From Octopus vulgaris (lineage: Eukaryota), in assembly GCA_951406725.2 (NCBI GenBank), contig OX597819.1:54436001-54500000 (forward strand): a stretch of 64,000 nt of DNA. Direction: 5' to 3'. A program made the position numbers and the translations under genes. This document shows, in pieces, positions 1 through 64,000 of the stretch (its first letter is position 1; the number at the start of each line of letters is the position of its first letter). Below the pieces are notes generated by a model. It was not told where the DNA came from. It did not search any database and worked only from the letters and a program-made list of their open reading frames with translations.

Positions 1-547
1 GAACATGTCTGTGCATGTATTTAAGGTTGGGGCTGTTTTTGAAATGTTGATACTGATATTAGGAAAAGATATTTAGTATGGAAATCTAATAAATATAGCT
101 CTGGTTCCCATACCATATCATAAAGAAGCCTTCCATAGTTATTTGACCTGCAGAAATAGCTTCCAAATCTCCCTCAAATTATTTCCTACAATCTTCAGAG
201 AAAAAAAACAGAGGAAGAACACATTGGTTAATGTAATCAGGAGTATATGCCCCACAAAAAAAAGAGAAATAGATGGGTTAATCTGGGTTGCCTTTGATCA
301 TAGGTCTGCTCAATTGAAGCTTGCTTGAGGTTAGACTGCAACATCATAAACTCACATTTAATTTCCAATTACATGATGTGGTGTCCCAAATAAACAGTTG
401 CTCCAGTTAGTTACCTGTATAGTGTTTATTATTCAAAGGTTTACTTCTTTTGGTCTGTAAAACCTCATAAACATATTTCAATGAAAATGGAAACTGTTTA
501 CCTGAGACCACCTCTAGTACTATAATATAAATTTCCTATTTTAAAGA

Positions 548-850
548 AATGTGGGAAGAAGCTCGCTTTCCAACCACGTGGTTCTGGATTCAGTCCCATT
601 GCATGGCACCTTGGAGAAGTATCTTCTATTATAGTATCTATGTTTGCACCACCACCTCAATCCTTGCTTGACAACCAGTGTTGGTGTGTTTACTTTCCTG
701 TAACTTAGCAGTCCATCAAATGGGACCAATAGAATAAGTACTATCCTTAAGATAATAAGTCATGAGGTCAATTTTTTCGACTAAAACCCTTCAAGGCTGT
801 GCTCCAGCATGGCCACAATCAAAAGACTGAAACAAGTAAAAGAATAAAAC
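548..850 (+). mobile_element. tRNA-derived SINE family A (CORE-like), degraded intronic copy
   Basis: ggttctggattcagtcccattgcatggcaccttgg...gctccagcatggccac...actgaaacaagtaaaagaataaa; similar to the copies at 19.3, 33.5, 58.3 and 60.9 kb. Confidence 0.8.
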
Positions 851-1245
851 CTTCAATTAAAATTTCATGTTAATTTATATTTGAAACAAAAGCATATTTC
901 AACAGGAATATGGAAACAAAAGGGTCAGACTACATTAATCTTTCTCCTACTATGGTGACTCTATAACTGCAGACTTTCCTCTACACTTGTATCTTCCTTA
1001 CATGTGGAGAAATCGCTCATCTGTTATTATTGCAGGATTTGTTATTTATCAGACATAATGTTAAATAAATATTACAGTAAATATGTTGGCTCTAGTTTAT
1101 TTCCTTCTCTAACTTTGTTCTTTTATGTCATTCTCTCTCTCTCATTCATTAGAACTTTCAGTAATATTTCATAAAGGCTCTGTTTTCATGCAATAAAAAT
1201 AAATCTTGAAACATTTATAATTATATTTGTATTTATATATTTCAG

Positions 1246-1458
1246 GTAATTGTTCCCAAATTAAAAGGGGAACCTATTGGTATTGTGATAGTTGAGTCTG
1301 GCTGGGGTTCAATGGTCCCCACTGTAGTTTTGGCAAATATGGCCCCATCAGGTCCGGCAGCCAGATGTGGCGGGCTCAATATTGGTGACCAAATCATATC
1401 TATAAATGGAATCAGTATGGTTGGCCTACCATTGTCCACATGTCAAACTTATATTAAG
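1246..1458 (+). CDS. APBA1: X11/Mint/LIN-10 (APBA) adaptor, internal exon encoding PDZ1 (upstream exons lie outside the window)
   Basis: ttcAG|GTA acceptor and AAG|GTaaat donor; 213 nt, phase 0-0; [71 protein letters not shown] matches Mint PDZ1 ([22 protein letters not shown]). The symbol denotes the family; the paralogue number is nominal for an invertebrate. Confidence 0.95.
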
Positions 1459-1771
1459 GTAAATATGCAAATATTTTGTTAAACTTTCCCCTTACTTGAA
1501 AGAGTCTTCAAATTATTTTTCTCTTAATAAGATTCCTAAATAATTAAAAACTAAAGTGCTGGTCATGTAAAATTATATATATATATATATATATGTTTGT
1601 ATATATACATTTACATACATAAATGTGTGTGTGTATATATATGAGAATAGTTTTATATTACTAATAATAAAACAAGGGTAATGTCTCATATAGTACTGAA
1701 GTAGATGGAACAGAATTTTTTATTGCATTCTCAAGGTTTTTTTAAAAATGATTTTATTTTGTTTTTGACAG

Positions 1772-1891
1772 GGTGCCAGACAACAGACTGTGGTCAAACT
1801 TACTGTTGTGCCTTGTCCTCCTGTGGTAGAAGTTCTTATCAAACGACCAGATGTGAAATATCAGCTTGGCTTCAGTGTACAAAATGGTGTG
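1772..1891 (+). CDS. APBA1: APBA/Mint exon: end of PDZ1 and start of PDZ2
   Basis: gacAG|GGT acceptor and GTG|GTgagt donor; 120 nt, phase 0; [40 protein letters not shown], a typical Mint inter-PDZ sequence. Confidence 0.95.
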
Positions 1892-3208
1892 GTGAGTAGT
1901 ATTACATTAAGTTTTGTTGTGTTCTTGCCCAGAAGCATAAGTATCAGGACTTTTAATCTTGCTCACTCTTTAAAACACAAAAAAATTGAAAATGAGCACT
2001 GGAGATTTCTGGTTATTGCCATTTCAATTCACATATTTTGCTAATATTCTTCATCATTTTTGTGTCTGTTTTTCCATGTTGGCATGGGTTGGACAAGGAG
2101 GCTGTCCGATGTGAACTGGGCTGAAGAGTCCACTTTCTTTCTTTGTTTTGTTTCTTATTTAGAACTACTATCCTTCTTGATGAGTAACTTGCAATACCGC
2201 ATGTGAAGCCCATGTCTTATTCGTACATTCATATTAGCATGGAAGAACAGATTAAAAATTGTACTTAGACATTGAGTCAAAGATAATAATCAATCATTTG
2301 TAAACTAAGCTCTGCTTACTGGAGTTACTTTCTAATTATAAACCTAGTTAAGTAAAAATGAAAATGGTGGCAGTTTTATCTTGTTTTAATAAGTGTTAAT
2401 AGTGTTAAAGAAGATAATATTGATTATATGCAGTAGCACTATATGCTGTTATTGCTATCAGTGGAATTTGAAATTGTTGACTTTCTTTAGAAATAGTACT
2501 GGATTATTAACCCATAAGTCTAATCCTTACACATGGAATATTTGTTGTATTGGTCTACGCACCTAAAGAAAATAGGTGCCACACTTATTTCGAGGTTGAA
2601 GCACCTGATCTAATATTTCATGCATACATCTAGATTTACAGAACTATCCAACTAATCTTTACATAAAAAATAAATAAGCAAATAGTATGGCAAAACAAAA
2701 CAAATTTATCTTTGCAATATCATCATCATCATCATTGGCGTCTTATGAAGTAAATGTATTTAAATAAAAAGATCATAAGACTTGTTGGGTGCTATAAACA
2801 TAGACATAATATAATGGAGTACTTGGATGAGTTGGTTTGAAATCTGATAAGGCAATGATACATATAACAAAAGAAGGACAGTCTTAGATTGTAGTGTCAT
2901 TTATTACAAAGCTACAGATAGTAAAATATATTTTTCTGATGGAAAAGATAAGAAGCATTGATCTTCTTTTTGAAGTTGTAGATTTCAATAACTAAAATTG
3001 ACATTGCTTAGAGATGCGAATTATTTTCTATTTGTGCTTGTGCATTTATATTAGTACAGTAAGTTGTGTGTTAACATTTATAATAATGGTAATAATGATT
3101 TCTTTACACTAAATATATTTTTGGTGAAGGGTAGCAGTTTAGTTAAGTGTCTAAACCTCAGGATATCACTGGAGTTTATTTTATTGATTCTGAAAATGAG
3201 TTATATAC

Positions 3209-4020
3209 TTTGCCTAAATATAACCTGTTATTATATATTTTGCCTGTTTTTCTGTATCTTTCTACAAGTTCATAATTCCCTCTAGAGCGTGTGTGATAGG
3301 ATTTGTTTGTTTTTTTTCTCTTTCTTTTGCTTTAAATTTTTATCAAATTTCCACCTTAATTTTGTACAGAATGTCTTAAAGATTTATGTTTGATCTACCT
3401 TACTGTAGATTTGCAGCCTCCTGCGTGGTGGAATTGCAGAGCGAGGTGGTGTTCGTGTGGGTCACAGAATAATTGAGATCAATAATCAAAGTGTTGTTGC
3501 AGTACAACATGAGAAAATTGTTGCATTGTTGGCCAATTCTGTTGGGGAAGTAAGTATATTGCATTTGCCTTATTTATTTACTCTACAAGTTTTCCCTTTT
3601 TTTTTTATTTCTTACATTTCCCCCTATTGGCATTCAGTCCAAGACTCCTATTTTCAGACCTCAAGAATTAGAATGACTAGAATTCGTCTGATGCCATCTT
3701 ATGCTTTCAGCTTCATAATAAACTCACTGCCTATAGTAATTCAGTAATTCAACATATAAAAGGCATAATACTTCTTTCCAAAGTGTTTTACCAGAAACAT
3801 AGCAACTATGATTCCATATCCTGATGATAAATGATAAAGATAAATAAGAGGTGTTATATTGTCAATCCATATTAGTGACATTTATTATGTAGAATAGTCC
3901 TTGGTTCTGTAACCTTTCCAGTTGTAATTTTATTTGAGACAGTCTGTTTTATATTTTGCCTAAATATAACCTGTTTTTCTATATCTTTCTACAAGTTCAC
4001 AATTCCCTCTAGAGTGTGTG
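3209..4020. repeat. ~70-85 bp direct repeat pair (3209-3295, 3948-4020) flanking the PDZ2 exon
   Basis: Both read tttgcctaaatataacctgtt...tatctttctacaagttca(t/c)aattccctctagag(c/t)gtgtg. Confidence 0.85.
3409..3549 (+). CDS. APBA1: APBA/Mint exon: PDZ2 body
   Basis: tgtAG|ATT acceptor and GAA|GTaagt donor; 141 nt, phase 0; [47 protein letters not shown]. Confidence 0.95.
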
Positions 4021-5185
4021 TGTGTGTGTGCGCGTGTGTATTGCTGTTGTTGTTCTAAGTGTGACCCTAATCATACGGTATTTGTTAATTATTTTATAAT
4101 TTCTAATGCATATCATCAGAATTTGTTCATTTTTGGTATATTTTAATTTAGTGGGTAAAAAAACCATTGTTTTTTACCCACTAACAGAAATAAGGTGTAA
4201 TAAAAGCTACTTAACAAAGGTGCAAAGTTGGAGAAAAATTATATTAATATTTCAAAACATATAAACTTTGTATTGAAAAAAATTGAAATGGGAAGTAAAC
4301 CTTTAAAATGACACTAAAACTGTTGAGACATACACAGATATGTATGGAAAGTATACAAGGAGAGCAATATTGAAATTGTGCAATAAACTGTTGATAATCA
4401 AATCTCAAGACAATTCTGATCTAGTGCTACAGGTTGTAATAAGTATTGTTTCTGTAATAAATATATTACCACTGCTTCAGTGGTCTACGTTTTAGAAATT
4501 GATGATTAGGTCTACTATACAAAGAGAAGGACCTTTTCTTAAAAGTTAAATTCAAAATTTTTTATTAAAAATATTGACCTCTGATACTGACCGAACGTTC
4601 ACAATGGCAGTCTGCTCAAATGGAATGCAGACGAATGCCTTGATACTTATGGATGAGCATTGAATGTAGCAAGTTTTATATAGACAGTACCACCATCTGA
4701 CCATCCATAAATGTAGGGGACATGACCAGCAACTTTACTTTTAAAATACCTGTCAATAGCTGTTAAAATGTAAAATTTAGAGTCTCTATTGAAACCTTTG
4801 ATAGTAAATATATGTATGGAAGTGGCAATACTTATTAGGCATTTGCAGCTACCTAATAATATAATGATTCTTGGTTATCAACAACTTATTGTGTAGTCTT
4901 CAATATCACAATCCACACAGCCTTGTCATACAGTGTGTTTATGAACATATCTTGGTGTTATTTAGCAGTTAACTTTCCTTTTAAATTTTCTTGTTCAAGA
5001 TTAGATTTGTTTAAGGTGAAATATTAAATATAGTTTTCTCCAACTTACATAGTTTAATGGCTTTCTTTACCTTCCTAATTTTTATTAAACAACAGAGTTT
5101 TATATCATTTACAATTTTTTTTCTTTTATTGATAGTAATGTTTCCTACAATTCCTTTCAATTTTGATTTTTCTCTTTATTTTCAG

Positions 5186-5257
5186 ATTCACATGAAAACA
5201 ATGCCAACATCAATTTTTAGGTTACTGACTGGTCAAGAAACTCCTCATTATTTGTGA
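5186..5257 (+). CDS. APBA1: APBA/Mint last coding exon, C-terminal tail
   Basis: Polypyrimidine tract plus ttcAG|ATT; IHMKTMPTSIFRLLTGQETPHYL*, the conserved Mint tail ending P-x-Y-hydrophobic. Confidence 0.95.
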   Translation: MHMKTMPTSIFRLLTGQETPHYL

Positions 5258-7290
5258 AAATAGTTTTTGGTCCCCATTTTTAACCAGTAGCAGACTATTT
5301 GTCAGTTTCTCTTATTCTGACTTCTGCTGCTGCTGGTGATGGTTGTCCTTGTTGGTGCTTAATGGCAGCTTGGAAAGCAAGTCTCTTCTCTTCATCATAG
5401 CGATATCCAGGATGGGACTGACACACACAAAAAGCAGCAACAGCAGTAGTGATGAAGCTACTTTGTGATACATCAGCATGTAGAAACTATGGCCAGTATT
5501 ATGGGTTATCTATGGTCTGTCCAGATATTGATGAAAAGGCTCTCCCAGTCCCTTAGCTTGCTCACTCACTTATCAGCTGACATCTGACTGCTACACGCCA
5601 ACTTTTAGTCAGTCTTTGAAGGACTATATATTTATTCACTTGCTCCAAAGTACCTGATTTCTAGTCGTGGTATACACTGGTGAAAATCTGCTTTACTATA
5701 TATAGTAGTCACTTCCCCTCCAAGATCTCTTAAATCCTTAGGTAAATATTTAGAAGGCTTTTTAACTTAAAAATTCTGAAATTCATTTGAAAAAGTTTTT
5801 AAATAACTGAATAATAAATCTAAAATTAAACTTAAAAAAAAACACTGCTAAGCCCATAAAGTAATTTGTTGCTTTTAAGTTGTTGAATGAACTTTTTATG
5901 ACGTGTTTTGTATATTTTTGTTTGATTACAAAATATTCTGTATGTAATTATAGGAATTTTGAGTGCATGTCTATGCACACACGCACACAAGATGTATTTT
6001 GCATGTGTGCATATTACATTCATCTCCCATATTCCTATCAATTCTTATCTAAATTTAATTTATCTTGGTTAATTCTTTTATACCCTCTATTTTAACCATA
6101 GAATGAGTGTGTAGCAGTTAATGAATACTCATGGGCTATAAATGACAGCCCTAAATTTTATATCTCACAATAGAATGGCTCAACAAACAGTAGTATGTAA
6201 ACTGCTGATTGGATACAGGTTGGACATATTCTTCATACCACTGCTATCTTGCCTGAAATACTTTCCGTTCAGTTGAAAATGTTCTTTTATTTTCTGAAAT
6301 TTCAGAAATTGACTGGATGATTATCATCATACTTAGAACCTCTGTTTGTAATAATCTTGGTTTGCTAACCACTAAAATCCATTTTGTGTCTGTGTGCATG
6401 TATGAATGTATGTGTGGGGGTATGTGTGTGTATATGTATGCACTTGGGTGATTAAAATATTCTTTTGTGCAATCCTCTCCCCCTTACACAGTGCTGTTGA
6501 GTATCTTTGTTTCTATTAACTCTTTTTTCCACAAACATTATCTGTGGAGGAAAAAAAAAAGACAACAGATATAACTGTTATTGTCTTTATTTGTTTAAAT
6601 TTATAAATCACCTTAATTTTAATATTCACATTTTTTTTTTAAGTAATTGAAATAACATAGAACCTGAAATATCTTTTTAATCTTTAAGAGACATTAATGA
6701 AAATATAAAAAACAAAAAAAAAAACACATGAAGATAACTTCACCAGTGCAAAGCAAACCAACAAGCAAGCTGCAAGGAATGAAAATGCTTTTCATTTTGT
6801 TAAAATCATTTCATCTGAAGTACTTTATTCATTTTTGAGTCTCACACACACTCACATGTACGCACATACTCACATGTACACACACACTCACTCACAAAAA
6901 GCATGCAGATACACACAATCACACACATACACTTGAATAATTTATGGGAAGTATAGTAAACTTAACTGTAAAAATCTACAAATTGATCCCTATAATAATA
7001 CCTATTAAAAATTCAAGTAAACTTTCAGAACATTCCTAAAAGCATTTTAGTCTTACAAAATATTCATAACTAATTTAATCTTTCATATATTTTGGGCTGT
7101 TTGGGTTTAGTTAAGCTATGGTTGTGTATATTCATCTTGAAGAACTACCTGCTACCTTATCATTGGGTTCATCCATACATTTTTTTTATCCAATCTATCA
7201 TACATTTTTATTAGTTTTTTTTTCAATTCCACTCATATGTGTATATATATATATGTATGCATGTATATATATATGTGTGTATGTATCTCA

Positions 7291-7340
<50 letters not shown>

Positions 7341-10300
7341 ACACAGACATATATATATACAAATATGTGTGTGTATATAATTTTTGTAATAAATTTTTTT
7401 TTCTATCATTCCATTATGGTGATATCCATTGCTTTAAACTCTTTTTAATCATTTCTTTATCATAGGGGGTGTAACATATATCTATTTTCTTCATAAGTTT
7501 TGTTCTCAGTCACTTTCATTACTACTAGTATTTGTTATATTCACCACTGCCAGCATGTATACATTTATTATTATTTTTTTTTTCATTTTGGTTTTTAATG
7601 TTCTTTAATTGAATCCTTCTGTAAATCCTTTCCTCTTGCAAAATTAAAACCAAATTATAATATTAATAATGATAATAATAATTAACAATCCCACTGAGTT
7701 GTCTGTTATTAATTTAACCAGCATACCAAAATGTGGGATATTTCTAGTGTGTGACCTCTAAGAGGTATTTTCAGTAAACTATGATAATTCCTTGATTTTA
7801 GTGGCAGTAAAAAGCAGTTGGGCATTTCTGATATTTTTTATCAAACTATGAGAGCAAAAAAAAAAACAACTTAAAAATAAATAAAACTGGGTGGGTATAT
7901 TAATTCAAGTATGAGGAAGTAATCATCTAGACAAGATTTTCATTTTTTTTAAAATTTCATCTCAATTTTTTTTTAAAGTTCAGAAATGTTGATATATTTA
8001 AATGTTTATTATTGTTCATTTGATATGAATCAACTAATGCAGTGATAGTTGTTATTGCATCATTAGTTTGCAGTTAGCTGATTTAATTTTGCCATCTCAC
8101 TATTTTGACAGATTATTCCTACACTTAATATTTTCATTTTCATTTACTTTGGTTTGATCAATATTCTAATACTGTAAATTATATATATAAATAGTGTTAA
8201 AAAAAACAAAATGAAACGAAAAAACAAAACAAAGTATTATTTCATTCTATTTTATTTTTATCTATATTTGATTTTCTGAACTGGTTGACATTGTATTTAT
8301 TATTATTAATATTTAATATTTATTTTCTGTACAGATCTATACTTTATTGCATTGGCCAATGTAGTAGACTTATTGGTAGTATTTTTTTTTTTTACTGGTC
8401 AGTGTCTTTTCAGTGGTCAGTGATATTTGTTTTCTCTACAGGGCGATGTTTTCTGTTGGTGCTCATTGATGTTATTGGCCAATGTATTATAGTCATTATT
8501 ATTGTTGTCTGTACTGGTCAATGTTTTGTTGGTGCTCATTGAGGTTAATGGTCAATGTATTCTTTATGGTCATTGATCTTTGATTTTGTACTAGCCAATG
8601 TTTTGTTGGTGCTCATTGATTTATTGACCAATCTGTTTTAATGTCCATTGACCATTCTTTCTTAATATGTTAGTACCTTGTTAGCAGATATTCCTGTTTT
8701 ATGTACTAATTGTGTGTATGTAAATACTTATGTTTTTAATTTTCAAATTTTTCTTTTTGTCAAACTGGACAGTATCTTGTTAGTAGTCAGTAACATAGTA
8801 GTCCAAGTCACAGAAGTGGTCATTGATTTTGGTTTTCTTTCTACTGTTAGTTAGCAGCTATTGATCTTCCATATTGGTCTCTCCTATTGGTAATATTTAG
8901 TATTAGGCAATATTTTCTTGATGTGTTAGTAAATGTCTTGCTGCTATTTATTGATCTTCAGCAAATAACTAAAATTTTAGTTTTTGTTTTAATTAAAGAA
9001 GAATGACCTTGCAAGTTTGGAGAAAAAAAGCCAAGTCTTTGATATTTTGATTTTTAATTTATTATTATTATTATTATAATTTTGTAATGCTTAAAATTAG
9101 TCTGTTCCTCATTTATTAGCTCCAGAGTAACTGGTTCTTGTGAAGATACTGGAATATTGGTTATCATTGTCCTAATAGCTTGTAGGTTAATTTTTGCATT
9201 ACATATATAAATTGTGTGTGTATGTATGTGTGTGTATTCACAAACTCTCATGTATATCGATACAATATTTTCTTTGCAATATATAATGTACTGGTAGGTG
9301 GTATATATATATACATATATATTTTTATCAAACACTCACTTGCTAATATTTATATATTTTATCAATATCATTCGTCTGGAAGCCATTCAACAAGCCAAAT
9401 GTTTAAAAAAAAGTCACATTAAATAATGTTTAGTTACTTAATAGGGAATTGTTAACATTATTATTATTATTATTGTTATTATTATTATTATTATTATTAT
9501 ATTATTTACTTGAGATAAATTCTCTCTTGTGTGTAAAGCTTCCAAAAAAAAAGTTGTATATTGTGAGAAATAATTCTACCAACACAAGCCTTAATGGTTG
9601 ATGTAAATTGACAACTGTTTTTCTTTTTTAAAAATCCATTTATCTATGATTTATTTAAGTATTATTAACCAAATAACAATCAAAATGTTTAGCTCTGTAC
9701 TTCAATGATATAACAGACAAGAAACTGTGTAATATTAGACCAGTATTGCTCAAGAACTAATAGCAATTGATGCAAATTAAGAAAGTATCTGCAAGCAGTG
9801 AACTATAGCAACATTTGTCTATACTGCATTGGTTTTCTTGTATTAGCTGTCCAAATGTCCATTTTGTGCTTAGTTTAGCAAAAACTATTTATATATCAAA
9901 ATACTCATTTTGACAAAGAGGAGAAATTTCTTTCTTTCTTTTTTTTTTCTAACTTCATTTTTCATTCATTTGTATTTACTTACTCAGTTAGAAGTCTAGA
10001 TTCATCAGTTGTTTTCACCTGAAATATTAGTTTAGCTCATCATTCTCAATGCTGGGAAATCACAAATCATTACAATGTACTAATTGAGAAAATTCGGATA
10101 TGCTTCATTACTTGATTACAGTCACTCTTGTCTGTCTTCACTTTAGGCATTTTCAAACTGATACTAAATTGAACTTTGCCTCCAATTGGTCACTAATATA
10201 CTTCACTATGTTTTGGTTAGATCCCATAGATATGCTATAACAGTTTTGACCATTTTATTCTATTTTTTTTTAGTAATTCTTTGAAACATTTTCTGGAACT

Positions 10301-11224
10301 TTTCGGAGACCTTTTATTTATTATATGTGTCATTGTATTTTAACTGATAATTTTCTGCACCAGAAATGTTCAGTTTGTGTCCAGCATCAGTTTATCTTTG
10401 TCCTGTTTAATGTGAAAGAATATATCAGTAAAATCCAATATTTATCCTATAATTTAAATTTTGATTTAAAATTTATGCATTGTTACATATATATATATAT
10501 ATGCATATCTACATACTATTAGTAATTATAATTTCATGCATTAAACTAGAGTTATCTTATATTTTCAAACATTTTGTGACATATTTGTAGAAGACACACT
10601 TAGAGCATGATGAGTTACACACCTATATTCTCCACACATAGATTTATATAAATACTTACACACAGGCACACACACACAGGCTAGATTTTTGTATTATGAA
10701 AATAAGCAAAATGTCTATCTCCGTTAATAGAAAAGTAGGAAAGAAAAAAACGAGTTTATAATTATTGTCAAAATTCTATGTTTTAGAGGATTTAGTTTGC
10801 TTTATAATAGGTTCTTCTGTATTCAGTAGTACAAAGAATAATTTGTACTACCAGTGTTATGAATGATAGAAAAATAATGAAGTCCACTTTTTATGCCTTG
10901 TTTAATCATATTTTCTTCTGTGCAGCAATAAATTGAAAGGAAAAATAACTACCCATCAAAATCAAGATTATTTTCAGTTAAAAATCTATCTTTCTCTCTC
11001 ACATGCATCTCCTTCCATTTTCTCAAGAATATTATAAGTCTTATGGATATTACCATAAATCACAATTCATTGAAATTAGATTTGTTAATTGATGTAGTAA
11101 CCATGACAAAAGAGATGTATATAAATATTATTAAGTAAATTGATATAAAATATTTTCTTATTCCACTTTTCTTTATCAGATGTGAAGAAATTTGTTGATT
11201 GATTAATTTATTTATTTCAAATTT

Positions 11225-11298
<74 letters not shown>

Positions 11299-14200
11299 GC
11301 TGCTTTAGAAATGGCTTCATTTGAACTAATAGCAGCAGACTTAATACCTTCTTATTAACTTTGTTGCTTACTACTATAATTTAATACAGATATCGGTTGG
11401 ATAATACACTTTCTATTTGGGCTCGAAATTAATGATCATCAATTTTTTTTGTTTTTTTTTTAATGCAGATTTTCCTTTTATTCTTCACTGATAATACTAA
11501 CAAAAGTTTCTGCTACTTTTATGTTCAAAACAAAGCAAAAAAAAAAAGAAAAAAAAGAAAAAAGACACAGCCAATTACTGCCTCTTTGGCATGGCTTCTG
11601 GTGTTTCTTAAACTCAAATTACTAACTAGCCGTCCTTGTATTGACTGCCATCCTTAGAACATTAGTCTCAGTTACCCTGCTGCCTTGTTAACTGAAAACT
11701 TGAATGAGACTGGCAAATATGAATATTCGTTGTGACTGTTTAGACAAAATTTTCCTAAATGTTAGCCTCTTGCCTTTTAGTAAAAAAAAAAAAAAAATTA
11801 AAAATCACGTTATCGCAAAGGTTTGTGGCAGTAAATATGCCTGTAACAATTGTATGTTTTAATTTCTTCATCTTAAAAATATCATTAAGAATTCCTGTAT
11901 CTGTGATAATCTGACTGTTTCTTTCTCTTCTCCAAAGATCTCTCTATTTACTCCTCTCTTCTGTCCTACCAAAATTTTAAAAAACCAAAACACATAAAAA
12001 AAAACTTGATACATGCTGATGTTAAGTAATTTCTGATGGTTTACAGCCATATCCCTTTATGTACTTTTAGAAGATTTTATTGTATCTTTTGCTTCAATTT
12101 TCTTTTTTATTCAAATTCATTGCCAAAGGAAAAGAAAAAAGAAATAAAGAAATTTCTGATTCTCGATCTGTGACATTGCTTGCAATCTTCATGCACTGAG
12201 AGATCTCAAATTAACTTTGTATTTATAAGTGGATTGTGAATTTTTATTTGTCTTTATTTACTTAATAAGGATGACAGTGAGAATGATAATTTTTTGTTGC
12301 ACAAAATCTACTTAGCATCCAAATAATTTATGCTTATTAATTCTCATTGAAGCTAATGTTTTGAAGCAAGAGATTTGAGTTTATGAGCAAGAGATTGAAG
12401 TGCCATTTAGTTTAAAATAACGCACATCAAGGTGAGACATTTCTGTTTTAGGATCTAATTCATCTTAAATGTTTAAGAGATATTTACTAACATTTCATTC
12501 ATCTATTTTCCATCAATTTTTAATTTGATTTTGACATTCAATATTTCAATACACTGTAGAGATTTTTTTTTTCATACATTTTGTATTTGTTGATAGCTAA
12601 TGAACTGGTATAAAATTATTCCTTCCCCTTGAAATTTTAGAAATTCTACTTTTTGACATGAAGGTTGGTGTAGCATTTTAGCTATTTCACATTAGAGGTT
12701 CCTAAAAAATTTTTTTAATAATTCTTGAAATACGGTTTATATTTCAGAAAGTAACAAACATTATCTCATTTGATGCAGTGAATAATTCCTGAGGAAAATC
12801 TCATTTTATATATATATATAATAATATATATATATGCCTTTTTTTTAAATACATAACATTGATTAAATGCTTTATATTTTAATTTTTTATTAATATGGAA
12901 TTAAAAGATAAAGTAACTGGGTTTTTGTTTTATTATATTTCACTGTTTAAAGGATATTTAAACAAGATATTCAAAACGATCTTCAATTTATGGTAAAAAG
13001 AAAGAGAAAAAATACAATCAGAATAGAGAGTGTAAGATGTTATAATGAGTAACTCTTCTCATTTTTCTGGTTTAGAAATGGTTATTGTTACAAACTTTTG
13101 CAGCATTTAATATCATTCAATATTTGTCTTGTCGTGCAGCAAATACAGGTCTACATGCAGTGTAAGACATTAATTAATACTAGATAATTTCTTTCAATAC
13201 TGTGTGGTGCAACAATGTCAAACATTTAATGCCACATTACAAATGAAATATATATATATATACACACACACCCATTGTTTTTTGATATATTATGAATTTT
13301 GGAGAAAGTCTGCTTTGGCATGTGCCTGTAAAATTAAGTTTTTGGATAATGTCAGAACCTGCAATGAGTTTAACATTTATTATAAAGGAATGGTGATAAA
13401 TATCCTTAAATTTAGTGAAAATAGTTCCAATATTCCCTTTCTTCTGATATTAAGAAGCAGTTTTAATAATCAGTGACTTGCTTGACATTAAGAATGTTCT
13501 TTTTCCTGAATCGGCATTGTTCTTTGAGCAGTTCAGTAGAGGAGAACATGAATGAAATTTGGAAGATTGATATGCATGTTACAAATGACAAACTATTCCT
13601 GTTTGTTATAGAAATCTTCTCCTCTTATTTTTGTTTTCTGTTTATTATTTGTTTTACTGTCTGTAAATCTCTTGCAGTTCATTTTATGAATCACACTAGA
13701 TTTTCTATCCCAGTTGCAAAATCAGAGAATAAAAAAAAATTAAAGAATATGGAATAAAAACCAACTCTATTAATAAAACATTCTGCACTTACAACCACAT
13801 GTTAATTCAATGTAGATATGCCAAAATCATTTAGTTTCACTTTTGTTATGCTTATTAGATCAACTTTTCTACATTTAGCTCATCTAAAACTTGTCATAAT
13901 CTCAACAGGAAACAGCAATGTATCTGTGCTCACACTTCTGTTTGTCTTTAAATATGCTGAGATTGCTGACTCAATGAGAAGGAAATCATGTTTTTCCTTT
14001 ACAGCTCTATGATTTTCATTTAACTTGGTCCAAAACAGGCTGACACACATATATAACCAGAATCTATTGGCTGTTTTATATACATCTTTTCTTTGTGAAT
14101 GCCTGGCTTTTAAACTACCTCCATCTAACAATATTCGGTATCGGTAAAGTTATACATTATCTTGCACTAGGCACATTATTAGTCTGTACTCTTATTTGCA

Positions 14201-16412
14201 ATAACCTACTGTAGCTATTTTATTCATTTATACCATATTTCTTGGAACGATATTGAGTCTTCTGTAGCATTTTGTCAGGGTATGGTTTTGTACTGAAGTA
14301 TTGTAAACATTTTGTTTAGTTTTCTTTAAAATAATTATTTTGTTGCCCTTCCTTAATATTGTTGTATCAAGGGAGTGAGGAAGCAGTATTTGTCCTGTAT
14401 TATGTTTGAATTATTTGTGATATAGGACATGAATATTTCTTTTTTTGCTTTGACTTTTATAACAACTTTCATTTGCTCCTTTTTATCTCTGGGGAAAAGA
14501 TAACACCTACAGATGCTATTTGCTCTTGGACATTAAACAAGAAATTAAGGGGATTCAAAATATTCCTTAGTTGGTGGATATTCCTATGCTAAGATGTAGT
14601 CTTGTTTTACATGTCTAAATGAATGAACACTATAATAAATTGTTTACTTCCAATAAAATTTGGATTCATAGTTGTAGATGAGTCTTCTCTTGTAGAAGTA
14701 CCAAGTTTGTCTGTTGAAAAACAGACAGGTAAATATAGCTATTGTCTCTGCATCATTTGTTTTACAATGCAGCATATCAAGTTTTTAATTGAAATTAATG
14801 CAGATCTCTTGATGAGAAACTTTAGTGTTGCCCTTTGTCTTCTAAAATGCTTGCATTCCTTCCTAGGTTTAGGCATTTCGTCTTGCATAAATACCAATAT
14901 TCTATTCTGCATATATCACCATGATGTTTTCTCACCTTCTTTATTTAATATCTTTACAAACTTACTGCTTGCAGGTATTGATATCATTTTGGCTCTTTCT
15001 TTTGATCTTCATGTACATACAAGTGACAAAACTTAATCACTGATGAAACTACAAATCAACCCAAACTATAGAAATCCATCAGTGGCCTTATATTTTCAGC
15101 TTTCCCTATCATCAGAATGTTATGAAAGAAAGACCTTTTGGCCAACTCAATAAAAACTAAGAATTTGTCTCAGACGGCACATTATGGGAAAAGCAATTGC
15201 AAGATTTACTTTCCCCGAGTTTTGTTAGACTGTAACTTAGGTGTGAATGTCTTCGATTTTTGGATTCCAGTCAGTAAACTAGATCTCAGACTTGTCCTAA
15301 ATCTGATCAATGTCTTACTATGACAGGTTTTTTTAATTAAATCGTCCTGGGTGAATTTTTCAAACCTAACAGTTCATATGTCTCTGGGAGGTGGTAGTGA
15401 TATTATTTAACGCTCTTTCTGCCTTTTAGACACACAAATCGAAATAATGAATGCATTAAAAAAAAAAACCTCCAAAATCTCTTTGGTCCTACATTTCTCT
15501 CTAACATTGCTACAAAATGTCTCACTTATTTTAATTGTGTCCTCCACCCATCCACCCCAAAAGCTGTATCTTACTTAGACACTGGTGTATGGAAACAATT
15601 TTGGATTATCATTTCTGAGTATTAGCATTGTTACCAACCAGTGACACTTAGATTGTATCAGATAAATATAAGCATATCAAGAAAAAGTTTAGTCGATTTG
15701 TTTAGGTAAATAGTTTTTCTCTATATGTCTGTATTTTTGTATATAAATAATGTTTACTGTATCTTCTGTATTGAGAGGTTAAGAATAAATTATTATTTCT
15801 ATATGTATAGATGTGTGTGATTTGTAACCTGAAGGAGCGATATATAAGTCCCTTTTTAAGTTAACTTGTCTTGCTTAAATAACTTGTTTTAATCACTGAA
15901 AGAAGTGAGAAAGCAGGTTATTTTAAAGCATTTCTAAGTTAAACTTAGTCTATGTGCAATATGTGATGCTATGACTAAAATATATTTTTATTTAATTTGT
16001 TGTTTAAACAATGTACTTCTGTTATTTTTTTCTTGTCTTGTATGTGTTTATATGCTCCTGATGTTTTTTTTTTGTTCTTTTTTTCAAGGAGGCATGTTTA
16101 CTTCAACTAGTTTATTGTCTGTATAGGTTTATTGGTTCTCAGCCAGTTTACTGCCGCCAGTCCCTTATTATGGCAAGCTGTAACTTACTGGCTGAAAATT
16201 ATCTATTATTGTGAATGTTATATTGGCTGCGTGTGTGAAAACTGCAATGTGATAAAGAAAAAAAAAATAATAATAATCCTAACTCATGTAAAGTCTGCTA
16301 ACTTTACAAGCCACAACAGATACGTCTCTGCTTGAATACAAAAATAAAATAAAATCTAAAAACAATTCCTTCATGCATAAATGTTTTATGAATAAAAACA
16401 ATATCAACTTAA
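5258..16412 (+). other. Putative very long (~11 kb) 3'UTR of the APBA gene
   Basis: No recognisable SINE/LINE/DNA transposon from the stop codon to ~17.0 kb, unlike the rest of the window; U/A-rich; ends at a strong poly(A) signal. Confidence 0.5.
8345..8655. repeat. Degenerate ~75-bp tandem repeat in the putative 3'UTR
   Basis: caatgttttgttggtgctcattga...tgg(t/c)caatgtatt recurs at ~8447, ~8520 and ~8597. Confidence 0.75.
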
Positions 16413-16435
16413 ACTTTTGTTTTCTATGTGTTTTT
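16391..16435 (+). terminator. Polyadenylation signal with downstream U/GU-rich element
   Basis: AATAAA at 16391-16396 (further AATAAA near 16343-16353 and 16377), then cttttgttttctatgtgtttt ~20 nt downstream; coincides with the end of the TE-free zone. Confidence 0.55.
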
Positions 16436-17025
16436 AATTCCCCCCATTATAATGTGACTTTCTTCTAAATGTAGATCAATGAAAGGCTGGAGCAGCTTTA
16501 GCAGGATTTGATCTAATGCCTAATTTCTCAGTTTTCAGTGATTTTGTTGATTTGCTACAGTCCCTTTCTCTTGGTAACCCAACCCTGTCTACTATCACTG
16601 AACATCTAAATAATAATAATGTAATAATAATGAAATTATTGTATACAGTGCTCAGGTGCACCACAACTTGTCAGAAAGTGTGTATAGAGTACATGCAGTA
16701 ATGTACAAATGTCTGGAAAGCGAACAATGTATGAGTCAGATACATGCTTGTGTGTGTATGGAGGGGAGAAAATCAGGTGTAGTGTTGGCGAATCTCAGAA
16801 AGTATGGAAGTTTTGAAGGATGCAGTGCTCCGACAATTAACAACTGATGCCGGCAGTTTATATAATACAAATATAATACTTTATTCCAGAACTCATAGAT
16901 GATGGAATGAAAATATGAGAAATACAGTAAGTTTAGCACAAGAGTCTACTGTCTCATTAAGGCTGTCAGGCAAAATTGCATCATAACAATACTAATTGAT
17001 ATTTTGAGAATATTTAAGGCTTTGA

Positions 17026-17235
17026 GCTGATAGGACCATTAGCATGCTGGACAAAATGCTTAGCAGCATTTTGCCTGTCTTTACATTCTGAGTTCAAATT
17101 CCACCAAGGTTGACATTGCCTTTCATTCTTTTGGGGGTCAATAAAATAAACACCAGTGGAATACTGAGGTTGATGTAATTGATTTAACCCTTTCCCTGAA
17201 ATTACTGGCCTTGTGCCAAAATGTGAAACCAGTGT
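17026..17235 (+). mobile_element. tRNA-derived SINE family B (Deu/Nin-domain-like), CpG-decayed copy
   Basis: ttctgagttcaaattcc B-box; gcctttcattcttttgggggtcaataaaa; aattactggccttgtgccaaa tail. Confidence 0.8.
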
Positions 17236-17404
17236 TTTGAGGATATTTTATAAATAATGCAACAGTATTTCATGTGTGGTTGAGATGTTTGTTTTGTTTC
17301 CTAACTATGTAGATTCAGGTTTAGTCTTACTGTGTGACAGCTTGGGAAAGGGGCCTGGGATGACCCAAAACCTTGAGTAGATTTGGTAAACAGAAACTGA
17401 AAGA

Positions 17405-18056
17405 CCAAGATCAAAGAAATGACAGATGGTTGTGTGCAGACCCTTCTGAAGTTCCAAGTGTTATGCATACAAAATTTCCTGCAATAGTCATGGTTTTAGG
17501 GGTTGTCAGCAATGAAGGACATGATATGCCTCCTTACTTCTTTCCACAAGACCTTAGAGTTAACTCTGCCACCTACATTGAGGTCCTGGAAATAATTGTT
17601 AAGCCTTGGATAGATAGTGTATGCAATGGAAGGCCATATGTGTTTCAGTAAGACTCTGCACTATCACACATGGCTCTAGTAACATGAATGGTTGAAAATT
17701 TTCATGACCACATAACCCCTAACATTTGACTTTTCCTAATTCCCCAGATCTCAATCCATTGGAATATTACATGTGGAACATTGTTGAGAGAGATGCCAAT
17801 GAGCATGCCCATAACAACAAAGATTCTTTTAAAGTTGCCATAGTCAGAGTAATGTCCAAAATGAACCAAGACCACTTCATTTGAGCATGTAGATGATTCG
17901 GATCTCATAGAAGCAGTTGTTGAAGCTGAAGGTGACTTTATTGAATAACATTATAGAAAAGAAGGTTTATTTTTATCTTCATAACAGTTTTTGATAAATA
18001 AAGTTATCTGTTTTTTTATAAACATAAATCTGTCCTTAAATATTTTACACACCCTG
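17405..18056 (+). mobile_element. Tc1/mariner (DD37D/maT-like) transposase remnant with right TIR
   Basis: KFPAIVMVLGVVSNEGH...PYVFQ*DSA...SPDLNPL.YY.W with stops and frameshifts; ends cacaccctg|TA. Confidence 0.8.
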
Positions 18057-19242
18057 TATATATATTTTGGCTGTTCACCAGTGAGGAAAGACCATCGCTG
18101 ATCATTAAAAACATTTTGCACTCAGAGAAATCTGCTGGTGACTAATGAGCTCAGCTCTTGAGAAACATATATGTCTGCTGATATTACAGACCAGACTTCC
18201 CCCATTCGCTAACTGGCAGTGCATTTTCAAGCATCATAAAAAAATGCCTGTTTTTTGAGTTTTTTTTTGGCGGGGTATGAAAATATCCCCTTCTTCCTTT
18301 ACTTGTTTCCTCCATTGTTGGCAATGACAAGCATTACTTTCCCAACTGACCTCTCATATTTCACATTTCTTCAATGAAGACTGCGCAATCCTTGAATCAT
18401 GGTCTTGTTTTCTACTAGGAGTGCTTTCCTCAAACAAGTATGCAGTCCAATGTAAACAGTGTACCATTGCCTCAATGCTCAGGACGTCGACTATTCTCAA
18501 GACCACTGTGCCTGGAATTTGCATGCATGCATACATACATAAATTTGTGTGTGTGCATGTGTTATCTCTGCTACTGCTTGATAACTGGTGTTGATTTGTT
18601 TGTGCATCTGTAAATTCACAGTTTGGCAAAGGCAATTGATGGAATTAATACTAGACTTAAAATGTTTAGATTTTGTTTTATAAAATGTCTGTGATTGATT
18701 TGTTCAGCCTAACCCTTCGAGGCAGTGTCCCATCAAGGCTACAGTTAAATGACCAAGAAAAAGTAAAAGAATAAAAGATTATTAAACCACTGCATTTTTT
18801 TTTTTATCATTAACTATTTGATTTTGAACTGCTCCTTTCCTGTCTAAAGCGGTTTTAGAAGTGGTCAGGTGTAGATGTTTTTATGGCTTCCAAGAAGAAA
18901 GGCAGCACATGAACTTTTGCATAACCTCTAAGACTGGTGAAAGGAAGTCACCCTCAGATTAGAGACGTAAATGCTGCAGGTACCCTAGATCAGAAAGCAT
19001 AGTTAAACTGGGTGAAGTTTCCTTAGGAACAGAAACGGTCCCTTTAAGCGGCATCCAGCTTCCAGCAAACAAATTTCACTCACAAGGTCAATTTGAAGCC
19101 AAGATAAAAAGCAAAATGCTTGATATACAGCAGGACTGAATATGAAACCACTAAGTTCCCAAAGAAATTTCTTGACCACATAATCATGTTTGTGTGTTCA
19201 TGGATTTAGTCTAAGTATACTGATTTCTGTCCTTGTTATATA

Positions 19243-19875
19243 TTGGGTTGGTGCGTAATTATTGTGGCTTTTTTTCTACAAATAATAGGTGCAGGAGTGG
19301 CTGTGTGATAAGTAGCTTGCTTACCAACCACATGGTTCCGGTTTCATTCCCACTGCGTGGTACCTTGGGCAAGTGTCTTCTACTATAGCCTTGGCCCAAC
19401 CAAAGCCTTGTGGGTGGATTTGGTAGACAGAAAACTGAAAGAAGCCTGTCGTATATATATATATATATATGTTTGTGTCTGTGTTTGTCCCCCCAACATC
19501 GCTTGACAACCGATGCTGGTGTGTTTACGTCCCCATAACTTAGCGGTTCGGCAAAAGAGACCGATAGAATAAATACTAGGCTTACAAAGAATAAGTCCTG
19601 GGGTTGATTTGCTTGACTAAAGGTGCTGCTCCAGCATGGCTGCAGTCAAATGACTGAAACAAGTAAAAGAGTAAATGTTATTCAACAAAAACAATAACAA
19701 TATGTAACAAAAACATCTTTAAATGATTATTCTAGAGCATATTCACCATCTACTTCAATTACTGCTTCCTATTTGCTTGGCAGACCATCATTTAAAGATG
19801 CTTTTGTTAAATATTGCTGTTTTTGTTGAATAAAATTAGTTGAAAAAAAGCTGCAATAATTATGCACCAACTCAA
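19243..19875 (-). mobile_element. Mariner-derived MITE (TA TSD) carrying a nested SINE A
   Basis: TIRs TA|ttgggttggtgcgtaattattg and caataattatgcaccaactcaa|TA; internal minus-strand transposase C-terminus LPSK*EAVIEVDGEY. Confidence 0.85.
19286..19674 (+). mobile_element. SINE family A, full length
   Basis: tRNA-like head (ggagtggctgtgtgataag...ggtttcattccc), ccttgggcaagt CORE-like motif, internal (TA)n, aaaagag tail. Confidence 0.9.
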
Positions 19876-21007
19876 TAGTATTATTAGATTTATCGTTGGA
19901 AGTCAACAGTATTGTTAGATCACTATCTAGCTGTTTTAATTTGTCATGTTTTTTTTATACAAATATTTACAAAACATTTTCAATATTTTATCGAATATGT
20001 CAGGTAAACATTCTTAAATATCTAGTACGCATTGAAATCTCTCTCTCTCTCACTCCCTCTCTTTCTTTCTTCCTTTCTGTCTCTCTCTTTCTCTCCCTCT
20101 CTCTTCCTCCTTCCCTCTCCCTCTCATTCCCTTTCACTCTCATTCTATCTTTCCACATGCACACACACACACGCACGCGTGCACACAAATAACAAAAGAA
20201 AAAGGAGAAAAGAAAGACTTCTGAAACTTAAAAATCTTTGATCTTCCGAGGAACTTAAATGTATGAATTTTTTAAAACAATACATTGAATCCTAAAGTAT
20301 CTGATACAAGATATGATAAAACAAATGGAAGTCGATTTTCTGTATCAATACTTCTCTTTCCCCACTAGAAATGTTTATTAAATAATCAATGTTGGAATGT
20401 TGTTTTAGTAAGAACCTGAAGTATTTGATTGAAGGAATATCTGCGTGTGTGTTAGCTAATGTGTTCACTAAGAGGATCGATTTGCCTTGGCATTACATAA
20501 GGTTATGGAATCAAGTTAACTGATTCTCATTTTATTGACAGATTTAAAGGCATTTAAAACCCAGAAGCATTTCTATACAACCTTACAAGGATGATGTAAA
20601 TAAATCTATGACAACCTTAAAATTCAATTCAAATTTAGATGTAGTGAAAACTGTTTATTTTGGTTCGGTCTTGATATATACATCGCGAAAAAAAATTTCC
20701 AAAAGTATTTTAGAGCCACTTCCAATTATTTTATGCAACAGAGCTTTCATAACTGAGGTGTTTCTTTCAGTAGGATGATTCCAAATGTTTCATCTAAGAC
20801 TATCACATCTAGATTTTGTGTAATCCCATCTCTGTTTCTGCGTGGTTTAGCATAAACTGCATATAAATGTGTTTTTAATCTGGTGGAAGATAGAGATTGG
20901 CAAAAGATTTATCATTCAGCTTAACATCCACAATGCAATGTTGCATGGAAGTGAAATATGGGTTACTGAATGCAGAGAGGATGCAAAATATGGTAAGAAA
21001 ATTCATG

Positions 21008-21160
21008 ACAGACTTCTTTTAGTTTCCGTCTACCAAATCCACTCACAAGGCTTTGATTGGCCAAGGTTGTAGTAGAAGACACTTCTGATAGATGCCACGC
21101 AGTGGGACTGAAACCAGAACCATGTAGTTGGGAAGCAAGCTTCTTACCACACAGTCACCC
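21008..21160 (-). mobile_element. SINE family A, 5' half
   Basis: Reverse complement of the 19286-19450 segment. Confidence 0.8.
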
Positions 21161-21164
21161 TTGC

Positions 21165-22322
21165 TGGGAAGATAGTTTTTGTATGTGGCAGATGCTTGGG
21201 AGCAATAAACACTGAAAATGCGCAGAGACCAACTTCCGCCACATTCCAGGTAGAAAAACTAGAAGTAGTTGATAGCTTCCGTTACCTAGGAGACCAAGTC
21301 AGTAGCGGAGGTGGGTGCACTGAAAGTGTAGCTGCTAGAATAAGAATAGCTTGGGCAAAGTTCAGAGAGCTCTTGCCTCTGCTGGTGACAAAGGGCCTCT
21401 TGCTCAGAGTAAAAGGTAGACTGTATGACGCTTGTGTACGAACAGCCATGCTACATGGCAGTGAAACATGGGCTGTGACTGCTGAGGACATGCGTAAGCT
21501 TGCAAGGAATGAAGCCAGTATGATCCGATGGATATGTAATGTCTGTGTGCATACTCGACAGAGTGTAAGTACCTTGAGAGAAAAGTTGGACCTAAGAAGC
21601 ATCAGATGTGGTGTGCAAGAGAGACGACTGCGCTGGTATGGTCATGTGGCAAGAATGGACAAGGACAGCTGTGTGAAAAAGGGCCACACCCTGGAGGTTG
21701 AGGGAACCTGTGGAAGAGGTAGACCCAGGAAGACCTGGAATGAAGTGGTGAATCAATCAAAAGCAAAATCAAAATCAAATTCGATGACTGGCGTCCATGC
21801 TAGCAGGGTGCAAAGAGTATCATATGAGCGTGATCATTGATAGAGCGGCTAACTGGCTTCCATGCCAGTGGCACTTCAAGGGCACCATTTGAGCGTGATC
21901 GTTACCAGCGTCGCCTTACAGGCACTTGTGCCCGTGCTAGTAGGGTGCCAAGAGTACCATCCAAGCGTGACCGTTGCCAGAGCAGCCAACTGGCTTCCAT
22001 GCCAGTGGCACATAAAAGGGCACCATTCAAGCGTGATCATTACCAAAGTCGCCTTACTGGCACCTGTGCTGGTGGCATGTGTAAAAGGATTCGAGCGAGG
22101 TTGTTGCCAGTACCGCCTGACTGGCCCCCGTGCTGGTGGCACGTAAAAAGCACCCACTACACTCTCAGAGTGGTTGGCATTAGGAAGGGCATCCAGCTGT
22201 AGAAACTGCCAAATCAAGATTGGAGCCTGGTGCAGCCATCTGGTTCACCAGCCATCAGTCAAAATCGTCCAACCCATGCTAGCATGGAAAGCGGATATTA
22301 AACGATGATGATGATGATGATG
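21165..22322 (+). mobile_element. RTE-clade LINE, 5'-truncated: RT C-terminus plus 3'UTR with GC-rich tandem subrepeats and (GAT)n tail
   Basis: LEVVDSFRYLGD, RIRIAWAKFREL, MLHGSETW, RRLRWYGHVARM, RGRPRKTW; ends cggatattaaacgatgatgatg. Confidence 0.9.
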
Positions 22323-22325
22323 ATA

Positions 22326-23148
22326 TCAGATCATTAAGAATGAAATGTCTGATTTTCCAGTACATCAAGTTTCACTGTCATTAACTCTAATGTTTCATCC
22401 GGATAATTCTTTGTTTTACAATATTGAAGAGATACATCATCACTTTTTGAAATGCAATGGTGAGTTTTCTGTTGTAAATCAATTTTTGTGAATCTATGGA
22501 TAGATAAAAAATTTGTGTTTATGAATATGAGTTCCGTTGTGGAACCAATGCATCCCAGCTTGAAACATCAATGAGGTATTTGGTGAAGATGTAGCAAATG
22601 AGTACACTGTATGCTGATGGCTTGAAAAGTTCCAGTTTGGTGACTTTACTATTGAAAATCAGCCCTGTGGTAGACCTGAGATCTAGGTAGATAATGATGA
22701 ACTGGAAACTATAGTGGAAGCAGATACATCTCAAGCTACGCATGAGGAATTAGCAGCAAGGTTTGATGTTTCGATTCCAACTGTAGTGGACCATCTGAAA
22801 CAAATTGGCAAGGTAAAGAATCTGGACTTGTGGGTACCACATGAACTGACTGAGCATTAAATGACACATTGTCTTGAAACTTGCTGTCATGGCATAAAAG
22901 CAAACCATTTTCACATTGTATTGTTACATGTGATGAAAAGATAGATTCTTTACAACAATAGCAACCATTCTGCACAGTGGTTGGATAGAGATAAAGTGCC
23001 AAAACACAATCCAAAAAAGAATATTCACCAAAAAGGCTAATGGTGTCAGTTTGGTGGTCCAGCACTGGTGTAATCCACTACAGCTTCATGAGACCTGGTA
23101 AATCAATTACAGCAGATGTATACATCAACCATTTGGATGAAATGATGA
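22326..23148 (+). mobile_element. Mariner (cecropia/Hsmar1-like) transposase pseudogene, 5' part
   Basis: From ATG 22496: INEVFGEDVANE, WVPHEL, IVTCDEK, LMVSVWWS; multiple stops and frameshifts; truncated by a SINE. Confidence 0.88.
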
Positions 23149-23650
23149 CTCTTTACTCTTTTACTTGTTTCAGTCATTTGACTGTGGCCATACTGGAGCA
23201 CCACCTTTAGTCGAGCAAATCGACCCCTGGATTTATTCTTTGTAAGCCTTGTACTTATTCTATCAGTCTCTTTTGCTGAACTGCAAAGTTATGGGGACAT
23301 AAACACACTAGCATTGGTTGTCAAGCGATGTGGAGGGGACAAACACAGACACACAAACACACACACATACATATTAGAACTGTTCTGTAATTGTGGTAGA
23401 GTAAGACGCCAAGAAGTGGAAAAGTCTCTTCCGCATTTCATTTCACTTGATGCCACTCAATTACATTTTGGAGTGATATACATATATACAACGGGCTTCT
23501 TTCAGTTTCCATCAACCAAATCCACTCAGAAGGCTTTGGTCGGCCTGAGGCTATAGTAGAAGACATTTGCTCAAGGTGCCATGCAGTGGGACTAACCCGG
23601 AACCATGTGGTTGGTAAGCAAGCTACTTACCACACAACTACTACTACACC
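23148..23650 (-). mobile_element. SINE family A interrupted by a 107-bp captured sequence
   Basis: Reverse complement of SINE A; non-SINE insert at 23371-23477 inside its microsatellite. Confidence 0.85.
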
Positions 23651-23665
23651 TTGTTTAAATAATTT

Positions 23666-23703
<38 letters not shown>

Positions 23704-23704
<1 letters not shown>

Positions 23705-23872
23705 CTGGAGTAAGCACACAAATGCAAAATAAGGTGGAAAAAAGAGTACTCAAATACCAGAGTTTCACATTCTCATTCATTGGATAATTTTGTTTAGAAA
23801 ATGTCCAATGAACAGGAATGTAAAACTCTGAGTAACAGTTTTATTAATATTTCTGCTGCTTTTCAATAAAGT
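23704..23872. mobile_element. Short foldback element, probably Penelope terminal-repeat derived, with inverted hammerhead-like motifs
   Basis: Homologous to 40009-40198 and 41131-41275; inverted arms at 23758-23791 and 23798-23830. Confidence 0.6.
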
Positions 23873-23887
23873 GTGTGTATATATATA

Positions 23888-24355
23888 TCATCATCATCAT
23901 CATTTAACGTCCGTTTTCCGTGCTAGCATGAGTTGGACGGTTTGACCGGGGTCTGGGAAACTAGGAGGCTGCACCAGGCTCCAGTCTGATCTGGCAGTGT
24001 TTCTACAGCTGGATGCCCTTCCTAACGCCAACCACTCCATGAGTGTAGTGGGTGCTTTTTACACAGGTGCCAGGGGAGGCTGGCAGCAGCCCCGATTGGT
24101 TGGTTTCTTTTTATGTGCCACCGGCACAGAAACCAGTCAAGGCGGCGCTGGCATCGGCCACGTTCGGATGGTGCTTTTTACGTGCCACCGGCACAGGTAT
24201 CACAACTACAATTTCCAATTGATATTTATTTTGATGTTGATGTACTTGACTCAATAGGTCTCCTCAAGCACAGCAGGTCACCCTACGATCCAAGGTAAGC
24301 ACAGCAGGTCGTTCTGCAATCCAAGGTACTTTGGATGGGCTGGGGCTATGCGAAA
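23888..24355 (-). mobile_element. RTE LINE 3'UTR-derived element with (GAT)n tail
   Basis: (ATC)n followed by the reverse complement of the 22140-22320 LINE tail. Confidence 0.8.
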
Positions 24356-24886
24356 CATATATATATATATACACACAGAGTAAGAATACTCTGTTCTTTA
24401 AACATTTACCCCTATCTAAGAGAAATGAAATGAATATAAACATGATATATGCTTTGTGGACTTAAATACTTACTATTAGAAAAGTGTTTTATGATTGCAG
24501 GAATGATATCGATTCTGTATATATAAGTAATAGGTTTGTAGTGACAGATTTGAAGTTCAAGTATTTTTTTGAGAATACAAGAGATGCATGAAGAGAAAAC
24601 TTGCTTAAGGAAGGTATGAAAGCAAGATAAAAATTTGTCTTTCCAGAAGGTTAGTTTCGCTTTAAAAGAAATACTGCACATCACAGAGGCGTTTTTACAT
24701 CTGGTTTCTTTTCAGTAGACACAGAGTTCCCATATTTTAAGGGAGTCACTGAAAGTCTTGTGGTCTTCATCACTCCAAAATGTAATTGAGTGGCATCAAG
24801 TGAAATGAAATGCAGAAGAGACTTTTCCACTTCTCAGCGTCTTACTCTACCACAATTACAGATCAGTTCTAATATAAATATATATC

Positions 24887-24922
<36 letters not shown>

Positions 24923-26139
24923 AACACACACACACACACACAAGAAACGGATCTAAAGCTAGGCAAGGTAATACTTGTCAACTGAAGCTGAGTGAATTAC
25001 TAACTCAAAGGAATCAAAGTGACTTTGATAACGACTTAAAAGATGATGATGTCACGAACTAAAGTAGTGTTCTGAAAGAGAAAGAAACAAAAAAAACAAA
25101 CTGGAATAATTTTCCGTTTTTATTTCTTTGATCAATTGGCTAATATTTGGCCAAACACACACTAACACACACACACACACACACACGCACAAACACATGC
25201 ACAAACACACACACACTGACACACACACACACTGACACACACACACACACACAGAAGAACACATACAGTCTCACTGTATATATTATGTATGTATGAAAAT
25301 ATATATATTGAATATATATATCTATATTATGTATATAAATACACACATGATGTATATATGTATATATACATAATGCATATATGCATATATATATATATAT
25401 ATATATACACATAGGTATATATATATTAACGCATACATATAACCACGCATATTGTAGAGCATTGATTTAGTTGCTTAAGTCAATGGACTGGGCCATACTG
25501 GGGCTCTTCACTGTCAATCAAAAATGGATTTCAGTCACAATTTCGCTATGGTATTTATTTTATCGATCTCTGTTAATCAGGTGGCTCTGTCACTTTTTGA
25601 CATGAAAAGATGCAATTCAGAATAAAGGGACAAACAAACAAATGAACACACACACGCATACAGTATATGCACACAAAGATATATATAGTAGTATGTGTAT
25701 CTATATGTACACACAAACATATAATATAAATATACATATACATAGAGAGAGAGGGGGAGAAAAGGTACATATACACATGTTTATATGTCTATCTGTATGA
25801 ATGTGTATGTTATCCACGCCTCTCCTGCATATGCACATGCAATAAAAGACACACATGCACATGCATAAAAGCAAAGATCTAATTGTGCAATCATACTACC
25901 ATTAGCTGATATGCAACTGAGACCCATCACAGCAGGCCTGACGTGTGATACACATCACTTAAATAACTTTTGAGACATATTTATGAAACCTTTCTTCAGA
26001 CATATAAAGAGCTTTATACAAGATGGTCTTGATATACTCGCCCATCTACCTAATACATTCAACAACAATACTTTGTTATGTGTGATGTAGGGAATCTTTG
26101 ATATAAAATTACACACAATCATGGACTACCAGAACATAT

Positions 26140-26345
26140 CGATTTCAAATTTTGGCACAAGGCCAGTAAGTTCGAAGGAGGGGGTAAGTCGATCACATAG
26201 ACCCAAGTGCTTCACTGGTACTTATTTTATTGACCCTGAAAGGATGGAAGGCTAAGTCAAACTTGGCAGAATTTGAACTCAGAATATAAAGACTGATGAA
26301 ATGCTGCTAAGCATTTTGTCTGGCATGCTAACAAGTCTGTAAGGC
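26140..26345 (-). mobile_element. SINE family B
   Basis: gaatttgaactcagaa, accctgaaaggatggaaggc and tttggcacaaggccag are reverse complements of SINE B motifs. Confidence 0.8.
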
Positions 26346-26778
26346 TCGACATTGATAAAAAATGTATTGTAGATGGTCCTCAGTTCATTCTAAAATATAC
26401 GGTCTTTGCATTTGGTGAAACAGCCTATTGACAAATGTAAAGAACAGCCATGGAAACAAAAGTCGCCCTAATGTGTGTCAACTTTGTTATATGATGCCAT
26501 AATCTGAAGATCTATAAACAATCTTAACAAATATATGGAAAAGAATTCAGCTGTTATATGAAGGAAGGCAGGAAAACATTCCTGGATAACTGTTTTGAAT
26601 TATTTATATGAATTAAGTTTTAATTAGTGTACATTACTGACCATATACTAACAAATTTACCTTTTTTAATCACAGAGCTACTAGTTACATCTCTTTTCAA
26701 GAAATCAACATAAACATCATTGACTACGTAATATTACCACATGTGAAATAAACTCAAGGATAGAAAGAAGGTTTAGAC

Positions 26779-26926
26779 CAGTGGTTCCCAATGTTTTCAC
26801 TACCAAGGACCCCTTTTAATATGCTTATCCTTATGTATATGTATATATATATATACATCTGAAATTTTGAATTCATTTCACGGACCCCCAGTACTGTCTT
26901 TGTGTACCACAGGTGGAGAACCACTG
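26779..26926. mobile_element. hAT (Charlie-like) MITE
   Basis: TIRs cagtggttc / gaaccactg; 8-bp TSD gtttagac / gtctagac. Confidence 0.85.
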
Positions 26927-27790
26927 GTCTAGACTAAATGAAAAAATTAGAATGTTACTATTGTAAGCACCAACCTTATTTTTTAATAAGTTCAAAAACA
27001 ATAAAAACTAGTTCCTAACAAATTTTTTTAAGAGACAGTTTCTGTATTATATTTATAAAGATGATGAGAAATATTAACTTTTTGTGAAAAGAGAAACCCT
27101 ATATTCCATAAGAAATCTTTTTCTTTGACAATTAAAAGAAAATGTTACTCTTTCAATAAGAAAAAATGAAACTTATTTTTCTGTGAATTGTTTTTAAAAA
27201 AAACATTTTCACTTCATGACATTTAATGGTGTAACTATTTTCATTTGTCTTCTTTAATTCATGTACGTAAGTACGTATGTATGTATGTATGTATGTATGT
27301 ATGTATGTATGTATGTATGTATGTACGTACGTACGTACGTACGTACCACACTGAAAGAATGTCTTAACATTATGAAGCTACCGAGAAAAACCCCATAAAT
27401 ACATACTATTGAAAGCAGGCTAGTGAGAAGATATTTAAAAAAGACTCCACATTAATTGTGAATTAACTGATTTCAAGGTTAAAATCTTAGATTTTCTTTC
27501 CATCATCAGCACAATACATGTAAAAATATATGAACAAGTGTTAGTACATACCCATAACAAAGTGAGTTTGCATGTCTATACACAAATACTTGCAAGTATA
27601 GATTTGAAAATGTTAGATCTAAATCTTCTCACAATGAACACATGACCACAGAAAATGCAGGTTTTTGATGAGGAGTAAAACTATTGTACTGATATTTTAT
27701 TTATTTATATTCATAAAATAAGGATAAAAATCATGCTAATGATAATTATCAGGTTGTCAGCATGGAAATAAACAATTCATATATTAAATT

Positions 27791-27900
<110 letters not shown>

Positions 27901-29744
27901 GGCATCACTACATGTAAATGCCTCATGCTATGAGGGACTCTTAAAGTCAAAACTACCATAATAAATACAGTGTACCGAACGCGAGGGAATGCAACTCTTG
28001 AAGTGAGCTCCTAAAAAACAGATTCAGCCACAAATAATATGATTTCATAGTTAGTGCACAAAATGCACTTTCTAATCATCAGTGCAGGCATAATCAACAC
28101 ACACACACACACATAATTATATTAAGGGAGAAAGTCAAAACATGACTTATCTCCTCCATATTGAATGAATGCCTAAACATTACGAAGCTACTGAGAAAAA
28201 CTCCATAAATACCAGACTCCAATCTGATCTGGCAGAGTTTCTACAGCTGAATGCCCTCCCTAACGCTAACCACTCTGAGAGTGTAGATATATAAATATAT
28301 ATATATAAACATATGTAATATGTATGTATGTATATATGTATGTTATGTTTAAGGTATATACACACACACACACATCTTTATAGCGACAAGATAATTAGGG
28401 AGCCTCTACATTGTCATTTGACCTGCTAGATGTAACAGCAAAATCTTCCTTAAGTCTCATGTTGCCATCTTAAAAATGGAAACATTGTATAATGTAGTCT
28501 TGAGTTCCTTGCATACAAAACAAGTTGAAATGATCATAACTGGAACACCTTTGATCATAGGTTTGTTCAATCAAGATTTGTCTGGGGTTAAACAACAGCA
28601 ACAACAATGACATGTTTATGATGAAGTTGGAGAATTCAAGAAACCATAATCAAAGTGATGCAATAAAATATCCACTGACTACTGGTAAATAAACACTGAA
28701 AATGAAGGTAACCAGAGAACGAAAGCCTGTTGACTATAGTGTGTACTTTGCTCTATAAACTTTAGAAAACAGTGGCTGATTGATTTGACCTTCTTTTGTC
28801 AATCTTGATTGCTTGCCGAATCGAAATAGCTGCAACGGTTGGCTTGTGATTGTAGTTTATGATGAACAAAAATGACGAAGAAGAAAGGAAGAAGAGGAAA
28901 AGAGGCAGAGAGAGAATGAGATTGCAAAGTGGCGGAAGAATAGTGAAAGAGAGTAAGTCCAAGTAAGAGTGGCGGCGGGGATACAGAAGAAACATACTAA
29001 GACTAAGTGATCATAATGTATGAAGGAAAACAATCAATTAATTCTTGGAAGCTGATTTGGAATCAAATCAAAATGTTGATGCTAAAGTTGAAGTATGACT
29101 TACCTGAGTCAACGCTTGCTATTCTTTGATAGGCAGAATGTGGCTAACATTTCCAAAATAATTCATATCATAATTTTGAATTTAGATAACAGTGGAAGCC
29201 TGGCTGGAACTCTCATTAGACACAGAAACTATAAATAGACAGAAATCATGGATCAATTAATTACATAGGTGTTTTATCGCAAATGGCCACTCATATAAAA
29301 TATCTTTCTGGCTTGACGCTGCTTAATTTAATCTGATGGGAACTAAGGTTTATAGTGTTAATTGCGTGTTAAAAGAAGATTTTGGCTTTTTCCCAAGGAA
29401 AGTGTGGACTAAAAATCTCAGTAAGAATTGCTTCACTGAGTCTAATGAAAAGAGACTGATAAGTATGCCAAAACCTTCCTACACACACACAAGAAGTCTA
29501 ATAAATAACTCCCTTCAACACAATTCATATCTTTTACAGAGAGATAACATAAACATTCTGCAATTAACATTTTCAAGGTAAGTTTTTTAAAAAAGACTAT
29601 TGTAAAAAAAATAAAAAGCAGTATAGTCCCTATAGAATAACTGATGTAATTCTTTTCTGGCAATAACATAAACAAAGAGATTTAATATAACACTACACAT
29701 ATTTTAGGCGCATGAAACTGAATCCAGTTGAGTAGATCAAATTA

Positions 29745-30866
29745 AAACCAAAACCAAAGCCTTAGTAAATAGGAAGGTGGACAAATTACAAATCCCTTCA
29801 GGTAGATGGCCTTGCTCGATCTGTAGAAAAGGTGTAGGTAAAACTCCATAAGATGTACCCGGTGTAAGCTACAGACACATAAGAGGTGCAGTAATATCAG
29901 AGGAAGGTTAACTGGGAAGATAGTTTTTGTGTGTGGCAGATGCACAGGTGCAATAAACATCAACAATGTAGAGAAAACAGATTCCATCATATGTCAGGAG
30001 GAAAAACTAGAAGTAGTTGATAACTTCTGTTACCTAGGTGACCAAAACAGTAGCAGAGGTGGATGCTCTGAGAATGTAGCTGCTAGAATAAGAATAGCCT
30101 AAGCAAATTTCTGAGAGCTCCTATTTCTTTTGGTAACAAAGGGCCTCTTGCTCAGAGTGAAAGGTAGACTGTATATAGCCTATTACAAACAGCCATGTTA
30201 CATGGCAGTAAAACATAGGCTTGAAAGAAATGAAGCTAGTATGCTCTGCTGAATGTGTAATGTCAGTGTGCATACATGACAGAGTGTAAGTACCCTGAGA
30301 GAAAAGTAGGATATAAGAAGCATCAGATGAAGTGGGCAAGAGAGACGACTGTGCTGGTATTGTCATGTGTTTGATATGGATGAGAACAGCTGTGTGAAGA
30401 AGTGTCACACCCTAACAGTGGAAGAGGTAGACCCAATGTGGTGAAACAGGACCTTCAAACGTTGACAAGCAACCGAAAATTTGGGAGATATGCTTGTGCT
30501 TGAGAAGACCCAGCAAGCCAAGTGAGATTGTAGTCGTGGCTGATGCCAGTATCACATAACTGACCCATTTAAAAGCACCCTCCAATTGTTGGGCAATATG
30601 CTGTGCTTGTGAAGACCTGTTGAACTGAGTGAAATCATAGTCATGGCCGATGCCAGTGCTGCCTGACTGGCACCCATGCTGGTGGTATGTAAAAAGCACC
30701 CACTACACTTTCGGAGTGGTCAGCATTATGAAGGGCACCCAGCTGTAGAAACCTTGCCATATCAGATTGGAGCCTGGTGTAGCCTTCTGGTTTGCCAGTC
30801 TTCAGTAAAACTGTCCAACCCATGCCAGCATGGAAAACAGATGTTAAACAGTAATGATGATGATGA
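29745..30866 (+). mobile_element. Degraded RTE LINE (same family as 21.2 kb) including a PHD-like Cys/His finger
   Basis: WPCSICRKGVG.NSIRCTRCKL.THKRCSNIRGRLTGKIVFVCGRC, then LEVVDNFCYLGD; 3'UTR and gatgatgat tail. Confidence 0.85.
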
Positions 30867-31841
30867 TTCTTTTATGGGAAAGTCATGAAATTTTTTCTGT
30901 TTAGACCCAGTTTATTTTCCTGCAACTTAGCATATATTTATTAAATTCATCAGTTGGTTACATTGCATCTCTACTTTTATACTTCTCTTTATTGGAAACT
31001 TAAAGAAATGAATTATGGACCAATTGTCAAAGTGAACTTCATGTTTCAGAACTTCCAGCTTTGCTGCTCAACACATCTATTACACCATGTAACACAATTT
31101 TTATCCTTGAGCAGCAACTGTTATTTCCTATTTACTTACTCCTAGAAAGTATGAAAAATGGCCAATATTTCCTTCAAACTTTGCTTTTATGATATTTATT
31201 CAAACCCAAAAGCATCCCTCTCAACACATGGCTATGATATCCCCCCTCTACTTCTGTTCATGATCAGAAATGCACATATTGTCAGCCACTAAGAGACATG
31301 CTCAAGTGGTTAAGGTCAACTAATATACAAATCTGTGGTATTGAGCAGAATATTTGCTATAACGATATTTCTGCTTCAGCAACTCAGCACTGAATCTGAA
31401 ATGTGATGGAAAATATGTCAGTTTCAAAACATTGATGTCCAGGTCACAAAAGCAGTATGAAGGGAATAGTAATTTCCTTTGATTTCTAGATAGAAGCAAA
31501 TAGGAAATAACACTTACTAATCAAAGGCAAAAAAATTTGTCACATTGTGTTATCAAACATAGTAATACTCCAAGACTATTTTGGGATAATTCTCACAATT
31601 ATTTCAACTAACTCGAATGTTTCTCAAAGCTCATGCACCATTAGTGTTTGTACTACACTTTCTCAATTTATATACCCTTTCTTTTGGAATTATCTTTCTG
31701 CCACAGATCTATGCAAAATAGTTATATTCAAACTATACATTGTATGGGATAGACGGAATAATTTGCTTTTATTCTTTTAGGCTTCAAAGCTCTGCACTTC
31801 TATCTTTCAACAATGCCTTGGACTTTTGCACACTCTATTAA

Positions 31842-32052
31842 ACCTTTCATTACCAACTCGGCTGAAACTGGCTCTGGCTACAAATGTCTTGTTTTCATAA
31901 GTTTCGAATCAAAATTTTCCGCCAAACCTTAGTCATAATTTATGTTCCTAACACTAGCTGAATGATAACTAAGTTATTTTACTAAAGTAATTATATTTAA
32001 AGTAATTGAAAGAAACACAGGGCATCTCAAAATAAATATAGTAATGAAAAGG
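31842..32052. mobile_element. piggyBac-like MITE
   Basis: TTAA|acctttcattac ... gtaatgaaaagg TIRs; right TTAA degraded. Confidence 0.65.
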
Positions 32053-33547
32053 TTTCTGCTGTGTTATTTTTCTTGTCCACCAGAACACATCTGAAATAAG
32101 TATCTCTATGCTGATGAAACTGGATACTGTCAGGGATGCGATAGGATCAGATACAACTTCAGATTAGGTTCTCTTTTGATAACTTTATTTCAGGATTTTC
32201 AATGTATTATTTAACTTCACTACTGGAATGTTACTTTTTTTTTAGTCATTGAGAAAAAACTTACCAAAACACATGAAAGTTTACACCTATAGCCCCAAAT
32301 CTTTCAAATGGTGCTTTAAGAGCAATAACATTGGAAATATCAATGAAGTCTTTGTGGATGGTTGAATGCTATACTCCACATTGATATTAACATCGAAGCA
32401 ATAAGGCCTTAATTATGTTTACCTCACAAGATAAGACCAATGAGGTAACTGCCATGCATCCAAGCTTATATTGTGAAGTTCTAATTGAAAGAGTGTCACT
32501 TAAAAAAACAAAAATCATTTTTCTGTGCTTTTGTGCTTTCACTTGATCTTCAGGGGCTAAAATCACAACTTAGCCATGAATAATGATGCCTGTCTTTCAC
32601 CCCAACAAATATGGTCAATTGAATTCTTTAAAGCAAAATCAAGACATCTAGCACTGTTATTAATTTGAGAAGATAGTGATAGTTATCTAGTTTAAATTTC
32701 TGAATATTCCCAACTTTTTTTTCTGTTTCTCATTTTTCAATTTTTTTTTCTTCCTACTTTGATACTTCTTTCATAAAAGGTAAACATTTTGTGAGAAGAA
32801 AGAGAAGATCCAAATCAGCCTGGTTGAACCACAGAACCACTGGAGATTGTTACCAGCAATAATCAATTCCATCCTTCTCTCCTCTGAACACAATGGGCTG
32901 TTCTCACTTCGTGCTAATCAGACCTACTTAAATATAATCTAGTGGTATATGATAATTTGGCTGACATAAGGAACAAGTTGTTCCTTTCTTTCTGTCTGTC
33001 TGTCTCTCCTTTCTTTCTTTCTTATTTATTTGGTCAGTTTTCACAAGTTATATATTTTTAAATAATGCAACAAATTTTTTTTTACAGATTCTGAATAATG
33101 AATACATTATTTGTCATTTTGATTGGAACTAGGGAAAATTGCCAGGAATTGGTGCTAAATTAAAGGTTGCTTTATAGGCCTAAGCATATTCAACATTGAT
33201 AGTTTTTCTATTGATTCGGAGCAAATGGCTTCAGCCAAACGACTTTGCAATTGATAAAAATATTTCTGAGAATTCTTCAAAGACTGCATATTAGTATAAT
33301 CATAGTCTGATAATAGAAATATTTTCGTATGAATCATTGACTCAAATTTTTCACCTTGGTATTTACAAAGTTGACCTCAGTGGCCCAGATCTGAAAAATA
33401 CATTTACTTATGTTTCCTGCAGCTGTTGAAAACAATGGTTGAGGATCCAATGCTATATGGCAAAGTCTAATGGCTGTTCCCTATTAGTGAAAATTTGAAA
33501 TTGAGGCTGCTTTCTTGTCAATGGATTGGACTTTATTCACTAATTAC

Positions 33548-33922
33548 ACTTTTGCTTGTTTCAGTCATTTGACTGCGGCCATGCTGGAGCACTGCCTTTA
33601 GTCAAGCAAATCGACTCCAGGACTTATTCTTTGTAAGCCCAGTACTTATTCTATCGGTCTCTTTTGCTGAACCGCTAGGTGGCGGGGACATAAACATACC
33701 AGTATCAGTTGTCAAGCAATGCTAGGGAGACAAACACAGACACACATATATATATACATATATACAATGGGGTTCTTTCAGTTTCCGTCTACCAGATCCA
33801 CTCACAAGGCTTTGGTCGGCCCAAGGCTATAGTAGAAAACACTTGCCCAAGATGCCACACAGTGGGACTGAACCCAGAATCATGTGGTTGGTAAGCAAGC
33901 TACTTACCTCACAGCCACTCCT
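33548..33922 (-). mobile_element. SINE family A, full length
   Basis: Reverse complement of the 19286-19674 copy. Confidence 0.9.
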
Positions 33923-34510
33923 CTCTTTTTTTTTTAGCAGATTTAGTCAGTGAGTAGGGAGGCAGTGGTGTAGTTAACGTGTGTGTTACCCAAAGCAGCC
34001 TTTGAGTTTGTTCTCCACCCCCACCCCTATACAGGCTCGTGCAACAGACTCCAAAGAGTTCCCTATCTAACAGCATTGCATGGGCAGATCACCATTACCA
34101 CTATCACTCCTAGCTATGCTACATGAGTGGGATAGCCTTAACCTTCATTGGTGACATGGTGAGAAAGAAAGTCCTGGCTCTTCAACTAATTTTAAATGTT
34201 TGAAAGAAAACAAATGTACTAACATTTAAAATACTATATCTTCATTTACAAGTAAATCTGTGGAAAAGTATCAAACTGTGGTTAAATTGAGATGAAGATC
34301 CGCTGAAAGCAAAGATGAACGTATTTTTTTAAAAGCATAAGCCTTTCGGTTTGAACTTCATTATATTAGCTGAGGTGCATAGAAGTCAACTCACTGGATG
34401 TGGCTTTCTAAATCTTAATATAGAATTAAAGTAAACAATGCTAGTGTATTGAGCTTCCATTTTCTTTTGCAAGACTAAACAAATTATCCTTAATATGATT
34501 TCCAGTTGTA

Positions 34511-34715
34511 AGGCAGCAAACAGAATTGTTAGCATGCCAGGAAAATGCTTAGCAGAATTTCATCTTTACGTTCTGAGTTCAAATTCCTTTGTGGCTGACT
34601 TTGCCTTTCATCCTTTCAGGTCGATAAAATAAGTACTTGTTGAGCATTGGGAATGATGTCATCGACTTTACACCTTGCCTGAAATTACTGGCCTTGTGCC
34701 AAAATTTGGAACCAT
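34511..34715 (+). mobile_element. SINE family B
   Basis: ttacgttctgagttcaaattcc...gcctttcatcctttcagg.tcgataaaataagtac...ggccttgtgccaaaa. Confidence 0.8.
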
Positions 34716-35518
34716 TACCATTTCTGGTTGTTGCTTAATATCCCACTAATTTCACTTGTATTTTATTTATCTGTTGCATAGATAAAGCACTTATATCCTA
34801 AAAATATCATGATATTTATAGCATCTGACTGTACACTAATAAAAAGTCAAGATTTGACTCTCCAGGCCAAACTGAGAGAACTCTGATTTAACATGATTAA
34901 TTTTAGTCTTCCTTATCCTCTACTTTCCTGCAGATTGATGCCGACTATCTTAGTTACCTCTTCTTTCCTGTGCCTTCTTTCCTGTGCCTCAATTCAAATG
35001 GGATTCTCTTAAGTAAATCTGATCATTGCAGTAAAGACTTAAGAGGACAAAGACAATATGTACAGAAGCTATTCTAGTGCATGAGGCTTACAGGTTCTGA
35101 TATGTGGAAAGGTGTTTACTCTGATAATCAAGCAGATGTATACAATAATGATTAAAGACCCGAAGCCAACAACATCTAGAACAGTCAGTGGTTACGGATA
35201 AACTGATTAGAGCATAAACTGTAGACCATATGAAGTAGAAATTGTCTTGAATAGGCTGTTGGAATCGTGCAGAACAAGTGCTGCCAAAACAAATGTCAAT
35301 GTGTTAGAGAACCTTGCTCAAAATTATTGTTTGCTTAGCAGAATTTAGGGCCCACCATTTTCTGTTGTGATACTCTTGTTCCCAACCTTTAATGCAATCA
35401 CCCATAGACTTGTACTTTTGGAAATGAACCCAATCAGATGCAAGTTGTACATATCAACCAAATTAAAATGAATAATTCTAGTTCCATGTTTGTTGGCAAC
35501 ACTATCCAATCTGTTTTA

Positions 35519-35940
35519 GTGCCAGACGAGGCTGGCAGACGGCCACGCTCGGATGGGGTTTTTATGTGCCACCGACACAGGTGCCAGACGAGGCTGGCAG
35601 ACGGCCACGCTCGGATGGTGTTTTCTGACACATAAGAAAACACCATCCGAGCTTGGCCGTCTGCCAGCCTCGTCTGGCACCTGTGTCGGTGGCACATAAA
35701 AAACCCCATCCGAGCGTGGCCGTCTGCCAGCCTCGTCTGGCACCTGTGTCGGTGGCACATAAAATCACCCACTACACTCTCGGAGTGGTTGGCGTTAGGA
35801 AGGGCATCCAGCTGTAGAAACACTGCCACATCTGACTGGCCTGGTGCAGCCTTCGGGCTTCCCAGACCCCAGTTGAACCGTCCAACCCATGCTAGCATGG
35901 AAAGCGGACGTTAAACGATGATGATGATGATGATGATGAT
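35519..35940 (+). mobile_element. Young RTE 3'UTR-derived insertion with a 5' foldback of 62-bp repeats
   Basis: 35519-35626 is the near-perfect reverse complement of 35635-35743; followed by the LINE tail and (GAT)n; CpGs intact. Confidence 0.9.
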
Positions 35941-37084
35941 TGCTGAAAGACATGGAAATCAAATCAGGTTTTAAGATTGCAATATTTACAAAGAGATTTT
36001 CAAAATGTCAATGAAAAATACAACATACCTGCTATAGTTTGGACACCATACGACCATTCTCACATGACAGATACCTTCAGAAAGATTAGATCCTCTAGTC
36101 AGCTGGCACACATCCCTTTACTGGATGGCTATAAAACTAATAGTCATGACTACAAACTTCTTGCTTCGATTGCTTAGCATGGAGCAGGAGTAGGGGTTGG
36201 AAGCATTCCAGTGGAGTAGCATGTGGGGTGGAGGCAAGGATAGCAGTCTGCTCCAGGCAACACCTTTATGGCACATCACTTTGGGGTCTGCTGTGTAAGC
36301 CTGTATAGGTGGTGGTTGTGGTGATGGTGGCCAATCTCAAGGACTTCTCCAACCAGTACACACTTGAGTTGTGTCACTAAAGCATTCATGGTTTTAGCTT
36401 CCCCATTGCGCTATCACCACTTGGTCTCATTGAACAGCTTTCCCATCCTTCTCTCTCATTGCAGGGTTCTTAACTGCAACAATGCAATATTAATTTGTGC
36501 TATTAAAGAAACAAGTCAATATCATTTCTCCCTGTCAGTAGGGTAATGGTATGGTCCACCCCCAGTGATTCCTCTATGGGGACGACACTTTTGGGTCTCT
36601 TGTATAAGTTGTATTACCTGTTGGTGGGGGCCAAACTTAAGAGCTGCTCCAGAGAGTATACACTCTAGGTAGGCCATTACCCTCTATCATCACATCAATA
36701 GTTGATGTTTCTTTTAAAAGCCTCTTGTAATATAGCTTCCAGCTCTAGGTAAAAGATCATAATAAAATTGTGACACGTGAAAAAGCTACTACTCAGAACT
36801 GTCAAAACAGGCCCATCTTTTCTGTCAAAAAAGGTTAAATTCTTACTACATTTGTACTTTCTGAACCACTTGCTATTGCTAATACTTAATGATATAGTCA
36901 TGGAAAACCAGGATACTAACTTATATAACAATAATTGCTGTAACATGGCAATCAGATTTATATCAGGGTAACAAACTAAGTTCCCAAAATATATATAAAT
37001 TTGAAAACAAAAGGTAACTTCCTTTAGTTTGTTTCAGGGTAACTTGCAGCAGCACAACTCATCTCTGGTGGTGATGTGAGTAGC

Positions 37085-37485
37085 ATTGATGGTGGTGGTA
37101 GAGTAGTAACAGTAATGGTGGTGGTGGTGATGGTAGAGTTGTAGTAGTAGTGGTTATGGTGGTAGTAGTAGTAGTTGTATTCGTAGTCGTGGTACTGGTA
37201 GTGGTAGTAGTAGTTGTATTCGTAGTCCTGGTAGTGGTAGTAGTAGTAGTAGTGGTACTGGTAGGAGTGGTGATGGTAGTTGTAGTGATAGAAGTAATGA
37301 TGGTAATCGTAGTGGTACCAGTAGTGGTGGTAGTGGAACTGGTAGTAGTAACGGTGGTGGTGATGGTAGTAGTAGTGATATAAGTAATGATGGTAGTAGT
37401 AGTTATAGTGGTGATGGTAGCAGTGGTAGTGATAGGAGTAGTGGTAGTAGTGGTAGCAATTGTAAGTGATGATAGTTGTAGTAAA
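37085..37485. repeat. (GTA/GTG)n trinucleotide low-complexity tract upstream of the LicD gene
   Basis: Mixed gta/gtg/gtt triplets over ~400 bp. Confidence 0.9.
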
Positions 37486-37957
37486 CTATAAAACTACAAC
37501 AAAAAAACACAAAACAAAATGTCACATTGCAAAATATTCATCTATAATCTTGTTTGTACGCAAGAATATATAATATTTATATATTAATATAGACATCTAC
37601 GTTAAGAGAAGCCAGTAATGGGGCAACATGTGTCACAATAAATATCTTGAATATACCCCCATCCTTTACCTTTTCTTTAGTGGAATTCACGTTTTGTCTT
37701 TGAAACGCTGTCGGTCGCAAATAGAAAACCACAAACACTAAAACATTAAAAATTACTTTGTGAAAGGTACACCTTTCTTTTCCAGTTCAAAACTCAGAAA
37801 AAGCCTAACATTTTCTTTGAAGTTTTGGTTAAATTTTGGTGTAATTTGTGAGAAAATAAGGTGGAAGATAAAGGGAGAAAAAGAAGCAAGAAAAAGGATC
37901 AGAACAAAATATAGATAAAAAGAGAAACGGAGTTTGAGAGTGAGGAGAGAACGGAAA

Positions 37958-38971
37958 ATGTCGCAGTTATGTATTTTGAGCCGTAAAGCATATAGATTAA
38001 AAAACCCGCTACAGCCAAAGAAATTGATTTTGGCGATTGGAATTTTCATAATTATATTTTTCTTCGTCAGCAATACACTTTGGCAATTTAACCCTGACAA
38101 ACAAAGGAAGTTTCGTGTAATTATGAATAATTATGTCATCGCCGAAAGAAACTACGATAAAGACACGTTTCCCGATCTTGTTGGAAGTTTTCGCTTTAAT
38201 GACACTAATATCGGCATTGCTATCAACGAAACTGCCCATTTATCAGTGACAGGAAACGAATCCTTGGCTATTATTTACCAAAGCACCATTAGCCCTACAG
38301 AGAAGAAGCTCCTTTTGTATGTCTTTCAATCTTTTATTGATATTTGTCGGCGTCACAATATTGTATTTTTCTTGTACGGCGGTTCACTTTTAGGATCTTA
38401 TCGCCATCATGGTATCATTCCGTGGGACGATGACATTGATATTTTTATGAATTATTCTCAAAGGGACACATTTTACACTGTATCACAGTCAGTGCCTGGC
38501 TTTCAAGTGTCCAATCCAAGGACATTTCAATGGAAATTTTTCTTCAGAGATGTTAAAACTTTGAAAAATCAAGAATTCCGTTGGCCTTACATTGATATAT
38601 TTTTCTTTGGAGAAAATGAGACATCGATCTTTGACTTCACATACGGTAAGCCTAGATATAAATTTATCAAGAAAAATATTTTCCCATTAAAACTTCGACC
38701 GTTCGAAGGGGCTATGCTTGAATCGCCTTGTAATCCATATTTGTTCCTAAAATTTTGGTATGATGTTCGTATGTGCTCTGGAAACTCTTTCAGACACAAA
38801 ACAGAGTCAGTAGCTAATGCTTATTGGAAGAAGTCGGTTCCATGCACCCAAGTACACTTTATGTGGCCGTTTGTTTCCCGCACCATTGACAAGCATTCTG
38901 GAATAATAAAGGAGACCCTACTCTTCAAGAACATTAGCCAATCTCATCCGTTCATCACTAAAACCTGTTAA
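37958..38971 (+). CDS. LicD-family (fukutin/FKRP-related) phosphotransferase, type II membrane protein, 337 aa, intronless CDS
   Basis: ATG at 37958 (aaaATGt); N-terminal TM segment LILAIGIFIIIFFFV; LicD motifs FLYGGSLLGSYRHHGIIPWDDDID, WPYIDIF and IFPLKLRPFEG; uninterrupted ORF. Confidence 0.92.
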   Translation: MSQLCILSRKAYRLKNPLQPKKLILAIGIFIIIFFFVSNTLWQFNPDKQRKFRVIMNNYVIAERNYDKDTFPDLVGSFRFNDTNIGIAINETAHLSVTGNESLAIIYQSTISPTEKKLLLYVFQSFIDICRRHNIVFFLYGGSLLGSYRHHGIIPWDDDIDIFMNYSQRDTFYTVSQSVPGFQVSNPRTFQWKFFFRDVKTLKNQEFRWPYIDIFFFGENETSIFDFTYGKPRYKFIKKNIFPLKLRPFEGAMLESPCNPYLFLKFWYDVRMCSGNSFRHKTESVANAYWKKSVPCTQVHFMWPFVSRTIDKHSGIIKETLLFKNISQSHPFITKTC

Positions 38972-39021
38972 TAAATTTTAATTATGTGTATATTTATTCA
39001 TTGTATATATATTTATTTATA

Positions 39022-39207
39022 GAATCCAGGTAGAAAAAGTCACAGGAAAAACAGTCACGGTAATAAAGTCACAGGGGTTTTGTCCGGATCCCATAAATTA
39101 ATTGTGACTTTATTACCGGCCACCACAAATTAATTCTGACTTTATTCCTAGCCAAAATTGTGACTTTATTACTGTGACTTTTCCCTGTGACTTTATTACC
39201 GGTCACC
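39022..39207. mobile_element. Foldback/Mutator-like MITE with AAAGTCAC subterminal repeats
   Basis: aaagtcac repeats on the left, gtgacttt repeats on the right; 8-bp TSD tatttata on both sides. Confidence 0.8.
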
Positions 39208-39601
39208 TATTTATAATGTATGTGTATATACTAGTGTACCTGTGCCATCAGAAATGATGGCATGAAAATGATACGGAAAATAATAACCTTAATGTATTGT
39301 TTAATCTTCTTGCGTCCAGTTCTTCCTGAATGAGACTGACTGTTCTTCGCCTTTGACTCTCTCTGGCTAACCATCGCCTTCTGCCTGATTCATTCTCCAT
39401 AGGACGTGGATGAGTATATTTAATCGAACGGAGCATAAACTTCAAAAACAAATGAGTATATTTGTATGTGTGTGTGTACGTTAGTTAGTTTGTATTGCTA
39501 TACGTAGCCGTACCAAGTACAAAATTACACAGGATTACATTAACGGCGTACACACAGACTTGTTCCTTTTTTCTTCCAGCAACGTCTATATGTTCTCTAT
39601 C

Positions 39602-39656
<55 letters not shown>

Positions 39657-40008
39657 ACTGTCTGAAATGGAAAAAGGTCTTGACGACATAAATATTTACA
39701 AGCATCACTGTGGCGGCAAGTATTTTGTAAATATTTATAATAATTACCTTTCTTTTGTATTTAGCTTTCTTTAAACAGACAATACTATCAAGTTTTGACT
39801 AGCATTTGATATTTGTTCTCTAATCAATGTTGTTGTTTTTTTTTTTTTATCTCTGTCTCAATTTCATTTGAGCAGTTTTTTATTTTTGCAATCCTATAAA
39901 CACTTTTGTCTCCATAAAAAGAGGCTAAAATTATTTCTTGTCATATATATGTATGTATGTGTGTGTGTGACCCGTGCAACGCCTGCTATTATTGCTAGTA
40001 TATATATA

Positions 40009-40198
40009 ACCAGAGTAAGCATATAAATGCGAAAAAAGGTGGAAAAAATAGTACTCGAATACCGGAGGTAGAGTAATATGCTCTATTAATAAAGCTGCAA
40101 GGACATCGCATTTTAAACCAAAACTGTCCGACGAACAGGAACGTAAAACTCTGAGTAACAGCTTTTGTGATGTCTTTGCAGCTTTATTAATAAAGTAT
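40009..40198 (+). mobile_element. Penelope terminal-repeat-like foldback with hammerhead-like motif (40121-40165)
   Basis: Inverted arms 40084-40110 / 40166-40192 enclose ctgt-CCGACGA-ac..gt-aAAA-ctc.gag-TA-acag. Confidence 0.6.
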
Positions 40199-40377
40199 AT
40201 ACATATACATACATACATTTGAACCCTGCTGTACTCTTTCACCACAACTTTCTCTCGTCCTTTCTTCCTGTTTCTGTTGTAACTGTATTCCAAAGGGCCA
40301 GCCTTGTCACACTCTGAGTCATGTTGAATCTCCCCGAGAACTACGTTAAGGATACACGTGTCTGTGGAGTGCTCAGG

Positions 40378-40953
40378 CGGCAATGTTTCGTTTGTCGTAG
40401 CACGTTTCCGTCGATTTCCGTAAAAAATGTAAACACTGAATCGGCCATACATACATACATACATACATACACACATACATACACACACACATACATACAC
40501 ACACATACATAGATACATACACACACACACATACATGCAGACATACATATACACATACACCGAGTAAAAAATTACACTGAATCGGCCATACATACACGCA
40601 CACATACTTACACACACACACATACATACATAGATACATACACACACACACATACATATACACATACACCGAGTAAAAAATTTCAGTTATCTCTCTTTCA
40701 CACATTACTCTCTCTGTCTCTTCGCACACACTAACAGAAGCACTTCACTTACACAACATACTGTCTGTCTCCCACACCCCATCAAACACACACACGGGGA
40801 CTTCAAAAAGAAATTCCCTCGTCATAAAAGCGCTTCCTCTTAGTCTCTTTCGCTCTCATTACTTCAAATATTCCCGCAAAGCCATATGTAAAAAAATAAA
40901 AGTTTTTTACGGAAATCGACGGAAACGTGTGCCACGACAAACGAAACTTCGCC
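40378..40953. mobile_element. MITE with ~50-bp TIRs and internal CATA/CA microsatellite
   Basis: TIRs ggcaatgtttcgtttgtcgtagcacgtttccgtcgatttccgtaaaaaa / ttttttacggaaatcgacggaaacgtgtgccacgacaaacgaaacttcgcc; second, inverted copy at 46548-47752. Confidence 0.85.
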
Positions 40954-41130
40954 ATATGTATATATTTATATATATATTTATTTATATATATATATGTATA
41001 TCTTTATATATATGTATATCTTTATATATATATATATATTTATATATGTATATCTTTGTATATATCTACATATATATGTATATCTTTATATATATGTATA
41101 TCTATTTATATATGTATATCTTTGTATATA

Positions 41131-41275
41131 CCAGAGTAAGCAAATAAATGCGAAACAAAGTGGAAAAAATTGTACTCGAATACCAGAGGTAAAGTAATAT
41201 GCTTTATTAAAAAGCAGCAAAAATATCACAAAAACTGTTTTTCAGAGTTTCACGTTTCCATTTGTTGGAGTTTTA
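41131..41275 (-). mobile_element. Penelope terminal-repeat-like segment with degraded minus-strand hammerhead-like motif
   Basis: Homologous to 40009-40110; minus strand reads aaaact-ccaacaa-atggaaacgt-GAAA-ctctga..-acagtttt. Confidence 0.55.
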
Positions 41276-41643
41276 TTAAGAATGGAACAAAAATAAAGTT
41301 ATAAGCAAACATATACAATTAGTTTAATGGATACACATTTGAAAATGGTCTTGTTCTATTTTCAAATAACGGTCTTTACAATGACTGTTGCATGCAATGA
41401 ACATATTTCTGTATAAAAATCTTATTATTATAAAATTGAAGAAAACCTTTAATCAAAAATAGTTTATGAAGAAGGACAGAGCCTAAATACCCAGGGTAAA
41501 TAATTATTTGTAAAATATTAGTCAATTAATACATTAAAAGTTATATCCGTTTAAAAAAATTTTCACCCTGGATTACATATACATTTAGCAGTATATGCAC
41601 ATTCCAAACCATCTATAATATACACTGCACATACAGACGCATA

Positions 41644-42041
41644 CTCTCTCTTTTACTCTTTTACTCGTTTCAGTCATTTGACTGTGGCCATGCTGGAGCA
41701 CCGCCTTTAGTCGAGCAAATCGACCCCGGGACTTATTCTTTGTAAGCCCAGTACTTATTCTATCGGTCTCTTTTGCCGAGTTACATACATATATAAGCAA
41801 GACATAACTATATATATAAACGCATATATATATATATTTCTTTACAGCCCACAAGGGGCTAAACATAGAGGGGACAAACGAGGACAGACAAATGGATTAA
41901 GTCGATTACATCAACCCCAGTGTGAAACTGGTACTTTATTTATCGACCCCGAAAGGATGAAAGGCAAAGTCGACCTCGGCAGAATTTGAACTCAGAACGT
42001 AACAACAGACGAAATACCGCTAAGCATTCCGCCCGCGTGCT
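41644..42041 (-). mobile_element. SINE A 3' end (41644-41780) adjacent to SINE B (41835-42041)
   Basis: Reverse complements of both consensus sequences, CpG-rich. Confidence 0.85.
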
Positions 42042-42404
42042 TTATATATATATGTGTGTGTGTGTGTATGCATGCACACATGCACGCACACAAATTCTCC
42101 TGGCATATGCTTATACATGTTAGTTGTTGCAGGTGAAAATAAGAGAAGGGGAAAATATCAGAAAATATTTAGTATGGGGAGGAGGGAGAAAACAGTGGAG
42201 AAGAAGAAAAAGAAAATAAAAGAAAGGGAAACAGAAAGCTAACGAGAGAAAGGGGAAAATAGATAGGGGCAGAGAATGCTACATTATGATGCTCAAAAGT
42301 AACCAACAATGATTAGATACTTCATATAGCTTGTGCAACGAACACATAAAAACGCACACATAAAATTACATGTATATCTACATAAGTACAAATATAGTAG
42401 TATG

Positions 42405-43640
42405 TCACCATGAATAACTTGGAAATAGATATCCCTTCTTTTTTAACTAGGATTTTACCTAGGTCAAAAAGAGTGAGGATTCTCTTTTCGATGTACTAAT
42501 GGGGGCATATGATGGGGCAGAGTTATGAATGCTTATTGGAGCTTATATTTTGCATAATCTGCATCTAGAATTCCCTTTTATAAATGCGGGATTATACAGG
42601 GATGACGGTCTTATAGTCACCCATAATTTAAACAGCCATGAGTTAGATAAACTTAGGAAGAATCTGATTACTTTCTTTCAAAGAATAGTCTTATGGATTA
42701 TTATAGAAAGTAACCTTAAAAACGTAGATCTTTATAGATATCAACTTAGATTTACAATTAAATAAATTAAAACCTTACCATAAGTCCAATGAAAAGATAT
42801 GTTATATTAGCAAAGAATCTAATCATCTACCCGTAATTCTTAAGAACCTAGTTAGTATGTAGGAAGGTGAATATCATCAATTTCTTCAGATGAGACAGCA
42901 TTTCAAAATGCTGTGCCATATTACAACAATGCATTAAGGAAAAGTGGATTCTCAGAGAAAGTCCAGTATAGTCAAGTTAATTCTAGCAATAACAGGCCAT
43001 GTAGAGCTAGAACTAGGAAAGTTTTGTTTAACTCCACATTTAATATGGCCGTAAAAACTAATATTCTTAAAGGGAATTCTTAAAATTAGGTTCTAAGCAT
43101 TTTCAATCTAGCCATAAGTTCTATAGAATATTTAATAGGAGAACACTGAAGGTTAGCTATTCTTGTTGCAAAAACTTTGCTTCTTTTATTAGCCAGCATA
43201 ACACAAAAATTATTACAGACAACTACAGTGCCGAGAGGAACTGCAACGGCAAAGATAAGACTTGCTGTCTATTGGAAGGAAAATGTCTTGAAAAAGGCAT
43301 TGTTTATAGAGCCAAAGTGCAAGTAGATGGCTTGCAAGAATATAAAACATATACAGGGGCTTCAGAAAATTCATTCAAGACTTGATTCTATCCCTACCGG
43401 AATTCTTTCTGATACCCCAAGAACAGGACAGCAACTAGTCTTGCAAAGCATGTCTGAGAATTGAAAGAGAATGACACCCATCCTTTCAAGTTAACCTAGA
43501 AAATTCTAGAAAATGCATCAGCATATAGACATAGAGCTTATAAAAGACCTATGAAATGTAATCTTTGCCTCTCAGAAAAGTTCTTCATCCTGTTCCATGA
43601 TAAAAACGCTTTGAACCAGAGACAAGAGCTCTTAAATTGA
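42405..43640 (+). mobile_element. Penelope-like element (Neptune-type) RT/GIY-YIG pseudogene
   Basis: DVLMGAYDGAEL, GLYRDDGL, YYNNALRKSGF, IFNRRTLKVSYSC, GKCLEKGIVY, TYTGASENSFK, CNLCLSEK; multiple stops and frameshifts. Confidence 0.85.
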
Positions 43641-43650
43641 ATATATGTAT

Positions 43651-43681
<31 letters not shown>

Positions 43682-43734
43682 CGTATATTGTGCATATATA
43701 TATATATATTGTGCATATATATATATATATATTA

Positions 43735-43773
<39 letters not shown>

Positions 43774-43779
43774 TTGCAA

Positions 43780-44812
43780 GATTCTTTATCTGAGTTCGTG
43801 TGTTGAAGCATATTCTGTTGTGTCTGGGAAGAGTCATTATAAGGCACTAATTCTTGTTTTTCTTATGAAGTGCCCTGTCCATTATGTCCCAGAGGTGACT
43901 GGCTTGGCAATGGAAGCATTTTGGTGCCATTCTCATCTAACAAATCTTGGGTCATTATGTGACAAGGAACACCATGTTCCATAAATAAATAGTCTTCTTT
44001 AATCATTTCACCACTGGAGAAGATTGGAAGGAATTGCAATATGGACACATATTTACCTGAGTTTATGTTTCCCTCACACTCCACCAGCTCTGATCATCCA
44101 TTGCTCCAAATTGCACCCCAGACCATTACAGAATAACTGCCGTGTTTCATTGTTGGCTGCAATCTTTTCACATCAAATTCTTAATCACAGTGTCTCCAGA
44201 CCCACAGTCGATCACTGTCAGGAAATGCAGCAAATCTGGACTCATCAGAGAATATGACAGTGTCCCAAATTGCTAATGGCCTCCCCAGCATCTCACTGGC
44301 CCAATCTTTTCTCTGCTTGATGTTGGCTTGTTGAAGAAGTGGCTTCCTTCTTGCTGCTCTGCCATAGTAACCCAGTTTGTGGACATACCTCACAACTGCT
44401 CTGGGACTGACATCAACTTGTTCTGCTCTGTCAGAAGCCTTGCAGCGAGGATTATCCTCCACATTTCTCTTAACAAAGTGAAGGGTCCTGTCAGAGGGCC
44501 CTGGTTGATCTAAGTGAGGTGATATGGACTCTTTTCCTTCTCTGGTGAATTGCACAATCATTCTATTAACTGTAGAAATTTGGATCTCAAGGTTTTCTGC
44601 GATCTTATGCTATGACCACCTTCAGAATTGCAGCCTCTTTGAAATTCAGACAGTTCAAGGCTTCTTTTGTACATGACATGTTTAAACAGTCACATATATA
44701 ACCTGAAACATAAAAATGCCAATTAATAAAAAAAATAATAAACCTTTACAAGTTAGAATAAATATAAAATGATGTTTTATGGAGTGTCTATTTACTTTTG
44801 TCGCGCGTGTGT
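43780..44812 (-). mobile_element. Tc1-like (DD34E) transposon remnant
   Basis: RAARRKPLL, WDTVIFSDESRF, VMVWGAI; terminal cacgcgcgacaaaagtaaatagacactcc resembles a Tc1 TIR; partial duplicate of the first-D region at 44966-45125. Confidence 0.85.
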
Positions 44813-45129
44813 GTGTGGGGGGGGTGTATTAATAATTTTAATTTTGAAAACAAATTTTATTGAACAAGACACCAAACCATTTGTTTTTAGAGGAGTTCAT
44901 GCAATTTATTAGACAACAATGTATGATTGGTATTTGTTTTATGAACACCAAGGATATAATATCAAAGTCAGGAAATGCAGCAAATCTGGATTCATCAGAG
45001 AATATGACAGTGTCCCAAAATGCTAGCGGCCTCTCCACCATCTCATTGGCCCAAACTTTTCTCCACTTGATAGTTGGCTGAAGATGTGGCTTTCCTTCTT
45101 GCTGCTGTGCCATAGTAACCAAGTTACTG

Positions 45130-45433
45130 GATGCTGCTGTCAGGGAGAGATCCACAGCTCCAGCGACTGAGCAGAACAAAATCCTGAAATACTGTGCTCT
45201 GTTGGCCAACTACATTTTCCATCCTATGGCGTTCGAGATGTTTGGTGGGGTCGGACCACGAGCTGTGAGATTCCTGTCTTCACTGGCAATTTGCCTTGCA
45301 GAGGTAACTGGTGAGGCTTGTGAAGGTGCTTGGCTGTTCTAGCGCCTCAGTCTCGCCATCACCTGCAGCAAGCATGTCTCAATAGTCAATAGAGAGGTTT
45401 CCCAGCGCCCCCAACTCTCCAACCCAAGGTGAA
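45130..45433 (+). mobile_element. C-terminal restriction-like endonuclease region of a CRE-clade non-LTR retrotransposon
   Basis: EQNKILKYCALLANYIFHPMAFEMFGGVGPRAVRFLSSLAICLAEVTGEACEGAWLF*RLSLAI resembles the CRE K..KY...F.P.A.E..G.....A..FL......L.QRLSLA pattern. Confidence 0.65.
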
Positions 45434-46547
45434 TTGTTTTGGGTTTTTTCCTTTTTTCTCTTTTTTTCTTTTTAATTTTTTCAATTGTGTTCTCTGTTTT
45501 GTCCAGTTTTCTAGTTTGATTTTGTAAAACGGTGAAAGCAATAAAATTATTTATAATAAAAAAAAAAAAGAAAAGAAAAAAGAACATACACATATCAAAG
45601 TCGATTCTAAGGGGATTCGAACTTTGTACGTTGACACTACCGTTTCTATTAACTCACCATTCGTTTCAATTATAATTTCAAATTTTATTCTTTGATGAAA
45701 TGATTCGTAAACAACTCTATAACCACGTCTAATATCGTCATTGCTGCTGCTCCAGTGATGGTGTTTGCAATCTAACGGTTTCTATCGTTTGAAGTGATTT
45801 TGTTTGATGTATCTCATAGATAGGAAATACTATTTTTCTTTTTTATGAAAAGCCGCATTTCATTTATTTCGAGATTTTACTAGGAGGCTGCTTTCTAAAA
45901 ATGTAAAACGTACAAGTCATGCTAATACAACGAATATACTCCATATATGGAATATATGTAGTTATGCTACAAATTAAAAGCATAATATTTGGTTGGGGGC
46001 ATTTGCATACTGTAAGTTATTTTCTTGAATCAAATTACATGATTAAATTTCTGTTTTTCTCTTAAAGAATTTTTCTTTTAATACAAAGGCCTCATTATCT
46101 GAATAAAAGCAGTGCTCTACCGAAAACATTAGCAGCATTTGAAGTAGCTTTATGGTGAAATCGAAACCGTGTCATGGTCTCGGCTCATTAGATGCATATC
46201 TTTTACTTTGAATGATATTTTTAAATGGCATTTAAATGAATATAAAGCCTGTAATAGGGAGAGTGTATAATTGACTGGATCGATGCTGGTGCATATGACA
46301 TTTATTTGTTTCATCGGCACTAGAAGGGTGAAAGTCTACCTCGGAGGATTTGAATTCGGAATGTTTAGGGATGTAAATAAATACCGCAAAGGAATTCGTT
46401 ACGCACCCCTGCTGTATATCATAGACCCGTGGTTCTCAACTCTTTGTAGAACTGTTTTACAAATGCCACTTCCACATGTTTTGTAAAATAAAAAAAAAGG
46501 AAAAATTTAAAAGCAGAATATTTTAATCGACCAGAAACTAATTTCGT

Positions 46548-47752
46548 GGGCGATGTTTCGCTTGTCGTAGCACAAGTTTCCGTCGATTTCCGTAAAAAAC
46601 TTTTATTTTTTTACTTAAGTAATGAGAGCGAAAGAGACTAAGAGGAAGCGATTTTATGACGAGGAAATTTCTCTTTGAAGTCCCCGTGTGTGTGTTTGAT
46701 GGGGTGTGGGAGACAGACAGTATGTTGTGTAAGTGAAGTGCTTCTGTTAGTGTGTGCGAAGAGACAGAGAGAGTAATGTGTGAAAGAGAGAGATAACTGA
46801 AATTTTTTACTCGGTGTATGTGTATATGTATGTCTGCATGTATGTGTGTGTGTATGTATCTATCGCTCTTATCAGTGATTCTCTCTCCAATGCCCAGTCT
46901 CTTTTACAATCTCTTGAACAAGCCTCAAATTGTGTAGGTCTTTACCTCAATGAGACCAAAACGGAATACATAAACAAGTGCCTGTCCAACAGTGATTGCA
47001 TCATCCACACTCTCAACAGTGCACCTTTAAATATGGTTTCTGATTATAAATATCTTGGGTCATACATATCATCATCTGGAAAAGACTTTCTAACTAGAAA
47101 GGGTATGGCCTGGTCAGCCTGTAATGACATGCATAAGATCTGGTCATCAAATCTAAGTAGAGACTTCAAACTTGAAATATTCAAAGCCACAGTCGAACCA
47201 ATCCTACTATATGGCTCAGAAACCTGGACGTTATCAAAGAAGCTTGAGAGGCGGTTGGATGGAACCTACACTCGCCTCCTTATGAGAGCTCAAAATCTCT
47301 CGTGGAGGCGCCATCCAACTAAAATGCAAATATATGGGAAATTACCACCTGTGTCATCTCTTGTGAAAGGTAGGAGAGTCCAGTTTGCTGGACACTGTTG
47401 TAGAGCTGAAAAAGAAGTAATTTCTACTCTTCTCCTCTGGAAGCCATCTACTCGCAACACCAGAGGGCGCACACTCTCCTACCCTGATGTAATCTCCAGG
47501 GATACAGGCATCCAGCAACAGGACCTCCGTAATGCTATGATGGACCGTGAAGTCTGGCGCAACATGGTAAATTCCATTGTCTCGACCACGGTCGAACAAT
47601 GATGATGTATCTATGTATGTGTGTGTGTGTATCTATGTATGTGTGTGTGAGTGTGTATGTATGTATGTATGTATGGCCGATTCAGTGTTTACATTTTTTA
47701 CGGAAATCGACAATCGACGGGAACGTGTGCTACGACAAGCGAAACTTCGCCA
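46548..47752. mobile_element. Second copy of the 40378-40953 MITE, opposite orientation, with a nested LINE
   Basis: 46600-46815 is the reverse complement of 40670-40915; same TIRs. Confidence 0.85.
46861..47607 (+). mobile_element. Young 5'-truncated RTE/RTE-X LINE with an open C-terminal ORF
   Basis: Stop-free VGLYLNETKTE, YKYLGSYI, ILLYGSETW, RRVQFAGHC; stop overlaps the (TGA)n tail; inserted in a TGTA microsatellite. Confidence 0.9.
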
Positions 47753-47880
47753 TTTGCATGGATTAGTGTCCTCGTGTTACGTTTTTGTGGAAATTACTAA
47801 AATGGGTTGGACTTTGATGCATCATGTCATGTTTTTTGCTCGTCGACCATACACTGTGGCGATCTTTCTTTATCGCCCTG

Positions 47881-48147
47881 TGACGATCTTTCGTTTTGAC
47901 TTGCAGAACTGTCATCTGGAGTTCGTTAATTTCCATAATTTGTTATTTATTTATTTACTTTTGTTTTAAAGTGAAAGATGTATGTATGTGTATATGAAAT
48001 GGACGTGAGAGAGAGAGAGTGTGTGTGTGAAGGGGTGTGTTGTCATGTATACGTACATACATCAATACATATGCATACATCTTTTATGTGTGTGTGTGTG
48101 AGAGAGAGAGAGAGTGAACGTGTATGTTCTCTTGTATGTGTAAGTGG

Positions 48148-48201
<54 letters not shown>

Positions 48202-48353
48202 TCCATTTCATATACACGTTCATACATCTTTCACTTTCTCCTCTCTTTCACTTTAAAGCAAAAGTAAATAGATAAATAAAAAAATTACGGAAATTAACGA
48301 ACAAAACTGCTGATCCGGATGACAGTTCTGCAAGTCAAAATGAAAGATCGCCA
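47881..48353. mobile_element. Foldback MITE with ~100-bp TIRs and mirrored microsatellite interior
   Basis: tgacgatctttcgttttgacttgcagaactgtcatc ... gatgacagttctgcaagtcaaaatgaaagatcgcca. Confidence 0.85.
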
Positions 48354-49179
48354 TTAAATGTTTTACTTATTTCCTTGAAAATTTATAAGCGTCCCTCCGC
48401 CTAAATAGCGTTCCTCAAAGCGTCTCCTTGACTTTTGTCTCCCTCTTGTGAGCTTACAACGTTTCCAAGGGAATGTCATTAACCATATAATGAGCCACTG
48501 TAGATAAACGGTAAGGCAGAAGATTGCAGATTTGCAATTTTTCAATTGCTGGATAATTACCGCTTCGTGTCTAGGTTCTCTTGCCCTTCGTTATCTTTTA
48601 GCCTTAAAAAAATTACCCTTCTCTTCTAAGTATCGTATTTGAAAGCATATAAGACGCTCACCGCCGCCCCAAAGTCTCAAGAAGTCCCTGTGGGTCCTGC
48701 ATACGAAGATTGGCTACCCATAATCTTTAATGCACTAAAAACCTTTTTCCTGAAATTCGCAGCAGGGATTGGGGTGCGTCTTTTATGCCATGAAATTTCC
48801 ATGGCAATTCTTATTTGCCTTACTAATTACAAAGTTACTCTTTAAAGTGATGTTAAGCTTCCAGAAAAGCGAGTTTGGCGCAATTCTTAGTTGAGTCATT
48901 TCTTCATATATTACTGATGAACTCTTTCTGTCTGTTCGAGCCGTTTGCCATCTCTCACTCAATATTTTCCTCACATTCTTTGGGTTATGGTATAAGCGAT
49001 CCCAAAAGCGCATTCTTCAGAATCGTGGCAGAATAGTAATAAGAAATACTAAATACTCTCATTGCTATTAGTGTATGCTATTGGCACTGTAACACACACC
49101 TGTAAATAATATTTCTTTGTAGTCTCACTTCATATATATGTACACATCACATTTATTTATATTCTCCCAATAAATTGGC

Positions 49180-49378
49180 ACTTAGCTAGCAGAATCGTTA
49201 GTGCATCAAACTACTTAGCCGTATTTCTTCTGGTTTTTTACTTTCTGAGTTCAGATCCTGCTGAGGTCAACTTTTCCTTTCATTCCTACACAGTCGATAA
49301 AATAAATTATCAGTTAAGTACTGGGATCGATGTAATTGACTTGTTAATTTCCCCTAAAAAATTGCTGGCCTTGAAACC
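49180..49378 (+). mobile_element. SINE family B
   Basis: gctagcagaatcgttag...ttctgagttcagatcc...gtcgataaaataa...ttgctggccttg. Confidence 0.75.
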
Positions 49379-49404
49379 TGCAATGGACCAGCGTCAGTTC
49401 AGAG

Positions 49405-52327
49405 TGTAGGGAACTCGCTTGACCCTGCCTGAGATTTGAAACCAAATCTACCCGCTAGTTGCTTGTCAAAACAAGCGGGAAATCCTCTCCACACCAAATG
49501 ATTGATAGAGAAACACTTGACTCCCAAGGACCTGTGCTGGTCAAGGAAAAATCAGTCCTTTTCTTAAGGCTTGACCTACATCACTGACCATTGTCTATAT
49601 AACAGAGAGCATTTCCTTTCTCTCTCTCTCTTTCTCTCTTGTGTCAGTCAGACCAAAGAGTAGCACCCTCTTTTGCGTCAGCCTTGAGCAAGAGCAGCAC
49701 TTCACTTCGCCCTTTGCCACCTTTCTTCCTTTCTAGTCAGCACTGTGCCACCTTTTTCCTTTCTTCCTTTCTAGTCAGCACTGTGCATTCCTTACTTTTT
49801 CCTTCTCTACTGGCAGACAGAAACTTCTACACTATCAATTACTAACCAATGAGCCAACATTTTTGTCACTATCACTACAATTACTACTGTCTCTCTAACT
49901 ACTTGTCGGGCAAACGAATAAATATATGTAAATGATATTTCTCCCTTTTTGGTGTTAGTTCTTCCATGTTCACTTGTTACTCCGATGCAAGAACCTTCAA
50001 GTGTTACATCTACACGCTACATTTGGTAGTGAGCTACATCATATCGATTTGATATGGTATGTCACTTCAGCCCACTACAATTGGTGACCCCGACGTGATT
50101 TTACATGTTCTGTATCCCTTACATTGCACAACCTCGTGACAATAATTACAGCCTTCTCCAAACAGCCCACTATAATTGATGAATCCGAGCTAAAAGATCT
50201 ACAGCTTTTACTCCAACAGCCATTGCTTTGTATGTTCCCCAATGTTCTAATACATGATTGCTTCTACTTCACCAACTTAATTGCATTTGGAAAATTTAGA
50301 AAATTTTATGTTCTGCGGTTAAATTTTTCATTTCGTTGCTACATTCTGGTGACCCGAGATCAAGAATTACACATCATGCTCGTCACATCGAAGACAAGAC
50401 TAACTTTCACTACACACAGTTTCCATTTCGACTGTCGCACAACACGAAGGGAAAGAACTCGCTGACACAATGGACACCCACCATGCGCTTTCAATCTACC
50501 ACAGAATGCACTCCACTACGTTGCACAAATCCACGAAGGAAACATCTACAATCAATAAACACATTTCGACTGCTATCCAACCAAAAACTACCTGGATGAA
50601 AATATGGAAGCCCACACATGTAACATTCTCCTCAGCCACAGATTTTTTGAATGCAGTCCTGCATTTAACATGCATGCCACACGAACTCTTGTACATAGAC
50701 CTGAACTTTCTGTGCATACACATTTTTGCATTTCAAATGCTTATTTCGTTCTCTTTTGTTAGCTCTACACACCTTCATTTGTTTTTTAATGTCTATAATT
50801 GTATAATGTAATTGTTCTTGTTGGCCACTGCCATTGCACATTTTAGTACACATGTTGTATAATTCTTTCAACTACATTGTTTTTTTCTCGCTACAAGTTT
50901 TCTCTGTGAATGTCTGCAGCTTCTTTCTTACTTCACACGCTGACCCATTTATGCACTACTCTGTATTTTATTCGTAAACTAAAACAAACAATTTTTTCTC
51001 AACCTTCATACACCAACTTGCATGCCTGCACCCACTTTTAAAATATAGTGTCCTTAAAGTCGTTTTCTCATGTCTGTGCCCTCTCAACTCTTTTCCCCAA
51101 CTCTGTACATCGGATTTTAGCCCATGTTCCCTGAACCCTTGTCAGATACAACTTGCCTCTGTTCAACCCCATGTTGGTCACGAAGTTAATAGAGAAAATT
51201 GTCTGTCCTACGCAACGTGCCAGCATGCCACACTGTCGTCGTTCTGGCTAATCTTAGCAAATTCCCTCGACAACAACGCCAGACACATTTCGCTTCTGCA
51301 CTCTTTTCAAGGCATTTTCGCACAAAATGCAATCCTGCAAGAAAACTTTTGCTGATATCATGGATAGAGAATGCACACACTCACTCACCTCAGCTCATTC
51401 CATAGCTGTATGACTTTCTCTTGCACTCATGTACACGTCCTTGTATGCTCACTCACTACCTCTGCCATGCAACAACTGGCACATTCAACATTCATGTGCA
51501 CGCTCGTTCAATCTGCCTCAGTCACGCTTCAGCTAGCATACCCTGTATTCTACGTGTGCAAAGCAACACCGCTATTTGGACTCACACGAATAGATACCTG
51601 TCCCATTTACATTCTCTGGATTCTCTCTCCTGATATGCACCATTTTTCTCAGCCTTGCATCACATTCCCTAAGAACAAAATAACTTTCACAATTGGACGT
51701 TATTTGGACCTTGTCCTAAAATACATTTTTGTATGAATGAACTCTTTTCCTTAGATTGTTCGTTTCTTTTTTTAGAAACTCTAGTGGGGGAGTGGTGTAG
51801 GGAACTTGCTTAGCCCAGCCTGAGATTTGAAACCAAATCTACTCGCTTGTTGCTTGTCAAAACAAGCGGGAAATCCTCTCCACACCAGATGATTGATAGA
51901 GAAACATTTGACCCCCCCCCCAAGAACCTGTGTTGGTCAAGGAAAGGTCAGCACTTTACCTTCGACCTTTGCTCGACATACGAAGAGAAGCATTCGGCCG
52001 CAAGAAACACGATGCCACCTTTATCATTTCTAGTCAGCACCGTGCATTCCTTACTCTTTCCCGCTCTACTGGCAGTCAGAAACTTCTACACTATCATCTA
52101 CTAACCAGCGAGCTACCCTTTTTGTCACTATCACTACAATTACCGCTGTCTCTCTAATAACATGTCGGGCAAACAAATAAATATATCTAAATAATATTTC
52201 TTCCTTGGTGTTGATTCTTCTATGTTCACTGGTTACTCCGATGCGAGAACCTTCAAGTGTTACATCTAGACCCTACATTTGGTAGTGGGCTACATCATAT
52301 CGATTTGATATAGCATGTCACTTCAGC
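49405..52327 (+). mobile_element. Internally deleted Ty3/Gypsy LTR retrotransposon (CsRn1-like), non-autonomous
   Basis: 5' LTR 49405-50079 (TGT...ACA); 3' LTR 51796-~52327; PBS TGGTGACCCCGACGTGAT at 50082-50099 (tRNA-Trp 3' end); PPT agtgggggagtgg at 51783-51795; internal ~1.7 kb has no intact gag/pol. Confidence 0.9.
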
Positions 52328-53339
52328 TGCTTAGTGTAAAAATGTCTTTGCCCTGTCAAAAAATGATGGATGGATTTCCATTCGACCTCCGACCTGAGTT
52401 GGGTCACTGAAGGATTCAACTGGACAGCAGGTGACCTAGATAGGTACAAACTACTCCTACGGTGTCTCTTCAAGCTACGATGACCATTATAAATACGGTT
52501 TCCTTAGACACATGACAGATAGCCATATGGCTTGCGACAGATAAGCAGTCAACAGATGAGCCACATAGTCAGCATGAGCGAACGATGAACATCTAGAGAG
52601 CCAACAATACAAGACAGTATCAATTGAAGAGCACAAACAGACAGGACAGAAAAACAGCACGACCCAACCAAATGACAAACGCACACAATGATCCAAAAGA
52701 TGCCTTTCAAATCAACATTCTACTTGTTTTTTTCTGCCTTTGTCGACTCGAAGCAGTTGACTTTATGTAGCAACCTTTATTGATAATCGAATCAAGCTTT
52801 GTGTATCCAACACGTAGATGCAACTGTTGATCAAATAAATTATTCAAACTATATCCCGATGCTTTCCTCATTGTTTTCTTTTGATGTCGTCCAACAAGCC
52901 TATAGCCTATCTTCATCTGCTACACCCGACAACATACACATCCTGCTACAAGAGTAAGTTGTTATCTAGGTCATTTACACACCATGGAAATCATATAATC
53001 GGTCTTGAATGTCTTGGTGCACAAGAAAAAAATAATCCATTAGAATAAATGCAGATAATCATAAAGTAATGCATAAATCATTTTAGTTTCAACACATAGT
53101 CTCAGATCAAATCACTGGCTGGCAAGTACTTCACCGAAATAAAAATCGTATCGCAAGATGCAGATCGATGCACCAATCACGACCGTACTATGTTTTATTC
53201 TGACAGGGATGTGAAGAAGATTTGGCTGTTATTTCTAGCAGAGCAAGGGGTCTCGCTGACTCAGTTATCTGTTGTGTACTTGTTTACTTACTAAGCTTGC
53301 TCGCATATTAATAACACACACACTCACTTTTTTCCTCTC

Positions 53340-53862
53340 ATGATTTTCAGGATCTAGTTTAGCGCCCGGATCGTGTGAACTTTCCGACAGTCCTCTCCCC
53401 ACCCATTTGGAAAACATTTCCTCCACTAATTTCTCTATAATCGTAATCTATACTGTTTGAAAGGTGTTTCTGTAAAATTTCATTAAAATATATCTATTTT
53501 CCTGAAACTTATGAGGGGAAAAAAACCGGATCGTGTGAATTTTCGGGAATCCTCTCCCCACCCCTTCGAAAAACATTTCCCCCAGAAATTTCTTTATAAT
53601 CGTAATTTATGTCATTTGAACGGTATTTCTATAAAATGTCATCAATATATATACATTTTCCCGAAAGTTATGATGGAAAAATCGGATCTTCTGAATTTTC
53701 TGAAACTCCTCTCCCCACCCAGCCCCGTTCATTTGCGCAAGTTTTTGTTTTCATATTCGTTTTCTACACATTTTTTTTTTTACACCCAGTAGGCTGTTCT
53801 TTTTTCGTTTTCGTGACCAGGTCTTAAACTGTATTTTGACCGACTACCAAACAAATCCATAG
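53340..53862. repeat. ~158-bp tandem array (2.3 units), possibly within a Helentron/HINE-like element
   Basis: cggatc...gaa.tttc.g.....cctctccccaccc recurs at ~53366, ~53526 and ~53682. Confidence 0.65.
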
Positions 53863-53864
53863 AT

Positions 53865-56582
53865 TTTCTTTTCTTTTCTTTTATTTATTATTTATTATGA
53901 TTTTATTTTTTTGTTTTATTTTTTGTTTTATTTTATTATATTTATTTCATTCTATTTTTTTATTTAAAAATTTTTGTTATTTTATTTATTTTTTTATTAC
54001 ATTTTATTTTTTAAATTTTATTTTATTTTATTTTTTATTTTATTTAATTATATTTTTTATTTTTTTAAATTTTATTTTTTAAAATTTTATCTTATATTAT
54101 TTTATTCATTTTTCTAATTTAATTTTTTTAATTTTTTTAATTTAATTTTATTTAATTTATTAAAAAAACCTTTTATTTATTTTTATTTTATTTTATTTAT
54201 TTTATTTTTTAATTTAATTTTATTTTATTATTTTTTATATTTTATTTTATTTTATTTTTTAAAATTTTATTCCATATTATTTTATTTTACTTAATTTTTT
54301 TTTATTTTATTTTATTTTATTTCATTTTTTATTTTATTTATATTTAATTTGATTTAATTTTTTTCTTTTATGATTTTTATATTTTTTTTAATCTTAGTTT
54401 ATTTTATTTATATTTTTTATTTTATTCAATTTTATTGTTTTTATTTAATTTTTTATTTCATTTAATTAAATTTTTTAATATTTTTAAAATTTTATTTTAT
54501 ATTATTCATTTTATTTTATTTATTTAATTTTTTTATTTTATTTTTTATTTTACTTTTCATTTAATTTAATTTAATTTTTTTTTATGTATTTTATTTTTTA
54601 ATTTCATTGTAATTTATTATTTTTTTATATTTTATTTTATTTCATTTAAAAAAAATTTTGTATTTTATTCTATTTTTCCATTATTTATTTATTTTTTTAT
54701 TTCATTTTTATTTTTTAATTTAATTTAATTTTTAAGATTTTATTTTATTTTATGTTTTTTTAAATATTTTTTATTTTATTTTCTTTTATTTTTTATATTT
54801 TTTATTTTAATTTATTTAATTTTCAAAAATTTTATTCTCTTTTATTTTATGCACAACTTGTATAACTCAATATCCTAAAATATTATATCTAATAACAAAT
54901 ATTAAATTTATTCTAAACTATTACTAAACCACAAAATATAATTTATAAATCATAGTTACAAAATAAATTTAAATTTGTATTTTTAAAAAATTTTTTATTT
55001 TATTTGAAGAAAATTTTTTCATTCATTTTAAAAAATTTTATTGTTTTAATTTATGTTATCTTATTTATTTTTTAAAATTTATATTATTTTTTATTTTTTT
55101 ATTGTATGTTATGTTGTTTTTTATTTTATTTCATTTTATTTGAAATTAAATTAAATTAAATGAAAAAATGAAATAAGATCAAAAACTTTTTTAATTAAAT
55201 AAAATAAAATTTTTAAAAATCAAATAATAAAAAATAAAATAAAAAAATTTTATTTTATTTTTTTATTATTTGATTTTTAAAAATTTTATTTTATTTAATT
55301 AAAAAAGTTTTTGATCTTATTTCATTTTTTCATTTAATTTAATTTAATTTTTTATTTTATTTTATTTTTTAATTCTTGTTTTTTCATTTTATTTTTTGAA
55401 ACTTAATTTAATTTAATTTTATTCCTTGTTTTAAAATTAAAAAGAAATTTTTTTAATTCATTTTTTTCCTTTTATTTTATTTTTTATTTTATTTTATTTT
55501 ATTTTATTTATCTATTTTTATTTATTTTTTATTTTATGTTATTTTTCATTTTATTTATTTTATGTTTTAATTTAATTTTATTTTCTTTTATTTTATTTTT
55601 AAAAATAATTATTTAAAACATTGTTTTAGTATATTTTTTAATTTATTTTTTATTTAATTTAATTTATTTAATTTAATTTTCTATTATTTTATTTTATTTG
55701 TTTATTTTACACTGTTTTTTATCTTATTTTATTTTTCATTTTATTTTATATTTAATTTAATTAAATTTCATTTTTTATTTCATTTTCTTTTTTCTTTTTT
55801 TTATTTTAAGTTATTTTATATTTTTATTGTAAGTTATTTTTTTAAATTAAAAAAAAAATTTTTTTTCTATTTTTTTTTATTTGTTTTAGTTTAAAAATTT
55901 TTTTAAATTTTATTTTATTCTTATTTTATTTTATCTTTTTTTCTTATTTTATATATTTATATTTTTTTAATATTTTATTTAATTTTTTTTTCATTTTATT
56001 TTATTTTTTTTTCATTTTTATTTTATTTTATTTTTTTAATTTAATTTATTTTACTTTATTTACTTTATTTATTTATATTTATATGTTTTTATTTTATTTT
56101 ATTGTGTTATTCGTTATTTTAGTTTTTATGTTTTTTTTATGTTATTGTTATTTATTTATTTATATTGTTCTTTATTTTATTTTTTAAAATTTAATTGAAT
56201 TTTATTTAATTTGTTATTTTATTTTATTTTTTAATTTTATGTCATTTTATTTGTTTATTATTTTTATTTTGTTTTATTTCATTTTATATTGTTTATTTTA
56301 TTTAAATTTTTTATGTTATTTTATTTTATTAAAAATTTTTTTTATTTTATCTTATTTTATTTTATTTAAAAAAATTTATTTATTTATTTATTTTATTAAA
56401 ATTTTTTTTATTTGTTAATTTAATTAATTTTATTTATTTTATTTTATTTTGTTTTATTGAATTTAATTTTTATTTTTTATTTTATTTTATTCAATTTCTT
56501 TTCTTTCCTTTTCTTTTCTTTTTTTAATTTCTATTATTTTATTTATTTTTCTTTAAATTTTGTTTCATTTTATTTTATTTTA
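53865..56582. repeat. 2.7-kb extremely AT-rich (TTTTA-type) low-complexity tract with an internal ~200-bp palindrome
   Basis: Almost only T/A, T-biased; 55143-55245 is the reverse complement of 55247-55350. Confidence 0.9.
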
Positions 56583-56583
56583 A

Positions 56584-56812
56584 GGCGGCGAGCTTGCAGA
56601 ATTGTTAGCATGGTGGACGAAATGCTCAGCGCTATTTCGCTCGTCACTGTGTTCTGAGTTCAAATTCTGCCAAGGTCGACTTTGCCTTTCGGGGTCGATA
56701 AATTAAGTAACAGTGAAACACTAGGGTTTATGTAATAGACTAATCCCCTCCCCACAGTTTCAGGCCTTGTGCTTATAGTAGAAAGGATTATTATTATTAT
56801 TATTATTATTAT
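56584..56812 (+). mobile_element. SINE family B with (ATT)n tail
   Basis: ggcggcgagcttgcagaattgttagc...gttcaaattc...ggtcgataaattaagt...(att)n. Confidence 0.85.
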
Positions 56813-58338
56813 TCGCCATCTGGTATTGGTTTTATATTTTCGTTTACTTGCTTCAGTCATTGGGTGGTGGTCATGCTGGGGCACCACCTTGAAGTGTTTT
56901 ATTCAACTAAAACTCTTGAAGGTGGTGTACCCGGCACGGTTACAGTACAAAGACCGAAATAAGTAAAAGATCAAACGATATAAGGAAGGAGAGAAGGAGG
57001 GATCCAATTCTCTTTATATTCAGACATTCCATCACGTTTTTGGTTTGCTTCGTGTTTGTAAAAACGCTATTTATAGATATATTTTTTATTGGGATTAATA
57101 TTGATTTCTTGCGGCTTGACTGATTATCAATGTCTTATATGGGGGTGGGGAGAATCAATTGAATCAGTTTGAAACATAGTATGTTGCTGTTAATTAACAA
57201 CTTTTTAAGAACCGACTTCGGTGGGAGGAAAGACAAAAAACTTCTTCCATTCATATTTGAACCCAGTGCCTAGAGCACTCAACAGCTTCGGTCAATGTTA
57301 CTGCCATTACTGTTGCTATGGTCTTGGATTAGCAGAATCGTACACAATAACTTGCGATTTTTAATAACTGCTCTTTACTCCCTGAGTACAAATCATAGCG
57401 AGGTCGATAGAATAAGTAATAATCAAGTAAAGATTTCAATACAATCGACTACATCCCTCCGCCATCTAAATATGATACCTATGTGAGAAATCACTGTATG
57501 TGTAACAACGTAAAGGATTTCTCCCCTCTAATCAGTTTTGACCGATGAATGCTTCAAGAAAGATCAAGTGGTCAGCTTATTTTCATAAATTTCTTAGTGC
57601 AACAGGTTAAAACAATAGGCCGATAACTCATAGAAAAATTGTGGATTAGGTTGAATGCTAGTTTAGAATGTTGGTAGCTATTCGTTACATATGTATTAGT
57701 AGCTTTGAATGACAGACCCAGCAGAGTAATAGAATAAATTACCATAAGGTATTTAGTTAAGTAGGGATGGAAGAGAAATCTAGTTCCATTAAGTGTGTAG
57801 AGTGAAACTGCTGAATCCTAGTGATGTAGCTAGACTATGTGTCTGGCGACTCAATTCTAATCTATGTATGCTGTATGGTATTGTCAATAAATAAAAACTA
57901 TGGGGCCCAGTGCACTGATTTGCTTAGGGGCCTATAATGTCGCTAAGACGACCCTAGTGTGCCCCTTGGGGCAACCCTTGAATTTGCCGACCTCCAGTGG
58001 GTCCTCTAGCTTATGCAGACTAATACAGCAGACCAAGGAGTGCCGCCTTCTTAAAGCGTCACCCAGGGCGGCTACCCACGCTACTGCTCAATCTACCATC
58101 CGTCTATTTTTGTCAAATCTACCACCATTATTGTTACTGGGGTTGTGGATAAAGTGCTTTATGAACAGGGTAGTCATTCACAAAGGAATTTAAATTACTA
58201 ACTACACAGTTCACGAACCTCTCTCCTCCAATGAATTAAGATAGTAATAACATTTCTATAGTAACATAATATTTACAGCCTTATCAATAACGGATTTGTA
58301 CCAAGGAAAATATAGTTAACATTATTTTACTTGGCATG

Positions 58339-58749
58339 TACTCTCTTTTACTCTTTTACTTGTTTCAGTCATTTGATTGTGGCCATGCTAGAGCACCGCC
58401 TTTAGTCGAGCAAATTGACCCCAGGACTTAATCTTTGTAAACCCAGTACTTATTCTATCAGTCTCTTTTGCTGAACTGCTAAGTTACGGGGACGTAAATA
58501 CACAAGCATTGGTTGTCAAGCGATTTTGGGGGGACAAACACAGACACACAAACATACACGCACACATATATATATACATGTATATGACAGGCTTCTTTAA
58601 GTTTCCATCTACCAAATCCACTCACAAGGCTTTGGTCGGCCCGAGGCTATAGTAGAAGACACTTACTCAAGGTGCCATGCAGTGGGACTGAACCTGGAAC
58701 CATGTGGTTCGTAAGCAAGCTACTTACCACACAGCCACTCCTACGCCTT
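58339..58749 (-). mobile_element. SINE family A, full length
   Basis: Reverse complement of the consensus, from the aaaagag tail to the ggcgtaggagtggc head. Confidence 0.9.
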
Positions 58750-58794
58750 AAATGTAGACAGACGAAATACCGTTAAGCATTTTGCCTAAATCAA

Positions 58795-59757
58795 TATGAA
58801 TGATCACCCGTGAAAACGGCCCCTAGATACTTAAACTTCACCTGATTTGGTGGAATGCAGTTGGCATTGCACAAGCCTCTTTGAGAGGACGAGTAGCACT
58901 GATTTTCATTCTTGCTGAGCAGCACTTGGCAGCAAACCTATCAAATGCATGTCAAAAACATCTTCTGACAAGTTGAGTAGAACTATGTTGTCTGCGAATT
59001 CCAGCCGACTGTTCCTACACCCACCAGTCTCGATATCATTTTCAACCTGGCTGCGCATGTCAATATTGTTCATAAAAATTAAGAAAAGGAGAGGTGATAG
59101 TGCGCACCTTTGGTGGTGTCCGACACCCACATTGAATGGTTTCAGCTTGGCACCATTTATCCATACTAGGGTATTTGTATGCGGATTTTAAGACAAGATC
59201 CCATACTCCTGCAGTACCTTCCATGACAAGTCCCACATCTAGCTTCAGAAGAAGGCTGGTAGGTGTAAAAGCTAAGCTCATATCTTCACTTCGGTGTTTG
59301 TGCCTATCCTTAGCTATGGCCATAAATCTTAGGTAGTGACCGAAAGAGTACAATTGCAAATACAAGCAGCCGAGATGGGGTTCTTCTGAAGGGTTTTTGG
59401 AGTACATTACTCAATAGAATGTGTAGCTGGGTGACCAGAGAAGCGCTCCAGGTTGAACCGCTACTTTTCTGAATTGAGAGACCACATCTCCGATACTACA
59501 AACATGTGCTAAGAATATCTCATGAAAGAATCACTGACATGTTTTACAGGCAAAACTAACTGGCAGGGAACCTAGAGATTGACAACGAGCAAGATGGTTG
59601 GATAACATTCATGAGTTCGGTTGATCTTGCTTGGGGATCCAGACAGATTAACTGGAGACAGTTGCTTCTGATAAGACCTGATGGAAGGCATGCTTGATGA
59701 CTCTGCCCCCACGACCCTCCCAAGAATGAGTGGGCAAAGAAGATGAGATGAGATGAA
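58795..59757. mobile_element. RTE LINE remnant with an inverted 5' segment
   Basis: Minus strand ~59240-58800: GVGHHQRCALSPLLF, EFADNIVLL, FKYLG; plus strand ~59245-59757 carries the downstream RT C-terminus and a (GATGA)n tail. Confidence 0.75.
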
Positions 59758-59884
59758 TATAAATTATATCTTAGAATTTGTTAAGTTCATGCATTGTCCT
59801 AAAACTTGAATAATCTAAATGGATTGAAATGTCATGGTTTCAAATATAATACAAGCCAAATATAATATAAGAACTTGTATAGAT

Positions 59885-60076
59885 CAGTGCTCCGCAACTA
59901 GTATGTCGCGGCACACTGGTGTGCCACGAGACGATGCTATGTGTGCCACAGTGTAACCTGAATATAATTTTTTTCCATATACTTTTAGTTATATTTTTAG
60001 TTCAGGTGTGCCGCCAAATTTTGAAAAGAGCTTAAGTGTGCCGCACATGAAAAAAAAAAATGGTTATGGAACACTG
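59885..60076. mobile_element. hAT MITE
   Basis: cagtgctcc ... ggaacactg TIRs; 8-bp TSD gtatagat / gtatagag; gtgtgcc subterminal repeats. Confidence 0.85.
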
Positions 60077-60429
60077 GTATAGAGTAATAAAAATGTGGAT
60101 TTGCTTATCTCATTGGCATTAAGAAGAGAACTGTTTACGTTGGAGTAGGCTGCAGTCTGGTGAATTAACATTCAGTATAATATTGGTATTATTTTACTCT
60201 TTATTTGATTTTCTTACACAGGATAATAGTCTATTTATTGATTTATGACTTGATCACAAGGCCAGTCTCAGCTCGTTGATATATTTTGCTCTCAAATGTC
60301 GACTCCCGACAAGACTTGGATGAAATTATGAAGGGATTCTGTAAATACTAAAACGTATTTAGCCTGGCATTCTACCGTTTCTCTTGCTCCAATGATTTCG
60401 TGGTGATAAAGATGATAGTGATGGTGGTT

Positions 60430-60640
60430 TCCAACTTAGGAACAAGACCAGCAATTTTGAGAGGAGGAATTTATTTGCTACCATTTACCTCAGTACTCAA
60501 TTGATACTTAATTTTATCGCTTTCCCCTCCGGAAGGAATAAAAGCAAAGTCGACCTTGATGGAATTTGAACTCAGAACGTAAAGAACTGGAACAAATACT
60601 GCAAGGCATTTTACCCGACTGCCTAACGATTTTGCTATAC
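60430..60640 (-). mobile_element. SINE family B
   Basis: gcaaagtcgacc..ggaatttgaactcagaacgtaaag is the reverse complement of the SINE B head. Confidence 0.75.
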
Positions 60641-60860
60641 CATCTCTCTTAAGTGTTTGTAGCATAGATACAAGGCTTGAAATTCTGAAAGTTGCGAGAG
60701 GGGGTTTGTCGACACCAATGGCCTCAGTATTTGATTGGCACTTTATTTTTGTCGACCCTGGATGGACGAAGTTGTCCTAAAAAATTGCGATAGAAACTGT
60801 AAATGACGACACTGACATCCTATAATTTCCTGTAAACAATGTTTGTAGCATAACCAATGT

Positions 60861-61485
60861 ATAGGCGCAGGAGTGGCTGTGTGATAAGTAGCTTGCTTAC
60901 CAACCACATGGTTCCGGGTTCAGTCCCACTGCATGGCACCTTGGGTAAGTGTCTTCTTCTATAGCCTCGGGCTGACCAAAGCCTTGTTAGTGGATTTGGT
61001 AGACAGAAACTGAAAAGAAGGCGGCAAGCTAGCAGAAACGTTAGCACGCCGGGCGAAATGCTTTACGGTATTTCGTCTGCCGTTACGTTCTGAGTTCAAA
61101 ATCTGCCGAAGTCGACTTTGCCTTTCATCCTTTCGGGGTCGATTAAATAAGTACCAGTTACGCGCTGGGGTCGATATAATCGACTTAATCCGTTTGTCTG
61201 TCCTTGTTTGTCCCCTCTGTGTGAGTACCTTGTGGGCAGTAAAGAAATAAGAAACTGAACAGAAGTATATATATATGTGTGTGTGTGTTTTTGTCCCCCC
61301 CCAACATCGCTTGACAACCGATGCTGGTGTGTTTACGTCACCGTAACTTAGTGGTTTGGCAAAAGAGACCAATAGGATAAGTACTAGGGTTACAAAGAAT
61401 AAGTCTTAGGGTAGAAATGCTCGACTAAAGGCGGTGCTCCAGCATGGCTGCAGTCAAATGACTGAAACAAGTAAAAGAGTAAAAG
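60861..61485 (+). mobile_element. SINE A with a full-length SINE B nested at 61021-61249
   Basis: TSD agaaactgaaaagaag (61005-61020) / agaaactgaacagaag (61250-61265). Confidence 0.9.
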
Positions 61486-63099
61486 TGTAAAGAGTATAGA
61501 ATATACATATATTTAATACTAGCTTAAAAGCCGCACTCCAAATGAAGTGCAGATTTTCAATCCCGGGGTCATCCTGATTCCCAAAAGGTATTATATGTCT
61601 ATGTAGAGCAAATGTAGACTGAGATTCAGGGGTCCCGGACAGACAGAATTTCACATTTATTGTTATAAATAATATGAATACCATGCAAATATTTTGTATA
61701 AGATAAAGATAGTCACACTTTTCAATGATGTTCATTACTGGACAGAATACATTGGAATAGTGTATCTCAGCTGCTCCTTCCGAAATACTTAACCTATCAA
61801 TAGAGTTTGGTATACATAAAGGTAGACGTGGTTTAATGAGGGAGTGTTTTATGTTTTTTGTATTAAATTTTGGTATGTCAATGACGTTATTTCCAGTTTC
61901 TGTTGCAATTTACTTTCACTTTTTTATGACTAGACTGCATGTTAATCCTTTATTTTCATCAACTCCAGAAGGATAAATGTGAAGCTAATTTGAACCCAGA
62001 ATATGAAAGAGCCTTAACTAAATATCACCAAGATATTCTGTAACAACAGCAACAACAACAACAACACATCTAAAAGATAACATAAACAAGTTTTATTCAA
62101 GGAAAATAAATGCTACAATGTAATATACTATCCTAATGATTAGTTTGTAGATATAGTTCGAAGATTGGATCATTACAATATTTGCTGCTATCATACCTAA
62201 GAACACTAACAGTGAGGTTGTAGCTAAAAGTGTATCCAAAAGCAAGCTTAGTACAACATAAAAAATTAAAGGTAATATGACGAGGTTTAATAGAACCAAT
62301 ACTACAAGCATTTTCCTATTGATTTATTTTCATTCTTCCTCAAAGCTGTACAAATATATTTCATCCGTTTGTCTTTTTTTTTTATTTGTATGAAGGCGAG
62401 AAGTTGTTTATACGTCGACGATGTCAGAAATGGCATCTGCAAGCAGAAGGAACGAAAGAATTTAACGTGAAAATTGGATGATGTTATATATATTATGCAG
62501 GTACTGGCTTTTTCTAGGATCGTGTTTTAGTTTTTTTATGTTGTTGTGGGCCTTTGAGCAGAAAATAAAAAAGAAGCAAAACAAAAACGAATATATATAG
62601 TGTAAACAGAATGCTGGTACTTCATATTTCGTATGTATATGCGGATATGCATGGTATTGTAGTACTATTTTGACTATATTGCTAATAATGGAATCTACGT
62701 ATTGTTTTTCTAGTATTAGCGTTATTAATAATAATATGAATGATGATATTGGTAGCATTAGTGGTAATGACAATGATAATGATGCTAACATTAAGGACAT
62801 TTTGGAAATTAATAAGAATTAATATAATGTACCCTTGACTCTGTATATCTGCATTTAGGTATTAATATGTGTATGTTTTTCTACATTGTAATTATCACAA
62901 TATTAAGTTGAAAAACTGTAACATTGAATGTGGAACATATGTATGTTTATCAATTTATATTATTTATATCATTATGTATATGTATATTTATATGTATAGG
63001 AGTATGAGTATATGCATTCATATATATATGTATATGTCTTATTATGGGTATGTACCCACACCTATATAAGTATGTATGTAATCTGATTTGTATCACATA

Positions 63100-63226
63100 A
63101 TCTCCGAAGAGGCCTTAGGATATTTTTGTAAATGTCTCATTTATAACTACATATTGACCTACCATAAATGGCTAATATAAGTAAAATGAGACATACTTAT
63201 CTACATGGCCGAAACAGCTGTAAGAT
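63100..63226 (+). ncRNA. Minimal type-I hammerhead ribozyme fold (CCGAAGA core, long stem II)
   Basis: atct-CCGAAGA-ggcc[~92 nt with atgtctcattt/aaatgagacat stem]ggcc-GAAA-cagctg-TA-agat. Confidence 0.7.
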
Positions 63227-63718
63227 GTAGTCTATATTTATATTTATGTGTACTTATATTTATTTTCTCTTATACATATTCTACTCATTGTATAACATTA
63301 CTCTTTTATGTACACTGTTTTGCCCTACATTATTATGTTTAACCTTATAGTTTCTTATGTGGTGGTTTAATAAAGTATGTGATTGAGTATTATCTGGTAA
63401 TTGATATTTGATTTCGATGTATTTCTCCATTTTCTTATTTTGTATTATGAATTTGTGGTAAAACATTTTACCTTTGCCCTTATAATACAGTAAATGAATT
63501 AACTGCATCACAATTCTTAACATTTATGTATTAACTTTGTTGGGTACTTCACTAGCAGTATATTGGATATATGTTATCCCATGGAGGGTTGCATTTACAA
63601 CCCCCATCTCAATTTGTATATATATACATACATATATTTAGATTCAGATGAATATGGTACTTAAGTTAAAGGCACCAGAATTTTGTATGGTATTATCCAT
63701 ATAAATCAAATGGGGTGA

Positions 63719-63994
63719 TTATAATCAAAATAAGCAACAATGATGTCCAAGGTAGAGTAGTACAATTGTTTCATGCTACTTCATTTTATTAAACACTGTA
63801 AGTATTACATCAGTTTTAAAATGTCCAATTAAACGGACAATGCACATTCTTATCCTTAATTCATTTGCCAACATTACAAAGAGGGTAGATATTTAGACAG
63901 AGAGGTTAATTTCATCATTAAGAATGTGCATTGTCCGTTTAGAAACAATTGTACTACTCTACCTTGGTCATCCTTGTTGCTTATTTTGATTATA
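63719..63994. repeat. Nested inverted repeats (Penelope pLTR-like foldback)
   Basis: 63719-63772 vs 63942-63994, and 63831-63852 vs 63919-63940, are near reverse complements. Confidence 0.8.
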
Positions 63995-64000
63995 CATACA

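What the first reader, a model, noticed from the sequence alone, without database searches (positions are those of the whole stretch)
63100..63226. Complete hammerhead ribozyme topology with a non-canonical CCGAAGA core and ~100-nt stem II
Seen: stem I atct/agat; core C-C-G-A-A-G-A (canonical CUGANGA with U4->C); stem II closed by ggcc/ggcc and extended by an 11-bp perfect helix (63132-63142 / 63184-63194); GAAA; a loopless palindromic stem III (cagctg); cleavage triplet GUA. Established: Penelope-like retroelements carry minimal type-I hammerheads whose palindromic stem III is thought to fold as a dimer. Inference: this is a self-cleaving RNA of a cephalopod Penelope/retrozyme-like family. 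The variant core would be missed by CUGANGA motif searches, and the large insertion sits in stem II.
Basis: partly seen in the sequence, partly recalled or inferred. Interest (0 to 1): 0.75.

Follow-up and report, generated by a model that had tools for sequence, protein, structure and literature searches.

The report
Variant-core hammerhead in Penelope-like retrotransposon
This is a hammerhead RNA motif at the tail of a known type of jumping gene, with one normally fixed catalytic letter changed in hundreds of copies; shortened copies start unusually often just after its predicted cut site, so it likely still cuts itself in the animal, though cutting is untested.

Summary
The motif is there as described. 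It is the type I hammerhead of a Hydra-clade Penelope-like element, not a retrozyme: window 62595-63643 is a 5'-truncated 3' end, and other copies carry the RT plus GIY-YIG frame about 1.9 kb upstream. C4 is a lineage allele, not decay: 565 exact C4 against 216 U4 matches genome-wide, fixed in at least three subfamilies, while a sister family keeps CUGAAGA. The 100-nt stem II covaries. New here: 5' truncation points pile up in the 20 nt after the predicted cut (discovery 14 vs 3.1 expected; C4 replicates 16 vs 4.0; U4 sister 7 vs 1.35). That is indirect evidence of cleavage in vivo; an RT stall or AT-rich junction bias is not excluded. Known already: hammerheads in Hydra elements, U4C in a viroid, CYGANGA search descriptors. 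A second family here (11,113 matches) is also mostly C4. The scan earlier noted U4C in a phage and cut-site starts for other ribozymes in this genome. This copy is solitary and probably inert. Verdict: new variant of a known kind.

The parts
62595..63643 (+). 5'-truncated 3' end of a Hydra-clade Penelope-like element (late 3' UTR, ribozyme, terminal region and tail), inserted in TA-rich DNA
   Evidence: Shared with other copies over this span; RT-EN frame upstream in L061, L062, L070, L072; flanks printed
63100..63103 (+). stem I, 5' strand (pairs with 63223-63226)
63104..63110 (+). catalytic core C3-A9 with C at position 4 (63105)
   Evidence: 565 exact C4 vs 216 U4 matches of the 16-mer; subfamily majorities
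63111..63210 (+). 100-nt stem II: base 63111-63114/63207-63210; helix 63118-63122/63198-63202; helix 63132-63142/63184-63194; terminal hairpin about 63151-63159/63170-63178
   Evidence: -24.9 kcal/mol alone; 5 pairs with changes on both sides, 93% of cells paired in 10 sequences
63211..63213 (+). core G12-A13-A14
   Evidence: no change in the subfamily majorities
63214..63221 (+). palindromic stem III (2 bp plus tetraloop as monomer; 8-bp duplex as dimer, predicted)
   Evidence: free cofold of two copies pairs the palindromes, -65.7 vs -52.6 kcal/mol
63222..63222 (+). A17; predicted cleavage 3' of this base (C in the U4 sister family)
   Evidence: hammerhead numbering
63223..63242 (+). stem I 3' strand plus the 20-nt window in which 5' truncation points of genomic copies pile up
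63446..63624 (+). tail extension, matching sequence upstream of the ORF in fuller copies (pseudo-LTR arrangement)
   Evidence: many copies end at 63445, others near 63643; matches the region 5' of the ORF in L072 and L070

Best explanation
This is the type I hammerhead motif in the 3' pseudo-LTR of a Hydra-clade Penelope-like retrotransposon, with a lineage-fixed U4C core and a conserved 100-nt stem II, and it likely still cleaves part of the element's transcripts after the base matching 63222. Shown: the element, the fixed C4, the covarying stem, and the excess of copies starting just 3' of the cut site. Inferred: tandem or read-through transcripts are cut slowly, probably as a dimer through the stem III palindrome and perhaps with help from the element's protein. 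Reverse transcription primed from the element's 3' end then runs off the new RNA 5' end, so roughly one copy in eight to one in five that reaches this point stops there and is joined after losing a few bases; the rest read through uncut RNA. The long stem II is predicted to be a folding or protein-docking arm that predates C4. This window's copy is a lone truncated insertion and probably does nothing.
For: Element: an EN frame lies upstream of ribozyme-bearing copies in loci picked by protein search, not by the ribozyme; RWK/RWR, DKT, YRDD, CxCx5C, GIY-YIG-like, CxxC and CxH motifs match the Hydra definition. C4 fixed: 565 CCG, 216 CTG, 28 other of 809 matches; in the window's subfamily, sampled by a motif outside the ribozyme, 28 of 35 whole ribozymes read CCGAAGA and 1 reads CTGAAGA. 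Selection: 0 of 35 core and closing-stem columns differ among three C4 subfamilies against 72 of 418 flank columns, P = 0.002. Structure: 11 cells with double changes, 0 of 500 shuffles as high; slid controls 30-46% paired against 93%. Cut-site footprint, starts at 0..+19: discovery 14 vs 3.1 (n = 86), C4 subfamily 6 replicate 8 vs 1.7 (n = 61), U4 sister family 7 vs 1.35 (n = 67); the window's subfamily, new loci, 8 vs 2.35 (n = 76, P = 0.005), one starting exactly at the cut. Without TA-like flanks the C4 replicates give 12 vs 3.3. Simulated truncations with real flanks inflate this bin only 1.1-fold. U4C keeps enough activity in vivo for viroid infectivity (PMC3088659).
Against: No cleavage assay and no RNA ends; only contigs were available. 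U4C considerably lowers activity in vitro. Stem I is only 4 bp, and the hammerhead monomer is 2.7 kcal/mol above the free fold. Starts are spread over about 20 nt rather than at one base, and this stretch is AT-rich; pure (TA)n flanks inflate the bin 2.9-fold in simulation for subfamily 6. Members of inverted pairs were counted separately and are not independent. Most copies read through the site. The core-conservation test used copies picked by core patterns, which biases it upward. No C4 element with two whole ribozymes in direct tandem around an ORF was seen among the loci fetched. In the anole element, ribozyme mutants did not affect insertion in vitro and no RNA-seq ends were found at the cut site (PMC11167929).
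Confidence: 0.66

Rival explanations
1. The motif folds and is kept by selection, but with C4 it hardly cleaves; it serves as a structural or protein-binding element, and the truncation peak is reverse transcriptase stalling at the folded or protein-bound RNA.
For: Stem I's 3' strand covers positions 0 to +3, so a stall would also give starts just 3' of the cut; U4C lowers activity; cleavage was dispensable for insertion in vitro in another Penelope-like element.
Against: The stable part of the fold (stem II, -24.9 kcal/mol) begins 13 nt further 5', and few copies start there (5 in -20..-1 against 23 in 0..+19 among 204 replicate copies). Catalytic bases and an NUH triplet are kept in all subfamily majorities.
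Confidence: 0.2
2. The ribozyme is real in origin, but the truncation peak reflects AT-rich microhomology with (TA)n targets, and C4 lineages carry a weakened or dead ribozyme that hitchhikes.
For: The sequence right after the ribozyme is 85-100% AT; Naiad elements thrive without canonical hammerheads; a reversion to U4 seems to have occurred in one branch.
Against: The next 40 nt are as AT-rich yet hold 10 starts against 23 in the first 20 nt; the peak survives removal of TA-like flanks; no core change accumulated across C4 subfamilies that differ by 9-15% in the flanks.
Confidence: 0.12
3. C4 is a private mutation of one dead copy, or the motif is a chance match.
For: The window copy is truncated and solitary.
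Against: 565 exact C4 matches; 0 descriptor hits in 60 random windows; C is the majority letter at 63105 in four runs with different organism labels.
Confidence: 0.02

Closest known systems
Hydra clade of C-terminal-endonuclease Penelope-like elements and their hammerheads (Craig et al. 2021, PMC8557442; read: passages, section 11, supplement part 2 with File S1 Hydra sheet and File S2)
   Same: RWK, DKT, CxCx5C, CxxC and CxH motifs; TA-rich targets; 3' type I hammerhead; stem III of the ACAG..CUGU kind as in Hydra-1_aMil and Penelope-1_NV.
   Different: All 26 Hydra rows of File S2 have a CUGA core and a loop 2 of 3-10 nt; here C4 and a 92-nt interior. The unit is about 5.1 kb with a 955-aa ORF, against generally under 3 kb. 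The ribozyme differs from that of Hydra-1_oBim, so this is another family.
Minimal hammerheads of metazoan Penelope-like elements (Cervera and de la Pena 2014, PMC4209133; read: parts 1-2 of 4 and supplement passages)
   Same: Type I, short stem I, palindromic stem III, G10.1-C11.1, predicted dimer, mostly solitary truncated copies.
   Different: Their descriptor needs cuganga and loop 2 <= 10 nt; the core variant they describe is U3-A8, not C4; no extra base after A9 here.
Natural U4C hammerhead of a viroid (Ambros and Flores 1998, known only through its citation in Perreault et al. 2011, PMC3088659; read: passages and section 8)
   Same: Same core change; lower activity in vitro but enough in vivo.
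   Different: Here the change is fixed in several retrotransposon subfamilies with hundreds of copies, in a minimal type I fold.
Poseidon element PAc of the green anole (PMC11167929; read: passages)
   Same: Penelope-like element with hammerhead in the pseudo-LTR and a tail extension.
   Different: Its ribozyme was shown to be protein-assisted in vitro, and no in vivo ends were detected; here there is a genomic footprint but no assay.
Animal non-LTR retrozymes (PMC7229834, passages; bioRxiv 10.64898/2026.07.22.740005, part 1 of 5)
   Same: Type I hammerhead with weak stem III in an animal repeat.
   Different: Retrozymes are non-coding tandem units of a few hundred bases; this motif belongs to a coding 5-kb element.

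Membership tests
Type I hammerhead ribozyme | Three helices around C3-A9, G12-A14, A15.1-U16.1 and an NUH triplet | tested here: met
   All present, triplet GUA
Type I hammerhead ribozyme | U at position 4 | tested here: not met
   C4 in this lineage; a known tolerated variant; U4 in sister subfamilies
Type I hammerhead ribozyme | Helices supported by covariation | tested here: met
   Stem II: 5 pairs with changes on both sides. Stems I and III show no compensatory change, so they are not supported this way.
Type I hammerhead ribozyme | Site-specific self-cleavage | not testable with these tools
   Only the indirect truncation footprint
Type I hammerhead ribozyme | Loop 1 - loop 2 tertiary contact | not tested
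   No search was made; minimal Penelope-type hammerheads have a poorly defined loop 1
Hydra-clade Penelope-like element | Single ORF with RT and C-terminal GIY-YIG endonuclease | tested here: met
   955-aa frame in L080; frameshifted halves in C4 copies L070 and L072; Atlas neighbours at 0.95-0.97 include RT-domain clusters. Pfam and PDB sequence searches gave no significant hit.
Hydra-clade Penelope-like element | RWK, DKT, CxCx5C linker, CxxC and CxH motifs | tested here: met
   against the definition
Hydra-clade Penelope-like element | Insertion into (TA)n, pseudo-LTR, tail and inverted truncated copies | tested here: met
   Window flanks, inverted pairs, terminal sequence upstream of the ORF
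Hydra-clade Penelope-like element | Placement inside the Hydra clade in an RT phylogeny | not tested
   No tree with reference Hydra proteins was built; assignment rests on motifs
Non-LTR retrozyme | Non-coding short tandem repeats each with a hammerhead | tested here: not met
   One ribozyme in the window; linked to an RT-EN ORF in a unit of about 5.1 kb

The most novel reading that the evidence does not exclude
U4C is a fully working allele in Penelope-like hammerheads: C4 lineages leave the same cut-site footprint as a canonical U4 family, which would be genomic evidence that these ribozymes cleave in vivo during retrotransposition. The long covarying stem II would be the arm through which the element's protein rescues a weak core, and many thousands of CCGANGA ribozymes would have been missed in animal genomes.
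Probability: 0.35. Interest if true: 0.72.

Novelty: new variant of a known kind. Interest (0 to 1): 0.5.

Why it matters
Whether Penelope-like hammerheads cut in vivo is described as open in the papers read. The pile-up of copy starts at the predicted cut gives a test that can be run on any genome. The C4 and U4 subfamilies form a natural pair for asking how a core change known to be harmful in vitro is tolerated. Strict CUGANGA, short-loop searches undercount these ribozymes: two families in this one genome are mostly C4.

Tried and rejected
Rfam: no hammerhead match. Pfam and PDB sequence searches did not recognise the RT or endonuclease. Expression: no RNA holder listed on record as RNA; contigs from guessed-RNA runs cover the motif but cannot show ends. 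First truncation sample of 30 loci: none began exactly at 63223; the signal is a 20-nt window, found at n = 86. CpG decay as the source of all U4 copies: rejected, since CTG (216) far exceeds the two A-bearing forms together (28) and U4 copies form their own subfamilies. The tree on ribozyme plus flanks was noisy and is not used for polarity. One search returned nothing (no coordinates in headers); one search merged near-identical outgroup copies and was redone; one search crashed and was redone. Searches for a paper on U4C in Penelope-like hammerheads or on copy starts at the cut site found none. Three key papers were not held: Lunse et al. 2016, Ambros and Flores 1998, Nelson and Uhlenbeck 2008. 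File 1 of the Cervera supplement was not searched. Lunse et al. may already list C4 variants.

Full report
Observation. A relaxed descriptor finds only this site in the window and 0 sites in 60 random windows. Rfam does not recognise it. Stem III is an 8-nt palindrome. Free cofolding of two copies pairs the palindromes, at -65.7 against -52.6 kcal/mol for two monomers. The monomer hammerhead fold (-23.6) is 2.7 above the free fold (-26.3), which keeps stem II and leaves stems I and III open.

What it belongs to. A search of the own genome gave 1,726 candidates, 40 scored, 94-100% identical over 261 bases. Copies share window 62595-63643, with ends mostly at 63445 or near 63643, variable 5' truncation and inverted partial copies. 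One fetched locus had a GIY-YIG-like frame upstream. Searching with that protein and fetching 20 loci showed this element's 3' region downstream of the endonuclease in most of them. L072, a C4 copy, shows the layout: terminal sequence, 5' UTR, RT-EN frame with one frameshift, about 1.9 kb of 3' UTR, ribozyme, terminus; the unit is about 5.1 kb. The protein has RWK/RWR, DKT, YRDD, CxCx5C, CxxC and CxH, the features that Craig et al. give for the Hydra clade (PMC8557442 section 11). Pfam and PDB did not recognise it; the Atlas returned eukaryotic RT-containing clusters at 0.95-0.97. No tree with reference Hydra proteins was built. The window copy is a lone truncated end in TA-rich DNA, with no second ribozyme in the window or in the next 6 kb.

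Is C4 real? Of 809 exact matches to the degenerate 16-mer, 565 have CCG, 216 CTG and 28 (by subtraction) an A at position 5. Clustering 115 fetched copies gave three C4 subfamilies of 5 or more copies (40 of 43, 21 of 23 and 3 of 5 CCG), two U4 subfamilies, and a more distant U4 family with a GUC triplet and an 85-nt stem II. In samples chosen by a motif outside the ribozyme, 17 of 25 copies spanning the core read CCGAAGA. Among whole ribozymes, 13 of 18 did so in subfamily 6, 28 of 35 in the window's subfamily, and 0 of 42 in the distant family. An endonuclease DNA tree of 23 rows separates the distant family at 100/100 and nests the U4 subfamily rows inside a 100/100 group that excludes C4 subfamily 6. 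The simplest reading is one gain of C4 and a later return to U4 at a CpG. This is inference: no clade test was run, two rows were labelled C4 from a decayed CCA, and two were unlabelled. C is also the majority letter at 63105 in contigs of four runs with different organism labels (T share 11-29%).

Selection and structure. Among three C4 subfamily majorities, 0 of 35 core and closing-stem columns differ, against 10 of 92 in the stem II interior and 72 of 418 in the flanks (P = 0.002). The copies were picked by core patterns, so this is biased upward. On 10 natural sequences, 93% of cells pair; 5 pairs have changes on both sides, all in stem II; 0 of 500 shuffles reach the 11 double-change cells, but 103 of 500 reach the count of 5 pairs. 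Most double changes come from the distant family, so they are few events. The long stem II is present in U4 families too, so it did not arise with C4.

A possible footprint of cleavage. I mapped the 5' start of copies sampled by 3' motifs outside the ribozyme. In 86 copies from contig C1, 14 start in the 20 nt from the predicted cut against 3.1 expected, and none in the 20 nt before it. With that window fixed, three new samples repeat it: C4 subfamily 6, 8 vs 1.7 (61 copies after dropping 4 loci shared with discovery); the U4 family, 7 vs 1.35 (67 copies out of 1,764 matches); the window's subfamily, 8 vs 2.35 (76 new of 100 copies, out of 325 matches; all 100 give 8 vs 2.8, P = 0.013). One copy begins exactly at the cut. 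Removing TA-like flanks leaves 12 vs 3.3 for C4 and 5 vs 1.1 for U4. In simulation, real flanks inflate the bin 1.1-fold, pure (TA)n flanks 2.9-fold for subfamily 6 and 0.85-fold for the U4 family. Limits: inverted pairs are counted twice, starts spread over about 20 nt, the tract is AT-rich, and a stall at the folded RNA would fall at nearly the same place. The ratios for C4 (about 3.4-4.6) and U4 (about 5) cannot be told apart at these numbers.

Mechanism. Shown: element, fixed C4, covarying stem II, excess starts. Inferred: partial self-cleavage of element transcripts, probably as a dimer and perhaps protein-assisted as for the anole element (PMC11167929), with reverse transcription running off the cut end. 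A U4-family copy has a ribozyme upstream of a 962-aa frame and the terminal region again 5.6 kb downstream (L079), the layout needed for a dimer in cis; I saw no C4 copy with two whole ribozymes in direct tandem around an ORF.

Comparison with what is known. Hammerheads in Penelope-like elements (PMC4209133) and in Hydra elements are described; all 26 Hydra rows of File S2 have CUGA and short loops. U4C is a known natural variant that lowers activity in vitro yet supports viroid infectivity (PMC3088659), and CYGANGA descriptors exist (PMC13481778). The descriptor used for Penelope-like elements would miss this motif on the core, the loop length and the stem III insert. My searches found no paper on U4C in these elements or on copy starts at the cut site, but Lunse et al. 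2016 and two other key papers were not held. A second, unrelated short-stem hammerhead family has 11,113 exact matches, 77 of the first 100 with C4, so the variant is common in this genome. Earlier notes of this scan (unchecked) report U4C in a phage, long-stem Hydra hammerheads here, and cut-site starts for other ribozymes; I read them.

Verdict. Observation confirmed; interpretation partly supported; a new variant of a known kind, interest 0.5. The value lies less in this copy than in the family-level result that C4 lineages kept spreading and show the same cut-site footprint as a canonical family.

Noticed in passing
L064:2330 and L080:996; genome-wide: A second, unrelated short-stem-II minimal hammerhead family with 11,113 exact matches, 77 of the first 100 carrying C at position 4. 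Its parent element was not identified.
   Followed up: partly
subfamily 19 (e.g. L105, L103; position matching window 63210): A U4 subfamily has G10.1-U11.1 instead of the conserved G-C pair in 6 of 6 copies.
   Followed up: partly
L071:147: Another canonical type I hammerhead with a 46-nt stem II interior and a different stem III.
   Followed up: no
window 37919-38971 (+): 350-aa open frame with a LicD-family domain (E 1e-16), possibly a host gene exon.
   Followed up: partly
window 21112-21840, 46784-47602, 44181-44609: Fragments that look like LINE-type reverse transcriptases (judged by eye; weak RVT_1 for the second) and a Tc1-type transposase (PF01498).
   Followed up: partly
L072:9344 (matches window 63212): The upstream terminal repeat of a near-full-length C4 copy begins 11 nt before the predicted cut, at an inversion junction.
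   Followed up: no
window 54001-56000: A 2-kb stretch of only 6% GC, presumably a simple-repeat array.
   Followed up: no
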